Shown here: piece after piece, positions 1 to 50,263 of the stretch
Layout of the letters: each line of letters opens with the position of its first letter
Numbering within the stretch: position 1 is the first letter of the stretch
The notes under the pieces: generated by a model
Seen by the model: the letters and a program-made list of their open reading frames with translations, nothing else
The model's database searches: none
Told to the model about the DNA's origin: nothing
Virus record (IMG/VR): IMGVR_UViG_3300045988_133551
Span: 1-50,263 of that record
Length of the DNA: 50,263 bases
Source: a virus
Strand: one strand, 5' to 3'
Made by a program: the position numbers and the translations under genes

Positions 1-55
1 AAGCTCAGGTTGACTCCAAAGATCCACCCGCGCAGCCTGCGAAGCAATCAAAAAA
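1..55. repeat. Terminal direct repeat, copy 1 (identical to 50209..50263)
   Basis: aagctcaggttgactccaaagatccacccgcgcagcctgcgaagcaatcaaaaaa is read at both ends. This is typical of a k-mer overlap in a circular assembly. Confidence 0.95.
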
Positions 56-203
56 AGCAGATGCGGAGGATAGCATATCTGCTCGACGCATTCCTGCCGG
101 CAGTAAGGACGGGGAGGAGCTTTGCACCTGCTCTGTATGTGGAGATTTGCAGAGGGCAAACCGCAAAGTGTGCTTCACGTGCGGAAGAAAATTTATAGAT
201 TGA
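1..203 (+). CDS. Junction-spanning membrane / zinc-ribbon protein, C-terminal part (codons in phase from nt 3; stop TGA 201..203)
   Basis: Continuation of 49971..50263. It ends with CTCSVCG..(11)..CFTCG, a CxxC-N-CxxC zinc ribbon. The ORF track misses it because it crosses the window edge. Confidence 0.75.
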   Translation, partial: AQVDSKDPPAQPAKQSKKADAEDSISARRIPAGSKDGEELCTCSVCGDLQRANRKVCFTCGRKFID

Positions 204-225
204 CGAATTAACGTTGATATTTCGG

Positions 226-251
226 CCCGTGCCAGTTGGTACGGGTTTTTT
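226..251 (+). terminator. Rho-independent terminator
   Basis: cccgtgcc-agtt-ggtacggg stem (one G:T pair) followed by tttttt, 23 nt after the stop at 203. Confidence 0.75.
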
Positions 252-281
252 CATGCCAAATTTTGAGAGGAGATCACAAAT

Positions 282-662
282 ATGGCCCGTAAAACCCTTG
301 ATTTTGACCGTTTCCTGTCCGAGCGTGAGAACGCGACGATGACGATCCGGGTATTTGGCCGCGACTGCATCGTCCCGGCGGAGCTGCCCTTTGATTATAT
401 GCTCAAGATCGAGCGCATGGTGCGCGATAAGGTCGCCATCACCGGCGAGGAGAATTTCATGTTGCTCCGGCAGATGTTCTCCAGCGATGATTTTGAATAC
501 ATCGTGCATCACCCGGAGTTCCGCGCCAGCTACGTTTGGGAGTTGATCGCCTTTGCGTGGCTCCGCGCGGAAAAAGAGGAGCAGAAGCCATCGGAGCCGG
601 TTTTTAAGACCGAGGACGATGTGAAAATCGAAGAGACGAAGGCGCGCAGCGCAAAAAAGTAA
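282..662 (+). CDS. Tail assembly chaperone (gpG-like)
   Basis: SD GAGAGGAG. Sits immediately upstream of the tape measure gene. The ORF ends in a slippery A_AAA_AAG followed by TAA. Confidence 0.85.
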   Translation: MARKTLDFDRFLSERENATMTIRVFGRDCIVPAELPFDYMLKIERMVRDKVAITGEENFMLLRQMFSSDDFEYIVHHPEFRASYVWELIAFAWLRAEKEEQKPSEPVFKTEDDVKIEETKARSAKK

Positions 663-904
663 CAGTCAGCCCGATTGATCTATGGCAATACATCGAGGCT
701 GACTTCCAGCGCGAATATGGAATTGATCTCGTCGCGGCCAGAATATCATGGCGCAAATTCTGCGTCCTGTATGGCGGCCTGTCCGGGCATAGCCGGACAT
801 ACGCCAATTACGACCGCATCGCAAAAAAAGTTACGGAAAACGGCGCGACTTCTACGGGCTGGAGCCAGCTCGTAGGGCTTGCAAAGCCGGACGGAAAGGG
901 GTAA
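282..904 (+). CDS. Tail assembly chaperone frameshift fusion (gpGT-like; -1 slip at 653..659)
   Basis: The -1 frame encodes KKVTVSPIDLWQYIEADFQREYGIDLVAARISWRKFCVLYGGLS..., which looks Gp15/gpT-like. It ends at TAA 902..904, 6 nt before the TMP ATG. Confidence 0.75.
653..659 (+). promoter_or_regulatory. -1 programmed ribosomal frameshift site (A AAA AAG)
   Basis: Canonical X_XXY_YYZ heptamer in the zero frame gca-aaa-aag-taa. The -1 frame is open from here to 904. Confidence 0.8.
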
Positions 905-910
905 ACACGC

Positions 911-3900
911 ATGCCCGGAAGCTATAACGCCGGTTCTGTCTACGCGGAAGCGACGCTCAATATCGAAAAATTCAAGGCCGCCGCGTCGCAGATGGGCGGC
1001 GAAGCCGGTAAAATCGTCACTGCCCTCGACCGTGCGGGTGCCGGGCTGGAGAAATCGCAGCGGGCATTGGATTTGCTCTCTCAAAATCTGAGCGCCGCGA
1101 AAAGCAGAGTTGATACTGCCGCGTTTAGTTTTAGCTCCGCCAGTGCTAAACTTAACGAGCTTGAAGAGGCCGCAAACGCCGCATCTATTAAAGCTGCTGA
1201 GATGGAGACAGCCTACACCAATGCTGCCCAGGCATTTGGCGAAAGCAGTATTCAAGCGGCGCAGGCAAAACCCGCATATGAAGAAGCGGCGGCGAACGCT
1301 GACAAGCTCAATGCCTCCGTCGGAAAGCAGGAAACTGTTGTGCGCAAAAGCGCAGATGCGCTCAAACGCGCCGAGCTTGCCGTAAAATCCTATGAAAACC
1401 GCATCAGTGACACCAAAGCCAAAATCGACGGATTCAACGACACGATTTCCAACCTCAATTCAGAGCTTGCCTCCGGCACGATGCAGGGAGCTGCCAGCGA
1501 TATGGATGCTGCCGGCGCAGCCACAGAAGCCCTCAACGACATTACTGATACGGCCAGTCATACACTCCAGCGAGGTTTTGCTTCTGCGGTTCAGAGCGCT
1601 GTCGGGCAGCTCGATCTGTTTCAGGGCAAATCCGGTTTGGCAGGTCTTGCCCTGCAATCTGTCCAGCGCTCCATGCAGCCGCTTATAAGCAAGCTCAGTC
1701 TCACCACGCTCGGCTTTGGTGCGCTCGCCGCCGGCGCGGTTTACGCGGCCTATAAGCTCTATGATTACGCCTCAGGCGCAAAGGCGGCCCGTGAGGCGCA
1801 GGAAGAGCTCAACAAAACGGCGCAGGAATGGGCCGATACCGATGTGACGACCAGTTATGAGAAATCGAAGGGCATGTCTGCCTTTGGCCTTGACGGCGAT
1901 GATTTCCAGCGCATGGTCAAGGGTTCCCGCGGCTGGATGGAAGAACTGACCCGCGTGTGGTCGGACGGTAAAAAAGAGACGGACGACATCGTCTCCGAGA
2001 TGGTCAGCGGCTTCACCAGCGGAACGGACGAGCTTCGCGACGGCCTTGCGGAGATCAAGGACGCAGCCGCTTCCGGCGGTTATGTCAGCGACGGATTTTT
2101 ACAGGGGCTCGACGAGGATGCGGCGCGCCTCGATGAGATCGACGCAGCCGTTGAGGCGCTGCTGAAAAAGAAGCAAAACGGCCTGCTGTCTGAGGCGGAT
2201 ACGCAGTCGCTTCAGGCGCTTTATGATGAGCGCGAGGCCATTGAGATCAAATATAAGCTCAAGCCAGACAGCGAAAACGGAAACCCGTTTGAAGAGATCA
2301 CGACAAACGTAGACGCTGCGCTCTCTAGAGGAGCGCAGGGCACGGACGTTTGGGCGGACGCTTATGCAGCGGCAACGCAGGGCCTCGCTCAGTATAACGA
2401 GGCCATCCAGCAGGAATATGATCGGCAGTATGCCCTCATCCAGCTCATCGAGGACGATGGAGAGCGCAAACAGGCCCTTGAAGACCTCAATCAGTGGTGG
2501 AATGATGCTACTACGCAGGGCGTGGACAAATATGCAGAAGCGCTCAATTATGCAATGGATTCTACCAATGTTTTTGGTGAAGGAACCGCCTATGACAATA
2601 CGGCAGATAAGCTCGAACACATCCGTCAGCTTATGATCGAGGTGTCCAAAACAGGCGATAAAACTAAGCAGGCGGAACTTGCGACGGCCCTTTCTGAATT
2701 GGATGAAACGCAGGTCGTAGAAATGACCGCCGCGTTGCAGTCAATGCAGGATGCCGCAAACAAAAGTGGCACGACGTTGAGTTCTGAGGCGCAGGATGCA
2801 TATTTCACGCTTACGTCGCTGAAAACAATACTCAACGACGAAACGTTGCAAAAAGGATTGCCTGAAGACCTCATTAAATCGATGAATGATATGTTTGGCG
2901 AAGGGCTGGACAAAGAGGTCTTACAGGTCTATGCGGCTTTGGATGCTGATTTTCTGGAAGAATCGTATACCGCATGGGCCGAAGGAGCGCATGCCGAAAT
3001 CGAAGGCACCGTCAAAGTAGTCAAATTTGAGGATGGCAATTTTACAAATTCTGCCGATCCCCAAATGAGCTATGCTTCGGCAAGCGGTCAGGTAAACAAG
3101 ACCGGTTTCCTCGGCATTCCAACTGGCACCGCAAATATGATTGACTCCCTCGCCAATAGCGTTAAAAACTATAACGAGGTGCTGAATTCCTCCGATGCGC
3201 ATAGCGCTGCTCAAATGCAAAGCGCCATATTCGAGCAAGCGTTAAACGCCGGGGGGCGCCTGAATAGCGATGACGGAAAAGGCTTTGAAGAACTCGCTCA
3301 GTACATCGCAAACGGCCTGCAAATGCTTAAAAACGGCGAATTAAGTGAAGATGAAGCCGCGCAGTTGTTCTCAGTAATCGAGAACGTACAGACAATTCTC
3401 GGTTCCGCGGACGCTGTCGGAGCCTTGGGCGATGTAGGTGTAGACTTGGCTGAAGGTCTCGCAGAGGGCTTTGCGGGATTCGGCTGGGCAAGCACCGCAG
3501 AAACGGTCGCTTCCGACATCGACGCAGCAGTCCGCGCCGCGGAGCAGTCCCATTCTCCCGCGGAGCGAACAAAGCCCATCGGAAATGACGTAGCCGCCGG
3601 CATCGGCGCAGGAATGGGCGAATACGACTTTTCCGGTGATGCTGAAACTGTCGCCGCCGCCGCAAATGCGGCCCTCAGCTCTGCGATGGCTGGCCCGACT
3701 GCGAAAACGCTGGGACGCAATTTTTCCTCCGGACTCGCGACCGGTATTCGAAATGGGAAATCCGGCGTAATTTCAGCGGCGATTGAAGTTGCGAGTGCCG
3801 CAGCACAGGCGGCGAGAAATGCACTCGATATCCACTCTCCCTCTCGCGTCATGGAATCCATCGGCGAATACTATGACCTCGGATTTATGGGCGGCATCCG

Positions 3901-4165
3901 CAACCTGTCGCCCGACATCGAGCGTGCTGTTGCAGAAGCCGTTTACGTCGAGCCGCCGCGTGATCTGGGCGAGCCGAGCGGCAGAACCACCAGCAGTGCG
4001 CGCGAGGTCGTCATCGACTATGACCGCCTTGCGGAGGCCATGTCGAATCAGCATATTGAGCTTGTTGAGAATGGCAAGGTTGCCGCCAAAGTCAGAGCGC
4101 GCTACACTGCAGAGGCCGCAGCAAATCGCAATCGCGGAATCGCCCTGGGCTATGGAGCGAGGTGA
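911..4165 (+). CDS. Tape measure protein
   Basis: 1,084 aa, Ala/Glu-rich and coiled-coil, with an internal hydrophobic segment (LTTLGFGALAAGAVYAAY). Located after the G/GT chaperones. Confidence 0.9.
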   Translation: MPGSYNAGSVYAEATLNIEKFKAAASQMGGEAGKIVTALDRAGAGLEKSQRALDLLSQNLSAAKSRVDTAAFSFSSASAKLNELEEAANAASIKAAEMETAYTNAAQAFGESSIQAAQAKPAYEEAAANADKLNASVGKQETVVRKSADALKRAELAVKSYENRISDTKAKIDGFNDTISNLNSELASGTMQGAASDMDAAGAATEALNDITDTASHTLQRGFASAVQSAVGQLDLFQGKSGLAGLALQSVQRSMQPLISKLSLTTLGFGALAAGAVYAAYKLYDYASGAKAAREAQEELNKTAQEWADTDVTTSYEKSKGMSAFGLDGDDFQRMVKGSRGWMEELTRVWSDGKKETDDIVSEMVSGFTSGTDELRDGLAEIKDAAASGGYVSDGFLQGLDEDAARLDEIDAAVEALLKKKQNGLLSEADTQSLQALYDEREAIEIKYKLKPDSENGNPFEEITTNVDAALSRGAQGTDVWADAYAAATQGLAQYNEAIQQEYDRQYALIQLIEDDGERKQALEDLNQWWNDATTQGVDKYAEALNYAMDSTNVFGEGTAYDNTADKLEHIRQLMIEVSKTGDKTKQAELATALSELDETQVVEMTAALQSMQDAANKSGTTLSSEAQDAYFTLTSLKTILNDETLQKGLPEDLIKSMNDMFGEGLDKEVLQVYAALDADFLEESYTAWAEGAHAEIEGTVKVVKFEDGNFTNSADPQMSYASASGQVNKTGFLGIPTGTANMIDSLANSVKNYNEVLNSSDAHSAAQMQSAIFEQALNAGGRLNSDDGKGFEELAQYIANGLQMLKNGELSEDEAAQLFSVIENVQTILGSADAVGALGDVGVDLAEGLAEGFAGFGWASTAETVASDIDAAVRAAEQSHSPAERTKPIGNDVAAGIGAGMGEYDFSGDAETVAAAANAALSSAMAGPTAKTLGRNFSSGLATGIRNGKSGVISAAIEVASAAAQAARNALDIHSPSRVMESIGEYYDLGFMGGIRNLSPDIERAVAEAVYVEPPRDLGEPSGRTTSSAREVVIDYDRLAEAMSNQHIELVENGKVAAKVRARYTAEAAANRNRGIALGYGAR

Positions 4166-4169
4166 GAAA

Positions 4170-4886
4170 ATGAGCAGAAGCAATAACAATGTTTTTTATT
4201 TCAACGATTCTTCCTCTTCTGATCACGGCGTTCGACTGATAAACGTCTACATTCCTTCCCTCCCGGCGGCACGAGGAAAAGTTGAAACGCCGCCGGGCCG
4301 GAACGGCGAACTGTGGATGGCTGAGGGATGCTACGACACCATCACCATAAAGCTGCAATGCCGGGCGAACAAGTCCAAACATAGCGAAATCGGCGGATGG
4401 CTGACCGGGCGCGGAAAACTGCGGTTTTCTTCCGCTCCCGGTTTTGAATTTATAGGACGAGTAAGCAAGCAGGTGGATTTCAAACAGCTCACCGCGGATT
4501 CCGATCCGCTCATTGAGTTTACGGTCACGTTTGCTTTACAGCCCTTCCGCTACGTCTATCCGCCCAAGCCCGCCGAGGAGATCACCACCTCCGGCGGGAC
4601 GATCACCAATCCCGGCACCGTGTTTTCTCAGCCGCAGATCAAGCTGACGGGCAGCGGCGACATTACGCTGGTGGTCAACGGCTATTCCGTCGAGGCACGG
4701 GGCCTGACGGACGGAGCGATTATTGACTGCGAGCTTATGGAGACGTTCAATCTGGCCAAAACCGCGTCGCTCAACAGCAGCTTTGTGATGGACGAGTTTC
4801 CGGTGCTGCGGCCCGGGGCGAATATCATCACGTGGACGGGCAGCGTGACCAAGGTTGAGATCACGCCGCGATGGAGGTATCTATGA
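4170..4886 (+). CDS. Distal tail protein (Dit, siphovirus tail family)
   Basis: ATG lies after GAGGTGA. 238 aa, directly after the TMP, with an ATGA overlap onto the Tal gene. The upstream part of the track ORF overlaps the TMP and was trimmed. Confidence 0.8.
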   Translation: MSRSNNNVFYFNDSSSSDHGVRLINVYIPSLPAARGKVETPPGRNGELWMAEGCYDTITIKLQCRANKSKHSEIGGWLTGRGKLRFSSAPGFEFIGRVSKQVDFKQLTADSDPLIEFTVTFALQPFRYVYPPKPAEEITTSGGTITNPGTVFSQPQIKLTGSGDITLVVNGYSVEARGLTDGAIIDCELMETFNLAKTASLNSSFVMDEFPVLRPGANIITWTGSVTKVEITPRWRYL

Positions 4887-7800
4887 TCAACATCTACCCG
4901 GCAGACACTGAGGACTTTTCCACGCTGGGGTTGGCCGTACTCCAACCCACGGAATGCACCGTGGAGGAAAAGGCCGGCGGCCTGATGGAGCTGGAGATGA
5001 AGCATCCCGTGGACGACGATCTGAAATGGACGTACCTGCAAAACGGATGCATCATCAAGGCCCCATGCGCCGTGCGGGAAGCGCCCATTGTGCGCATCCT
5101 CGACAACGTGCCCAGCGGAGCCACGCAGACCGTCACCCGCGCCATCTACAAGGTGCGAACCAACACCGGCGCGCGCCTGAGACTGCGGGCGAAGCCCAGC
5201 ACCTCGGCCAAGATCATCCGCGCCTACAAGGTCGGGACGGAGGTCGTGCAGCTCTCCAAGTCCGGCGACTGGTCGCGCGTCGTCATCAAGAGCGGCGGCG
5301 CGACGGGCTGGATGTACAGTCAGTATCTCAAATTCGACCGCAACGAGACGGAGACCGTCAAGGGCGACAACGACCAGCCCAGCGTCGTCATCGAGAGCAA
5401 ACAGACGCGGGATCAGCTCTTCCGCATCTATTCCGTGGGGCGCGACGCAGAGACGGGCATGGTGGAGGTCAAGGCCTCCCACATATTCTACGACCTGTCC
5501 GGCGTGATCTGTACCAGAGACTATCATCCGGAAAACGTCGCCGCTGACACGGTTCTGAGCACCATTCTGGCCAGCGCCAGCGCCGAGCATGGCTTTACCT
5601 TTCACTGCAAGGTTACCAAGGCGATTTCGGGCGACTACACCGGCGCATCCATCGTCAAGGCGCTGCTCGACCCGGACATTGGCATCGTGCCCCAGACCGG
5701 CGCGCGGATCATCCGCGACAATTACGACGTGTATATTCTGCCGGACGAGGTCATGGATCGCGGCATGGAGATTCGGCATCGCAAAAACCTTCTTGGCGCT
5801 GTGCTGACGGTGGATGTATCCGGCGTGGTGACGCGCATCCGGCCCGTGGGCAAGGACAAAGACGGCAACCGCCTGCTCATCACGGAGAATAACGGCTGGG
5901 TGGAGAGCGCCAACAAGGCCCTCTACCCCACCAGCCGGGACGCGGAGATCGAATACGACGTGAGCGTCTCCACGGCCAAGGACGCGCAGTTTAAGACCAA
6001 CGCGGCGGCCAGAGCCGAGCTGAAGCGCCTCGCCCAGCAGGATTTTGCGGACGGCATGGACGCGGCCGCGGTGAGCCTTGACGTGCAGCTCGCGGCGCTG
6101 GAAAACTCGGCAGAATACGCGGACTACGCGCAGCTGCTTACGGTGTTTTTGTACGATACTGTCAATGTCATCGCGTCCTATGTGGGCATCAACGCCAAGC
6201 TCCGCGTCAATGGATACGTCTACGACTGCCTGCTGAAGCGCTATCAGGACGTGTATGTGGGCGACATTTCGGAGCTTGAGCAGACCACCTATGGCTACGA
6301 GATCGCCGACGGCAGCGTATCCGGCGTGAAGCTCCTGCCGGGCAGCGTCAACGCCAACAGCGTCATGCGCAATGCCACCATCGGCTACGCTAAGATCGCC
6401 CAGGCGGCCATTGAGCAGCTGGCGGCGGACAGCATTGTGGCCATCCGGGCGGACATCCACGAGATCGTGGCGGGCAGCGTGACGACGGATCAGCTGTATG
6501 CCGACCTCGCCAGACTGGCCGTGGCGCAGATCACCACCGCGAACATCAAGGAGGCCAACATTGACTGGGCGCAGATCGCCGAGCTGACGGCGCAGATCGC
6601 GAATATCTCCAAGGCGCAGATCACGACGGCGAACATCAATGCGGCCAATATCAACTGGGCGCAGATCACGTCCCTGTCTGCGGCCATCGCGGACATCGCG
6701 ACGGCCAAGATCGGCGAAGCGGAGATCAAGTCGGCGCAGATCACCGATCTGGAAGCGGAAGTCGCGCGCATTGCGGCGGCGAAGATCGCCGTGGCGGACA
6801 TCGACTGGGCGCATATCAAGGACTTGGTGGCGGGCACGGCCATTTTTACCGCGGGCGTGGGTGACAAGCTGCATATCGCGCGTCTGGCCGTCACCGAGGC
6901 GAATATGGTCAGCCTGAGCGTGGGTGAGCTGCTGGTCAAGGGGCAGGACGGCTCGTTTTACTCCGTATCTGTGGACGCGGATGGGAACATCGTCACCGAG
7001 AAAAAGCAGGTCGTGAACAGCGACGTGAAAGACCTTTCCATCAACGCCGGGGAGAAGATCATCGAGGGCACGGTCACGGCGGCATGTCTCAATGCCAACG
7101 ACATCTTTGCCAACAACGCGACCATCAAGCAGCTCATCGCGGCCAACATCGACGTGGACACGTTGTTCGCTCGGGAAGCGACTATAAATTCGCTCAACGC
7201 GATGGATATTCGCGGGAACAAGTATTTGCAGCTGTATGTGACGGATAAGGTTGACGGTATCTCTGTTGGTGGGAGGAATTATATCGTCAAATCAGAAGGG
7301 CCGTTAAGCGTGACGAGCGACGGAAGTGGGAAAGTGACAAATTGGTTGCTGAACGCTGCAAGTAAAGAAAAAGCGGTTTCGCTTTATGGGCAAACGGTCA
7401 CTGTATCCTTTGACTGGTCGCATACGGTGACGGAAGGAACGGCAACGCTGCTGTTCAACTACAACTACAACGGTGTGACTGCTTTTAATAGCAGCAAGCC
7501 ATCGACTGGGCATTATGAAAACACATTTGTACTGGCTGCGCTCGATCCGATACCATCGTGGGCAAATGAAAACGTGCTCTATCTAGATGGCACGTTTGCT
7601 GGTACGGTGACGCTGACAAACGTCAAGGTTGAGGTCGGCAACAAGGCCACGGACTGGTCACCCGCACCGGAAGACATCGAGGGTGACGTGTCGGCGCTGG
7701 AACAGAGGGTGAGCACTGCGGAGCAGAAGATTACTGCGGACGCGATTGTATCCACCGTCACCAGCTCGACGAGCTATAAGACGCTGAGCAGCACGGCAAG

Positions 7801-9718
7801 CACGGCAAAGAGTACGGCGGAGACGGCGCAAAGCACCGCCAATACGGCCAAGAGTAATGCGGCGACTGCTCAATCGACGGCGAACACTGCAAAGTCTACG
7901 GCTGACACGGCTAAGACCAAGGCCGACGGCAACGCGACTGACATCACGGGGCTGAAGACCCGGATGACTACGGCGGAATCGAAGATCGATCAGAAGGCCG
8001 ACAGCATTACGCTGAGCGTGCTGGAGAAGAAGGTTAACGGCATCTCTGTGGGTGGGAGGAACCTGCTTACGAAAGCAGCATGTAAGGCCAATGCATGTTA
8101 TACCGAGAGCGCAACATGGCGAAGCGGGTATGGGGTAACTCTACCGACAACATCGGATAACCCGACGTTTCAAACGAGCAATCTCAACGGCGGCGGGGCT
8201 TTTGCTATTGGGGAAACCTATACACTATCGTTCACGGCCAAAGCAGAAGGGACGACGAACGTATACACTGACCTGTACCCAGATACGATTGGCGGGATAT
8301 TTGGCAACGCCCAACGAGAAGTTACTACTACCCCTCGAAAAATCGTAATGACCGATGTATTGACTTCTTCAGCCGATCTTGAAAATGTGTATCTCAGATT
8401 CTGGCGAATGCCCTCTGAACCAAAGTTCGCGATCCAAATTTGGGACATCAAGCTCGAAAAGGGCAACAAGGCGACGGACTGGTCTCCTGCGCCGGAAGAC
8501 CCGGCGGGCAGTCTGAGCGTCAACAGCGACTACAGCAAGGTGGACATCAACACCGAGCGCGTGAGGATTGTCTCGAAGCGCATGGAGGTGGCCGTGCCGT
8601 CGGAGGACGGCGAGGACGATGTGCTGCGCGTGGACGCGGACGGTGTGCATGCCGAGGTGGTCGAGGCGGATCAGATTGTGTCGGAATCCGTGGTGCGCAC
8701 TCAGGGCGCGGCGAGCTATACTCCGGCGAACGCGGGCGAGCTGGCGGCGATACTGACGGAGCTGAGCGGGAAGCACCTGACGGGATCAGTGAGCATTAAC
8801 TGCAAAAACGTGTCGTCGGGCAGCTTTTCGATTGACAGAATATCGGGAGGCGGGTACGTCTCGCTGAACAACGGAACAATGAACGCCCTTGAGATTACGA
8901 ACTGCGGGGCGAGCGTTGTTGTTTATCTCAGTCGTATAGCTTTTTCGACCTCCGGGACGGCGCTCACGATTTCGAACGCGCACGAAGTTTACGTCGACAG
9001 CTGCACATTCAACGCCGGCGTCGGCGTGCATCTCGGCAGCGGATGGCCGTCTCAGGCGTACATGACGAGCTGCGCGGGCGACTGCGCGACGATGGCGCAG
9101 GTAGCTCTCATGTCGCGGCTGTGCATCTGCGGCGCGTCCAAGCCCACCGGAACAGTAAGCCTGAACTACGGCGGCGAAGTCTACAACGCCACGTCTGATC
9201 CGAGCTTTACGGCCAAGGCAAGCCCGAGCATCCCCACGACCCAGACGGTGACGGTGAGCCTGTCGCCTACGCAGACCTACACGCTGCGAGGAACGTCGAA
9301 TTCGGACGGGAATAAGCTGTATCAGGGGAGGTATTCCAGCTCCCAGCCGCTGCGCAGGGGCGTGATGCTGTTTACGCTGCCGACGGATCTGACCAGCGCG
9401 GACAAGATTGACTCTGCGACGCTGACGATCAGGCGCATCGGCGGCGTGGGTCAGGGCGGCGGCGTGACAGTGCAGGTGAGGTGCTACGATGTGCCGGGCA
9501 CGCTCTACGCCAGCAAGACGGCGTATGACGGGCAGACGGTGTCGATCGACGTGACCTCGGCGGTCAAGGCCATGAAGACCAGCGGTTATACGGGCCTGAT
9601 GCTCTACAATCCCGACACGACGACCGTGGGCAGCAAGTTTTACACGGCGAGCTATTCGCGGTTTGCGGGCAAGGGCGAATCGGGCGCGCCGGTGCTGAAG
9701 ATCAGCTATCGCAAGTAA
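4883..9718 (+). CDS. Tail-associated lysin / host-recognition protein (Tal-like N-terminus fused to fibre, CBM-like and beta-helix modules)
   Basis: The N-terminus MINIYPADTEDFSTLGLAVL is Tal/prophage tail endopeptidase-like. It also has an SH3b-like insert, AQIT/ANI repeats, two GGRN...GNKATDWSPAPED modules, a heptad array and a beta-helix-like C-terminus. Confidence 0.85.
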   Translation: MINIYPADTEDFSTLGLAVLQPTECTVEEKAGGLMELEMKHPVDDDLKWTYLQNGCIIKAPCAVREAPIVRILDNVPSGATQTVTRAIYKVRTNTGARLRLRAKPSTSAKIIRAYKVGTEVVQLSKSGDWSRVVIKSGGATGWMYSQYLKFDRNETETVKGDNDQPSVVIESKQTRDQLFRIYSVGRDAETGMVEVKASHIFYDLSGVICTRDYHPENVAADTVLSTILASASAEHGFTFHCKVTKAISGDYTGASIVKALLDPDIGIVPQTGARIIRDNYDVYILPDEVMDRGMEIRHRKNLLGAVLTVDVSGVVTRIRPVGKDKDGNRLLITENNGWVESANKALYPTSRDAEIEYDVSVSTAKDAQFKTNAAARAELKRLAQQDFADGMDAAAVSLDVQLAALENSAEYADYAQLLTVFLYDTVNVIASYVGINAKLRVNGYVYDCLLKRYQDVYVGDISELEQTTYGYEIADGSVSGVKLLPGSVNANSVMRNATIGYAKIAQAAIEQLAADSIVAIRADIHEIVAGSVTTDQLYADLARLAVAQITTANIKEANIDWAQIAELTAQIANISKAQITTANINAANINWAQITSLSAAIADIATAKIGEAEIKSAQITDLEAEVARIAAAKIAVADIDWAHIKDLVAGTAIFTAGVGDKLHIARLAVTEANMVSLSVGELLVKGQDGSFYSVSVDADGNIVTEKKQVVNSDVKDLSINAGEKIIEGTVTAACLNANDIFANNATIKQLIAANIDVDTLFAREATINSLNAMDIRGNKYLQLYVTDKVDGISVGGRNYIVKSEGPLSVTSDGSGKVTNWLLNAASKEKAVSLYGQTVTVSFDWSHTVTEGTATLLFNYNYNGVTAFNSSKPSTGHYENTFVLAALDPIPSWANENVLYLDGTFAGTVTLTNVKVEVGNKATDWSPAPEDIEGDVSALEQRVSTAEQKITADAIVSTVTSSTSYKTLSSTASTAKSTAETAQSTANTAKSNAATAQSTANTAKSTADTAKTKADGNATDITGLKTRMTTAESKIDQKADSITLSVLEKKVNGISVGGRNLLTKAACKANACYTESATWRSGYGVTLPTTSDNPTFQTSNLNGGGAFAIGETYTLSFTAKAEGTTNVYTDLYPDTIGGIFGNAQREVTTTPRKIVMTDVLTSSADLENVYLRFWRMPSEPKFAIQIWDIKLEKGNKATDWSPAPEDPAGSLSVNSDYSKVDINTERVRIVSKRMEVAVPSEDGEDDVLRVDADGVHAEVVEADQIVSESVVRTQGAASYTPANAGELAAILTELSGKHLTGSVSINCKNVSSGSFSIDRISGGGYVSLNNGTMNALEITNCGASVVVYLSRIAFSTSGTALTISNAHEVYVDSCTFNAGVGVHLGSGWPSQAYMTSCAGDCATMAQVALMSRLCICGASKPTGTVSLNYGGEVYNATSDPSFTAKASPSIPTTQTVTVSLSPTQTYTLRGTSNSDGNKLYQGRYSSSQPLRRGVMLFTLPTDLTSADKIDSATLTIRRIGGVGQGGGVTVQVRCYDVPGTLYASKTAYDGQTVSIDVTSAVKAMKTSGYTGLMLYNPDTTTVGSKFYTASYSRFAGKGESGAPVLKISYRK
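6520..6830 (+). repeat. Coding periodic repeat (gcgcagatc... units; AQIT-ANI-type peptide repeats)
   Basis: gcgcagatc recurs about 7 times, with the peptide pattern A(Q/E)I..ANI..W(A)QI. Confidence 0.7.
7790..7930 (+). repeat. Coding 21-nt (heptad) tandem array
   Basis: STASTAK STAETAQ STANTAK SNAATAQ STANTAK STADTAK read in frame. Confidence 0.8.
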
Positions 9719-9732
9719 GGAGGCAATAAGCG

Positions 9733-10959
9733 GTGAAATATGATGTGACCAAGGGCGGATACATACTGCTCGGCAGGTGCGGCGAGAATCTCGCGCGGAC
9801 AGTCGAGATCGACATATCCGAATATCTCGTGGAGTATCCCGGTGCGGTGGTGACGCTGCTGCACCGGCGGCATGGCGAGAGCGGCATCTATCCCGTGGCG
9901 GCGGAGCTGCGGGACGGATGTCTCGTCTGGCAGCCCACCAGTGCGGACACGGCCATTGTGGGCGACGGCGAGGCAGAGGTGCGCGTTACGGTGGACGGTG
10001 TGCTGGCCAAGTCCAAAATCCTCTCTACTATGGTGGACAAGAGCCTGACGGGGCAGGAAACGGACGTGCCCGAGGCGAGCAAGGGCTGGGTGGACGCGGT
10101 TATCAGCGCCGTCGGCAATGTGCAGAACATGAAGGCCGAGGCCGAGAGCGTGGCGTATGGCGAACCGGCAACGGCGGAATACGATGGCAAAACAGGGACG
10201 ATGCGCTTTGGCATACCCGAAGGCAGGCCGGGCAGGGACGGCACGGATGGTAAGGACGGAGCCGCTGGGGCTAAGGGCGATAAGGGTGATCCGGGAGAAA
10301 AAGGTGAAACTGGATCGCCGGGGCCTCAGGGGGAACAAGGGCCGAAGGGTGATCCCGGAGTACAGGGGCCGAAGGGCGAGCCGGGCAACAATGCAAACGT
10401 CACGGCGGCGAATATCGAAACAGCTCTTGGGTACGCACCGGTAACGCCGTCTGCTCTGGCTACAAAGCAGGACGCTCTGACCGACGCGGACAAGCAGTCG
10501 ATCACCAAGACCGGCATGACGACCGGTGCGGCGTGGACGAGTGCCGAGCAGAAGGCGGCACGGGAGAGGATGGGCGTTGACAAAGCATATGAACTGATCG
10601 AGGAAATTACGCTGGAAGAATCCATGGCTTATGCAAGAACAAACGTCAAATACAAAAAAATAATGTTATATATTCATTCGCCATCAAGCCAGCAAGCAAC
10701 TATGCTGACCTCCTACATTGGCTCGGACACTGGTAGTAAGATTTATTCTGGGCTTAATATTTCGTCTAATACAGTTTACAAAATGGAAGCATCTGCTCAA
10801 AACGGACACATTGTTGCGATCAATTCATTGACCAAAACATTCGGACGCAACGCGGCGTATGGCGCTACTGTGCCTGACGGATGTAGCTATATCAATGAAA
10901 TTACACTATCGGTAATGGAAGCTGCAACAAAAATCGTTATTTATGCTGTCCGCGCTTAA
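9733..10959 (+). CDS. Tail fibre / receptor-binding protein with collagen-like stalk
   Basis: GTG start after AGGAGG. Has a BppU-like N-terminus, 18 G-X-Y triplets and a low-GC C-terminal domain. Confidence 0.85.
10222..10386 (+). repeat. Collagen-like G-X-Y repeat region (coding)
   Basis: [55 protein letters not shown]. Confidence 0.9.
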
Positions 10960-10978
10960 GGACTAAGGAGGTAACGGC

Positions 10979-11164
10979 ATGCCCAAAATTAACATCAACG
11001 GAATTATCCGAGAAATGACCGCCGAGGAAGTGGCGGAGCTGGAAGCAATGCAGGCGGAAATACCTACCCCTGAACCAACGCTGGAGCAGCGCCTCGACGT
11101 GCTGGAGGGCACGACAGACGATATCATCCTGATGATGGCAGACCTGATCGGAGGAGGTGAATAA
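10979..11164 (+). CDS. Hypothetical small acidic protein downstream of the fibre
   Basis: Strong SD AAGGAGG. 61 aa. Confidence 0.7.
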   Translation: MPKININGIIREMTAEEVAELEAMQAEIPTPEPTLEQRLDVLEGTTDDIILMMADLIGGGE

Positions 11165-11166
11165 GC

Positions 11167-11322
11167 ATGAAGACTTTGAACAATCTGAAGCTGCGGATCA
11201 TGGTGCGGGCGTTCCGCATCCGCATCGCGAACGGCGAATCCTTTGAGGACATTGCGGCGGACTACCCCGCCCTGACCACGGACGATCTTGAGGCCATCCG
11301 CGCCGCACTGGGGGTGGAGTAA
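11167..11322 (+). CDS. Hypothetical small protein (position analogous to XkdX-type fibre-associated proteins)
   Basis: 51-aa ORF below the track size cutoff. SD GGAGGAGGTGA lies 7 nt upstream, and the stop abuts the next ATG. Confidence 0.6.
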   Translation: MKTLNNLKLRIMVRAFRIRIANGESFEDIAADYPALTTDDLEAIRAALGVE

Positions 11323-11634
11323 ATGGCGAATTGGAACACGGGGCACAACCATTTCCCGGCGGATGTGGGGGTGCAGTGCGGGCGTATAGCGGGGACGACC
11401 GTATCGCATGGCGGCTATAAAGACGTAAGCGTGACGTTCCCCAAGGCATTTTACGCTGCGCCCATCGTGGTGGTGGGCTTTGAGACGGAATCGACCGCAG
11501 GGGCGTTTGGCAAATGCTCAGTGGCAGTTATGGGCACGGTGACTACCACTGGCTTTACGGCGCGCATTTTTAATGGTGATTCGACGAATCGAGCGCCGCG
11601 CGTGAGCTGGATCGCGGTGGGAACACCAAAATGA
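11323..11634 (+). CDS. Putative H-type-lectin-like / fibre C-terminal-like domain protein
   Basis: The pattern VTFPKAFYAAPIVVVGF...TTTGFTARIF...VSWIAVG resembles H-type lectin-like domains. This is a match by eye only. Confidence 0.6.
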   Translation: MANWNTGHNHFPADVGVQCGRIAGTTVSHGGYKDVSVTFPKAFYAAPIVVVGFETESTAGAFGKCSVAVMGTVTTTGFTARIFNGDSTNRAPRVSWIAVGTPK

Positions 11635-11922
11635 CAAAATGAAAAGGCCCTACTCAGATAATCTGGGCAGAGCTTTTTCGTAGGTCGTCAACGGCATTCA
11701 CATTAACAAACAAAATATTTCAATCCATGGCTGCTCAGTATCAGAGCAGATTAGCTCGGTTCTCCGAGTCCGACATTGTAAAGGAGAGGCTTATCCTTTA
11801 CGAGTATATAATAACACAGTTGAAATCGAATGTCAATATGGGGGTGAAAAAATAATGTAGTACAGCACAAATAAATGCAAATGAGCGCATATGGCGAAAA
11901 CAATTGAAAGGGCGGATGAAGA

Positions 11923-12915
11923 ATGGCAACGGTAAGAGTAGGAAGCGCGAGAATCGACGAGCGGGGCAAGGCCTACGGAGGCAAGGCGGGCGACCAGACC
12001 GGGCGCGAGCTGAGCACGCAGAAGTGGTATCTGCACAAAAAGGGCTGGCGGGTGTTCCGCGCCAAGGATCGCGCGGCGGCGCTGAGGATCGCCGCGGACA
12101 TGGAGGCGGCGTGCAAGAACAGCCACATCGGCTACGACCAGTGGCAGCGCAACACGCTGTACAAGGTGGCCGAGCCGCTGGGCTTCGACTGCGGAAAGGT
12201 CAGAACGGACTGCGAGACGGACTGCTCTGCGTTGGTGCGCGTGTGCTGCGCCTATGCGGGCATTATGGGTCTGCCGAGCGATTTCCGCACCGGCAATATG
12301 CCGAAAAATCTGCTGGCGACGGGCGCATTTGTGGAATTGCGCGGCGCGAAGTACACCGACCAGAGCGCGTACCTCGGCAAGGGCGACATCCTCGTGACCA
12401 AGACCAACGGCCACACGGTGGTGGTGCTGGACGACGGCGCGAAGTACGAGGGCGCGGTGGAGGCCAGGGAGTACGCGCTGGGCGAGCGGCTGCTGAAGCA
12501 CGGCGCGGAGGGCGCGGACGTGAAGCAGCTCCAGCAGTACCTCATCCAGCTGGGCTACGATCTGGGCAAGTGGGGCGCGGACGGCGAGTTCGGCGACGCC
12601 ACAGAGTTTGCGGTGAGGGCGTTTCAGGGGGATCACAAGCTCGGCATGGACGGCCAGTACGGCCCCAAGAGCCATGCGGCCATGCTGGAGGCGCTAGAAG
12701 CGGACGAGCCGGAGGCGGAGCATCGCTATGTGGCCATCGAGGGCGGCAATTGCTACGTGCGCACCGCGCCCAACACCGACGGCAAAATCCTCGGCGTTGC
12801 CCATCGGGGCGACGTGCTCCCCTATGGCGGCGAGAAGGCCGACAACGGCTGGCTGCTGGTTGCCTTTGAAAACCAGAACGCCTGGGTGTCCGGCAAATAC
12901 GGCAAGCTGAAATAA
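11923..12915 (+). CDS. Endolysin: Cys-His peptidoglycan hydrolase + PG_binding_1 + SH3 domains
   Basis: DCSALV and GHTVVV suggest a papain-like catalytic pair. GADVKQLQQYLIQLGY...DGEFG is the PG-binding repeat. The C-terminus is SH3-like (YVRTAPNTDGKILG...GWLLV). Confidence 0.85.
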   Translation: MATVRVGSARIDERGKAYGGKAGDQTGRELSTQKWYLHKKGWRVFRAKDRAAALRIAADMEAACKNSHIGYDQWQRNTLYKVAEPLGFDCGKVRTDCETDCSALVRVCCAYAGIMGLPSDFRTGNMPKNLLATGAFVELRGAKYTDQSAYLGKGDILVTKTNGHTVVVLDDGAKYEGAVEAREYALGERLLKHGAEGADVKQLQQYLIQLGYDLGKWGADGEFGDATEFAVRAFQGDHKLGMDGQYGPKSHAAMLEALEADEPEAEHRYVAIEGGNCYVRTAPNTDGKILGVAHRGDVLPYGGEKADNGWLLVAFENQNAWVSGKYGKLK

Positions 12916-12936
12916 TAAGATCGGAGGGCGAGGCCC

Positions 12937-13284
12937 ATGAACGACGAAAACCATCTGAATGCAATTGGAGAGGAACTCGCGGCGCTGAAGGCCAGCAATG
13001 AGTCCGATCATAAGAGCTACCAGCGCCGCCTCAATGCGCTGGAGGACGCGCAGCACCAACAGACGCGGATGCTGCTGGACATCCAAAACATCTCCAACGC
13101 CCAGCAGAATATCCTGTCCACTATCAACAGCATCGACGGCAAGGTGGACAAGCTGGGCAAGCGCATCGACGTGATCGAGAAGGAGCCGGGCGACAAATGG
13201 AAAAAGCTGGCCTTTGAGATCGTCAAATACGTCGTGCTGGCCGCCGTCGGCGTGGCGGTAGGCTACATCATCAAAGGGGTATAA
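12937..13284 (+). CDS. XhlA-like lysis-associated protein (coiled coil + C-terminal TM anchor)
   Basis: Coiled-coil N-terminus with a C-terminal helix LAFEIVKYVVLAAVGVAVGYII, located between the endolysin and the holin. Confidence 0.7.
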   Translation: MNDENHLNAIGEELAALKASNESDHKSYQRRLNALEDAQHQQTRMLLDIQNISNAQQNILSTINSIDGKVDKLGKRIDVIEKEPGDKWKKLAFEIVKYVVLAAVGVAVGYIIKGV

Positions 13285-13302
13285 CGAGAAAGGAGAAAAA
13301 CA

Positions 13303-13662
13303 ATGAACATCAATCTGACCCCCATCATACAGGCGATCATCGCGCTGCTTGCGGCGCTGATCACCTACAAGCTGATCCCGTGGATCAAGGCGCGGACGAC
13401 CAACGAGCAGCAGGCGCTACTCAAAGCGACCATCAAGACGATGGTCTTTGCCGCCGAACAGCTCTACGGAGCCAAAAGCGGCTCCGAGAAACTGGACTGG
13501 GTGATCTACCAGCTCAGTCAGCGCGGCTACAGCGTGGATCGAAGCGAAATTGAAGCAATTATTAAAGAAAACATGGATGCCCTGCACACTTACTCCCCCA
13601 GCGAGACGAAGGCACGGGAGGAGGAAACCGAAGCCGAGGACGAAAAGCCTCCCGAGGAATAA
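13303..13662 (+). CDS. Holin (LL-H / holin superfamily 6-like)
   Basis: N-terminal TM helix IIQAIIALLAALITYKLIPWI, then GSEKLDWVIYQLSQRGYSVD..IEAIIKENM, then an acidic tail. Confidence 0.75.
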   Translation: MNINLTPIIQAIIALLAALITYKLIPWIKARTTNEQQALLKATIKTMVFAAEQLYGAKSGSEKLDWVIYQLSQRGYSVDRSEIEAIIKENMDALHTYSPSETKAREEETEAEDEKPPEE

Positions 13663-13680
13663 CCCCGGGAGGCCGCGCAT

Positions 13681-13929
13681 ATGATGAAATACGACGAGTA
13701 CCCGCAGTTTGACGGCGTGACCTCGTCGGTGATGTCGCGCCTCATCATCGAGGCGCGGCTCGCGCCGTCAGATGTGCATATCGCCGCATCACGCCTCGTC
13801 TGGGGTATGGACTATGCGGACATCGCCGCGGCGGTGGGCATGGACAGGAGCGCCGTTTCCAAGCGCCTGCGCGGGCAGATCGTCCCGCGCATCGAGCTGG
13901 TGATGCAGGCGGTGGACAAGTGTATGTAG
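13681..13929 (+). CDS. Small sigma-70 region-4-like HTH protein
   Basis: DYADIAAAVGMDRSAVSKRLRG is an HTH motif. SD GGGAGG. Confidence 0.65.
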   Translation: MMKYDEYPQFDGVTSSVMSRLIIEARLAPSDVHIAASRLVWGMDYADIAAAVGMDRSAVSKRLRGQIVPRIELVMQAVDKCM

Positions 13930-13936
13930 GCTTTCA

Positions 13937-13966
13937 GGCCGGTGGAGCAATCCACCGGCCTTTTTT
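13937..13966 (+). terminator. Rho-independent terminator (end of tail/lysis operon)
   Basis: ggccggtgga-gcaa-tccaccggcc, a perfect 10-bp stem, followed by tttttt. Confidence 0.9.
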
Positions 13967-14012
13967 CTTTTGGCTTTTTTGCAAAAAAGTTTGGAAAACC
14001 CCGTGAAAAGGC

Positions 14013-14041
14013 TTGACAATATATCAAAAATGATATATAAT
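14013..14041 (+). promoter_or_regulatory. Exact consensus sigma-70/sigA promoter (TTGACA-17-TATAAT)
   Basis: ttgaca at 14013..14018, a 17-nt spacer, and tataat at 14036..14041. Confidence 0.8.
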
Positions 14042-14107
14042 ATAGTCGCAAGGTTGAGGGAAGCAAGAGCGACCGGCGGCAGAGCCGCAGAAAGTGGAGG
14101 AAATACA

Positions 14108-14629
14108 ATGGCAATGGCAAGCGTGAAACTCATCTGCAAAAAGTGCGGCAACGAGTTTACTTGGCGGAGAAACTGCTACAACCGCCGGGACGCGGATAAC
14201 AGTGAAAGCTGGGCTCGTGAGAATGTTACCCTCTGCCCCGAATGCGCAGCGGAAGTGCGTCGCGAAGCGGAAGCCGCCAAGCAGGCCGAGGCCGTCAAGG
14301 GCCTGTCTGTGGAGCTGCCCGAGAACCTCACCGGCAGCGAAAAGCAGATCGCCTGGGCGAAGGACATCCGCGAGAAGTACGCGCTGATGATCCAGCGCGA
14401 ATACGTCAACGAGGCCGACGACGACCTCCGCGTCTACTACGTCAAGGTGCTCGACGTAATCATCGCCGAAAACCCCAGCGCCAAGTGGTGGATTGACCAC
14501 CGCGACGAGCTGAAGGACATCACCTCCGGCGGCCAGATGTATGTCGACCGCATGGATAAGTGGGTGGCCGAGTATCAGGTCAGCGATCCCGAGGGCTATG
14601 CCAAGATGATGGAGATCGCCAACAGCTAA
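14108..14629 (+). CDS. Hypothetical zinc-ribbon protein (accessory cassette 1, gene 1)
   Basis: ATG lies after GGAGGAAATACA. Contains CKKCG...CPEC, then LTGSEKQIAWAKDIREKY. I cannot name a family. Confidence 0.7.
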   Translation: MAMASVKLICKKCGNEFTWRRNCYNRRDADNSESWARENVTLCPECAAEVRREAEAAKQAEAVKGLSVELPENLTGSEKQIAWAKDIREKYALMIQREYVNEADDDLRVYYVKVLDVIIAENPSAKWWIDHRDELKDITSGGQMYVDRMDKWVAEYQVSDPEGYAKMMEIANS

Positions 14630-14681
14630 GACAATCAAGCCCTCCTGGCTGGGCGAAAAACCGGGGGAAGGGGGAAAATAA

Positions 14682-15161
14682 ATGGACATCAACATCGAAC
14701 TCCACGAGAAGACCTACCAGAACGGCGATGTGCCGGATCACAGCATCCTGACGTTGGACATCTACCACCACAAGGACATCCTCAACGGGCTCAAGATCTG
14801 CGCGGGGGAATTTGGCATCGACGAAGTTTTAAAGCTCGGGAATGGCGGTCTGAAAGAAGTCGAATTTGACATTCCAAGTAATAAGGGAAGCGTCCTCGCG
14901 AAAATAAGGTACGGCGAAGCCCTCCAGCTGACAGAATTTGGCCGCGCGTCTCTTAAACGGGAAATCCGCTTTTATCCTCCGCTGATCGATCTGGACGGCG
15001 AAATTTACGCCGTACTGAAAGAAGGGCTCCACTTGGTGCTCAAATGCCCAGGAATCATATGGCATGACGGCGAGTGGTGCGTCCCGCGCGATAATCTTAA
15101 GTATCACGACGGGGGCATGTGGAGCGATACTGTATTTGCGGACATGGCGGATACACACTGA
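14682..15161 (+). CDS. Hypothetical protein (accessory cassette 1, gene 2)
   Basis: 159-aa ORF with SD GGGGGAAGGGGG. GC is lower than the flanking regions. Confidence 0.65.
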   Translation: MDINIELHEKTYQNGDVPDHSILTLDIYHHKDILNGLKICAGEFGIDEVLKLGNGGLKEVEFDIPSNKGSVLAKIRYGEALQLTEFGRASLKREIRFYPPLIDLDGEIYAVLKEGLHLVLKCPGIIWHDGEWCVPRDNLKYHDGGMWSDTVFADMADTH

Positions 15162-15222
15162 GCCCATTCGACGGCCCAGCGCCATTTGGCGCTGGGCATG
15201 AGCTGTTGGGGGGAAGCATAAG

Positions 15223-16251
15223 ATGCGATTACCTGAATTTTTTGCAAAAAACATCCTTAATCGCCATCCCAAAGCAGTTGAAATCATCGCACGCCTTGAG
15301 GACTGCCGCCTGGCGCTTGAAGCTGACGGTGAATGGCCAAGCTGGTGCGCATTGCCGATGGCCGTGACCTACACTGCACTTGCAGCGGAACTGGGCGTGG
15401 AGCGCCTTGACATCGACACAATCCACGATCTTGCGCCGCTGACCGCTGCGTGGATATGGTCAAAGACCAAGCAGCTATTTGCATTTGACGAAACGCTGCT
15501 TGCAGAGCTGATGGAGCAGCCGTTTGATGGGGCGATCCCGAGCGACGCGCTGAAACGCCTACCCGTGCCCTGCGTATACGTAGATAACATGCTTGGGATG
15601 GGGAAGGATTGCGCAAAAGGATTTTTTGCATGGATCGAGTATGACAATGCCAACCAATGGGCAGAACTGCGTCTGCTAATTTTGCTGAAGGAGAATTACG
15701 CGGAATCCTATGTTTGCCCATTGCGCGGAACCATCGGTGAATCGCTGGAAGCGTTGTATGAGGCGGGTCAGAAATCGGCAGATGCGGAAATGCTCCCACT
15801 GATTGAAAAGGCAGGCGACAATCTCGAAGCCATAGCGGGAATGATCGCAAAAATCCTAAACGTGCTCCTCTATCTGTGCGCAGAGGAGCCAGAATACACA
15901 ACACAACCCCGAAGATACAGCAGGACACCGTCGGGATTTACCGCTGAGCACCCGCCGAGGAAAACCGCCGTAACGGTGGTAGGAGAACGGATTGGCGCTA
16001 CAATCAGGGCAGGGCGCAGGTCATATGCATCTAGATCAGGAGAAAACAGCGGAAGGACGCATGCGTCACCGGTGCCGCATATCCGCCGGGCGCACTGGCA
16101 TCACTATTGGACAGGTGCATACGATTCGGCGGATCGACGACTGGTGCTCAAATGGACACCGCCGGTGTTTGTCGGAAACGATGCGCCAGTCACAACAATA
16201 CGGCCAGTAAAAGGAGCAAAAAATGAGGACAGACCCACGGGAAAACCATAA
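15223..16251 (+). CDS. Hypothetical protein with a basic C-terminal HIRRAHWHHYWTG motif (accessory cassette 1, gene 3)
   Basis: 342-aa ORF. I do not recognise the family. Confidence 0.65.
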   Translation: MRLPEFFAKNILNRHPKAVEIIARLEDCRLALEADGEWPSWCALPMAVTYTALAAELGVERLDIDTIHDLAPLTAAWIWSKTKQLFAFDETLLAELMEQPFDGAIPSDALKRLPVPCVYVDNMLGMGKDCAKGFFAWIEYDNANQWAELRLLILLKENYAESYVCPLRGTIGESLEALYEAGQKSADAEMLPLIEKAGDNLEAIAGMIAKILNVLLYLCAEEPEYTTQPRRYSRTPSGFTAEHPPRKTAVTVVGERIGATIRAGRRSYASRSGENSGRTHASPVPHIRRAHWHHYWTGAYDSADRRLVLKWTPPVFVGNDAPVTTIRPVKGAKNEDRPTGKP

Positions 16252-16444
16252 TACCAGCCATAGCCCCATTGCCCAGCGCCGTATCGCACTGGGCATGACC
16301 CAGAAGCAACTCGCCGAGGTGATCGGGACGACACAGGCGATGATTGCGCGATGGGAAGCGGCAAAACACGCGCCTAATGGGACGACGCTAATGAAATTGT
16401 CTAATGCGTTGAATTGCACAATAGACGAATTGATGGAAAACTGA
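16223..16444 (+). CDS. XRE-family HTH regulator (accessory cassette 1, gene 4)
   Basis: SD AAGGAG. IAQRRIALGMTQKQLAEVIGTTQAMIARWE is a classic XRE HTH. Overlaps the previous gene by 29 nt. Confidence 0.8.
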   Translation: MRTDPRENHNTSHSPIAQRRIALGMTQKQLAEVIGTTQAMIARWEAAKHAPNGTTLMKLSNALNCTIDELMEN

Positions 16445-16448
16445 CCGC

Positions 16449-16493
16449 AATACCGGCAAACCCGCAATGGGGGGTGCCGGTATTTTCATTTTT
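16449..16493 (+). terminator. Rho-independent terminator
   Basis: aataccggca...tgccggtatt 10-bp stem followed by a T-rich tract. Confidence 0.75.
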
Positions 16494-16694
16494 GACCGCA
16501 TTTTCCGCAAGTGTACTTTATTTTTTGATATATCTCATGTTTTGTCTTAAGTTATCCCAAGTTAGTTTTAAGTTTTTTGCGACTACTCATTAGTTACTCT
16601 TCACTTTTTTTGATTTTTCCCACAAACCCCGCATAACTTCCCGCGCCGCATCGCTACCTGTGCGAAAATGACCTCAGAAAGCGAGGTGCAACGC

Positions 16695-17105
16695 ATGGCT
16701 TATAACTACCCATTCCCCCAGCCCGCTGTGCCGGGATATTTCAACGCCAACTACATGCCCCCTCAGCCCCAGATGATGCAGATGACGCAACAGCTGCAGC
16801 CGCAAATGCAGCCGCAGAATAATCCCATGCTGCTGTCCGTCCCCGACGAGCTGACGGCGCGCAACGCGCAGTTTCCGATGGACGGCAGTCCGGCGTATTT
16901 TATCAACGCCAATGGGCAGGAGATTTACTCCAAGCAGTTGTCAATGGCCAACGGCTCCGTGATTTTCCGCCGCTTCCGGCGGGAGGAAGAAGCGAAGCCC
17001 GAAGCGCCGGCATATGTCACACACGATGAGATGAACGCGAAGCTCAGCGAGCTGTATCAGCTCATCGGCGACGCGACCTCTCCGGCGGGAGGTGAAGCAA
17101 AATGA
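16695..17105 (+). CDS. Q/P/M-rich hypothetical protein (accessory cassette 2, gene 1)
   Basis: ATG lies 7 nt after GAGGTG. The N-terminus is low-complexity: MAYNYPFPQPAVPGYFNANYMPPQPQMMQMTQQLQPQMQPQNNP. Confidence 0.65.
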   Translation: MAYNYPFPQPAVPGYFNANYMPPQPQMMQMTQQLQPQMQPQNNPMLLSVPDELTARNAQFPMDGSPAYFINANGQEIYSKQLSMANGSVIFRRFRREEEAKPEAPAYVTHDEMNAKLSELYQLIGDATSPAGGEAK

Positions 17106-17326
17106 TGAATCTGATGGGTCTGATGCAGATGATGCAGGGCGGCGGAAACCCCATGCAGCTCGCCCAGATGTTCGCGAGCCAGAATCCACAGGCGGCTCCG
17201 GCGATGCAGATGATCCAGGGCAAATCGCCCGATCAGCTCAAAGAGGTGTTTTACAACCTCTGCAAATCCAAGGGCCTCAACCCGCAGGACATTGCGCGCC
17301 AGTGCGGCGTGACGCTTCCGCAGTGA
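17102..17326 (+). CDS. M/Q-rich small hypothetical protein (accessory cassette 2, gene 2)
   Basis: ATGA overlap with the previous gene. Sequence begins MMNLMGLMQMMQGGGNPMQLAQMF... Confidence 0.6.
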   Translation: MMNLMGLMQMMQGGGNPMQLAQMFASQNPQAAPAMQMIQGKSPDQLKEVFYNLCKSKGLNPQDIARQCGVTLPQ

Positions 17327-17385
17327 TAAGATTTCGCCCTTGCGATCGGAGGGCGAGAAAAAATAAATGAAAGGGGAACACAATT

Positions 17386-18090
17386 ATGGACAATGAAATG
17401 ACGGCCTTTCTGGCCGGTCAGAACTCCACGGATCGGAATAACTGCTATGATGGCATGGGCTTCGGCGGTGGCTGGTTTATCTGGATCATCCTGATCTTTG
17501 CCATCTTCATGGGCAACGGTTTCGGCGGCTGGGGCAACAACGGCGCGCTTCAGGGTGCGCTCACCCGCGGCGAGATGGCCGACGGTTTTAACACCGCCGA
17601 AATCCTCCGCAACCAGAACGGCCTGATGCGTGACCAGTTTGGCGTGCAGCGCGACGTGCTGGAGAATCGATACAACACCCAGCTCGGCTTGGCCGGCATT
17701 GACAAGTCGATCATGGAAAATCGGTTTGCCGCCCAGCAGTGTTGCTGCGAGACTCAGAAGGAAATCATGCAGAACCGCTACGACGCGGCCCTGCAGGCTC
17801 AGGCCATGCAGGCCCAGCAGGCGCAGTGCTGCTGCGACGTGAAGACGGCGATCCACGCGGAGGGCGAGGCCACCCGCGCGCTCATCAACGCCAACACAAT
17901 GCAGGAGCTGCGCGACAACCTGCAGGCGGCCCAGCTCCAGCTCGGCACGCTGTCGCAGACCAACACGCTGCTCTCGGCCATCAACAAGACCCCTGTGCCG
18001 GCGTATCTGACGTGCAGCCCGTATCAGTCGGGCTACAACCCCTACGCCACGCAGGGCTGCGGAAGCTGCGGAGCCGGTTACGTCGCGTAA
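17386..18090 (+). CDS. Membrane-anchored coiled-coil protein with CCC clusters (accessory cassette 2, gene 3)
   Basis: GMGFGGGWFIWIILIFAIFMGNGFGGWG is a Gly-rich TM segment reminiscent of YjcZ-type sporulation peptides. There are two CCC triplets and a C-terminal CGSCG. Confidence 0.7.
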   Translation: MDNEMTAFLAGQNSTDRNNCYDGMGFGGGWFIWIILIFAIFMGNGFGGWGNNGALQGALTRGEMADGFNTAEILRNQNGLMRDQFGVQRDVLENRYNTQLGLAGIDKSIMENRFAAQQCCCETQKEIMQNRYDAALQAQAMQAQQAQCCCDVKTAIHAEGEATRALINANTMQELRDNLQAAQLQLGTLSQTNTLLSAINKTPVPAYLTCSPYQSGYNPYATQGCGSCGAGYVA

Positions 18091-18176
18091 CCAACTGACA
18101 TACGCGTTATAACAGCGCCTGCGCCCGTCCGAGCCATGCGCCGGGCGGGCGTTATGAATTGGAAAGGAGAAACGAT

Positions 18177-18611
18177 ATGTCCTGCAATTGCAAAAACATC
18201 CACCAAAAGTCTGCGCAGGCCGCATACAACGCCGCTTTGCAGACCTACACCGCCGATGGGACGACCATCAACGTGCTCGGCACCCAGATCACCGACACCG
18301 GCTGCTCCATCACCACCCAGAGCGGCGGCTTCCGCATCAACGCCGGCGGCCTGTTCCGCGTCAGCTATGACGTGACCAGCACTCCCGGTGCGGCAGGCGC
18401 TCAGGTGCTCCAGCTCTACAACGGCTCCACGCCCATGCCCTGCGCGATGACCACGGATACCGTGGCAGCAGGAGGCGAAATCACCCAGCACGTGGAGACG
18501 GTGGTGCGGCTGGCCACCTGCTGCGCGATCCAGCCCGTCATCAGCGCGCGTCTGAGCGGTGCTGCCGGAACGGTCAGCCACGTATGCGCCAGCGCGGTCA
18601 AGCTGGCCTAA
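18177..18611 (+). CDS. Putative beta-sandwich/jelly-roll protein with an N-terminal CxC motif (accessory cassette 2, gene 4)
   Basis: ATG lies 7 nt after AAGGAG and the protein starts MSCNCKN. GGFRINAGGLFRVSYDVTS...VLQLYNGS...ETVVRL resembles BclA-C1q-like or Ena-like folds (by eye only). Confidence 0.65.
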   Translation: MSCNCKNIHQKSAQAAYNAALQTYTADGTTINVLGTQITDTGCSITTQSGGFRINAGGLFRVSYDVTSTPGAAGAQVLQLYNGSTPMPCAMTTDTVAAGGEITQHVETVVRLATCCAIQPVISARLSGAAGTVSHVCASAVKLA

Positions 18612-18623
18612 GGAGGCGCGGAT

Positions 18624-18944
18624 ATGAAGATCATCAAGCGCCTGAGCAACGACATCGCCGGCAACATCGAGGAGGCCCGCGGCAAAATCCGCACGGCCTA
18701 CGACCTCAAGGCGGAGCATCCCGAGGCCGCCGCGTGGTATCGCGAGATGGCCGCGGCCCACATCAATTTCAACACTAACGGTCACGCCGTTGTGAAGAAG
18801 CTGATCGATGGCTACAAGGCCTCAGAGGAGTACAAGCGCAACCCCGCCTACGCCGACGGCATGATCGCCGCGTGGGAAGCCATCCACAACGACCTCATCG
18901 CCAAGACCGCAGAGGTCAAGGCGATGATCGATGGGTGGAAATGA
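18624..18944 (+). CDS. Hypothetical helical protein (accessory cassette 2, gene 5)
   Basis: 106-aa ORF with SD AAGGAGG. Confidence 0.65.
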   Translation: MKIIKRLSNDIAGNIEEARGKIRTAYDLKAEHPEAAAWYREMAAAHINFNTNGHAVVKKLIDGYKASEEYKRNPAYADGMIAAWEAIHNDLIAKTAEVKAMIDGWK

Positions 18945-18948
18945 ATTA

Positions 18949-18977
18949 TGGGTGGGGCATAATCCCCACCCATTTTT
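18949..18977 (+). terminator. Rho-independent terminator
   Basis: tgggtgggg-cataat-ccccaccca, a perfect 9-bp stem, followed by ttttt. Confidence 0.85.
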
Positions 18978-19016
18978 CCACCCGTTTTGGTTCCGGATGC
19001 GTTTTTGCCATGTACG

Positions 19017-19052
19017 GTATAGCCATATTTTGCGGGCAAAATATGGCTATAC
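19017..19052. repeat. Perfect 17-bp inverted repeat (2-nt spacer) in the attP region
   Basis: gtatagccatattttgc gg gcaaaatatggctatac. Confidence 0.9.
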
Positions 19053-19083
19053 TTATAGCAAGGTGCACTATATTTGATAAATG

Positions 19084-19113
19084 GGGCGGGTTCAAGTCCC
19101 GTCGACCGCACCA
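19084..19113 (+). other. Putative attP core: 3' portion of a tRNA gene (T-arm + acceptor + CCA)
   Basis: gggcgggttcaagtcccgtcgaccgcacca contains GGTTCAAGTCC (T-loop) and ends in CCA. The matching 5' acceptor strand is absent upstream. The integrase gene is adjacent. Confidence 0.65.
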
Positions 19114-19116
19114 GCG

Positions 19117-19160
19117 AAACCACCGAGAAACAGGGACTTTCTCGGTGGTTTATTTTTTTC
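19117..19160. terminator. Strong hairpin terminator overlapping the integrase stop
   Basis: aaaccaccgagaaa-cagggac-tttctcggtggttt, a 14-bp stem, followed by attttttt. Confidence 0.8.
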
Positions 19161-20283
19161 TTCCACCCACTTTTCCACCCACTTGCGGCAAAAAGCGAGA
19201 AAACGCGTCATCAACAATATTTGCCGCGCGCACCATATCGCCGTTGACGGCGTGCCCATATACGCCGGACGTATCCATATCTTCGCTGTGTCCGATCATT
19301 GATTTCAGCAGCGGCAGGGGAACGTCGTTTTGAACGACTGAGACGAACGTATGCCGTAATTCGTGCAGGCTGCATCCGAGGTCGTGCTGATTGCGGAAGG
19401 TGTCCCACATGGAGTACAGATGGGAGCTGTTCAGCATCTCGCCGTGCTCGTCCGGAAAAACCCACGGAGAAATGATCGACATCCAGATCAGCATTTCGCG
19501 CTGCGCGTCCAGCTCCACTTTCGCCGCGTCGGATAATGCAAATGACCTGCGCGCGTTATCGTTTTTTCCGGCTGTGATTTCCTGCTGCGCATTAACGCTC
19601 CGCTTGATCGTCACTACGCCGTCGACAATGTCCTCGTTTCTCAGGCCACACAATTCCCCACGGCGCAAGCCGGTTAGAACGAGGAAACGCCACGCGTGAA
19701 TGAAAAAAGAGCGCTCTATGTGGCCCCAATGTATGATCGTATCCTCTGTAAACAGTGTCTTCAGCGCAACGGGTTGTAGGATTTTCCGATTTGCCTCCGG
19801 CGCGTCCTTGGTAATGGGCAGATCGCCGCGCTCAAGCAATTCGATTTCCCAGCGCTCACGCCGGGCAAAATTGACAAATGCGGAAATCGACAGCTTGATA
19901 TTCTGCAATGATCGCCGCGACAATCCGTTTCTTTGTCCGGCGTCTATGCAGGCGCGCCACATGTTCGGCGTTATCTTAGACAGCCGCGTGTTTCCCAACT
20001 CCGGCAGCAGATATATGCGCCCCAGGTATTCGTGCTTTTTCCAGTTCGCCGTTCCGGTGCGCTGCTTCTGGTCCTCCAGAAACAGCGCCCACGCCGCATC
20101 AAAGCGCATCTCTGTCGTTCCCTTTTCCAGCCATTCGTCTGCTTTGCCCTCAGCCTCGTGTTTGCCCTTGCGGCCCTTGATGGACGACGTAAACGCCTTG
20201 CGCTTTCCGTCGAGCTGCACTTTAACCTGCCAATAGCCCTTAGACTCTATCCAGATGGCTTCGGCATGCCGTTTCACGGTCAT
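19150..20283 (-). CDS. int: Tyrosine recombinase / phage integrase
   Basis: LTGLRRGEL (Arg), HELRHTF (H-x-x-R) and GVYGH (Tyr) motifs. 377 aa, next to the tRNA-like att core. Confidence 0.92.
   Translation of the reverse strand: MTVKRHAEAIWIESKGYWQVKVQLDGKRKAFTSSIKGRKGKHEAEGKADEWLEKGTTEMRFDAAWALFLEDQKQRTGTANWKKHEYLGRIYLLPELGNTRLSKITPNMWRACIDAGQRNGLSRRSLQNIKLSISAFVNFARRERWEIELLERGDLPITKDAPEANRKILQPVALKTLFTEDTIIHWGHIERSFFIHAWRFLVLTGLRRGELCGLRNEDIVDGVVTIKRSVNAQQEITAGKNDNARRSFALSDAAKVELDAQREMLIWMSIISPWVFPDEHGEMLNSSHLYSMWDTFRNQHDLGCSLHELRHTFVSVVQNDVPLPLLKSMIGHSEDMDTSGVYGHAVNGDMVRAANIVDDAFSRFLPQVGGKVGGRKK
19161..19184. repeat. Tandem 12-mer ttccacccactt x2 (possible arm-type site; also encodes GGKVGGK at the Int C-terminus)
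   Basis: Exact tandem copies. A related motif, ttccacccgtttt, occurs at 18977..18989 on the other side of the core. Confidence 0.6.
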
Positions 20284-20307
20284 CCTATCTTTCCTCCCCC
20301 AATAGAC

Positions 20308-20616
20308 TTAATCCAAAAATGTGCAGAATCCAATCGCCCGCGGCGATCCATACTTTGCCACAAAGTCATCGTCGCCCATCCGACGGATGCAGACATAGTG
20401 CGTATTCGGCCAGGCGATGCGATCATCGGGGCCGAGGTCGTCGCTGATGGAGATGTCATCCACCGAAAACGCGTCGCCGCGGAAACCGAGATCATGGTGC
20501 AGCTTATTATAAGCCTCCGTAATCCCTACCTTCAGATCGTCAATAGTACGATATTCGCGTATGGTCTTCATTGCTTCGTCGAGAGTGCCCCGATGGTCGC
20601 GATACAAAATCTTCAT
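20308..20616 (-). CDS. Hypothetical protein translationally coupled to the DUF4041/T5orf172 gene
   Basis: 4-nt start/stop overlap with the upstream gene. 102 aa. I do not recognise the family. Confidence 0.65.
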   Translation of the reverse strand: MKILYRDHRGTLDEAMKTIREYRTIDDLKVGITEAYNKLHHDLGFRGDAFSVDDISISDDLGPDDRIAWPNTHYVCIRRMGDDDFVAKYGSPRAIGFCTFLD

Positions 20617-22052
20617 GCCAATTCCTCCTCATACTCATCGTTTCTGCTTTGACTTGCCATAGAGAGACTCTGCCTGTATTGTTCTGCCAACGCTGTTTCG
20701 CGGAATGACGCGGTTGGGTCAATCCGTTCCACAAGTTCCCGCAGCTCCCTCACGTCGACGTTGAAAAACTCTTTCCGCGGGTTGATCTTATTCACACGCT
20801 GAGAATCCAACTCCTTATGCAGCATGTTTTCCAGCCCCACTGCGTCCTCGCTGAAAATAAAGCTGTGAACGTCAAACGGGAACGGCACCGACGCGCTTCC
20901 GAGTTCGTCCACGCGCTCCTGCGGCTCCAGGCGCCGCGTCATGCCGATCTTAAATACGTTGTCGCCAAACGCGCCAATATTGCTGATGATATACACCGTG
21001 CCGGCTTTGCCGTTTTGCAGATTGACGATTTCGGCCTTCTTCTCTTCGACCTTGCTCATCAGCCCATTCATCTCATCGAGCCGCCGCTGCAGGGCCGCCA
21101 GCTCCTCGTCGTGCGCCCTGTTCATCTCGGCCACGATTCGGTCGATCTCCTGCTGATACTTCTTTTCCTCGGCCTCGACGCGCTTCTTCTCGGCTTCGAG
21201 CTGCTTGCGCTCTTCGGCCTCCTGCCGCATCTGCTCTTTGATGGCGCGCTGCTCTTCCTTGGCCTGCTCGCGCTTGACGTAGTATTCATACTCGATATCT
21301 ACGGCCTTGAGATACAGGCTTTCGATCTGGGCGATAAACCGCCTCAACGTGGGCGCAATCGTCTGATTGCCGTCTATCGCGATGGTGTAGTACTTGCTCG
21401 TCAACGTGCGAATATCCGCAATTGCCTTGTCCAGCGTGCCGAAGCGCAGCGTATACAGCACGTTTTCCAGCTCCGCCTCAAGGCCAAGCACCATCAGCCG
21501 ATACAGCGCGCGGATTGTCTTTGTCTCGTAATTGGATTCATACGCCTTGCAGACGGCGATGATCTGCTTCCGCGTCTCGCGATACTTCGCGGCAAGCGTC
21601 TTAACCGTCAGGCAGTTCAAGTCCTTCTCGGGCAAAAGCTCCTCCAAGTCATTGATTTCCGAGACGCTCTCTCCGCGAGCCGTCGCTTCCAGCGCGGCGT
21701 TGATGCTCTGCGCCAGATATTTGAGCTTTTCCGTCCGCGATATCGCCGTGGTGAGCTTGCTTTGCGCGGCGGCGTTCTCCATTGCAAGCGCGTCACGCCG
21801 TGCGGTCAGATCACGCAGCTCGTTCTGGCAATCCGCGCTCTTTCGCTCAAGCTCTTTGGTCTGGCGTTCCAGCGCCTGATAGGCCTCCGTCCGGGCCTGA
21901 CGCATCGCCTCCTGCAGCAGTGCGTCACTCTGCTTCGCCCGTGCCTCGGCCTTATCCGCAGCCTCAGTGTATTCGCAGATTTTGCATAACCCGCTCTCCT
22001 TGCTAACGCGGACAAACAGCCCGTGCCGCCCGCATTTTACGCATTTTCCCAC
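20613..22052 (-). CDS. Zinc-ribbon + coiled-coil (DUF4041-like) + T5orf172/MUG113 (GIY-YIG-like) domain protein
   Basis: N-terminal CVKCG...CKIC, a long coiled coil, and a C-terminal GTVYIISNIGAFGDNVFKIGMTRRLEPQERVDELGSASVPFPFDVH...EFF. Confidence 0.8.
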   Translation of the reverse strand: MGKCVKCGRHGLFVRVSKESGLCKICEYTEAADKAEARAKQSDALLQEAMRQARTEAYQALERQTKELERKSADCQNELRDLTARRDALAMENAAAQSKLTTAISRTEKLKYLAQSINAALEATARGESVSEINDLEELLPEKDLNCLTVKTLAAKYRETRKQIIAVCKAYESNYETKTIRALYRLMVLGLEAELENVLYTLRFGTLDKAIADIRTLTSKYYTIAIDGNQTIAPTLRRFIAQIESLYLKAVDIEYEYYVKREQAKEEQRAIKEQMRQEAEERKQLEAEKKRVEAEEKKYQQEIDRIVAEMNRAHDEELAALQRRLDEMNGLMSKVEEKKAEIVNLQNGKAGTVYIISNIGAFGDNVFKIGMTRRLEPQERVDELGSASVPFPFDVHSFIFSEDAVGLENMLHKELDSQRVNKINPRKEFFNVDVRELRELVERIDPTASFRETALAEQYRQSLSMASQSRNDEYEEELA

Positions 22053-22081
22053 GCTCTCGTCCTCCCATATCTCTGCAAATT

Positions 22082-22106
22082 AAGCGGTGACGATCCGTCA
22101 CCGCTT
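22082..22106 (-). terminator. Hairpin (weak terminator/attenuator) between the XRE-TM gene and the DUF4041 gene
   Basis: aagcggtgac-gatcc-gtcaccgctt, a perfect 10-bp stem. The U-tract on the minus strand is only short. Confidence 0.45.
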
Positions 22107-22111
22107 GAAGC

Positions 22112-22618
22112 TCATCTTATCCATCCCACCGTCGGAACCATCCAGTCGACGACAAACATCAACACGATCAGCCCCATCACGATGTACGAAACGGCCATCG
22201 CTATCCTTGCGCGCCGGCGCTCATAGGCGATGGCCTCTTCGGCGCGCTGGTGGTCCTCCGTGGCGATTCTGCCCCTGTGCTCAATTCGCTCGTCCTTTTC
22301 GTCCAGCCGTGCTTCCAGCCCGGCGATCACAGCCTTGTAAGCCTGATCCGCGTCTCCGTCGGCCTTGTGCTCGTCCGCTCTGATCCCGGCCAGCTCGTCC
22401 AGGCTGCCGCCCAGACAGACGACCAGTCTGCGGAGGATATCGTAGCTCGCGGACTCGTCGTCCAGCGCGGAGAAGTACTTCCCGATGGTTCCGATGGGCA
22501 CGCCCGATTCATCCGCGATCTGCTGCTGGGTGTATCCCCTCGCTTCCTTCAGCTGTCGTAAATACGCCGTCACCTTCTGTTCCAATGAAACACGCCTCTT
22601 TTCGACCTTCTTATTCAA
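22112..22618 (-). CDS. Membrane-anchored XRE-family HTH regulator
   Basis: GYTQQQIADESGVPIGTIGKYFS is the HTH. It is followed by a coiled coil and a C-terminal TM helix, IAMAVSYIVMGLIVLMFVVDWMV. The only available start is TTG. Confidence 0.7.
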   Translation of the reverse strand: MNKKVEKRRVSLEQKVTAYLRQLKEARGYTQQQIADESGVPIGTIGKYFSALDDESASYDILRRLVVCLGGSLDELAGIRADEHKADGDADQAYKAVIAGLEARLDEKDERIEHRGRIATEDHQRAEEAIAYERRRARIAMAVSYIVMGLIVLMFVVDWMVPTVGWIR

Positions 22619-22750
22619 TTCTTCCCGTGGGAAGAATGACTTTCCGTATAAAAAGTGCGTTCTTCTTCAATACTTCTTCTGGGCTATTGTTCTTCTCGGT
22701 GTTTCGTGCGACTATATTTATATCAGATATCATTACGGAGGGGAAATACC

Positions 22751-22972
22751 ATGACGAACGACGCAACTACTCTCAATTCCGTTGCCCGCCGGACGCGGCT
22801 CATCCATCGTCTCAACCGCAGCGGCCGTTTCATCGTTCACTTTGTTTTTCACCCGGAGCGGCCTGAGGTTTTTGAATTTGTCGGCCTGCCCAACGCGCAG
22901 GGCATACGCGTGCGCTATGTCAATCTCGCGGCCCGTGAGGGCGCGAATATGTCCGTCCTTTTGCAGCGCTGA
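22751..22972 (+). CDS. Hypothetical 73-aa protein
   Basis: ATG lies after GGAGGGGAAATACC. The upstream part of the track ORF was trimmed. Confidence 0.6.
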   Translation: MTNDATTLNSVARRTRLIHRLNRSGRFIVHFVFHPERPEVFEFVGLPNAQGIRVRYVNLAAREGANMSVLLQR

Positions 22973-23289
22973 CGCGCAGAAGCATCAGCGGCCCGGGCGG
23001 AAGAGGCTTTGGCCCCTCCCGATCCCGCAGGCCGGGGCGCGGGTCATTGCCCGCGCCAGTCGCGCCACAGCGCGATGCTCCCAGCTCACGCCCATGCGGT
23101 ATGCGTCGGCAAGCATCCTATGACCTGAGCTGTATGCATGGACTGTGCATGCATAATTTACACCTTATCGAGCGCCTCGGCCGCCGCCTGTTCGGCACGC
23201 AGCCGCGCTCCTCGATTTAAGGGCGTGGAGCCGCCCCTGCCGACGGCGCGGGGAATTTGCCCTGCGCCTGCTTTAAGCGATCCTGCGCG

Positions 23290-23760
23290 CTACTGCGCTG
23301 CGGAATCGCGTGCAGCCTCTGTTTCGGAGACCTCCGCCGCCAGCTGAGCCTCCGGCGGCTCAATGGTGACCTTGGTCGTGTCGCCGCCCTCGGCCAGCAC
23401 CTCGGTCAGGCGCTCGATGTAGCGCTCAAACATGGCCCGGCTCGCGTCGTCCAGCTCGGCGTAGACGTCCAGTATCGCCCGGAACGTGCGGCTCTCGGAG
23501 TACCTGCGGGCCACCTCGTCCAGCGTCTTAGAAGCGGTCGGAACATTCATTTCCCCCTTACCGTTTACCAGCCACTCACGACAGACGTTGAATTCGCGAC
23601 AAATCGAGTGAATTACAGTAGAAGGAACTTCTCGGAGGCCCGCTTCATATCGCGAAATCACGGTAGGGGTTGCCCCGATTCTTCGTGCAAATTGTTCCTG
23701 CGACATTTTAGGCTCTTGACTCAATCTAAGCCTCTTTATACGTTCTCCAATAGTTTGCAT
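23290..23760 (-). CDS. CI-like repressor (XRE HTH)
   Basis: MSQEQFARRIGATPTVISRYEAG is the HTH. It is transcribed divergently from the early operon, starting in an operator-rich region. Confidence 0.85.
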   Translation of the reverse strand: MQTIGERIKRLRLSQEPKMSQEQFARRIGATPTVISRYEAGLREVPSTVIHSICREFNVCREWLVNGKGEMNVPTASKTLDEVARRYSESRTFRAILDVYAELDDASRAMFERYIERLTEVLAEGGDTTKVTIEPPEAQLAAEVSETEAARDSAAQ

Positions 23761-23786
23761 TTTCTTCCTCCTATTCTCTACAACTA

Positions 23787-23815
23787 ATTATATGCGCTTT
23801 TCTTGCCAATGTCAA
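23787..23815 (-). promoter_or_regulatory. Exact consensus promoter for the repressor gene (TTGACA-17-TATAAT on the minus strand)
   Basis: Reverse complement reads ttgaca ttggcaagaaaagcgca tataat. The -35 lies inside operator O1. Confidence 0.8.
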
Positions 23816-23903
23816 GTTAAATAAATTTGCCGTTGGCAAAATTATTTTTGCCAAACCTATTGACAACTTGCCATTGGCATGATATAATAATGCCATAAGC
23901 AAG
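23802..23903. promoter_or_regulatory. Four operator-like 15-bp sites, consensus (c/t)TTGCC-N3-GGCAA(g/a)
   Basis: cttgccaatgtcaag (23802), tttgccgttggcaaa (23826), cttgccattggcatg (23867) and aatgccataagcaag (23889). Confidence 0.7.
23860..23888 (+). promoter_or_regulatory. Exact consensus early rightward promoter (TTGACA-17-TATAAT)
   Basis: ttgaca acttgccattggcatga tataat. The operator at 23867 fills the spacer. Confidence 0.8.
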
Positions 23904-23946
23904 ATAAACAAAAAACACCCACCGACATCAAAAGGAGGAACCCCCA

Positions 23947-24120
23947 ATGCGTAACTACTACATCAGCAACTCCAACATCATCTACACCGAGTACGAAAAG
24001 ACCCAGAGCGTGTGGCCGGGCTGCCGATTCGAACTGATCGGCTCCTTCCGCTCCCGCCGCGAGGCCGATGATTACTGCTTCCGGCGCGGCGTATACACCT
24101 GTGAGGGCAAGCGCATCTGA
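23947..24120 (+). CDS. Hypothetical 57-aa protein (first early gene)
   Basis: Below the track size cutoff. SD AAAGGAGGAA lies 6 nt upstream. Sequence begins MRNYYISNSNIIYTEYEKTQSVWPGCRFE... Confidence 0.6.
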   Translation: MRNYYISNSNIIYTEYEKTQSVWPGCRFELIGSFRSRREADDYCFRRGVYTCEGKRI

Positions 24121-24216
24121 CCAAGCCGAAACACCCGCGAGGGTGTCCGCCGGAACCGCCCCACCGGCGCTGACGATGGCAGGGCAAGCAATGACAGACA
24201 AAGGATGTGAAACTCG

Positions 24217-24387
24217 ATGAAGAGAAAGCCCCAGACCCCCGCTCCCAATCCCAAGGAGCGCCCGCTGACCCCCAGCGAGGCCGTGCTGGAGCATCTGGCC
24301 AAGCTGTCGGAAAACGACCAGCGCATGGTTCTGGGCTTCGCCGCCGCGCTGCGCACCCAGCAGCCGAAGCAGAGCCAGAGCGCATAA
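24217..24387 (+). CDS. Hypothetical 56-aa protein
   Basis: Below the track size cutoff. Sequence MKRKPQTPAPNPKERPLTPSEAVLEHLAKLSENDQRMVLGF... The SD is weak. Confidence 0.4.
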   Translation: MKRKPQTPAPNPKERPLTPSEAVLEHLAKLSENDQRMVLGFAAALRTQQPKQSQSA

Positions 24388-24409
24388 AAGCCTGAAAGGA
24401 GATGCCATT

Positions 24410-24631
24410 ATGGCCAAACCGTATGCCAAGCTGCGCGGGCTGATGGCAGAGAATGACGACACCCAGAGAGATCTCGCCCGGCTACTGCTGCTCAGCCCGC
24501 AGTCCATCAGCGACCGGATGTCCAATCGGGCCGATTGGAAGATCGGAGAAATGTACGCGATATTGAACCATTATCGCGTGCCCCACGCCAATCTGAATCA
24601 GGTTTTCCCCATGAACGGGAAAAACGAGTAA
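24410..24631 (+). CDS. Cro-like / small HTH regulator
   Basis: SD AAAGGAG. TQRDLARLLLLSPQSISDRMSN is HTH-like. Confidence 0.7.
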   Translation: MAKPYAKLRGLMAENDDTQRDLARLLLLSPQSISDRMSNRADWKIGEMYAILNHYRVPHANLNQVFPMNGKNE

Positions 24632-24644
24632 AGGAGACGTATCT

Positions 24645-24764
24645 ATGCTCTTTGACATCGCCCAATGGCTGGGCATCCTCTTCGGGGCCGCGTTCCTGAT
24701 CTGGGTGACGCGCCCCGGAACGCCGGTCAGACGCAAGCGTCATCCGTGGTTCGACCGGGCCTGA
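24645..24764 (+). CDS. Hypothetical 39-aa single-TM peptide
   Basis: SD AAAGGAG lies 8 nt upstream. Sequence MLFDIAQWLGILFGAAFLIWVTRPG... Confidence 0.45.
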   Translation: MLFDIAQWLGILFGAAFLIWVTRPGTPVRRKRHPWFDRA

Positions 24765-24922
24765 GCGCCCGGACATGGGAAGGCCAGTGCAGGAGCGGTC
24801 TCACCTCCCGCTTCGCCCGGTGCGGCTCCGGGACTTCTCGCCAGCAACCCTGTGGAACCCGACTGACTTACACGACTTACTTGTCCGACAGGTAAACCAA
24901 CCCATAAAAGGAGGAAAAAAGG

Positions 24923-25147
24923 ATGGCGAAAAAGCTGACGCGATGCGGCGAGCCTCTGCTGCGCGTGCGGGAAAATGTCGTCAAGGTCAACCACGCGATG
25001 GAGCGCAGAGAGTATCTGTTGCAGAGATCCCGCGAGCTGCAGCAACAGGGCCGAATGGCCGCCGCGCATCTCGCCCTCGACTATGCCAAGCGCTGCGATC
25101 AGGAGATCGAAGAGCTGAGCGCTCAGATGAATGGAGGGGAAAGCTGA
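24923..25147 (+). CDS. Hypothetical protein
   Basis: SD AAAGGAGGAAAAAAGG. 74 aa. Confidence 0.65.
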   Translation: MAKKLTRCGEPLLRVRENVVKVNHAMERREYLLQRSRELQQQGRMAAAHLALDYAKRCDQEIEELSAQMNGGES

Positions 25148-25644
25148 TGGCCGCGCTGTATGAGATCGAAGCCCGCTACGCCGACCTGCTGGCGGCGCTG
25201 GACTGCGCCGAGACCGAGGAGGAGGCCGAGGCCCTCTGGAGCCAGCTCGACGCGATGGAGGACGACGTGAAGGACAAGGCCGAGGCCTACGCCCGGATCG
25301 TCCGCAGCAAGCAGGCCGAGGCCGAGAGCTACAAGGCCGAGGCCCAGCGCCTCGCCAAGCGCCAGAAGGCCGCGGAGAACACCGCCGAGCGCCTGAAGGC
25401 GCGCCTGCTGGACTGCATGCAGCGCCTCAACCTTAAGGACGTGCAGACCAGCATCGGCAAGTGGCGAATCCAGATGAACCCGGCGAGCTGTCAGGTGCTG
25501 GACGACGCCCAGGTGCCCGAGGAATTTCACGTGAAACAGCCCGACAAGATCGACAAGACGGCGATCCTCAAGCACTGGAAATACACCGGCGAGCTGCTGC
25601 CCGGCGTGGAGATCACCCAGAGCGCGGGGCTGAGATTCCGATGA
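25147..25644 (+). CDS. Siphovirus Gp157-like protein
   Basis: LYEIEARYADLL...KAEAYARIV...RLAKRQKAAEN...IGKWRIQMNPASCQVLDDAQVPEEF...LRFR matches the Gp157 pattern. The N-terminal extension in the track was trimmed. Confidence 0.7.
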   Translation: MAALYEIEARYADLLAALDCAETEEEAEALWSQLDAMEDDVKDKAEAYARIVRSKQAEAESYKAEAQRLAKRQKAAENTAERLKARLLDCMQRLNLKDVQTSIGKWRIQMNPASCQVLDDAQVPEEFHVKQPDKIDKTAILKHWKYTGELLPGVEITQSAGLRFR

Positions 25645-26231
25645 GGGCGGCGGTAAAGGCCACGGCGCAGATCGCCGCCGCGCCCCTGCGGGCGGCCGGA
25701 AAGACCACGATGATTCTGGACGTGTTCGGCGACCGCGCCGAGGCGCTGGAGGCCCTGCGGGACACCGTGTTAGACGTGGAGCTGAAGCCCCACCGGGAGC
25801 AGCGCAGCGTCAGGGCGAACGCCCTGTGCTGGGAGCTGTGCTCCCAGATCGGCAGGAGCCTGTCGCCGCCGCTGCCCAAGGAGGAGGTCTACCGGGACGC
25901 CATCCGCGCCGTGGGCGAATACGACCAGTATTACATCCGCGAGGAGGCGCTGGAGGCGTTTCTGGCGACCCGGAAGCTGCTGGGTGTGGGCTGGTTTGCA
26001 GAGGTGGTCGGCGACGCGCCGCTGCGCGGCTATGTGGAGGTGCTGGCCTACAAGGGCAGCAGCGTCTACGACAGCCGGGCGATGGCCTCGCTCATCGACT
26101 ATCTGGTGGATCAGGCCGAGCAGATGGAGCTTACTATCGCCTACGACCTCAGACAGATCGAGCGCATCAAGGAGGACTGGGGCCGCGAGTTCGCCCGCCG
26201 GGCGGCGGCCCTCGAAAGAGGAGGAAATTGA
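25641..26231 (+). CDS. Hypothetical protein, possibly NinB/Orf-like recombination mediator
   Basis: ATGA overlap with the previous gene. KPHREQRSVRANALCWELCSQIG resembles the NinB core (weak match). Confidence 0.55.
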   Translation: MRAAVKATAQIAAAPLRAAGKTTMILDVFGDRAEALEALRDTVLDVELKPHREQRSVRANALCWELCSQIGRSLSPPLPKEEVYRDAIRAVGEYDQYYIREEALEAFLATRKLLGVGWFAEVVGDAPLRGYVEVLAYKGSSVYDSRAMASLIDYLVDQAEQMELTIAYDLRQIERIKEDWGREFARRAAALERGGN

Positions 26232-26232
26232 A

Positions 26233-26463
26233 ATGGCCCAGAGAGACAACACCCGCCGCATCGCCGGCTTCCGCGGCGCGGAAGTGCAGAGCGGCGCAAG
26301 GCTGCTGATCCCGGTGCCCGCCGACGAGTATTCCCGCCTGACGCGGGATTCGGCGATGCTGGACGTGATCGCGGCATTCGCGGAAAAGAACAGCTACATC
26401 GACATGACGCTGGTCAAGACGCTGCTCGCGGCGCGCGGCCAGCAGGCTGAGGAGGAAGCGTAA
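26233..26463 (+). CDS. Hypothetical protein
   Basis: SD GGAGGAAATTGAA. 76 aa. Confidence 0.6.
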   Translation: MAQRDNTRRIAGFRGAEVQSGARLLIPVPADEYSRLTRDSAMLDVIAAFAEKNSYIDMTLVKTLLAARGQQAEEEA

Positions 26464-27101
26464 TGGCAATCCCGGTTCTGATTCTCGGCGAATCCGGCAC
26501 CGGCAAGACCACGAGTCTGCGAAACTGCCCCCCGGAGCGCTTCGGCATCATCAACGTCAGCAAAAAGCCGCTGCCCTTCCGCAGCAGCTTCAAGACCTAC
26601 AACACGGACGACTACGGCAAGATCACCGGCGCGCTGAAGCTGGCCAGGGCTCCGTCGATGGTGATCGACGACAGCCAGTACCTCATGGTCAACGCGTTTA
26701 TGCGGCGCTCGAAGGAAAAGGGCTACGACAAGTACACGGACATCGCCAACGCCCACTGGAGTCTGGTGGATTTCGTCATCAACAACCTGCCCGAGGACAT
26801 GATCGTGTACTTCATGTCCCACATCGACCGCGACCAGCAGGGCAACGAGAGGGCCAAGACCGTCGGACGCATGATCGACCAGTACATCACGCTGGAGGGC
26901 ATGTTCACCATCGTCCTCAAGACCCACGTGCAGGACGGGCACTACGGCTTCCTCACCCACAACAGCGGCTTCGACACGGTCAAGACTCCGCTGGGGATGT
27001 TCGAGGCCGACGAGATCGACAACGACCTCTTGATTGTGGACGACGCGATCCGCGAATTTTACAGCTTAGGAGGAAAACGCAATGATCCAGATTCCGAATG
27101 A
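26463..27101 (+). CDS. Sak4-like / AAA_24 RecA-type ATPase
   Basis: Walker A is LILGESGTGKTT. Walker B-like is MVIDDSQY. It sits next to the DUF669 gene. Confidence 0.8.
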   Translation: MAIPVLILGESGTGKTTSLRNCPPERFGIINVSKKPLPFRSSFKTYNTDDYGKITGALKLARAPSMVIDDSQYLMVNAFMRRSKEKGYDKYTDIANAHWSLVDFVINNLPEDMIVYFMSHIDRDQQGNERAKTVGRMIDQYITLEGMFTIVLKTHVQDGHYGFLTHNSGFDTVKTPLGMFEADEIDNDLLIVDDAIREFYSLGGKRNDPDSE

Positions 27102-27678
27102 CTACGACAGCGCCCGAGCCTATGACGGCAGCGCGCTCCAGCTCACTCCCGGCGGCCACATCTGCCGCATCCGCGGCGCGCGGGTGGAGCAGTCCAGAAA
27201 CGGAAACGACATGCTGGTGGTGGCCTTCGACGTCGTCGAGGAGGGCGAGTTCAACGGCTACTACCAGCGACGCTTCGAGCGCGCCAAGTCTTACAACGCC
27301 TATGCCAACTGGCCCGGCGTGTTCCGGACTGCGATCCTCACGGCAGATGGCAAGACCAACGGCTATTTCAAGGGCTTTATCGAGGCCGTGGAGGCCAGCA
27401 ACGCTGGCTATAATTTCCGCCAGAGCGGCGGAAACGAGGCGATGCTAAAGGGCAAACTGGTGGGCTTCAACTTCGGCGAGGAGGACTACCGGGCGCAGGA
27501 CGGCAGCGTCAAGACCGCCGTCAAGCCCTTCTACGCGGTGAGCGTTGCAAAGGTGCGCGAGGGAATCGCCCCTCCGGCGAAAAAGCTGCTGGCCGACGCA
27601 GGAAGCGCGCCCCGGCCCGTCGGACAGCCGGACGCAAACGGCTTTCAGCAGGTCGAGGACGACAAGCTGCCCTTTTGA
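27082..27678 (+). CDS. DUF669-like phage ssDNA-binding protein with SSB-type C-terminal tip
   Basis: Position after the Sak4-like ATPase. The C-terminus is ...QQVEDDKLPF. Confidence 0.7.
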   Translation: MIQIPNDYDSARAYDGSALQLTPGGHICRIRGARVEQSRNGNDMLVVAFDVVEEGEFNGYYQRRFERAKSYNAYANWPGVFRTAILTADGKTNGYFKGFIEAVEASNAGYNFRQSGGNEAMLKGKLVGFNFGEEDYRAQDGSVKTAVKPFYAVSVAKVREGIAPPAKKLLADAGSAPRPVGQPDANGFQQVEDDKLPF

Positions 27679-27689
27679 GGAGGCCGACA

Positions 27690-27800
27690 ATGCTGACGTG
27701 TGACGACTGCACCTGCTGCCGAGACTGCACCACGTGCGTGAGAAAGGAGTGCGAGCATGGCTGTGCCGAGCCGAACGGACATCCCCGTGGGGCGGAATAA
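27690..27800 (+). CDS. Possible 36-aa Cys-rich micro-protein (9 Cys)
   Basis: GAGGAGG lies 7 nt before the ATG. Sequence MLTCDDCTCCRDCTTCVRKECEHGCAEPNGHPRGAE. Overlaps the next gene by 44 nt. Confidence 0.35.
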   Translation: MLTCDDCTCCRDCTTCVRKECEHGCAEPNGHPRGAE

Positions 27801-28086
27801 CGCCATCACCCGCATGGCGCTGGCAGGGCGCTGGGACATGCCCGACCGCAAGGTGCGCAGGCAGATCGCCCGCTTCCGGGAGGATGACAGCGACGGCATG
27901 ATCGTCGTCTCCTCCTCCCGCGGGCGCGGCTACTACCGCACCAATGACCCGGATCAAATCCGCGCCTTTATCGGAGACACCTCCGCCCGCATCCGCAGCC
28001 TGTCGAGGCTCCTGATCTGTGCGCGGCGGGCGCTCAGGCGGGCGAACGGGCAGATGGAGATGGAGATCGAAAAGGAGGTTATGTAA
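27757..28086 (+). CDS. Hypothetical DNA-binding-like protein
   Basis: SD AAGGAG. 109 aa with RKVRRQIARFRED...RGYYRTNDPDQIRAFI. Confidence 0.65.
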   Translation: MAVPSRTDIPVGRNNAITRMALAGRWDMPDRKVRRQIARFREDDSDGMIVVSSSRGRGYYRTNDPDQIRAFIGDTSARIRSLSRLLICARRALRRANGQMEMEIEKEVM

Positions 28087-28307
28087 TGCCGTATTTTATG
28101 CCCTGCCCCTTTTGTGGAGCGAGAACGCCGATTGTGCGTCTTGAAACAGATATTTCTGATTTCACTCTGGAAAACCCGGATCACGTATGCCGCGTGAAAT
28201 GCGCCCTCTGCGGAGCACAGGGGCCGACTTTCAGCGACAAGGATTATCACAATGATTTCGAGGAGCTTGCGCGTGAGGCATGGAACATGCGCACCCCAAC
28301 GGACTGA
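28086..28307 (+). CDS. Lar-family restriction alleviation-like zinc-ribbon protein (copy 1)
   Basis: MPCPFCGA...VKCALCGAQGP...AREAWNMRTP. Confidence 0.65.
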   Translation: MPYFMPCPFCGARTPIVRLETDISDFTLENPDHVCRVKCALCGAQGPTFSDKDYHNDFEELAREAWNMRTPTD

Positions 28308-28310
28308 TCC

Positions 28311-29258
28311 ATGCCAAGACCCCAAAAGGCGGGGGTAGAGTACTTTCCGCTTGACGTCGAAAACGATGACAAGCTTGATCTAATCGAGGCGGAATTTGGG
28401 CTGACAGGGTTTGCAGTAATCGTCAAGCTTTATCAACGCATCTACAAGCTTGGTTATTACTGCGAATGGAATGACGAGGTTGCCTTGCTGTTCGGGAAGC
28501 GTCTAGGGACGGGTGGCAAGGCCGTTTCGGAAATAGTGTCCGCCGCGATCCGAAGGTCGCTGTTTGACGAGGAAATCTACAGGAAGTACGGCGTTTTGAC
28601 GAGCAGAGGCATCCAGAAACGCTACTTTGAGATTGTCGCCCGTCGAAGAAATGTAGAGGTCGAACAGCGCTACCTTCTGGTTTCCTGCGAGCTCATCCCC
28701 GTAAATGTCAACATCATGTATGCAGAAACCCCGGTTAATGTCAACACCATGCAGGCAGAAACCCCGGAAAATGCATACAGAAGTACACAAAGTAAAGTAA
28801 AGGAAAGTAAAGTAAAGGAAAGTAAAGTACTGCTGCATGAGCGCCCCCTCGCGGCGGCGGCAGTGGAGACGGATCAGCGCCCTGATTTCAACACCGTCGA
28901 GGCCTACGCCTCGGGCAATCTCCGCTATCTGTCTCCGGGCAACATGGAGGAGCTTGCGTCCTTTGCCGAGGACTTTCCGGCGGACATGCTCCGCTACGCC
29001 ATCGACCTCGCCGTCGGGGCGGGAAAGCCCGCCTGGAATTACGTGCGCGGCATACTGCGCAGCTGGCAGTCCAAGGGCTTTAAGACCATCGGCGACGCGC
29101 GGAATGAGGAGCGGCCGGCGCAGGCCTCCCGCAGCCTGTATCCGGCGAAGCCCAACCCCGCCCTGCAATACGAGCAGCGCCAGCACGCCGAAAGCGACTA
29201 CAGCGACCTGTACATCGATTTGGACAAGCTCTACGGCGAAGGAGGCGACGGCAAATGA
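28311..29258 (+). CDS. Replication initiator (DUF4373-like N-terminus + DnaD/DnaB_2-like C-terminus)
   Basis: N-terminal VEYFPLDV...FGLTGFAVIVKLYQRIY and C-terminal MLRYAIDLAVGAGKPAWNYVRGILRSWQSKGFKT. Confidence 0.8.
   Translation: MPRPQKAGVEYFPLDVENDDKLDLIEAEFGLTGFAVIVKLYQRIYKLGYYCEWNDEVALLFGKRLGTGGKAVSEIVSAAIRRSLFDEEIYRKYGVLTSRGIQKRYFEIVARRRNVEVEQRYLLVSCELIPVNVNIMYAETPVNVNTMQAETPENAYRSTQSKVKESKVKESKVLLHERPLAAAAVETDQRPDFNTVEAYASGNLRYLSPGNMEELASFAEDFPADMLRYAIDLAVGAGKPAWNYVRGILRSWQSKGFKTIGDARNEERPAQASRSLYPAKPNPALQYEQRQHAESDYSDLYIDLDKLYGEGGDGK
28697..28829. repeat. Candidate replication origin: about 32-bp iterons x2.6 plus a 15-bp tandem repeat x2.6 inside the initiator gene
   Basis: ccccgtaaatgtcaacatcatgtatgcagaaa / ccccggttaatgtcaacaccatgcaggcagaaa / ccccggaaaatgcatacagaa, followed by (agtaaagtaaaggaa)x2 plus agtaaagta. 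The region is locally AT-rich. Confidence 0.6.
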
Positions 29259-29488
29259 CCAGCGCAGAAATGATCCTGCGCCGCCAGGTGCGCGACAGCA
29301 TCGCCCTCTTGCGCGGCGAGCTGACCGCCCAGCAGCGCAGGACGCTCCTCGGCCAGACCCACAGCGACCCGGAGGCCGCGTGGAAGGGCCTGAACACAAT
29401 CATGCGAAGGAGGAAGCGGCATGAAGCTCATTCTGACGCTCTGGGGCGCTCCCAGAACGAAGAAGAACAGCCAGTCGATACGTTGTAA
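29255..29488 (+). CDS. Hypothetical protein
   Basis: ATGA overlap with the initiator gene. SD GGAGG. The 3' end overlaps rusA. Confidence 0.5.
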   Translation: MTSAEMILRRQVRDSIALLRGELTAQQRRTLLGQTHSDPEAAWKGLNTIMRRRKRHEAHSDALGRSQNEEEQPVDTL

Positions 29489-29810
29489 CCCCCGAACGGG
29501 AAGACGCTTTATCAGCCCCTCAGAGGCTTACAAGGTCTACGAGGCGGACTGCCTCCGCCAGATTCCCGGCAGGGCCCGCCAGAAAATCGACCTGCCGGTC
29601 AACGTCCGCTGCGTGTACTACATGCCCACCCGGCGCAGGGTCGACCTGACCAACCTGCTGGAGGCCACGGACGATCTCCTCGTCCGGGCGGGGGTGCTGG
29701 CGGACGACAACAGTCAGATCGTCGCCGCCCACGACGGAAGCCGCGTGCGGCTCGACCGGGAGAACCCCCGGGTGGAGATCGAGATTGTCTCGATGATGGA
29801 GGGAATGTAA
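29421..29810 (+). CDS. rusA: RusA-family Holliday junction resolvase
   Basis: LWGAPRTKKNSQ...VDLTNLLEATDDLLVRAGVLADDNSQIV. Confidence 0.85.
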   Translation: MKLILTLWGAPRTKKNSQSIRCNPRTGRRFISPSEAYKVYEADCLRQIPGRARQKIDLPVNVRCVYYMPTRRRVDLTNLLEATDDLLVRAGVLADDNSQIVAAHDGSRVRLDRENPRVEIEIVSMMEGM

Positions 29811-30394
29811 TGGGCGCAAAGATTGACATGATCGGCAGGCGCTACAACCACTGGACGGTGATCGCCGAAGCGGAACCCAGCCCGAGCGGAAGAATCCGAT
29901 ACATGTGCCGCTGCGACTGCGGATTTGAAAAAATAATCCACGGTGAAACGCTCCGTTACGGGCATACGCATATGTGCGCCGGATGCGCAGTCAAAGAGCA
30001 GCAAACCAAGAAACAAAGCAGAAAAGCGCTCAAAGGTGAAACGCGCGTCTCCGACGCTCCCCCGGCGGCGGTCTACGTCCCCACGCTTGGCCCGCGATAC
30101 TACCTGATGCGAGGCCGGCAGGCCTATGGCCTCTCCGTTGCGGAAATGGCGCGGAAGCTCGAAATCTCCCCGCTGCTGCTGGACTGGCTGGAGCAGGACG
30201 ACAAGACCGTCACCCATCCCAAGATCGTCGAGCGCATCGCCAAGGCCTACGGCCTGACCGAGGAGCAGTGCGTGGGCATGCTGCCGAAAAACTACCGCCC
30301 CGGGCATGACTACGATCCAGACCGCTACGCCCTGCCGGAAGAGGTGCTCAGGCATTTTACGGTCATGCCTGGATACGTCCGGGTGTGGAAATGA
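29810..30394 (+). CDS. Zinc-finger + HTH protein (putative regulator)
   Basis: IGRRYNHWTVIAE...YMCRCDCG...CAGC, then RQAYGLSVAEMARKLEISPLLLDWLEQ. Confidence 0.65.
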   Translation: MGAKIDMIGRRYNHWTVIAEAEPSPSGRIRYMCRCDCGFEKIIHGETLRYGHTHMCAGCAVKEQQTKKQSRKALKGETRVSDAPPAAVYVPTLGPRYYLMRGRQAYGLSVAEMARKLEISPLLLDWLEQDDKTVTHPKIVERIAKAYGLTEEQCVGMLPKNYRPGHDYDPDRYALPEEVLRHFTVMPGYVRVWK

Positions 30395-30770
30395 GAGGAA
30401 ATGGATGAGAACGGCGGCGAGGCGAGCTGAAAAGAAATGGAGAAGAGAAGATCCGACTGGACTTGCGATGAACCGCATTGACATGGAAACGCATTGAGCT
30501 GAGCAGACTTGAGAAGAAAAGGATGAGATTGGATACGACATGAATCGAAAAGAAACGGAGGAGAAAAGACGCGCGTGGAAAAGGATATGAGATGTACTGA
30601 GAAGCAATGAATTGCAACGGAAAAGATGGGAGTGGCTGAGAGCTGAGGTGAAAAGATCAGACTTGCGAGGGATTTGCACTGCACTGATACGAATTGCAAT
30701 GGAAAGGAATAGCTCTGCATAGCTGCGATATGAAATGGCGCGGGGCCAAACAATTGAGGAGGAAAAAAAC
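30395..30770 (+). ncRNA. 376-nt purine-rich non-coding element (candidate ncRNA / structured leader; function unknown)
   Basis: About 70% purine on the plus strand by hand count. Stops occur in all three plus frames, about 20 of them TGA. The longest ATG ORF is about 16 codons. All three minus frames are open only because of base composition. Confidence 0.4.
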
Positions 30771-31364
30771 ATGAAGGAACTGAGAATCAGGATCACTCTG
30801 ACGGAAGAAGCCCTGGGCATGATGCCCGCGAACCCTGAAATCTACCGCGACTACATCGCCAGCAACGCGCCCGACGCGGCGAAGTTGGCGGAGGAGATCG
30901 AAGAAAACGGCGTGGACGCGATGGTGGAGAACGGAACCACCGTTTTCCCGAGGCTGGAGGACGGCCGCCCGTTCTTCTGGGACTACCAGATTCGGGGCAT
31001 GTTCAAGGATTCTATCGGCATGCTTCGTCGCGTGCCGGGAACGGCGTGCAGCAAGCTCAAGGCCTACAAAAAGTTCGTCGACGGCCTGATTTTCGTCCGG
31101 GAGCGTAAAATCCCCGTGGAGGTATGCGGCGAGATGGGCAACTGTCAGCGCTCGCTGCGAACGGACGGCCCGACGGGCAGCCGCACCGCGCTGGCCAGCA
31201 GCGAGACCGTTCCGGCGGGGAGCACGATGACGATGACGATTGTGATGCTGACGGACGAGCTGGAGGCGGTCGTCAAAGAGTGCCTGGACTATGGCGCGCT
31301 GCGCGGCCTCGGCCAGTGGCGCAATTCCGGCAAAGGCCGCTTCGCATGGGAGGAAATATGTTGA
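30771..31364 (+). CDS. Hypothetical protein (Gly-rich C-terminal loop GLGQWRNSGKGRF)
   Basis: ATG lies after GAGGAGGAAAAAAAC. 197 aa. I do not recognise the family. Confidence 0.7.
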   Translation: MKELRIRITLTEEALGMMPANPEIYRDYIASNAPDAAKLAEEIEENGVDAMVENGTTVFPRLEDGRPFFWDYQIRGMFKDSIGMLRRVPGTACSKLKAYKKFVDGLIFVRERKIPVEVCGEMGNCQRSLRTDGPTGSRTALASSETVPAGSTMTMTIVMLTDELEAVVKECLDYGALRGLGQWRNSGKGRFAWEEIC

Positions 31365-31498
31365 ATCAGATCATCAAGGCGGTGCTCATCGCCTACATTT
31401 TCCTGATCGGCGGTATTGCCGGTTACAACCTTGCCCTGCTGGGCTTCGGCCTGCGGAGCTTCGACGGAGAGTTTGAGGAGGAGGCAGACGATGATTGA
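31358..31498 (+). CDS. Hypothetical 46-aa single-TM peptide
   Basis: SD GGGAGGAAAT. Sequence MLNQIIKAVLIAYIFLIGGIAGYNLALLGFGL... with an acidic tail. Confidence 0.55.
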   Translation: MLNQIIKAVLIAYIFLIGGIAGYNLALLGFGLRSFDGEFEEEADDD

Positions 31499-32090
31499 CA
31501 AATCTTTGCGCAAGGCCACGGCAAAGCGCTGCGGCGATGTAATCGCAATCCACATGGTGGGCGGAGGGGATTGCCTGTGGATGAACATGTACCTTGACGA
31601 GGCGACCGGGCAGATGACCTGCGACAGCGATATTGGCAGTTACGCCTATCACTGGGGGCGGCACATTGACGATCGCCAGAGCTGGCTGGATTTCTGCTGC
31701 GAATGGTTATCCTGCGAGGAGTGGCTGCTACGCAAGTGCTGCGGTGAGCGACACGCCGAGATGGAATTTGATTGCGATGCAACCCTTGAAAATTTGCGCT
31801 TGCTGCTGATGGAAGGCAAAGAGGATGATGAGGACGCACAATGGTATGTTGAGTATACGCTAGAAGCGGCTGCTGGCTATGACAAGCGCAGAGAGTTCGC
31901 GGCGGCGCTAAATGTGGCAGCAGACATACAGAGCGTTGACCTGCCGGATGAATGGTGGGACTGTATGGTGGAGCGTTACACGCCGTGGCAGAAGCGCTTC
32001 GCGGAAATTTGCCGAGAGGTGATCGTCCCGGCGATTCGGGCGATGGTGGAAAAGGAGGATGTGGAGAATGGACAGGATCGCGACGTGTAG
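31491..32090 (+). CDS. Hypothetical Cys/Trp-rich protein
   Basis: SD GAGGAGGAGG. 199 aa. Confidence 0.65.
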   Translation: MIDKSLRKATAKRCGDVIAIHMVGGGDCLWMNMYLDEATGQMTCDSDIGSYAYHWGRHIDDRQSWLDFCCEWLSCEEWLLRKCCGERHAEMEFDCDATLENLRLLLMEGKEDDEDAQWYVEYTLEAAAGYDKRREFAAALNVAADIQSVDLPDEWWDCMVERYTPWQKRFAEICREVIVPAIRAMVEKEDVENGQDRDV

Positions 32091-32379
32091 CGTCATCCGG
32101 GGAAACGGCGGCGTGGAGGCCTACGTCAACGGCGTGGTCTCCGAGGAGCTTCGCCGCCAGAACGCCATCCGGGAGGCGGAGGAAGCCGCCCTGCGGGCGG
32201 AGCTGGCCGTGACCCGAGCGCGGCGGAACAGGCTGCTGGCCGAAGACCTGCGGATACGGCGAACCGTGCGGAAGCGCCCGCTGCGCCAGCGCGTGCGGGA
32301 CAGGATCGCGGACGGCTGGGCGTGGGTGATGGGGTGCATTGTGACGTATCCCAAGCTGATCCAAATGTGGAAGCAATGA
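32068..32379 (+). CDS. Hypothetical protein (coiled coil + C-terminal hydrophobic segment)
   Basis: ATG lies 9 nt after AAGGAGG. Confidence 0.55.
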   Translation: MDRIATCSVIRGNGGVEAYVNGVVSEELRRQNAIREAEEAALRAELAVTRARRNRLLAEDLRIRRTVRKRPLRQRVRDRIADGWAWVMGCIVTYPKLIQMWKQ

Positions 32380-32594
32380 CGCGGACAATCGAATGGGTGG
32401 ACAAGCGGGATCGGATGCCCACGGCGGCGGATGCAGACGCTGTGGGCGCGATCCTGGCGTGGAACGTCCACGACGGACTGCATCTGACCAACCCGGCGGT
32501 GTTTCGATCGTACGGGACTTTTTACACCCATTGGGCGACGCCGCCCGAGGGGCCGGAGGGGGCGGGAGGCACATGGGAGAAACGGAAAATCTGA
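32376..32594 (+). CDS. DUF551-like protein (copy 1)
   Basis: IEWVDKRDRMPTAAD...THWATPPEGP. Confidence 0.6.
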   Translation: MTRTIEWVDKRDRMPTAADADAVGAILAWNVHDGLHLTNPAVFRSYGTFYTHWATPPEGPEGAGGTWEKRKI

Positions 32595-33328
32595 AATCCG
32601 AGACGGGATGCACGGTGCGGGATTACATGCTGGCGGCCGTCGAGGCGGCGGGGGGCGGGCGGAAGCTCGCCGAGGCCATCGGCAGAAACGAGGAGCGGAT
32701 TTACAACTGGGCGAGCGCGGAGCAACTGCCAAAGGTACGGATGCTGCTGGAAATCGAAGGAAAATCGGGCGTGAGCCTGGACGAATATCTGCCGGAGATA
32801 CGGCGGGGCATGCGAGCCGTGGAGGAGATGCGCAAAGCCGGTCAGGGGATCAGCAAAAGAGACAGGGCCGCGCTGGGAATCGGGCACAACAGCTGGTGCG
32901 ATTACATGAGAGGCGACAGAGCGGCGGATGGACTGAGTCTGACCACGCTGTTTGCAGCGTGCCGGTTTTTCGAGGGAAAAATTAAGCCGCTGCCGAAGCC
33001 GCCGCGGAAGAAGCCCAGGCCGGCAGCCGAGGGAGAGCTTGTGATCAAAGCGGAGCCGACGGCCAAACCGACGCGGAAGCTGTCGGCGGAGGAAATGCGG
33101 CGGGAAATGGCCTACGGGTTTTACAGGCAGGCGATGGGCACGGGAGACGCGAGGGACTTCGAATTCGGGGAAGCGGCGGACGGGAGCTATCGATTCCGGA
33201 CGGCGCACTACGACGGGATTATCGATCTCAGGGCGATGGAGCTGCGGGTGATTTTCCGCAGGACGGGACATATCAGCATAAGGAGGGATCTGCATGCGGG
33301 ACAGGCCATGCCCGTGCCGCGGCTGTGA
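32573..33328 (+). CDS. Hypothetical protein
   Basis: 251-aa ORF after GGGAGG. The N-terminal extension in the track was trimmed. Confidence 0.6.
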   Translation: MGETENLKSETGCTVRDYMLAAVEAAGGGRKLAEAIGRNEERIYNWASAEQLPKVRMLLEIEGKSGVSLDEYLPEIRRGMRAVEEMRKAGQGISKRDRAALGIGHNSWCDYMRGDRAADGLSLTTLFAACRFFEGKIKPLPKPPRKKPRPAAEGELVIKAEPTAKPTRKLSAEEMRREMAYGFYRQAMGTGDARDFEFGEAADGSYRFRTAHYDGIIDLRAMELRVIFRRTGHISIRRDLHAGQAMPVPRL

Positions 33329-33512
33329 GACGCGGGCGGAGGGATGCCGCGCCAACTGCCCGAGGGACTACGGCTACAGCGAGTGGGCCGCGGAGCATGC
33401 GGCCAATCGGGGCGCGGAAAGCCGGGCGCGGCAAAGCGAGGGAGAGGCGATGGCGACCGCGGACGAAGGCCGGAGAAGGCGCGGAAGGATACGGAGGAGG
33501 GAGAAGGCATGA
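33294..33512 (+). CDS. Cys-rich small basic protein
   Basis: SD AAGGAGGG. Sequence MRDRPCPCRGCETRAEGCRANCPRDYG... Confidence 0.55.
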   Translation: MRDRPCPCRGCETRAEGCRANCPRDYGYSEWAAEHAANRGAESRARQSEGEAMATADEGRRRRGRIRRREKA

Positions 33513-33640
33513 TCCACAACAGCTGCGAAGGATGCAGACACAACCTCGGCGGCGGGTGCTGCCGTCTGAACATGGAGCAGGAATGCCGCGAGGGAGGCGG
33601 GTTTGAATTGTGGGAGGTAAAGAACGATGACCGAGATTAA
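33509..33640 (+). CDS. Cys-rich 43-aa micro-protein
   Basis: SD GGAGGAGGGAGAAGGC. Sequence MIHNSCEGCRHNLGGGCCRLNMEQECREGGGFELWE... ATGA overlap with the previous gene. Confidence 0.5.
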   Translation: MIHNSCEGCRHNLGGGCCRLNMEQECREGGGFELWEVKNDDRD

Positions 33641-33863
33641 AGGATGCCCATTCTGCGGAGCGAAGCCCGAAATCTGGCAATCGAGTTCTGGACACAATAA
33701 TCGTGGGCAATATACCGCAAACTTCACGATCAAATGCAATAAGTGCAATATAAGCATTACGCGCGAAAGTCGATTCGCTCTTGAAGCTGGGTCAGCAGTA
33801 TTTGAGGCAAACGGCTATGTTGAATGTATTAATGCGTGGAACAGGAGGGCTGAGAATGGCTGA
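33627..33863 (+). CDS. Lar-family restriction alleviation-like zinc-ribbon protein (copy 2)
   Basis: KGCPFCGAKPEIW...IKCNKCNISI...ECINAWNRRAENG. GC is low. Confidence 0.7.
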   Translation: MTEIKGCPFCGAKPEIWQSSSGHNNRGQYTANFTIKCNKCNISITRESRFALEAGSAVFEANGYVECINAWNRRAENG

Positions 33864-34245
33864 ATTTGTTGAGACCATGAAACAGGCGTATCGGATATGT
33901 GGATGTCATACGGCAATCAACAAAGACTACTGCGAGGATTGCTTGTTGGCAACGGAGAACGGAGGGTGTATGTTTGACCCGCTTGAAAAAATTGATCCAG
34001 AAATCATAGAGCGCCGCGTCGTGAAATGGGCCGAAGAGCATCCCGAGCCGGTGTATCCGAACTTGAACGAGGCGTGGATAAACCTGTTTCCCGATTCCTT
34101 GGAGGTACCGTGCCCTAAGAGGTTGTTCGGCGAGGACTATTATCCAATTTTTGTCTGCGAAAAACATGATTGTGCCTACTGCAAAGCCATGCCGATGCAT
34201 CCCGATGTTGCAAATAAGCTGGGGATCAAGCCGAAGGAGGAATGA
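33856..34245 (+). CDS. Hypothetical Cys-rich protein
   Basis: 129 aa. Start overlaps the Lar stop. GC is low. Confidence 0.6.
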   Translation: MAEFVETMKQAYRICGCHTAINKDYCEDCLLATENGGCMFDPLEKIDPEIIERRVVKWAEEHPEPVYPNLNEAWINLFPDSLEVPCPKRLFGEDYYPIFVCEKHDCAYCKAMPMHPDVANKLGIKPKEE

Positions 34246-34616
34246 ACGTGCTGGAATATGATTTCACCGCCAAATTCATCGACGAGGTCGTTCACCGGTT
34301 TCTGATCGGTGAGCAGATCAGCGAGATCGCCGACGACACCTACAACCCGGTCGAGGACATTGAGGAGCTACTCCGGCAGCGGCTGTCCGAAACCACGAGG
34401 AAAATTGACGCAATGCAGAAGGCGCAGAATAATTCCGCGCCTCCTGCCGCAGACGTAACGCAGGTGGTTAGGTGCAGGGACTGCGTGTGCATGGGCAAGC
34501 GGCCTCCGATGCCCGAGGGATACCGGGAGGATTGCGGATGGTGCATGCTGCATGGGCGCGTGGTACTGCCGGAGGATTATTGCAGCAATGGAGAGAGGAT
34601 GGATGACGATGCTTGA
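34242..34616 (+). CDS. Hypothetical protein (C-terminal Cys cluster)
   Basis: Follows GAAGGAGG. The start may be GTG 34248 instead of ATG 34242. Confidence 0.6.
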   Translation: MNVLEYDFTAKFIDEVVHRFLIGEQISEIADDTYNPVEDIEELLRQRLSETTRKIDAMQKAQNNSAPPAADVTQVVRCRDCVCMGKRPPMPEGYREDCGWCMLHGRVVLPEDYCSNGERMDDDA

Positions 34617-41901: not shown

Positions 41902-43332
41902 ATGATTACACGCGCCAAGCGCTATCTGGACGAGGCCGGCATGCCCTCTCCGGCCATGCTGCGCAGTGTGCTGGCGGAGCATCTGGCCGAGGCTCCCCGG
42001 CTGGGCAAACTGGCGGACTACTACCGCGGCGACAGCGAGATCACCCGCCGCATCCGGCAGCCGGGCCTGCCCAACAACCGCATCGCCCATCCCTACGCGC
42101 GCTACATCGTCTCCGTGGCCACGGGCTACCTCATCGGGCAGCCGGTGAATTACTCCGTGGACGGCGGCGAGGACGCGCTGCAGCCCGTCACGGACGCGTA
42201 TAGCAAGTGCTCTATTTCCTCCATCGACGCGGAGAACGCCCGCCACGCCTCCATCTATGGCCGCGGCGTGGAATACGTGCATGTGTCAGAAAACGACGAG
42301 GGGGAGGTGCTTCCATGCGTGGCGGCCCTGTCGCCGGAGCAGGCTTTTGTCGTCTACGACGACGATTACCACAACACGCCGCTCTTTGGCGTGTACTATG
42401 CGCAGGACACCACCGAGGAGGGCAATCCGGACGGCTGGCGCGTGTATCTCATGGGCGACCAGAGCGTCCGGGAGTGCCACATGACCGATCTATCGGCCAG
42501 TGCGGTCACGGTCGTCGGCGAGACCCAGCATTATTTCGGCGGCGTGCCCATGATCGAGTACTGGAACGACGAGGACGAGCGCGGCGACTTCGAGTGGGTG
42601 CTGCCGCTCATCGACGCATACGACAAGCTCCAGTCCGACCGCGTCAACGACAAGGAGCAGTTTGTGGACAAGCTGCTGCTGCTGACCGGCTGTACCCTCG
42701 AGGACGACGAGCGGGGCCGCCCGCCGTGGCAGCAGCTCCGGGAGGATAAGGCACTCTGCCTGCCCGACCTGCAAGCCAAGGCCGAGTATCTTCAGGGCGC
42801 GCTCACCGAGAGCGACGTGGAGGTGCTTCGGACGGCGCTGGTGGCGGACATCCACAAGATGAGCATGATTCCCGACCTGTCCGACCGGGAGTTCGCCTCC
42901 AACGCCTCAGGCGTGGCAATGAAATACAAGCTCTGGGGCCTTGAGCAGATGACCAACGTCAAGCAGCAGTGGTTTATAGAGGGCCTCAAGACGCGCCTGA
43001 AGCTCTTCGCCAATTTTTGCAAGGTGCAGGGGCATCCGGCGCTCAACGTGGACGATGTCAAAATCACCATGACCCGCGCCATGCCTGCGAACCTCGTGGA
43101 GAACGCCCAGATGGCCCAGTACGCCGAGGCCGCCGGAGCCGCCAGCACCGAGACCAAGGTGCGCATGCTCCACGCCGCGGACGGCTGGACGGACGAGATG
43201 GTGCAGGAGGAAGTCAACAAGATCGAGGGCGAATCCCAGAGCACCGCCGATCCGCTCACCCAGTACGGCAACATGCTGATGGGCGATACCTCTGACCAGC
43301 TCAAATCGCAGGACAAAAAAGAGGAGGAGTAA
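41902..43332 (+). CDS. Portal protein (SPP1 Gp6-like)
   Basis: 476 aa, located after terL. LPNNRIAHPYARYIVSVATGYLIGQPVNY. Confidence 0.88.
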   Translation: MITRAKRYLDEAGMPSPAMLRSVLAEHLAEAPRLGKLADYYRGDSEITRRIRQPGLPNNRIAHPYARYIVSVATGYLIGQPVNYSVDGGEDALQPVTDAYSKCSISSIDAENARHASIYGRGVEYVHVSENDEGEVLPCVAALSPEQAFVVYDDDYHNTPLFGVYYAQDTTEEGNPDGWRVYLMGDQSVRECHMTDLSASAVTVVGETQHYFGGVPMIEYWNDEDERGDFEWVLPLIDAYDKLQSDRVNDKEQFVDKLLLLTGCTLEDDERGRPPWQQLREDKALCLPDLQAKAEYLQGALTESDVEVLRTALVADIHKMSMIPDLSDREFASNASGVAMKYKLWGLEQMTNVKQQWFIEGLKTRLKLFANFCKVQGHPALNVDDVKITMTRAMPANLVENAQMAQYAEAAGAASTETKVRMLHAADGWTDEMVQEEVNKIEGESQSTADPLTQYGNMLMGDTSDQLKSQDKKEEE

Positions 43333-43338
43333 TGAGCA

Positions 43339-44955
43339 ATGGCGAACGGAGGGCGTAAGAGCCTGCCTCGGCGCATTCTGGAGGCCGCGGACGCGTTCGC
43401 CAGTTCTTTTTCAGACGCGGAACTCAAGCTGTTCGGGGCCTTCGGCGCACTGCTCGGCGGCAAGGCGCTCAAGCACGGCCGCTATCGCGCACTGACGCGC
43501 CGCAGAATCCAGCGTGAGCTTGCGCGCGTCGTGGACAATATCTGCGCAGCGCTCGAAGAGGAAGCCGCTCAGGCGGCCCGTCAGGCGCTTTTGACGGCCT
43601 ATGCGGCGACCGCCGAGACGATTGCCGATGAAATTGAGGCATTCGCCGTGCAGACGGAGGTTGAAGCGGAGCGAGCGCAGCGGGAAATGATCAAAATCGT
43701 CGACGAGCTCACGCGGCTTGTCAACGAGTCCACTCAAATCGAGCTGAAGCACATGCGCCGTGACGCGGACGACATCTACCGCCAGATCGTGGAAAAGGTG
43801 CGGGACGCGTGGCTGGAACCCGGAAACGCGTCCAAACTGAACGCGGAAGTGCAGGAGGCGATCAGAGAGTTTGCGGCCAGCGGCGTGACCGGCTTTACCG
43901 ACAAGGCCGGCAGAAAATGGGGCCTGTATGAATACGCCAACATGGCCATGCGGACGGCCATCCACCGCGCCGGACTGCAAGCCACCATCGACACCATGCG
44001 GGCCAAGGGCCAAGACCTCGCCTATGTCACCCGGCATCCGGGCGCATGCCCGCTGTGCGCGAGATGGTATGGCGTGATCCTTTCGCTTTCAGGCGACGAT
44101 CCGACGCATCCATCATTGCAGGGCGCAATGGATCAGGGCCTGTTTCACCCTAACTGTACAGACGTGCTCCAGCCATACATTCCCGGCGTGTCCGATCTGA
44201 CCGCCGGCATGGGCGAATACACGCCGGAGGAGAGCGCGGCGCGCTACACGGCCAGTCAGCACCAGCGCACATTGGAGCGGGAAATCCGCAAGTGGAAGCG
44301 CATGCAGGCCGCGTCCACCACGCCGGAAAACGAGCGCATGTGCAAGGCCCACATTGATAAGCTGCAGCGCCAGCTCCGCACGCTGACCGGCGAGACCAAG
44401 CTCCCCCGCCGCTACGACCGCGAGGGCGGCAGAGTGCTCCTCAGCGCGGATGCAAAAAAGCTGAAGCCCTTTACAGTTGGCGAAAATGGGCGTATAATTC
44501 AAAACATCGCCACTAATCCCGCGATAACGAAGACTGATGCGCCGAATGCGTCCACGAAAGCGAGCGAAAACAGCGTGAATTTCATCTGCAAAATCGACCG
44601 GAGCATATATTCTTGCGTCTCCAAGGATATTACCACGGACGAGGTCGTGATTACAGAAGAGCGGATTCAGCACATCAAAGAGCGTCACCCGAATGATTAC
44701 GAGCGGTATTACTCTTATATCGCTCAAATATTGCGCAGCCCAGACTATATTCTTGAGGATAAGGTTCATACGGGCCTGATCTTAAAAGAGATCAAAGAGG
44801 ACGATAAAATGTTTCGGCTTGTATTGCGATTGAGCACATCCACGGATAACCCGGAATATAAGAATTCCGTTCTTACTTTCATGGAAACAAACAGAAAAAA
44901 GTGGGAGCAGAACATCCGGAATAAAAAAGTGCTTTACAAGCGAGACGAAATCTGA
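43339..44955 (+). CDS. MuF/SPP1 gp7-like head morphogenesis protein with an extra low-GC C-terminal toxin-like domain
   Basis: The MuF core is HPGACPLCARWYG...GLFHPNCTD. The last roughly 130 aa (VVITEERIQHIKERHPNDYERYYSYIAQILRSPDYIL...) are compositionally distinct. Confidence 0.8.
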   Translation: MANGGRKSLPRRILEAADAFASSFSDAELKLFGAFGALLGGKALKHGRYRALTRRRIQRELARVVDNICAALEEEAAQAARQALLTAYAATAETIADEIEAFAVQTEVEAERAQREMIKIVDELTRLVNESTQIELKHMRRDADDIYRQIVEKVRDAWLEPGNASKLNAEVQEAIREFAASGVTGFTDKAGRKWGLYEYANMAMRTAIHRAGLQATIDTMRAKGQDLAYVTRHPGACPLCARWYGVILSLSGDDPTHPSLQGAMDQGLFHPNCTDVLQPYIPGVSDLTAGMGEYTPEESAARYTASQHQRTLEREIRKWKRMQAASTTPENERMCKAHIDKLQRQLRTLTGETKLPRRYDREGGRVLLSADAKKLKPFTVGENGRIIQNIATNPAITKTDAPNASTKASENSVNFICKIDRSIYSCVSKDITTDEVVITEERIQHIKERHPNDYERYYSYIAQILRSPDYILEDKVHTGLILKEIKEDDKMFRLVLRLSTSTDNPEYKNSVLTFMETNRKKWEQNIRNKKVLYKRDEI

Positions 44956-45119
44956 TATAATTTAATTGCACTAAAGGGATTCTTGAGGTGGTAAATTTCG
45001 CGGCGACCACACGCCGATGGTATTGACAGGGGGCGTATGCATGCGCCTTCGAGAGATGCAGGAGAAGGCCGCGCCTGCCAAGAATCCACGAAGTGCGCAA
45101 AGCTCATACGACCGACCTA

Positions 45120-45149
45120 AACCGCCCAGCGCAAGCGAGGCGGTTTTTC
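45120..45149 (+). terminator. Rho-independent terminator
   Basis: aaccgcc-cagcgcaagcga-ggcggtt stem followed by ttttt. Confidence 0.6.
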
Positions 45150-45175
45150 TATGCCCTGAACAAGGAGGAAATGCC

Positions 45176-45535
45176 ATGAAACTGTCCATTCTTGGCACTG
45201 AATACGAGGTCATCCGCAAGAATTACGCGGACGATCCGTATTTCGAGGCCCACGGCTGCGACGCCTACTGCGACAAGCTCGGCAAGCAGCTCGTCATCTG
45301 CTCCGCGGACACGCATCCGGCCTTTGCCGACGATGATGATTTTGCCCACGCGATGTGCGAAAAGGCGACGCTGCGCCATGAGATCGTCCACGCGTTTCTG
45401 TTTGAGAGCGGCCTTGACAGCAGCTCCAGCCGGATCACCGACATGGGCTGGGCCGAGCATGAGGAAATGATCGACTGGATCGCCCTGCAGGCCCCCAAGC
45501 TGTATGCGGCCTTTGAGGCCGCCGACGCGCTTTAA
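45176..45535 (+). CDS. Putative zinc metallopeptidase-like protein (HExxH)
   Basis: ATG lies after AAGGAGGAAATGCC. ATLRHEIVHAFLFESGL carries the HExxH motif. The track's N-terminal extension reads through the terminator and was trimmed. Confidence 0.6.
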   Translation: MKLSILGTEYEVIRKNYADDPYFEAHGCDAYCDKLGKQLVICSADTHPAFADDDDFAHAMCEKATLRHEIVHAFLFESGLDSSSSRITDMGWAEHEEMIDWIALQAPKLYAAFEAADAL

Positions 45536-45556
45536 ATCAATAACCCCACGGCATTG

Positions 45557-45595
45557 AGCCGCCGAGGAGAGCCGATCACTCTCCCGGCGGCTTTT
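45557..45595 (+). terminator. Rho-independent terminator
   Basis: agccgccgaggagag-ccgatca-ctctcccggcggct stem followed by tttt. Confidence 0.7.
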
Positions 45596-45705
45596 GCATA
45601 CCCTTTTCCGCCCTGATCAAGCGGAAAAGACCTCAAAAATCAAGCCGGACGCAGCGGCAAATCTGTGGAATTGTCGACGGACATAAAACGGAAGGAGAAC
45701 CAGTC

Positions 45706-46374
45706 ATGAAAAATGTGAAGGACATTTTTACCCCCAATCAGCCGAAATGGAAGCCGTTTCCGCTGAACCTCCAGCTCTTTGGAGAAGAAAACGGCGCTGA
45801 TTCCGGCGCTTCCGGCGGCGAGAATGCCGCTCAGGGCGCACAGGAGGCCTCAGAACAGCCTCGCACCTACACCGAAGAGGAATTGCAGGCCGCCATCGAC
45901 AGCACCGTAAGGCAGCGTCTGGCGCGCGAGAGGCGCGACGCGGAGAAGCGCATCGAGCAGGCCCGGGAAGAGGCCCGCAGCGAGGCCGAGAAGCTGGCCC
46001 AGATGAACGAGGCCCAGCGCGCCGAGCATGAGCGCCAGCGCGTGGAACAGGCAGCCAGGGATCGCGAGGCCGCTATCGCCCAGCGCGAAGCGGAACTCAA
46101 TCGCCGCGAACTGCGTGCCACGGCCATTGAAGACCTCCGCAAGCGCGGCCTGCCCACGAGCCTCGAAATCGTGCTCAACTACACGGACGCGGACGCGTGC
46201 CACACCTCCATCGACACGGTGGAAAAGGCGTTTCGCGAGGCCGTGCAGCAGGGCGTGGACGAGCGCCTGCGCCAGAGCGGCGTGACGGTGCGCGCCGGCA
46301 ATGCGCCGGACTACGCGAAGATGTCCGACGCGGAATACTACGCAGCCACCTACAAGACCGGCGGCCAGAAGTGA
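45706..46374 (+). CDS. Capsid scaffolding protein (DUF4355-like)
   Basis: LNLQLFGEE N-terminal motif, a long charged coiled coil, and a position just before the coat gene. Confidence 0.8.
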   Translation: MKNVKDIFTPNQPKWKPFPLNLQLFGEENGADSGASGGENAAQGAQEASEQPRTYTEEELQAAIDSTVRQRLARERRDAEKRIEQAREEARSEAEKLAQMNEAQRAEHERQRVEQAARDREAAIAQREAELNRRELRATAIEDLRKRGLPTSLEIVLNYTDADACHTSIDTVEKAFREAVQQGVDERLRQSGVTVRAGNAPDYAKMSDAEYYAATYKTGGQK

Positions 46375-46406
46375 CCGCCGCAACCAGAAGAAAGGAATGA
46401 AACCAT

Positions 46407-47525
46407 ATGCCCAATGAATTTATTACCCTCCAGACCATCGCAAGACGCGCCCTGCCCCGCCTGATCGAGAACCTCGTGTTCCCGAATCTGTGCTATCGCG
46501 ACTTCTCCGGGGACTTTTCCGACCTCGGCGATACGATCCAGGTGCGCAAGCCCAACGTCCTCGAAGCCAAGGACTTTAACGAGGCCTCCGGCGTGGAGTA
46601 TCAGGACATGAAGGAGACCAGCGTCCTCGTCAAGCTGGACAAGCTGGCGACCGTGGACGCGAAGGCCTCCGCCATCGAAACCGCCGTGAGCCTCTCCGAT
46701 CTCGACCGCGTGTTCATCGAGCCTGCGGCGGTGGCGCTGGCCGAGAGGATCAACGCCGACGGCCTCGCCCTCTACAAGGACGTGCCCTACGCCGTCGGAA
46801 CTCCCAACTCTACGCCCGATTCCCTCGCGGCGTTTGCAGAGGCCCGCAAGATGCTCAACGTCAACAAGGCCCCTGTCAGCGGCCGCGTCGGCGTGTGGAG
46901 CCCCGAGGCCGACGCGAAATTTACCCAGATTCCCGCGCTCGTCAACGCGGAGAAGTCCGGCACGACTCAGGCGCTGCGCGAAGGCTCCATCGGCCGCGTG
47001 TACGGCATCGACAACTACATGGCGCAGGGCGTGCAGACTCACGCCTCCGGCATCACCGCGCAGGAGGGCGTAAAGCTGTCCGCCAGCGCCGCCGCAGGCT
47101 CCACCACCATCGGCCTGACCGGCACTACGCTGACGGGCAAGCTCGTCAAGGGCGACGTGCTGACCATCCTCGGCGGCACCTATGTGGTCACTGAGGACAC
47201 CGCCGCCGCAGCCTCCAACGCCATCGCCGGTGTCAAGATTTATCCGGCGCTGAAGAAGTCCGGCACCACCAGCACCAACGTCACCATCGCCGCCAGCCAT
47301 GCGGCCAACCTCGTGTTCTGCCCGATGGCCTTTGCTTACGTCACCCGTCCGCTCATCAATCCTGACGGTCAGGGCGTGCAGAGCTACGTCACCAGCTACA
47401 ACGGCATCTCCCTCCGCGTGACGAAGGGCTATGACCAGAAGTACAAGCGCTCCACCTACTCGATGGACGTGCTTTACGGCTACAAGACCATCTACCCGGA
47501 GCTTGCCGTCCGCGTGATGGGCTAA
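46407..47525 (+). CDS. Major capsid protein (P22 coat-like family)
   Basis: 372 aa, located after the scaffold. TQALREGSIGRVYGIDNYMAQ and the overall pattern fit. Confidence 0.85.
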   Translation: MPNEFITLQTIARRALPRLIENLVFPNLCYRDFSGDFSDLGDTIQVRKPNVLEAKDFNEASGVEYQDMKETSVLVKLDKLATVDAKASAIETAVSLSDLDRVFIEPAAVALAERINADGLALYKDVPYAVGTPNSTPDSLAAFAEARKMLNVNKAPVSGRVGVWSPEADAKFTQIPALVNAEKSGTTQALREGSIGRVYGIDNYMAQGVQTHASGITAQEGVKLSASAAAGSTTIGLTGTTLTGKLVKGDVLTILGGTYVVTEDTAAAASNAIAGVKIYPALKKSGTTSTNVTIAASHAANLVFCPMAFAYVTRPLINPDGQGVQSYVTSYNGISLRVTKGYDQKYKRSTYSMDVLYGYKTIYPELAVRVMG

Positions 47526-47529
47526 GGCC

Positions 47530-47841
47530 GTGGCGATCAACGCGGAGCATGTGCGCGAGCGCCTGACCGCGTACATCTACCCGAGACGACCGACTACGGG
47601 CGAGCAGGAAGCCGCGTTTCTCAAGGCCGTGCAGGTGCAGGCGGAGTACGAGAGCGCATTCGACGGCGAGGATGCGCTCCCGCCCGGCGTATCGAGCTTT
47701 TCCATCGGCAATTATTCCGTCACCGCTGAGACAGCCCAGAGCGCAGGTTATACGCAGCAGACGATCTGCCCTGCGGCCTATGCGTATCTTTTCAACGCGG
47801 GCCTGATCCGGCATACGCTGCCTGTTGCGAGGAGGCTGTAG
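47530..47841 (+). CDS. Head-tail connector/adaptor protein (putative)
   Basis: GTG start 4 nt after the coat stop. 103 aa. Call rests on position. Confidence 0.6.
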   Translation: MAINAEHVRERLTAYIYPRRPTTGEQEAAFLKAVQVQAEYESAFDGEDALPPGVSSFSIGNYSVTAETAQSAGYTQQTICPAAYAYLFNAGLIRHTLPVARRL

Positions 47842-47843
47842 CC

Positions 47844-48164
47844 ATGTTTGGACTCAACGAGCGTTCACGGCACTATAAGCGCACTGGACAGCAGGGTGGA
47901 AAGCCTGCCTACGCGGCGGAATCCGCCGAATTTGCCTGTCGGACACAGCCGACGCGCAGTCGGAGCCTCAGCGATGAAAAAAGCGTCATGCTGAGCGCAG
48001 ATACACTTGTATTTGCGCCCGGCTCCGCCGCCGCGCTCGGAATTTCACCCGGCGACCGGCTTGAGATCGGTACGGAGCATTTCATCGTCTCCGAGGTGCA
48101 GGCCATGCGCGGCTATGCCAAAATCCATCACCTCGAAATTCTTGCGAAGAAAGAGGGCGGATAG
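47844..48164 (+). CDS. Head closure / head-tail joining protein (putative)
   Basis: SD GGAGG. 106 aa. Call rests on position and size. Confidence 0.6.
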   Translation: MFGLNERSRHYKRTGQQGGKPAYAAESAEFACRTQPTRSRSLSDEKSVMLSADTLVFAPGSAAALGISPGDRLEIGTEHFIVSEVQAMRGYAKIHHLEILAKKEGG

Positions 48165-48165
48165 C

Positions 48166-48546
48166 ATGCCGGCGCATACGAAAAACATGGGCTGCTTTTC
48201 CTACGATGTATCCATTGACGCAACCGCGACCGTCGCCCTCGCCGAGGCGGCGGCGCGGGATGCGGTCGCGGAGCTGGGCGATTACATCAAGGCCGAGTCC
48301 AACGCCATCGCGCCACTGCGTGATGGCACGCTGATCGAAAATTCGCGCGTCGAGGTCGAAGGCGACACGGCGACCATCGGCTATTTCAACACGATCTATG
48401 CCAACTATCAGCATGAGGGCGTTGAACTCAACCATCCCAACGGACGGCAGGCGAAATACCTGGAATCGGTGATGGAAAGCCCTGCGACGGCAAATGCGGC
48501 CCGCGAAATTCTCGCGCAGAAGCTACGCGAGCGGATGGGAGGCTGA
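48166..48546 (+). CDS. HK97 gp10-family neck/tail-completion protein
   Basis: 126 aa with YANYQHEGVELNHPNGRQAKYLE. The track extension was trimmed. Confidence 0.65.
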   Translation: MPAHTKNMGCFSYDVSIDATATVALAEAAARDAVAELGDYIKAESNAIAPLRDGTLIENSRVEVEGDTATIGYFNTIYANYQHEGVELNHPNGRQAKYLESVMESPATANAAREILAQKLRERMGG

Positions 48547-48551
48547 ACCCC

Positions 48552-48734
48552 ATGACCAATCAAGAGAAAATCGAGCTTGCGGAGCTGCTCAAGGTGCTCT
48601 GCGATCTCGACCGCTTTTCCGACTGCTCCGACCGCTTTTTTCGGCAGGTTTTTGCCCAGCGCGTCCAAGTCGTAAAGGCGAACGGCTATATCGACAAACT
48701 GCTCGCCGATGCGGGCGAAGAAGGGAATGAATAA
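48552..48734 (+). CDS. Hypothetical 60-aa protein
   Basis: ORF located between the neck genes and the major tail protein. Confidence 0.5.
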   Translation: MTNQEKIELAELLKVLCDLDRFSDCSDRFFRQVFAQRVQVVKANGYIDKLLADAGEEGNE

Positions 48735-48737
48735 CCT

Positions 48738-49466
48738 ATGGCAAGAAAATCTGGATGCCCGTTTAGTATCCGGGATTACAGCGTCAAAATTGAGAACAAG
48801 GTCACGGACGAGGAAGTGCTCGTCAAGGGCCTGTCCTCGGCGAGCGTTGACATTGATTCCGATACCGATGACGGCAAGACCGGTGAATCCACCTGGGCCG
48901 AGGCGATCATCAAGGGCCGCAGCGTTTCCGGCTCTCTTGAGGGCCGTCCCATCTACGACAAGACCACCGGCACCCGCGACCCGGGCCAGAGTCTGATGCA
49001 TAAGGCGGCCACCAATAGCGGCGGCTGCGACAACGATCAGACGCTCATCATCGCGGACGCAATCGGCTACGCCATCAAGTACGACTGCGTGATCACCAAG
49101 GAGGCCACCTCTGTAGACGAGGACGGTGAATCCATTTCTTGGGATTGGGAAGGCGTTGGCCAGCCCGAAGAGCAGGAATATGTGCAGGTCACCGGCGTAT
49201 CCTACAAAAAGGGTGATACTGCCGCGACTACGCTCACCGTAAAGGTCGGCGAGACGGAAACCGTGGCTGTTGCATTTGCGCCTGAAAAGGCCTCCAACAC
49301 CCGTTTTGCCTACTCTATCGCGGATGAATCCAAGGCCGCTGTCACGGTGGATGGAATGAACATCGCCATCCGCGGCATTGCGGAAGGTTCTACCACGCTC
49401 ACGATCAAGTCGATGAACAACAACAAGACTGCGGAGCTTGCGATCACCGTCAGCGCCGCGTCCTGA
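48738..49466 (+). CDS. Major tail protein with C-terminal Ig-like (Big_2-type) domain
   Basis: 242 aa. The C-terminus VQVTGVSYKKGDTAATTLTVKVGETETVAVAFAPEKASNTRFAYSIADESKAAVTVDG...TTLTIKS is Ig-like. Confidence 0.8.
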   Translation: MARKSGCPFSIRDYSVKIENKVTDEEVLVKGLSSASVDIDSDTDDGKTGESTWAEAIIKGRSVSGSLEGRPIYDKTTGTRDPGQSLMHKAATNSGGCDNDQTLIIADAIGYAIKYDCVITKEATSVDEDGESISWDWEGVGQPEEQEYVQVTGVSYKKGDTAATTLTVKVGETETVAVAFAPEKASNTRFAYSIADESKAAVTVDGMNIAIRGIAEGSTTLTIKSMNNNKTAELAITVSAAS

Positions 49467-49525
49467 CCGACCGACCCCGGGGCGGCAAAACAGCCGTCCC
49501 GGATTTTTGAAACAGGAGAATCAGC

Positions 49526-49921
49526 ATGAGCATCATTGAACAGCTTGCGCGTTTTCTTGCAGGAAAGCTGCAATTGCCGCTGGAGGGCGACACGGACGGC
49601 GCTGTGTTCTACGGCTATATGCCGGAAAAGCCCACCAAGGCCATTTGCGTGTACGCCAACGACCTGCGCGCTCCCGGCGACGACGAGGGAACTCGCGTGC
49701 AGATCGTCGTGCGCAGCGATATGGACGGCGGCTGGGCGCTGGCGCAATCGCTGTCCATCATGTCCATTCTCGACGACGCGCGCGACCTGATCTTCGTGCG
49801 CGATGGCGCGTATATTCCCCGCATTGAGACGGAAAAGGGATTTCAGTTTTCCGGCATGGCCGGGAACAACACCCAGTTCTACGCCGCAAATTTCCGAATT
49901 TATTATTGCGGAGGGTATTGA
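49526..49921 (+). CDS. Tail terminator / minor-capsid-family-like protein
   Basis: MSIIEQLARFLAGKL...VFYGYMPEKPTKAICVY...VQIVVRS is typical of DUF3168/minor-capsid-type tail completion proteins. Confidence 0.55.
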   Translation: MSIIEQLARFLAGKLQLPLEGDTDGAVFYGYMPEKPTKAICVYANDLRAPGDDEGTRVQIVVRSDMDGGWALAQSLSIMSILDDARDLIFVRDGAYIPRIETEKGFQFSGMAGNNTQFYAANFRIYYCGGY

Positions 49922-49925
49922 CATA

Positions 49926-49955
49926 TTGAAAAATACTCGTTAATATCAATATATC
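49926..49955 (+). promoter_or_regulatory. Possible promoter of the junction-spanning moron
   Basis: ttgaaa at 49926..49931, then atatat/tatatc 17-18 nt downstream, within an AT-rich 49-nt gap. Confidence 0.3.
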
Positions 49956-49970
49956 AATAACAGAGGAGGA

Positions 49971-50263
49971 ATGGCCGTGGGTAACGATGAGTGGATTCTT
50001 CTTTCAATCGTCATAAATGCAGTATTCTTCGGAATATTTTCACGTTTGCTGTGCGTAAGGAAAGGCCTGAATCCGTCACGCGGTTTCGCACTCGGATTCT
50101 TTTTCTCGCTATTTGGATTTCTATATTGCGCCGTGCTCCCGCCGGAGGACAGCGCAGAAATTCGAAGCCTGAAACGCATAGGAGAACTGCTCGAAAGCCT
50201 GAAGGCAGAAGCTCAGGTTGACTCCAAAGATCCACCCGCGCAGCCTGCGAAGCAATCAAAAAA
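49971..50263 (+). CDS. Junction-spanning membrane / zinc-ribbon protein, N-terminal part (continues at 56..203; 146 aa in total)
   Basis: ATG lies 6 nt after AGAGGAGGA. The frame stays open to the window end and is in phase across the 55-nt overlap. There are two hydrophobic helices (WILLSIVINAVFFGIF and GFALGFFFSLFGFLYCAVL). Confidence 0.75.
   Translation, partial: MAVGNDEWILLSIVINAVFFGIFSRLLCVRKGLNPSRGFALGFFFSLFGFLYCAVLPPEDSAEIRSLKRIGELLESLKAEAQVDSKDPPAQPAKQSK
50209..50263. repeat. Terminal direct repeat, copy 2 (identical to 1..55)
   Basis: Exact 55-nt match to the window start. Confidence 0.95.

Follow-up and report, generated by a model that had tools for sequence, protein, structure and literature searches.

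A conserved five-gene cassette with a predicted C1q/TNF-like jelly-roll protein beside attP: a candidate late module of gut Firmicutes phages

Five small genes lie between the lysis genes and the attP/integrase region of the phage DNA analysed here (the window, 50,263 nucleotides), which raises the question of what their products do for the phage. The preliminary description had taken them for a lysogenic-conversion unit for surface or spore fibres. The reading we favour, with a probability of about 0.35, is that tailed phages of gut Firmicutes carry a mobile, self-regulated module comprising at least six genes, with the cassette as its effector part. Under this reading the module, very late and activator-dependent, assembles at the cell envelope a coiled-coil stalk that is anchored in the membrane and has a C1q-like partner.

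The five open reading frames were tightly packed on the + strand: P1 (16695–17105, 136 aa), P2 (17102–17326, 74 aa), P3 (17386–18090, 234 aa), P4 (18177–18611, 144 aa), and P5 (18624–18944, 106 aa). The RBS-backed start of P1 was at 16695 and not at the upstream ATG (16668), and the ATG of P2 overlapped the stop codon of P1. As proposed for a self-contained unit, terminators were present on both sides, and RNA folding showed both as GC-rich hairpins followed by U-runs. The first (16449–16496, hairpin 16449–16484, + strand) ends an inserted unit upstream and had a folding energy of −24.4 kcal/mol (z = −2.95). The other one, which closes the cassette (18948–18980, hairpin 18948–18973, + strand), had −22.4 kcal/mol (z = −3.9). 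Two other GC-rich hairpins on the + strand were located inside the P2–P3 gap (17332–17358; −15.5 kcal/mol, z = −3.1) and the P3–P4 gap (18121–18152; −31.5 kcal/mol for the 91-nt intergenic region, z = −2.3). The leader on the same strand (16497–16694) was indeed AT-rich, with 28.7% GC over 16497–16618 compared with 58.2% for the whole window.

The location given in the preliminary description was also correct. An endolysin (11923–12915) and TM/holin-type genes (12937–13662) were found upstream, and the attP region (18966–19180) and a tyrosine integrase (19150–20283, − strand) downstream. The attP region showed direct repeats CCACCCAYTTTTCCACCC at 18966–18983 and 19163–19180, a perfect 17-nt palindrome (19017–19052), and a tRNA/tmRNA-like 3′ fragment at about 19087–19101; no complete tRNA was detected by ARAGORN.

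The proposed survey of co-occurrence showed that the gene order is conserved in other phage loci. The order P1-P2-P3-P4/P4b, where P4b is an alternative protein in the P4 slot, was observed in 53 of 70 distinct loci, a sample drawn largely from a few human-gut phage clades, and a fifth helical or ferritin-like gene came next in 46 of those 53. Because each of the five proteins has same-order homologues in other phage loci, the cassette is, on the evidence of sequence comparison, real and beyond chance. The module was found in hundreds of gut Firmicutes phages, and its hosts include diderm Negativicutes. It showed two placements, either after the lysis genes or between a MuF-like head gene and the scaffold gene, and these two placements support its mobility. 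In 28 of the 70 loci it lay within the head-gene cluster, which would suit a virion component equally well and counts against the favoured reading.

The module was carried by Phascolarctobacterium and Megasphaera prophages, located on chromosomal contigs of 545 kb and 205 kb, and by a Veillonella MAG contig. All three are non-sporulating genera. The spore or exosporium role suggested earlier was not sustained by this distribution, and the module is not spore-specific. In the C. perfringens phage PMQ04 the P1-P2-P3 core is followed by a P4b-type protein, and the phage has no annotated integrase, which we count as evidence that the module is not tied to lysogeny. No described counterpart of the module and no literature on it were found. 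Searches of Pfam, PHROGs, NCBIfam, and PADLOC linked no component to any known family for exclusion, lysis, or defence, which is another point against the favoured reading.

The sequences quoted in the preliminary description were all present in the window proteins, PFPQPAVPGYFNANYMPPQPQMMQMTQQLQPQMQPQNNP in P1, GFGGGWFIWIILIFAIFMGNGFGGWG in P3, and MSCNCKN at the start of P4. P1 begins with a low-complexity stretch rich in Q, P, M, N, and Y, continues with a conserved domain of about 50 aa, and ends in a helix. It matched phrog_21718 (E = 7e-8), a profile search found no relative of it in the PDB, and its homologues occupy the first position of the module. P2 was M/Q-rich as described, with 10 Met and 12 Gln in its 74 residues; the family alignment showed NPxxxMQQM-type repeats and a small helical C-terminal part. 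The Pfam matches of P2 were to HTH families, all of them below threshold.

P3 was confirmed as a TM protein with Cys clusters, having two CCC triplets and a terminal GCGSCG. It shows an acidic N-tail and a Gly-flanked TM helix, then a single helix of about 130 residues that carries the two CCC clusters and the motif AIHAEGEATR, in which the H and E residues are invariant. A PxPAYxTCSPY motif and a Cys-rich tail form the C-terminal end. The AF2 model placed the TM helix at residues 30–41 and the long helix at 70–199, with block-mean pLDDT above 90 for about residues 131–190. Family statistics were obtained from the 220 members that passed a length and hydrophobic-segment filter. Among these, all 220 had a hydrophobic segment at about residue 25, 95% had CCC, and 90% had at least two Cys within the last 25 residues. 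The hydrophobic segment of the family had a mean Kyte-Doolittle value of 2.4 over 15 residues, and longer homologues differed only by extra repeat units of about 11 residues. P3 matched phrog_16490 (E = 6e-20). Clustering of its family gave 5729 groups at 90% identity and 825 at 50%, and at least 575 IMG/VR contigs encode a relative; the module is therefore one of the commoner multi-gene blocks without a described function in Firmicutes phages of the human and animal gut. The likeness to YjcZ (TIGR01732) noticed earlier was not upheld, with no NCBIfam or Pfam match at E ≤ 1 and a length of 234 aa, which is not that of a tiny peptide. Likewise, none of P1–P5 matched a holin, spanin, or XhlA family in Pfam or PHROGs.

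P3 was the sole module protein with a signal peptide or TM segment, so a P3–P4 complex would form in the cytoplasm or only after lysis. Both flanks of its TM segment were acidic, which leaves either topology. Both observations are unfavourable to the reading preferred here.

P4 is confidently predicted to be a stand-alone jelly roll of the C1q/TNF type. Its AF2 model (pLDDT 92.9, pTM 0.85) showed the jelly roll from about residue 13, and the protein carries 7 Cys. In Foldseek searches of the PDB the best matches were ExsF/BxpB/ExsFA and the C-terminal domain of BclA (E about 1e-7, TM about 0.7). The ExsFA/BxpB entries 9h3d_E, 8d02, and 7r1m_A gave TM 0.69–0.72; BclA, ExsFA, EDA-A1, and C1q-like proteins were matched with probability 1.00 and TM 0.65–0.75, and PRD1 P5 was also among the matches. 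The sequence similarity was low. Against Pfam BclA_C, P4 scored 21.2 bits (E = 2.7e-4), below the 38-bit cut-off, and other family members scored 21–25 bits. The family profile against the PDB retrieved BclA (E = 4.5e-4) and cerebellin (E = 7.6e-5), and ExsFA/BxpB was absent among the sequence and profile matches of P4 against the PDB, with an identity of 14–16%. P4 is therefore best regarded as a remote relative, not as a curated member.

Thus, of the fold proposed earlier, the C1q/BclA-type part was supported and the Ena-type part was not. Neither P4 nor the alternative P4b proteins matched DUF3992 in Pfam at E ≤ 1, and no Ena structure appeared among the best 50 Foldseek matches listed for P4. 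P4 has no collagen stalk, GXX repeats, or exosporium leader, and no Pfam Collagen match. The N-terminal Cys connector, present in the window P4, is not a family feature, as Cys occurred within the first 8 residues in only 16 of 68 distinct P4 proteins. P4b, which can hold the P4 slot, is an unrelated Cys-rich and beta-rich protein.

P5, in the fifth position, is a helical protein, and in other loci this position held a ferritin-like protein (P5b) or a DUF7841 protein. P5b aligned with ferritin 1z4a over its full length (residues 17–183 against 13–160, E = 1.1e-5), but the ferroxidase His was not conserved in the P5b alignment. The window P5 showed weak similarity to the N-terminal helices of ferritin (E = 0.09–0.4), and hhalign gave no link between P5 and P5b. 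No PADLOC defence model matched P1–P4; P5 had a faint match to PDC-S67 (E = 0.007).

The module probably reaches past the five genes of the preliminary description and includes a regulator gene (13681–13929, + strand), identified by family membership. This last gene of the lysis operon starts 18 nt after a holin-type gene, encodes a small HTH protein of 82 aa, and is followed by a strong terminator (13936–13961). It is located 2.7 kb upstream of the cassette, with an unrelated inserted transcription unit in between. In a locally built family of small HTH proteins, a family gene was present upstream of P1 in 88 of 101 loci. Other members of the family matched Pfam GerE/LuxR (E = 7.6e-9) and Sigma70_r4 (E = 1.7e-6), and the window copy had weak matches to HTH_31 (E = 4e-4) and Sigma70_r4_2 (E = 0.01). 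Upstream of the HTH gene, an XhlA-type or similar protein with a single-pass TM segment and a coiled coil was found in each lineage examined, including loci with the head-gene placement, which we count as a link of the module to the lysis genes.

No sigma70-type promoter was found on the + strand of the window cassette leader, whereas the inserted unit beside the cassette has a sigma70 promoter with a 12/12 consensus match. The leader contains a conserved direct-repeat element, TTCCCACAAA-N11-TTCCCGCG (16617–16645, + strand), which is a candidate activator site or promoter. The core pattern occurred once in the window, compared with 0.06 copies expected by chance, and there was still one copy when 3 mismatches were allowed. 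Across 116 loci the element matched only just upstream of P1, in L007, L038, L039, L041, L042, and L043; this test is partly circular because the pattern was built from the same sequences.

In the mechanism we favour, a small HTH protein of sigma70-region-4/LuxR type would be the last product of the late/lysis operon and would turn on the P1–P5 operon via the conserved direct-repeat element, so that expression would come very late in the lytic cycle and would not be constitutive in the lysogen. P3 may enter the cytoplasmic membrane by its Gly-flanked TM helix and form an oligomeric helical stalk of about 19 nm, held by Cys clusters that would act as disulfide knots or metal sites. P4, presumably a trimer, would be the exchangeable binding part that pairs with the P3 stalk. 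The Met/Gln-rich and partly disordered P1 and P2 could serve as helpers or chaperones, and P5, helical or ferritin-like, as an accessory subunit. At lysis or afterwards, the complex would work at the cell envelope, where it could mask receptors on cell debris and sister cells, giving progeny protection and superinfection exclusion, or could aid release.

A virion fibre or decoration is an unlikely alternative. P3 would then be the Cys-knotted coiled-coil shaft of a head or tail fibre whose distal knob is P4 or P4b, and P1 and P2 would be assembly chaperones. In the head-cluster loci the module has the MuF-like minor head gene on one side and the scaffold/major capsid genes on the other, and it is present whatever the lifestyle of the phage. 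A varying number of shaft repeats with an exchangeable tip is typical of fibres, and soluble parts without export signals fit cytoplasmic assembly. C1q/TNF-like knobs are known from PRD1 P5, the fibres of cyanophages A-1(L) and A4, and the needle knobs of Sf6 and HS1, with which P4 shares the fold, the phage origin, and probably a trimeric binding head. However, those knobs are C-terminal domains of long fibre proteins in a tail or vertex module, whereas P4 is a small protein in its own right, encoded beside a TM protein in a cassette under separate regulation. A fibre would not usually have the strongly hydrophobic TM-like segment seen in every P3, a ferritin-like fifth gene does not fit easily, and a module with its own regulator, terminators, and upstream element that shifts its genome position is not expected of one. 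The window's own collagen-like fibre protein also showed no similarity to the module. Less probable still is a cytoplasmic, membrane-tethered metal/redox complex or condensate-type scaffold that serves phage replication or assembly. Such a complex is without precedent and would leave the C1q-like head and the stalk of variable length unexplained; the ferritin likeness it draws on is weak in the window P5, and the ferroxidase His is not conserved in P5b. It would agree with the lack of export signals in P1, P2, P4, and P5, with an N-out/C-in topology as suggested by the acidic N-tail of P3, with the low-complexity regions of P1 and P2, and with the full-length ferritin homology of P5b, and the CCC clusters, the invariant H and E, and the Met-rich P2 could bind metal.

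The lysogenic-conversion role is probably not the general one, given the integrase-unannotated PMQ04, the head-cluster loci, and the leader without a sigma70-like promoter. In its full form, a prophage-expressed moron that decorates the surface or spore with disulfide-cross-linked, exosporium- or Ena-like fibres, it appears highly improbable. In its favour, the cassette adjoins attP between two terminators, P4 is structurally closest to ExsF/BxpB and BclA, the regulator has an HTH of GerE/LuxR-type architecture, and P3 and P4 are Cys-rich. Cys-bearing N-terminal connectors also have precedent, as they occur on C1q-tipped collagen-like proteins and on Ena subunits (PMC12357932). S-/L-ENA endospore appendages (DUF3992) are built from small jelly-roll subunits cross-linked by such N-terminal Cys (PMC12357932), and the window P4 starts MSCNC, but DUF3992 was not matched and most P4 family members lack the N-terminal Cys. 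The prophages of non-sporulating hosts, the regulator gene within a late operon, the missing YjcZ match, and the absence of a collagen stalk and exosporium leader from P4 also argue against it. Like phage morons, the module lies between terminators, possesses an upstream control element of its own, and takes differing positions among phages; it is nevertheless much larger and far more conserved than typical morons, a phage without an annotated integrase carries it, and it probably requires an activator made late instead of being expressed from the prophage. A late programme could instead lay down an exosporium-like layer of Cys-cross-linked membrane stalks capped by C1q/BclA-like trimers on membrane remnants of dying cells or on released particles, shielding progeny in the manner of a receptor decoy, a mask, or a matrix of the occlusion type. 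The exosporium anchors of Bacillus and Clostridium (ExsFA/BxpB, BclA C-terminal domain) would then share ancestry with the phage module. We consider this combination improbable.

Comparison with known systems gave partial likenesses to the favoured stalk-and-head complex. In the ExsFA/BxpB–BclA system of the Bacillus cereus group (PDB 9h3d, 8d02, 7r1m, 1wck), the anchor ExsFA/BxpB is a stand-alone TNF-like protein of about 150–170 aa, and P4 is likewise a stand-alone TNF/C1q jelly roll, of about 145 aa. There, a partner docks onto the jelly-roll trimer by a terminal peptide, and the P3 tail might engage P4 in a comparable way; Cys-rich partners are also part of that system. In contrast, P4 had only 14–17% identity and a sub-threshold BclA_C score, phages carry the genes, also in hosts that do not sporulate, and the exosporium offers no counterparts of P1, P2, or P3. 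TNF-superfamily type II membrane ligands such as EDA-A1 (PDB 1rj7; TMq up to 0.75 with P4) follow a similar logic of N-terminal TM anchor, extended stalk, and TNF-homology trimer. Here stalk (P3) and head (P4) would be two distinct polypeptides, P4 lacks an export signal, and alpha-helix takes the place of collagen in the stalk; by analogy the likeness is one of design, not of demonstrated homology. The i-spanin Rz and XhlA-type lysis accessories share with P3 an N-terminal TM segment and a coiled coil with conserved Cys, beside holin/endolysin genes in many loci. However, there was no HMM similarity and no lipoprotein partner, P3 is longer and accompanied by four other proteins, and the module is also present in monoderm hosts, where spanins are not needed.

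No phage system is known to unite, as proposed here, a sigma-region-4-type regulator, a Cys-knotted membrane stalk whose length varies, a C1q/TNF-like head that can be exchanged, Met/Gln-rich helpers, and a ferritin-like subunit. The module may be categorically new, a view that rests on the absence of a match to described systems and not on a demonstrated new mechanism. If it does act on the envelope or on particles at or after lysis, the lytic cycle of phages of Gram-positive hosts would gain a step that current models lack, and there would be a concrete link between a phage protein and an exosporium protein. The core genes are present in the culturable C. perfringens phages 17DYC, PMQ04, and relatives, and the module is therefore directly testable.

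The window is a circularly permuted temperate tailed-phage genome with 58% GC. Its tail genes extend up to about 10.96 kb and include a collagen-repeat fibre protein of 408 aa (9733-10959; GXY repeats, Pfam Collagen E = 9e-11). They are followed by an ELLD-type endolysin gene (11923-12915), two XhlA/holin-type genes for proteins with a single TM span (12937-13662), and a small regulator-like gene, the HTH gene (13681-13929), which starts 18 nt past the holin-type gene and has a strong terminator downstream of it (13936-13961). The five-gene cassette on the + strand encodes P1 (16695-17105), P2 (17102-17326), P3 (17386-18090), P4 (18177-18611), and P5 (18624-18944); together with the HTH gene it is referred to here as the module. 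A tyrosine integrase gene (19150-20283, - strand) lies on the other side of the cassette. The five ORFs, the protein sequences quoted in the preliminary description, the AT-rich leader, and the terminator hairpins on both flanks were all found in the window. A good Shine-Dalgarno sequence precedes each ORF, the start of P1 is at 16695, and the ATG of P2 overlaps the stop codon of P1. GC-rich hairpins were observed between P2 and P3 (17332-17358, z = −3.1) and between P3 and P4 (18121-18152, z = −2.3), which might set the product ratios by internal attenuation or through an effect on RNA stability. A nucleotide search of the phage collection gave two short matches only.

The homology scan yielded 107 loci, 27 from species-representative genomes and 80 from IMG/VR, the latter being the best 80 of at least 575 matching contigs, in which a few clades dominate. 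Further contexts were taken from individual proteins and C. perfringens phages, and neighbouring genes were classed with locally built HMMs. Conserved co-occurrence of the genes was confirmed, as a collinear core was present in 53 of 70 loci with distinct P3 sequences; the remaining 17 were mostly broken by contig ends. The commonest order was P1-P2-P3-P4-P5b (27/70), where P5b is a ferritin-like protein in the fifth position, followed by P1-P2-P3-P4-P5 (16/70) and P1-P2-P3-P4 (5/70). In another five loci the P4 slot was occupied by P4b, a Cys-rich beta protein unrelated to P4.

The module followed lysin/holin genes in 23/70 loci, five of which had an adjoining integrase, like the window. In 28/70 it was flanked by a MuF-like minor head gene on one side and by the scaffold/major capsid genes on the other. 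A single-pass TM and coiled-coil protein was encoded upstream of the HTH gene in every lineage examined, and immediately upstream in most. At locus L055 (4849-6883), and also at L054 and L067, the portal and MuF-like genes are separated by a Phage_holin_5_2-like gene, and a coiled-coil protein of ~120 aa with an N-terminal TM segment is encoded after the MuF-like gene and ahead of the HTH gene; head genes and lysis-type membrane genes are thus interleaved there. Locus L004 (Logan contig SRR5786437_1996) encodes DNA polymerase A and an SNF2 helicase, and queuosine/archaeosine-type genes (GTP cyclohydrolase I, QueF-like, PTPS, and radical SAM) converge on its module. This gene content indicates that the module occurs also in phages with probably modified DNA.

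According to the records, the carrier hosts included Oscillospiraceae, Faecivicinus, Anaerofustis, Erysipelotrichaceae, and C. perfringens. Three genera of diderm Negativicutes, Phascolarctobacterium, Megasphaera, and Veillonella, were also among them and are not known to sporulate; host names of short MAG contigs may be wrong. Two Negativicutes loci came from chromosomal contigs (205 and 545 kb) on which host genes immediately follow the module. The C. perfringens phage PMQ04 carried the core genes and had no annotated integrase.

The P3 family is very large and constant in size, with 5729 clusters at 90% identity and 825 at 50% identity, and its long members differ only by extra repeat units of ~11 residues. 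The AF2 monomer model of P3 consists of a TM helix, a Gly-rich linker, and a single continuous helix of ~130 residues, after which the Cys-rich tail is disordered. Family statistics were taken from 220 members passing a length and hydrophobicity filter. In these, the hydrophobic segment was at about residue 25, the N-tail was net acidic in all, a CCC triplet was present in 95%, and at least two Cys within the last 25 residues in 90%. The charges flanking the TM segment, acidic on both sides, favoured neither orientation in the membrane. The motifs AIHAEGEATR and PxPAYxTCSPY were nearly invariant, and the helix showed no clean register when heptad and hendecad periodicities were compared. P3 matched phrog_16490, a PHROG without assigned function; Foldseek gave no match for its model, and its profile found nothing significant in the PDB.

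The suggestion that P4 is a C1q/BclA-type jelly roll was borne out by the agreement between a confident AF2 monomer model (pLDDT 92.9) and the PDB structure matches. The best of these were exosporium ExsF, BxpB, ExsFA, and the BclA C-terminal domain, followed by EDA-A1, C1q-like proteins, PRD1 P5, and phage fibre/needle knobs. Sequence evidence was weaker and pointed in the same direction, with a Pfam BclA_C score of 21 bits, under the 38-bit cut-off, and family profile matches in the PDB to BclA (E = 4.5e-4) and cerebellin (E = 7.6e-5). In the viral structure library, its close relatives were uncharacterised gut phage contig proteins, some of them auto-named 'BclA protein'. The N-terminal Cys, previously read as a connector, is confined to the window's lineage. 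P4 had no detectable similarity to the window's own collagen-like fibre protein (9733-10959) and is not a copy of its tip. P4b ('MSCQYC...' in C. perfringens phages) was supported neither as a divergent P4 (hhalign negative) nor as an Ena protein (no Pfam match), and showed nothing significant against the PDB (only E ≥ 0.26).

In P1, a low-complexity N-terminus is followed by a conserved domain of ~50 residues and then by a C-terminal helix; the P1 profile found no relative in the PDB. P2 is Met/Gln-rich with NPxxxMQQM-type repeats, which may recall the Met-rich repeats of eukaryotic STI1/DP, a lead to which Pfam gave no support. P5 of the window is helical. Elsewhere the fifth position is held by P5b, a ferritin homologue in which the ferroxidase His is not conserved, or by a DUF7841 protein; hhalign gave no support for homology of P5 and P5b. 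Scans of P1-P5 against Pfam, PHROGs, NCBIfam, and PADLOC returned only PHROGs of unknown function for P1 and P3 and the sub-threshold BclA_C match of P4. The Ena and YjcZ memberships proposed earlier found no support in the Pfam/NCBIfam scans. An extra protein of ~60-70 aa with the motif ...LDLLxLFGxxLxxxNY... is often encoded next to the P4 position: L004 (7807-8001) and L055 (8633-8848) have it between P3 and P4, L012 (8180-8356) and L005 (6841-7038) just after P4 or P4b. The window lacks it, and it might be a seventh, optional part of the module.

A small HTH protein, sigma70-region-4/GerE(LuxR) in type, was encoded upstream of P1 in 88/101 loci, usually within 500 nt and otherwise at 1.4-2.9 kb with variable genes between; in the window its gene is the one at 13681-13929. 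No sigma70-type promoter for the cassette was found in the window. A direct-repeat element, TTCCCACAAA-N11-TTCCCGCG, occurs there once (16617-16645); its other occurrences all lay ahead of P1, in related loci with otherwise differing flanks, these being the same loci from which it was defined. Expression would run as a cascade from the late operon through the HTH protein to P1-P5.

The module thus appears mobile and self-regulated. Of its products only P3 is firmly assigned to the membrane, as a predicted stalk with Cys clusters whose putative partner is the exchangeable C1q-like protein. We tentatively favour an envelope-level function (probability about 0.35), in which the module would act on the envelope at or after lysis. 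The main rival, in which the products would form a fibre of the virion, is rather unlikely. A purely cytoplasmic complex appears improbable. Among the closest conceptual parallels of the module are exosporium ExsF-peptide docking (PDB 9h3d; PMC12357932), viral fibre knobs, type II TNF ligands, and i-spanins.

The preliminary description had read the cassette as a spore-fibre or lysogenic-conversion unit. This role is the most doubtful of those considered, since it does not fit the host range, the carrier PMQ04, in which no integrase is annotated, the placement of the module in head clusters, or the promoter evidence in the window. Literature searches covering F-ENA, DUF7841, and BclA_C, as well as BclA in phages and the carrier phages themselves, turned up no account of the module.

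The attP placement next to the cassette was upheld by direct repeats of CCACCCAYTTTTCCACCC (18966-18983 and 19163-19180, spaced 197 nt), a 17-nt perfect palindrome (19017-19052), and a tRNA/tmRNA-like 3' fragment, with a short match to a tmRNA 3' end at 19087-19101 (E = 0.18). No complete tRNA was found in the attP region, and aligning the prophage junction of locus L001 gave no decisive result for the attB core. The phage likely integrates into the 3' end of a tRNA or tmRNA. The gene adjoining the integrase (20613-22052, - strand) is a prophage-borne homologue of an anti-phage defence gene: its 479-aa product, which contains T5orf172/MUG113 domains, matched the PD-Lambda-1 model (PADLOC E = 3.7e-83).

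Between the HTH gene and P1 lies a separate, unrelated inserted unit (14013-16496), bounded at its end by the 16449 terminator. Its sigma70 promoter matches the consensus perfectly (TTGACA-17-TATAAT, 14013-14041), and it encodes a Zn-ribbon-like protein (ORF 13970-14629, with the start probably near 14105), proteins of 159 aa (14682-15161) and 342 aa (15223-16251), and an Xre-type HTH protein matching HTH_3 (16223-16444), whose gene overlaps that of the 342-aa protein. The three proteins scanned against PADLOC had no match there and no significant match in Pfam. The unit may represent cargo expressed from the prophage, e.g., a toxin-antitoxin or defence system. The closest relative, L037, has other genes here, which marks a variable insertion site.

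Follow-up and report, generated by a model that had tools for sequence, protein, structure and literature searches.

What occupies 376 nt between two genes of an early operon whose nearby junctions are tight? The gap in question separates a stop codon at 30392-30394 from an ATG at 30771 in IMG/VR virus record IMGVR_UViG_3300045988_133551, the whole 50,263 nt of which were analysed here and are referred to as the window. An earlier note on this DNA had delimited the same interval and proposed that it is a non-coding, probably functional element built from repeats rather than a gene, a proposal that our results support. As to function, the note had considered a sponge for CsrA or for the anti-Shine-Dalgarno (SD) sequence, an unstructured leader or a platform for loading ribosomes, a series of micro-ORFs that are translated, and a decayed gene.

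Results

Composition and word content of the interval

The interval is extreme in base composition. Its purine content, which the note had put at about 70% overall and about 77% in the centre, is 70.5% and 78%, respectively; the former is the maximum among all 376-nt windows of the stretch (mean 53.9%, sd 5.1). GC content is 47%, compared to 58% for the window. Stop codons are present in all three plus frames, as had been stated, and the long minus-strand ORFs that span the interval were rightly dismissed as artefacts: they exist because the plus strand carries a single TTA, CTA or TCA triplet in the whole interval, a TCA at 30657. Other counts needed revision. There are 18 TGA and 18 GGA triplets rather than about 20 and about 16 (along with 14 ATG, 2 TAG and no TAA); GA follows only 18 of 59 Ts, when nearly every T was thought to precede it, with G following 37 of 59; and a 30-codon ATG ORF at 30405-30497 is well above the supposed maximum of about 16 codons.

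Are any of these words over-represented? TGA exceeds mononucleotide expectation (18 observed versus 7.4 +/- 2.5) but not dinucleotide expectation (19.4 +/- 2.6). GGA, with 18 observed versus 15.2 +/- 2.4 in dinucleotide shuffles, is enriched under neither null, which agrees with the note's remark that its frequency is roughly what composition predicts, and the same holds for SD-like words, of which the array contains nine. Since dinucleotide content explains the TGA and GGA counts, these words are not the signal. We also considered a gene with recoded TGA (code 4) or a frameshifted gene and rejected both: no frame is free of TGA, TAG occurs as well, the indels that distinguish relatives are 5 nt long, and the sequence has a period of 5 rather than 3.

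A lattice of phased Gs

The interval is instead organised by a single base recurring at a fixed step (Table 1). Dynamic-programming segmentation divides the array into 71 consecutive units, 100% of which begin with G, compared to 73 +/- 4% when shuffled sequence is segmented in the same way. These units comprise 62 pentamers of the form GNNNN, with A as second base in 42 and C in 15, and nine hexamers, all GGAnnn. The Fourier maximum lies at a period of 5.14 nt (36/7), and G autocorrelation is sharp at lags of 5, 10, 15, 21, 26, 31 and 36, with values of 0.46 at lag 5 and of 0.46, 0.41, 0.38 and 0.48 at lags 36, 72, 108 and 144; no comparable G autocorrelation is found in the flanking genes. 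Fourier power in 180-nt windows reaches 22.5 in the lattice and does not exceed 7.7 elsewhere in the 50-kb window. Successive hexamers are 36, 46, 36, 36, 26, 36, 51 and 36 nt apart, which gives the array in the window a 36-nt super-period. The lattice sets in within the last codons of the upstream gene, and a block of the form CCAAA(A)CAA(A)TTGA..GGAG is conserved 5' of the ATG of the downstream gene in relatives.

Table 1. Features of the array and its partner gene, in window coordinates
Feature	Position	Strand	Basis
G-phased quasi-periodic array	30383..30746	+	dynamic-programming segmentation, autocorrelation, Fourier
GGAnnn hexamers	30403, 30439, 30485, 30521, 30557, 30583, 30619, 30670, 30706 (30403..30711)	+	
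Linker after lattice end, with RBS GAGGAGG (30756-30762) for the RAMP gene	30747..30770	+	
Cas7/Csm3-type RAMP protein, stand-alone, 197 aa	30771..31364	+	AF2 model, Foldseek, profile
Weak terminator-like hairpin directly 3' of the RAMP gene	31377..31394	+	consensus scan

The note's degenerate units are true segments of this array, although the G-phased pentamer lattice to which they belong went unseen. The lattice also accounts for much of what had caught the eye: the density of TGA, the tendency of T to be followed by G and the ATG-plus-TGA micro-frames all arise from units that start with G, continue with A at position 2 and end in T at position 5. Such frames are by-products of the lattice and lend no support to translated micro-ORFs.

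With only one base in five conserved, repeat finders are nearly blind to the array. TRF detects no array, and the sole direct repeat identified in the element by a repeat finder is a 70-nt pair with 71% identity. Rfam 15 covariance models, run at a permissive E-value, return nothing above E = 7 in the element, and arrays in 49 other loci have no Rfam match either. Folding of the window array (z = +1.1) gives no sign of selected secondary structure and no sigma-70 promoter was found adjoining it. The hairpin 3' of the downstream gene may or may not belong to the module, the scan that returned it finding no more terminator-like sites than in shuffled sequence.

Two structured RNAs are encoded elsewhere on the plus strand of the window: a type II hammerhead ribozyme at 24124-24188 (RF02276, 40.6 bits) and a Skipping-rope RNA at 44978-45086 (RF02924, 54.9 bits, E = 4e-10). 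Type II hammerheads also occur on the strand of the partner gene in a few related loci (L007 3384-3449, L008 3458-3523, L098 1643-1708). We rejected flanking ribozymes as processing signals, given that hammerheads occur in few loci and not consistently beside arrays.

The downstream gene encodes a Cas7-like RAMP protein

According to its structural model, the product of the gene that follows the array has a Cas7/Csm3-type RAMP fold. The AF2 model, built from 40 homologues (pLDDT 83, pTM 0.76), finds its best Foldseek matches in the PDB among type VII Cas7 (8yhe, 8z4l) and type III-A Csm chains (6ifl_F and 9ash_F, chains of about 200 aa that are presumably Csm3), with E ~1e-7, probability 1.00 and TM ~0.55. 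The protein has a long conserved beta-hairpin, or thumb, at residues 123-147, with the pattern CQRxLR...G..A.A..E, and a C-terminal glycine-rich loop, GLGQWRNSGKG. Sequence profile comparison places the C-terminal strands and this loop on the glycine-rich-loop regions of both type VII Cas7 (E = 0.037) and Csm4. A virome protein in BFVD that is 54% identical carries the automatic annotation 'Cas system-associated RAMP superfamily protein'; the 197-aa product itself belongs to no Pfam, PHROG, PADLOC or NCBIfam family.

The family is nonetheless large (5,046 clusters at 90% identity and 1,957 at 50% identity) and comes from gut, rumen and environmental phages and prophages. Among GenBank phages we encountered the protein only in four unannotated faecal-virome records, so that no cultured model was found. 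Two members are tandem RAMP-RAMP fusions (P0132, 458 aa; P0156, 432 aa), which suggests that the domain assembles head to tail, and a third (P0233) combines the RAMP protein with a PLD-like N-terminus. The E/K/P-rich C-terminal tails of P0020, P0094 and P0098 probably reflect gene calls that extend into a purine-rich array 3' of the gene.

In the window, the RAMP gene has an HNH/HTH protein, RusA and a DnaD-like protein as neighbours. The 194-aa product of the gene immediately upstream of the array (29810-30394) combines an HTH domain with an N-terminus that resembles HNH. An ori-like repeat cluster at 28697-28833, made up of a 33-nt direct repeat in two copies (28697-28762) and an (AAAGT/AAAGG)x9 tract (28789-28833), lies within the DnaD/DnaB_2-like replisome-organiser gene (28311-29258). 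The same early operon encodes a Lar-type restriction-alleviation protein (28086-28307, plus strand; PF14354, E = 3e-9), placing anti-defence genes nearby.

Array and RAMP gene are paired across loci

Is the juxtaposition of array and RAMP gene peculiar to this phage? We fetched loci from viral contigs and species-representative genomes via homologues of the RAMP protein and called an array wherever the gene's own strand showed a G period of 5.08-5.26 nt with a power of 15 or more; the 99th percentile of lattice power in background windows is 7.0. A same-strand array is present in 116 of the 124 distinct loci found in this manner. It abuts the start of the gene in 67 and its end in 42 (in L007-L009, for example, the array lies 3' of the RAMP gene), and in the remainder a single gene usually intervenes. 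Of the eight loci scored as negative, several show a weaker peak where an array would be expected or sit on truncated contigs. Period is tightly constrained, falling between 5.12 and 5.20 in 27 of 28 hand-picked relatives.

The association also holds when approached from the DNA. A scan of viral contigs that is blind to the protein, requiring three G-phased pentamers, GCAAAGGCA and then four further lattice Gs, returned 120 loci, 102 of them with a periodic array, and at least 90 of these 102 arrays have a RAMP ORF on the same strand. Those that do not are mostly at locus edges. In one case (L260) a RAMP-like ORF is divergent from the array, and two arrays, L157 7591-7850 and L204 1651-2370 (both on the minus strand), have no detectable RAMP ORF in the fetched locus; their partner may be located elsewhere in the genome or they may be orphan arrays. 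No second neighbouring gene is conserved within +/-3 kb in 144 loci.

Going by MAG labels, carriers include Oscillospiraceae, Ruminococcus, Faecalibacterium, Lachnospiraceae, Bacteroidales and Megasphaera as well as Clostridia, Atopobiaceae, Eggerthellaceae, Pirellulaceae, Anaerolineales, Bryobacteraceae and Sedimentisphaerales. The pairing of array and RAMP gene is conserved in phages and prophages of many bacterial phyla while the remaining sequence of the array changes. We regard the anatomy of the array and its association with the RAMP gene as firmly established.

Anatomy of the array class

Across 119 distinct arrays, length ranges from 208 to 1179 nt (median 488 nt) and segmentation yields 9315 pentamers and 1945 hexamers, besides 155 units of other kinds. 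G opens 91% of units; the second base is C in 42% and A in 33%, whereas positions 3-5, though A-rich, are nearly free, with A at position 3 in 46%. Hexamers read GG[A/C], occur roughly once per 5-7 units and have the junction consensus GCAAN|GGMANW|GM (1812 hexamers). Purine fraction varies between 0.57 and 0.73 and GC content between 0.32 and 0.66, and one array (L138) is T-rich between lattice Gs, so that purine richness, which first drew attention to the window array, is common in the class without defining it.

The pooled spectrum contains only a line at 5.16 nt and its harmonic at 2.58, with no component at 10.3, 18 or 36 nt, and odd and even units do not alternate. Hexamers are spaced more evenly than in shuffles of unit order (mean z = 2.6; z > 2 in 66%), with spacing peaks at 26-36 nt in 5-nt steps. 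The length of hexamer-delimited units varies between 21 and 41 nt, and no locus-specific preference for a particular hexamer spacing or super-unit length was found. There is no evidence for secondary structure being selected or avoided beyond what composition dictates (mean z = -0.08 for the 119 arrays).

These properties bear directly on the functions envisaged in the earlier note. With 18 GGA triplets, nine SD-like words and several ATG-to-TGA frames, the window array taken on its own could pass for a CsrA or anti-SD sponge, a ribosome-loading leader or a set of translated micro-ORFs. Dinucleotide shuffles contain these words just as often, however, and word densities differ about 20-fold between arrays (TGA 0.27-5.0 and GGA 0.3-5.8 per 100 nt). 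SD-like words have a median density of just 0.29 per 100 nt across the 119 arrays, which speaks against an anti-SD sponge, and the doubts that the note itself voiced about a CsrA sponge were justified, GGA being unenriched and no hairpins presenting it. Finally, since the array is 3' of its partner in 42 of 116 loci, it does not serve as a leader or ribosome-loading platform for that gene. We consider this group of explanations very improbable.

Turnover of the array among close relatives

The note had recommended a comparison with related phages. Five contigs from the same IMG/VR sample (3300045988) have flanking genes that are 93-98% identical to those of the window, and their arrays differ by whole-block replacements and changes in unit number. 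Four indels are exactly 5 nt long and larger ones measure 33, 41 and 103 nt. Lattice Gs are conserved where other positions and entire blocks turn over: among the six close relatives, 49 of 59 lattice-G columns are invariant compared to 82 of 239 other columns (Fisher p = 1e-11), keeping in mind that this test is partly circular because aligning periodic sequences favours G-on-G columns. As far as the alignments go, selection seems to target the phased G and the possession of an array rather than the sequence of the array.

Might the array be a neutral remnant, either a decayed gene or a degenerating pentanucleotide microsatellite devoid of function? Rapid turnover of units and blocks between phages that are 97% identical, and 5-nt indels of the kind produced by slippage, are what one would expect of such a remnant. 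Yet G occupies the lattice position in about 91% of some 11,000 units from 119 arrays, arrays are found in MAGs labelled as more than ten bacterial groups, and they are always beside the same gene and on the same strand. A decayed gene in particular, as the note had suggested, is incompatible with a 5-nt period, and no relative has an intact gene at this position. Of all the explanations considered, we find this one the hardest to credit.

Discussion

An RNA track for a RAMP filament?

Having established that the array is a conserved companion of a Cas7-like gene, we wondered what the two might do together. Cas7 proteins assemble into polymers along single-stranded RNA, each step spanning a fixed number of nucleotides. 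We lean, if only somewhat, towards the region being the non-coding partner array of the RAMP gene, transcribed into an unstructured RNA track along which the RAMP protein polymerises. Array and gene would be co-transcribed as part of the early operon; the array RNA would be single-stranded and unstructured, with RAMP subunits docking head to tail in the way Cas7 does on crRNA, one subunit per lattice G and each covering about 5 nt. GG hexamers could then mark register shifts or block boundaries, and either one long ribonucleoprotein filament or a series of short filaments would result.

A number of observations are consistent with a transcribed track. By homology, the RAMP protein would be an RNA binder that forms filaments. 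Array and gene are co-oriented in 116 loci and the array shows strict strand asymmetry. At equal GC, the array is predicted to fold more weakly per nucleotide than the gene beside it in 104 of 118 loci (p = 2e-16). A stringent scan for terminator-like hairpins finds none between gene and array in the 42 downstream loci and none inside the array in the 67 upstream loci. At the head of the early operon in at least 12 loci, no more than about 30 nt separate the array start from a conserved motif that resembles a promoter or operator. This motif, ACTCGGCATGGCAGTGCCTGTA..TATAGGAG, is located at or just 5' of the array start in L044, L048, L065, L076, L101, L105 and 13 further loci, and in L101 and L105 its hairpin arms, GGCA/TGCC, have jointly become GGCG/CGCC. 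The motif has the look of an early promoter/operator or of a hairpin at the 5' end of an array-first operon.

As to what such a filament might be for, we can only speculate. The module is first in the early operon in many relatives, and early position and presumed early expression make two uses candidates: anti-defence, with the filament acting as a decoy or poison for RNA-guided or RNA-sensing immunity of the host, or control over the fate of early transcripts. Known Cas7 backbones take up 6 nt per subunit and have no base specificity, so that a 5-nt, G-specific register would be new. That a CRISPR-derived Cas7-like protein polymerises in such a register on its own 'G-pentad' RNA of 200-1200 nt, constituting an unrecognised but widespread class of phage ribonucleoprotein, is a bolder claim, and one that we would place just short of an even bet.

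Rival readings of the lattice

The period of 5.15 is also half a turn of DNA (10.3 bp) and numerically fits a lattice on double-stranded DNA equally well. One might imagine a protein that forms filaments (the RAMP protein or another) making polar contacts with double- or single-stranded DNA, one at each half turn of the helix, at an origin, a centromere-like site, a roadblock or a packaging-type site. Periods of 5.12-5.20 bp, the even spacing of hexamers, as if a non-integer register were being kept (mean z = 2.6), and the fact that unit length is not locus-specific all sit well with this model, as do the location of the window array within a replication module and the presence of a tract with G every 5 nt, (AAAGT/AAAGG)x9, in the ori-like part of the replisome-organiser gene. 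However, one hexamer per 4-8 units always results in a period of 5.12-5.25, so the match to half a turn is weak evidence. The 10.3-nt component is absent, leaving only 5.16 and its harmonic; the strand asymmetry is strict, with array and gene always co-oriented; it is not obvious what a duplex would gain from purine bias away from the contacts; RAMP proteins are generally known to bind RNA; and neighbours other than the RAMP gene are not conserved. We regard a DNA-level lattice as unlikely.

In a different scenario, cleavage at GCAAN|GGM would turn the transcript into RNAs roughly 21-41 nt long, which would each be bound by a few RAMP subunits and serve as guide or decoy. Peaks of the punctuation at 26-36 nt in 5-nt steps recall the length ladders of type III crRNAs, approximately one special unit per 5-6 regular ones is reminiscent of one cap per Cas7 backbone, and placement either 5' or 3' of the protein gene is shared with TIGR arrays (PMC12045711). 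Against this, no repeat is conserved within a locus, unit length is not locus-specific, and the conserved neighbours include no Cas6-like or other nuclease partner. The would-be spacers keep the G lattice and are hence not free sequence, and a complementary C-lattice target is absent from the window (maximum C power 8.7). In our view a guide array is improbable, a shade more so than a lattice on DNA.

Relationship to known systems

The array belongs to none of the array types we compared it with: it is neither CRISPR nor type IV-B, TIGR-Tas, CsrA sponge or ToxI-type, nor is it a member of any Rfam family. The partner protein shares with class 1 CRISPR systems the Cas7-type RAMP backbone fold, thumb hairpin and glycine-rich loop, whereas the array is not composed of near-identical repeats (about 23-50 nt) and unique spacers, has a step of about 5 nt with a conserved G, and is part of a phage-carried module whose conserved neighbours (+/-3 kb, 144 loci) include no cas5/6/8/10/11 or cas1-2. 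By analogy, the array would resemble in its working, most of all, a Cas7 backbone on RNA. Type IV-B Cas7 (Csf2) filaments assemble on non-CRISPR RNA (PMC7937560). The type IV-B gene set of csf1, cas11, csf2, csf3 and a cysH-like gene is, however, not conserved at array loci, where the single RAMP gene is the sole conserved gene and csf1, csf3 and cysH are not among the conserved neighbours. CysH-like genes accompany type IV-B Cas7 systems; at a single locus (L006), a gene with an SGGKDS PP-loop-like motif, read from its translation, is located at 1978-2802 (+), about 1.2 kb 5' of the RAMP gene.

TIGR arrays alternate edge and loop repeats of 8-12 nt with 9-nt spacers, have 18/36-nt periodicity and box C/D anchors, and give rise to processed 36-nt RNAs bound by the Nop-domain protein Tas (PMC12045711, 10.64898/2026.09.09.750476). 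Here, too, a weakly conserved non-CRISPR array is carried by phages and adjoins, on either side, the gene for a small RNA-binding protein, and the window array happens to have a 36-nt unit. The resemblance goes no further: edge/loop repeats, free 9-nt spacers and box C/D anchors are lacking, the pooled spectrum has no 18- or 36-nt component, units range from 21 to 41 nt, and the partner is a RAMP protein with no Pfam Nop match.

TRAP sites in Bacillus trp leaders consist of 11 (G/U)AG triplets separated by 2-3-nt spacers. The likeness to our arrays is one of functional analogy only, namely an unstructured RNA with a base-specific contact every 5-6 nt and a homo-oligomeric reader. Array spacing is 5.15 nt, G alone rather than GAG is conserved, arrays have 40-230 units rather than 11, and the partner protein is unrelated to TRAP. 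The assembly origin of TMV resembles the array in its periodic single-base code. Type III toxin-antitoxin loci of the ToxI kind similarly feature a repeat-built non-coding array 5' of a gene for about 200 aa on mobile elements, with the 36-nt unit of the window as a further likeness, but array units here are not near-identical (TRF finds nothing), no terminator intervenes between array and gene, the array may be 3' of the gene, and the partner is a RAMP protein rather than a ToxN/AbiQ-type RNase. The array differs from CsrB/RsmZ in that GGA is not presented in hairpin loops (folding z = +1.1) and ranges in density from 0.3 to 5.8 per 100 nt.

Significance

Taken together, array and RAMP gene point to an undescribed module of protein plus array that is widespread, unannotated and unlike known array types. 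Neither the family nor the array has an entry in Pfam, PHROGs, PADLOC or Rfam, and our searches of the full-text literature on Cas7-like phage proteins, pentanucleotide periodicity and TIGR-Tas turned up no account of a periodic array partnering such a protein. A lattice of single bases at 5.15 nt is invisible to repeat finders and covariance models. Should the pairing prove functional, it would represent a new route by which viruses have exapted a CRISPR RAMP protein and a new kind of nucleic-acid signal, in which one conserved base recurs on a non-integer 5.15-nt lattice; it would account for hundreds of 'long intergenic gaps' in the early regions of phages and provide a simple system of protein plus track that could be engineered as an RNA scaffold. 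If, moreover, the array is a G-pentad track, the protein would be the first relative of Cas7 whose RNA partner is periodic in sequence and not a guide, and phages at an early stage of infection would assemble a self-templated RAMP filament, be it to counter host immunity, to control early transcripts or for some other purpose.
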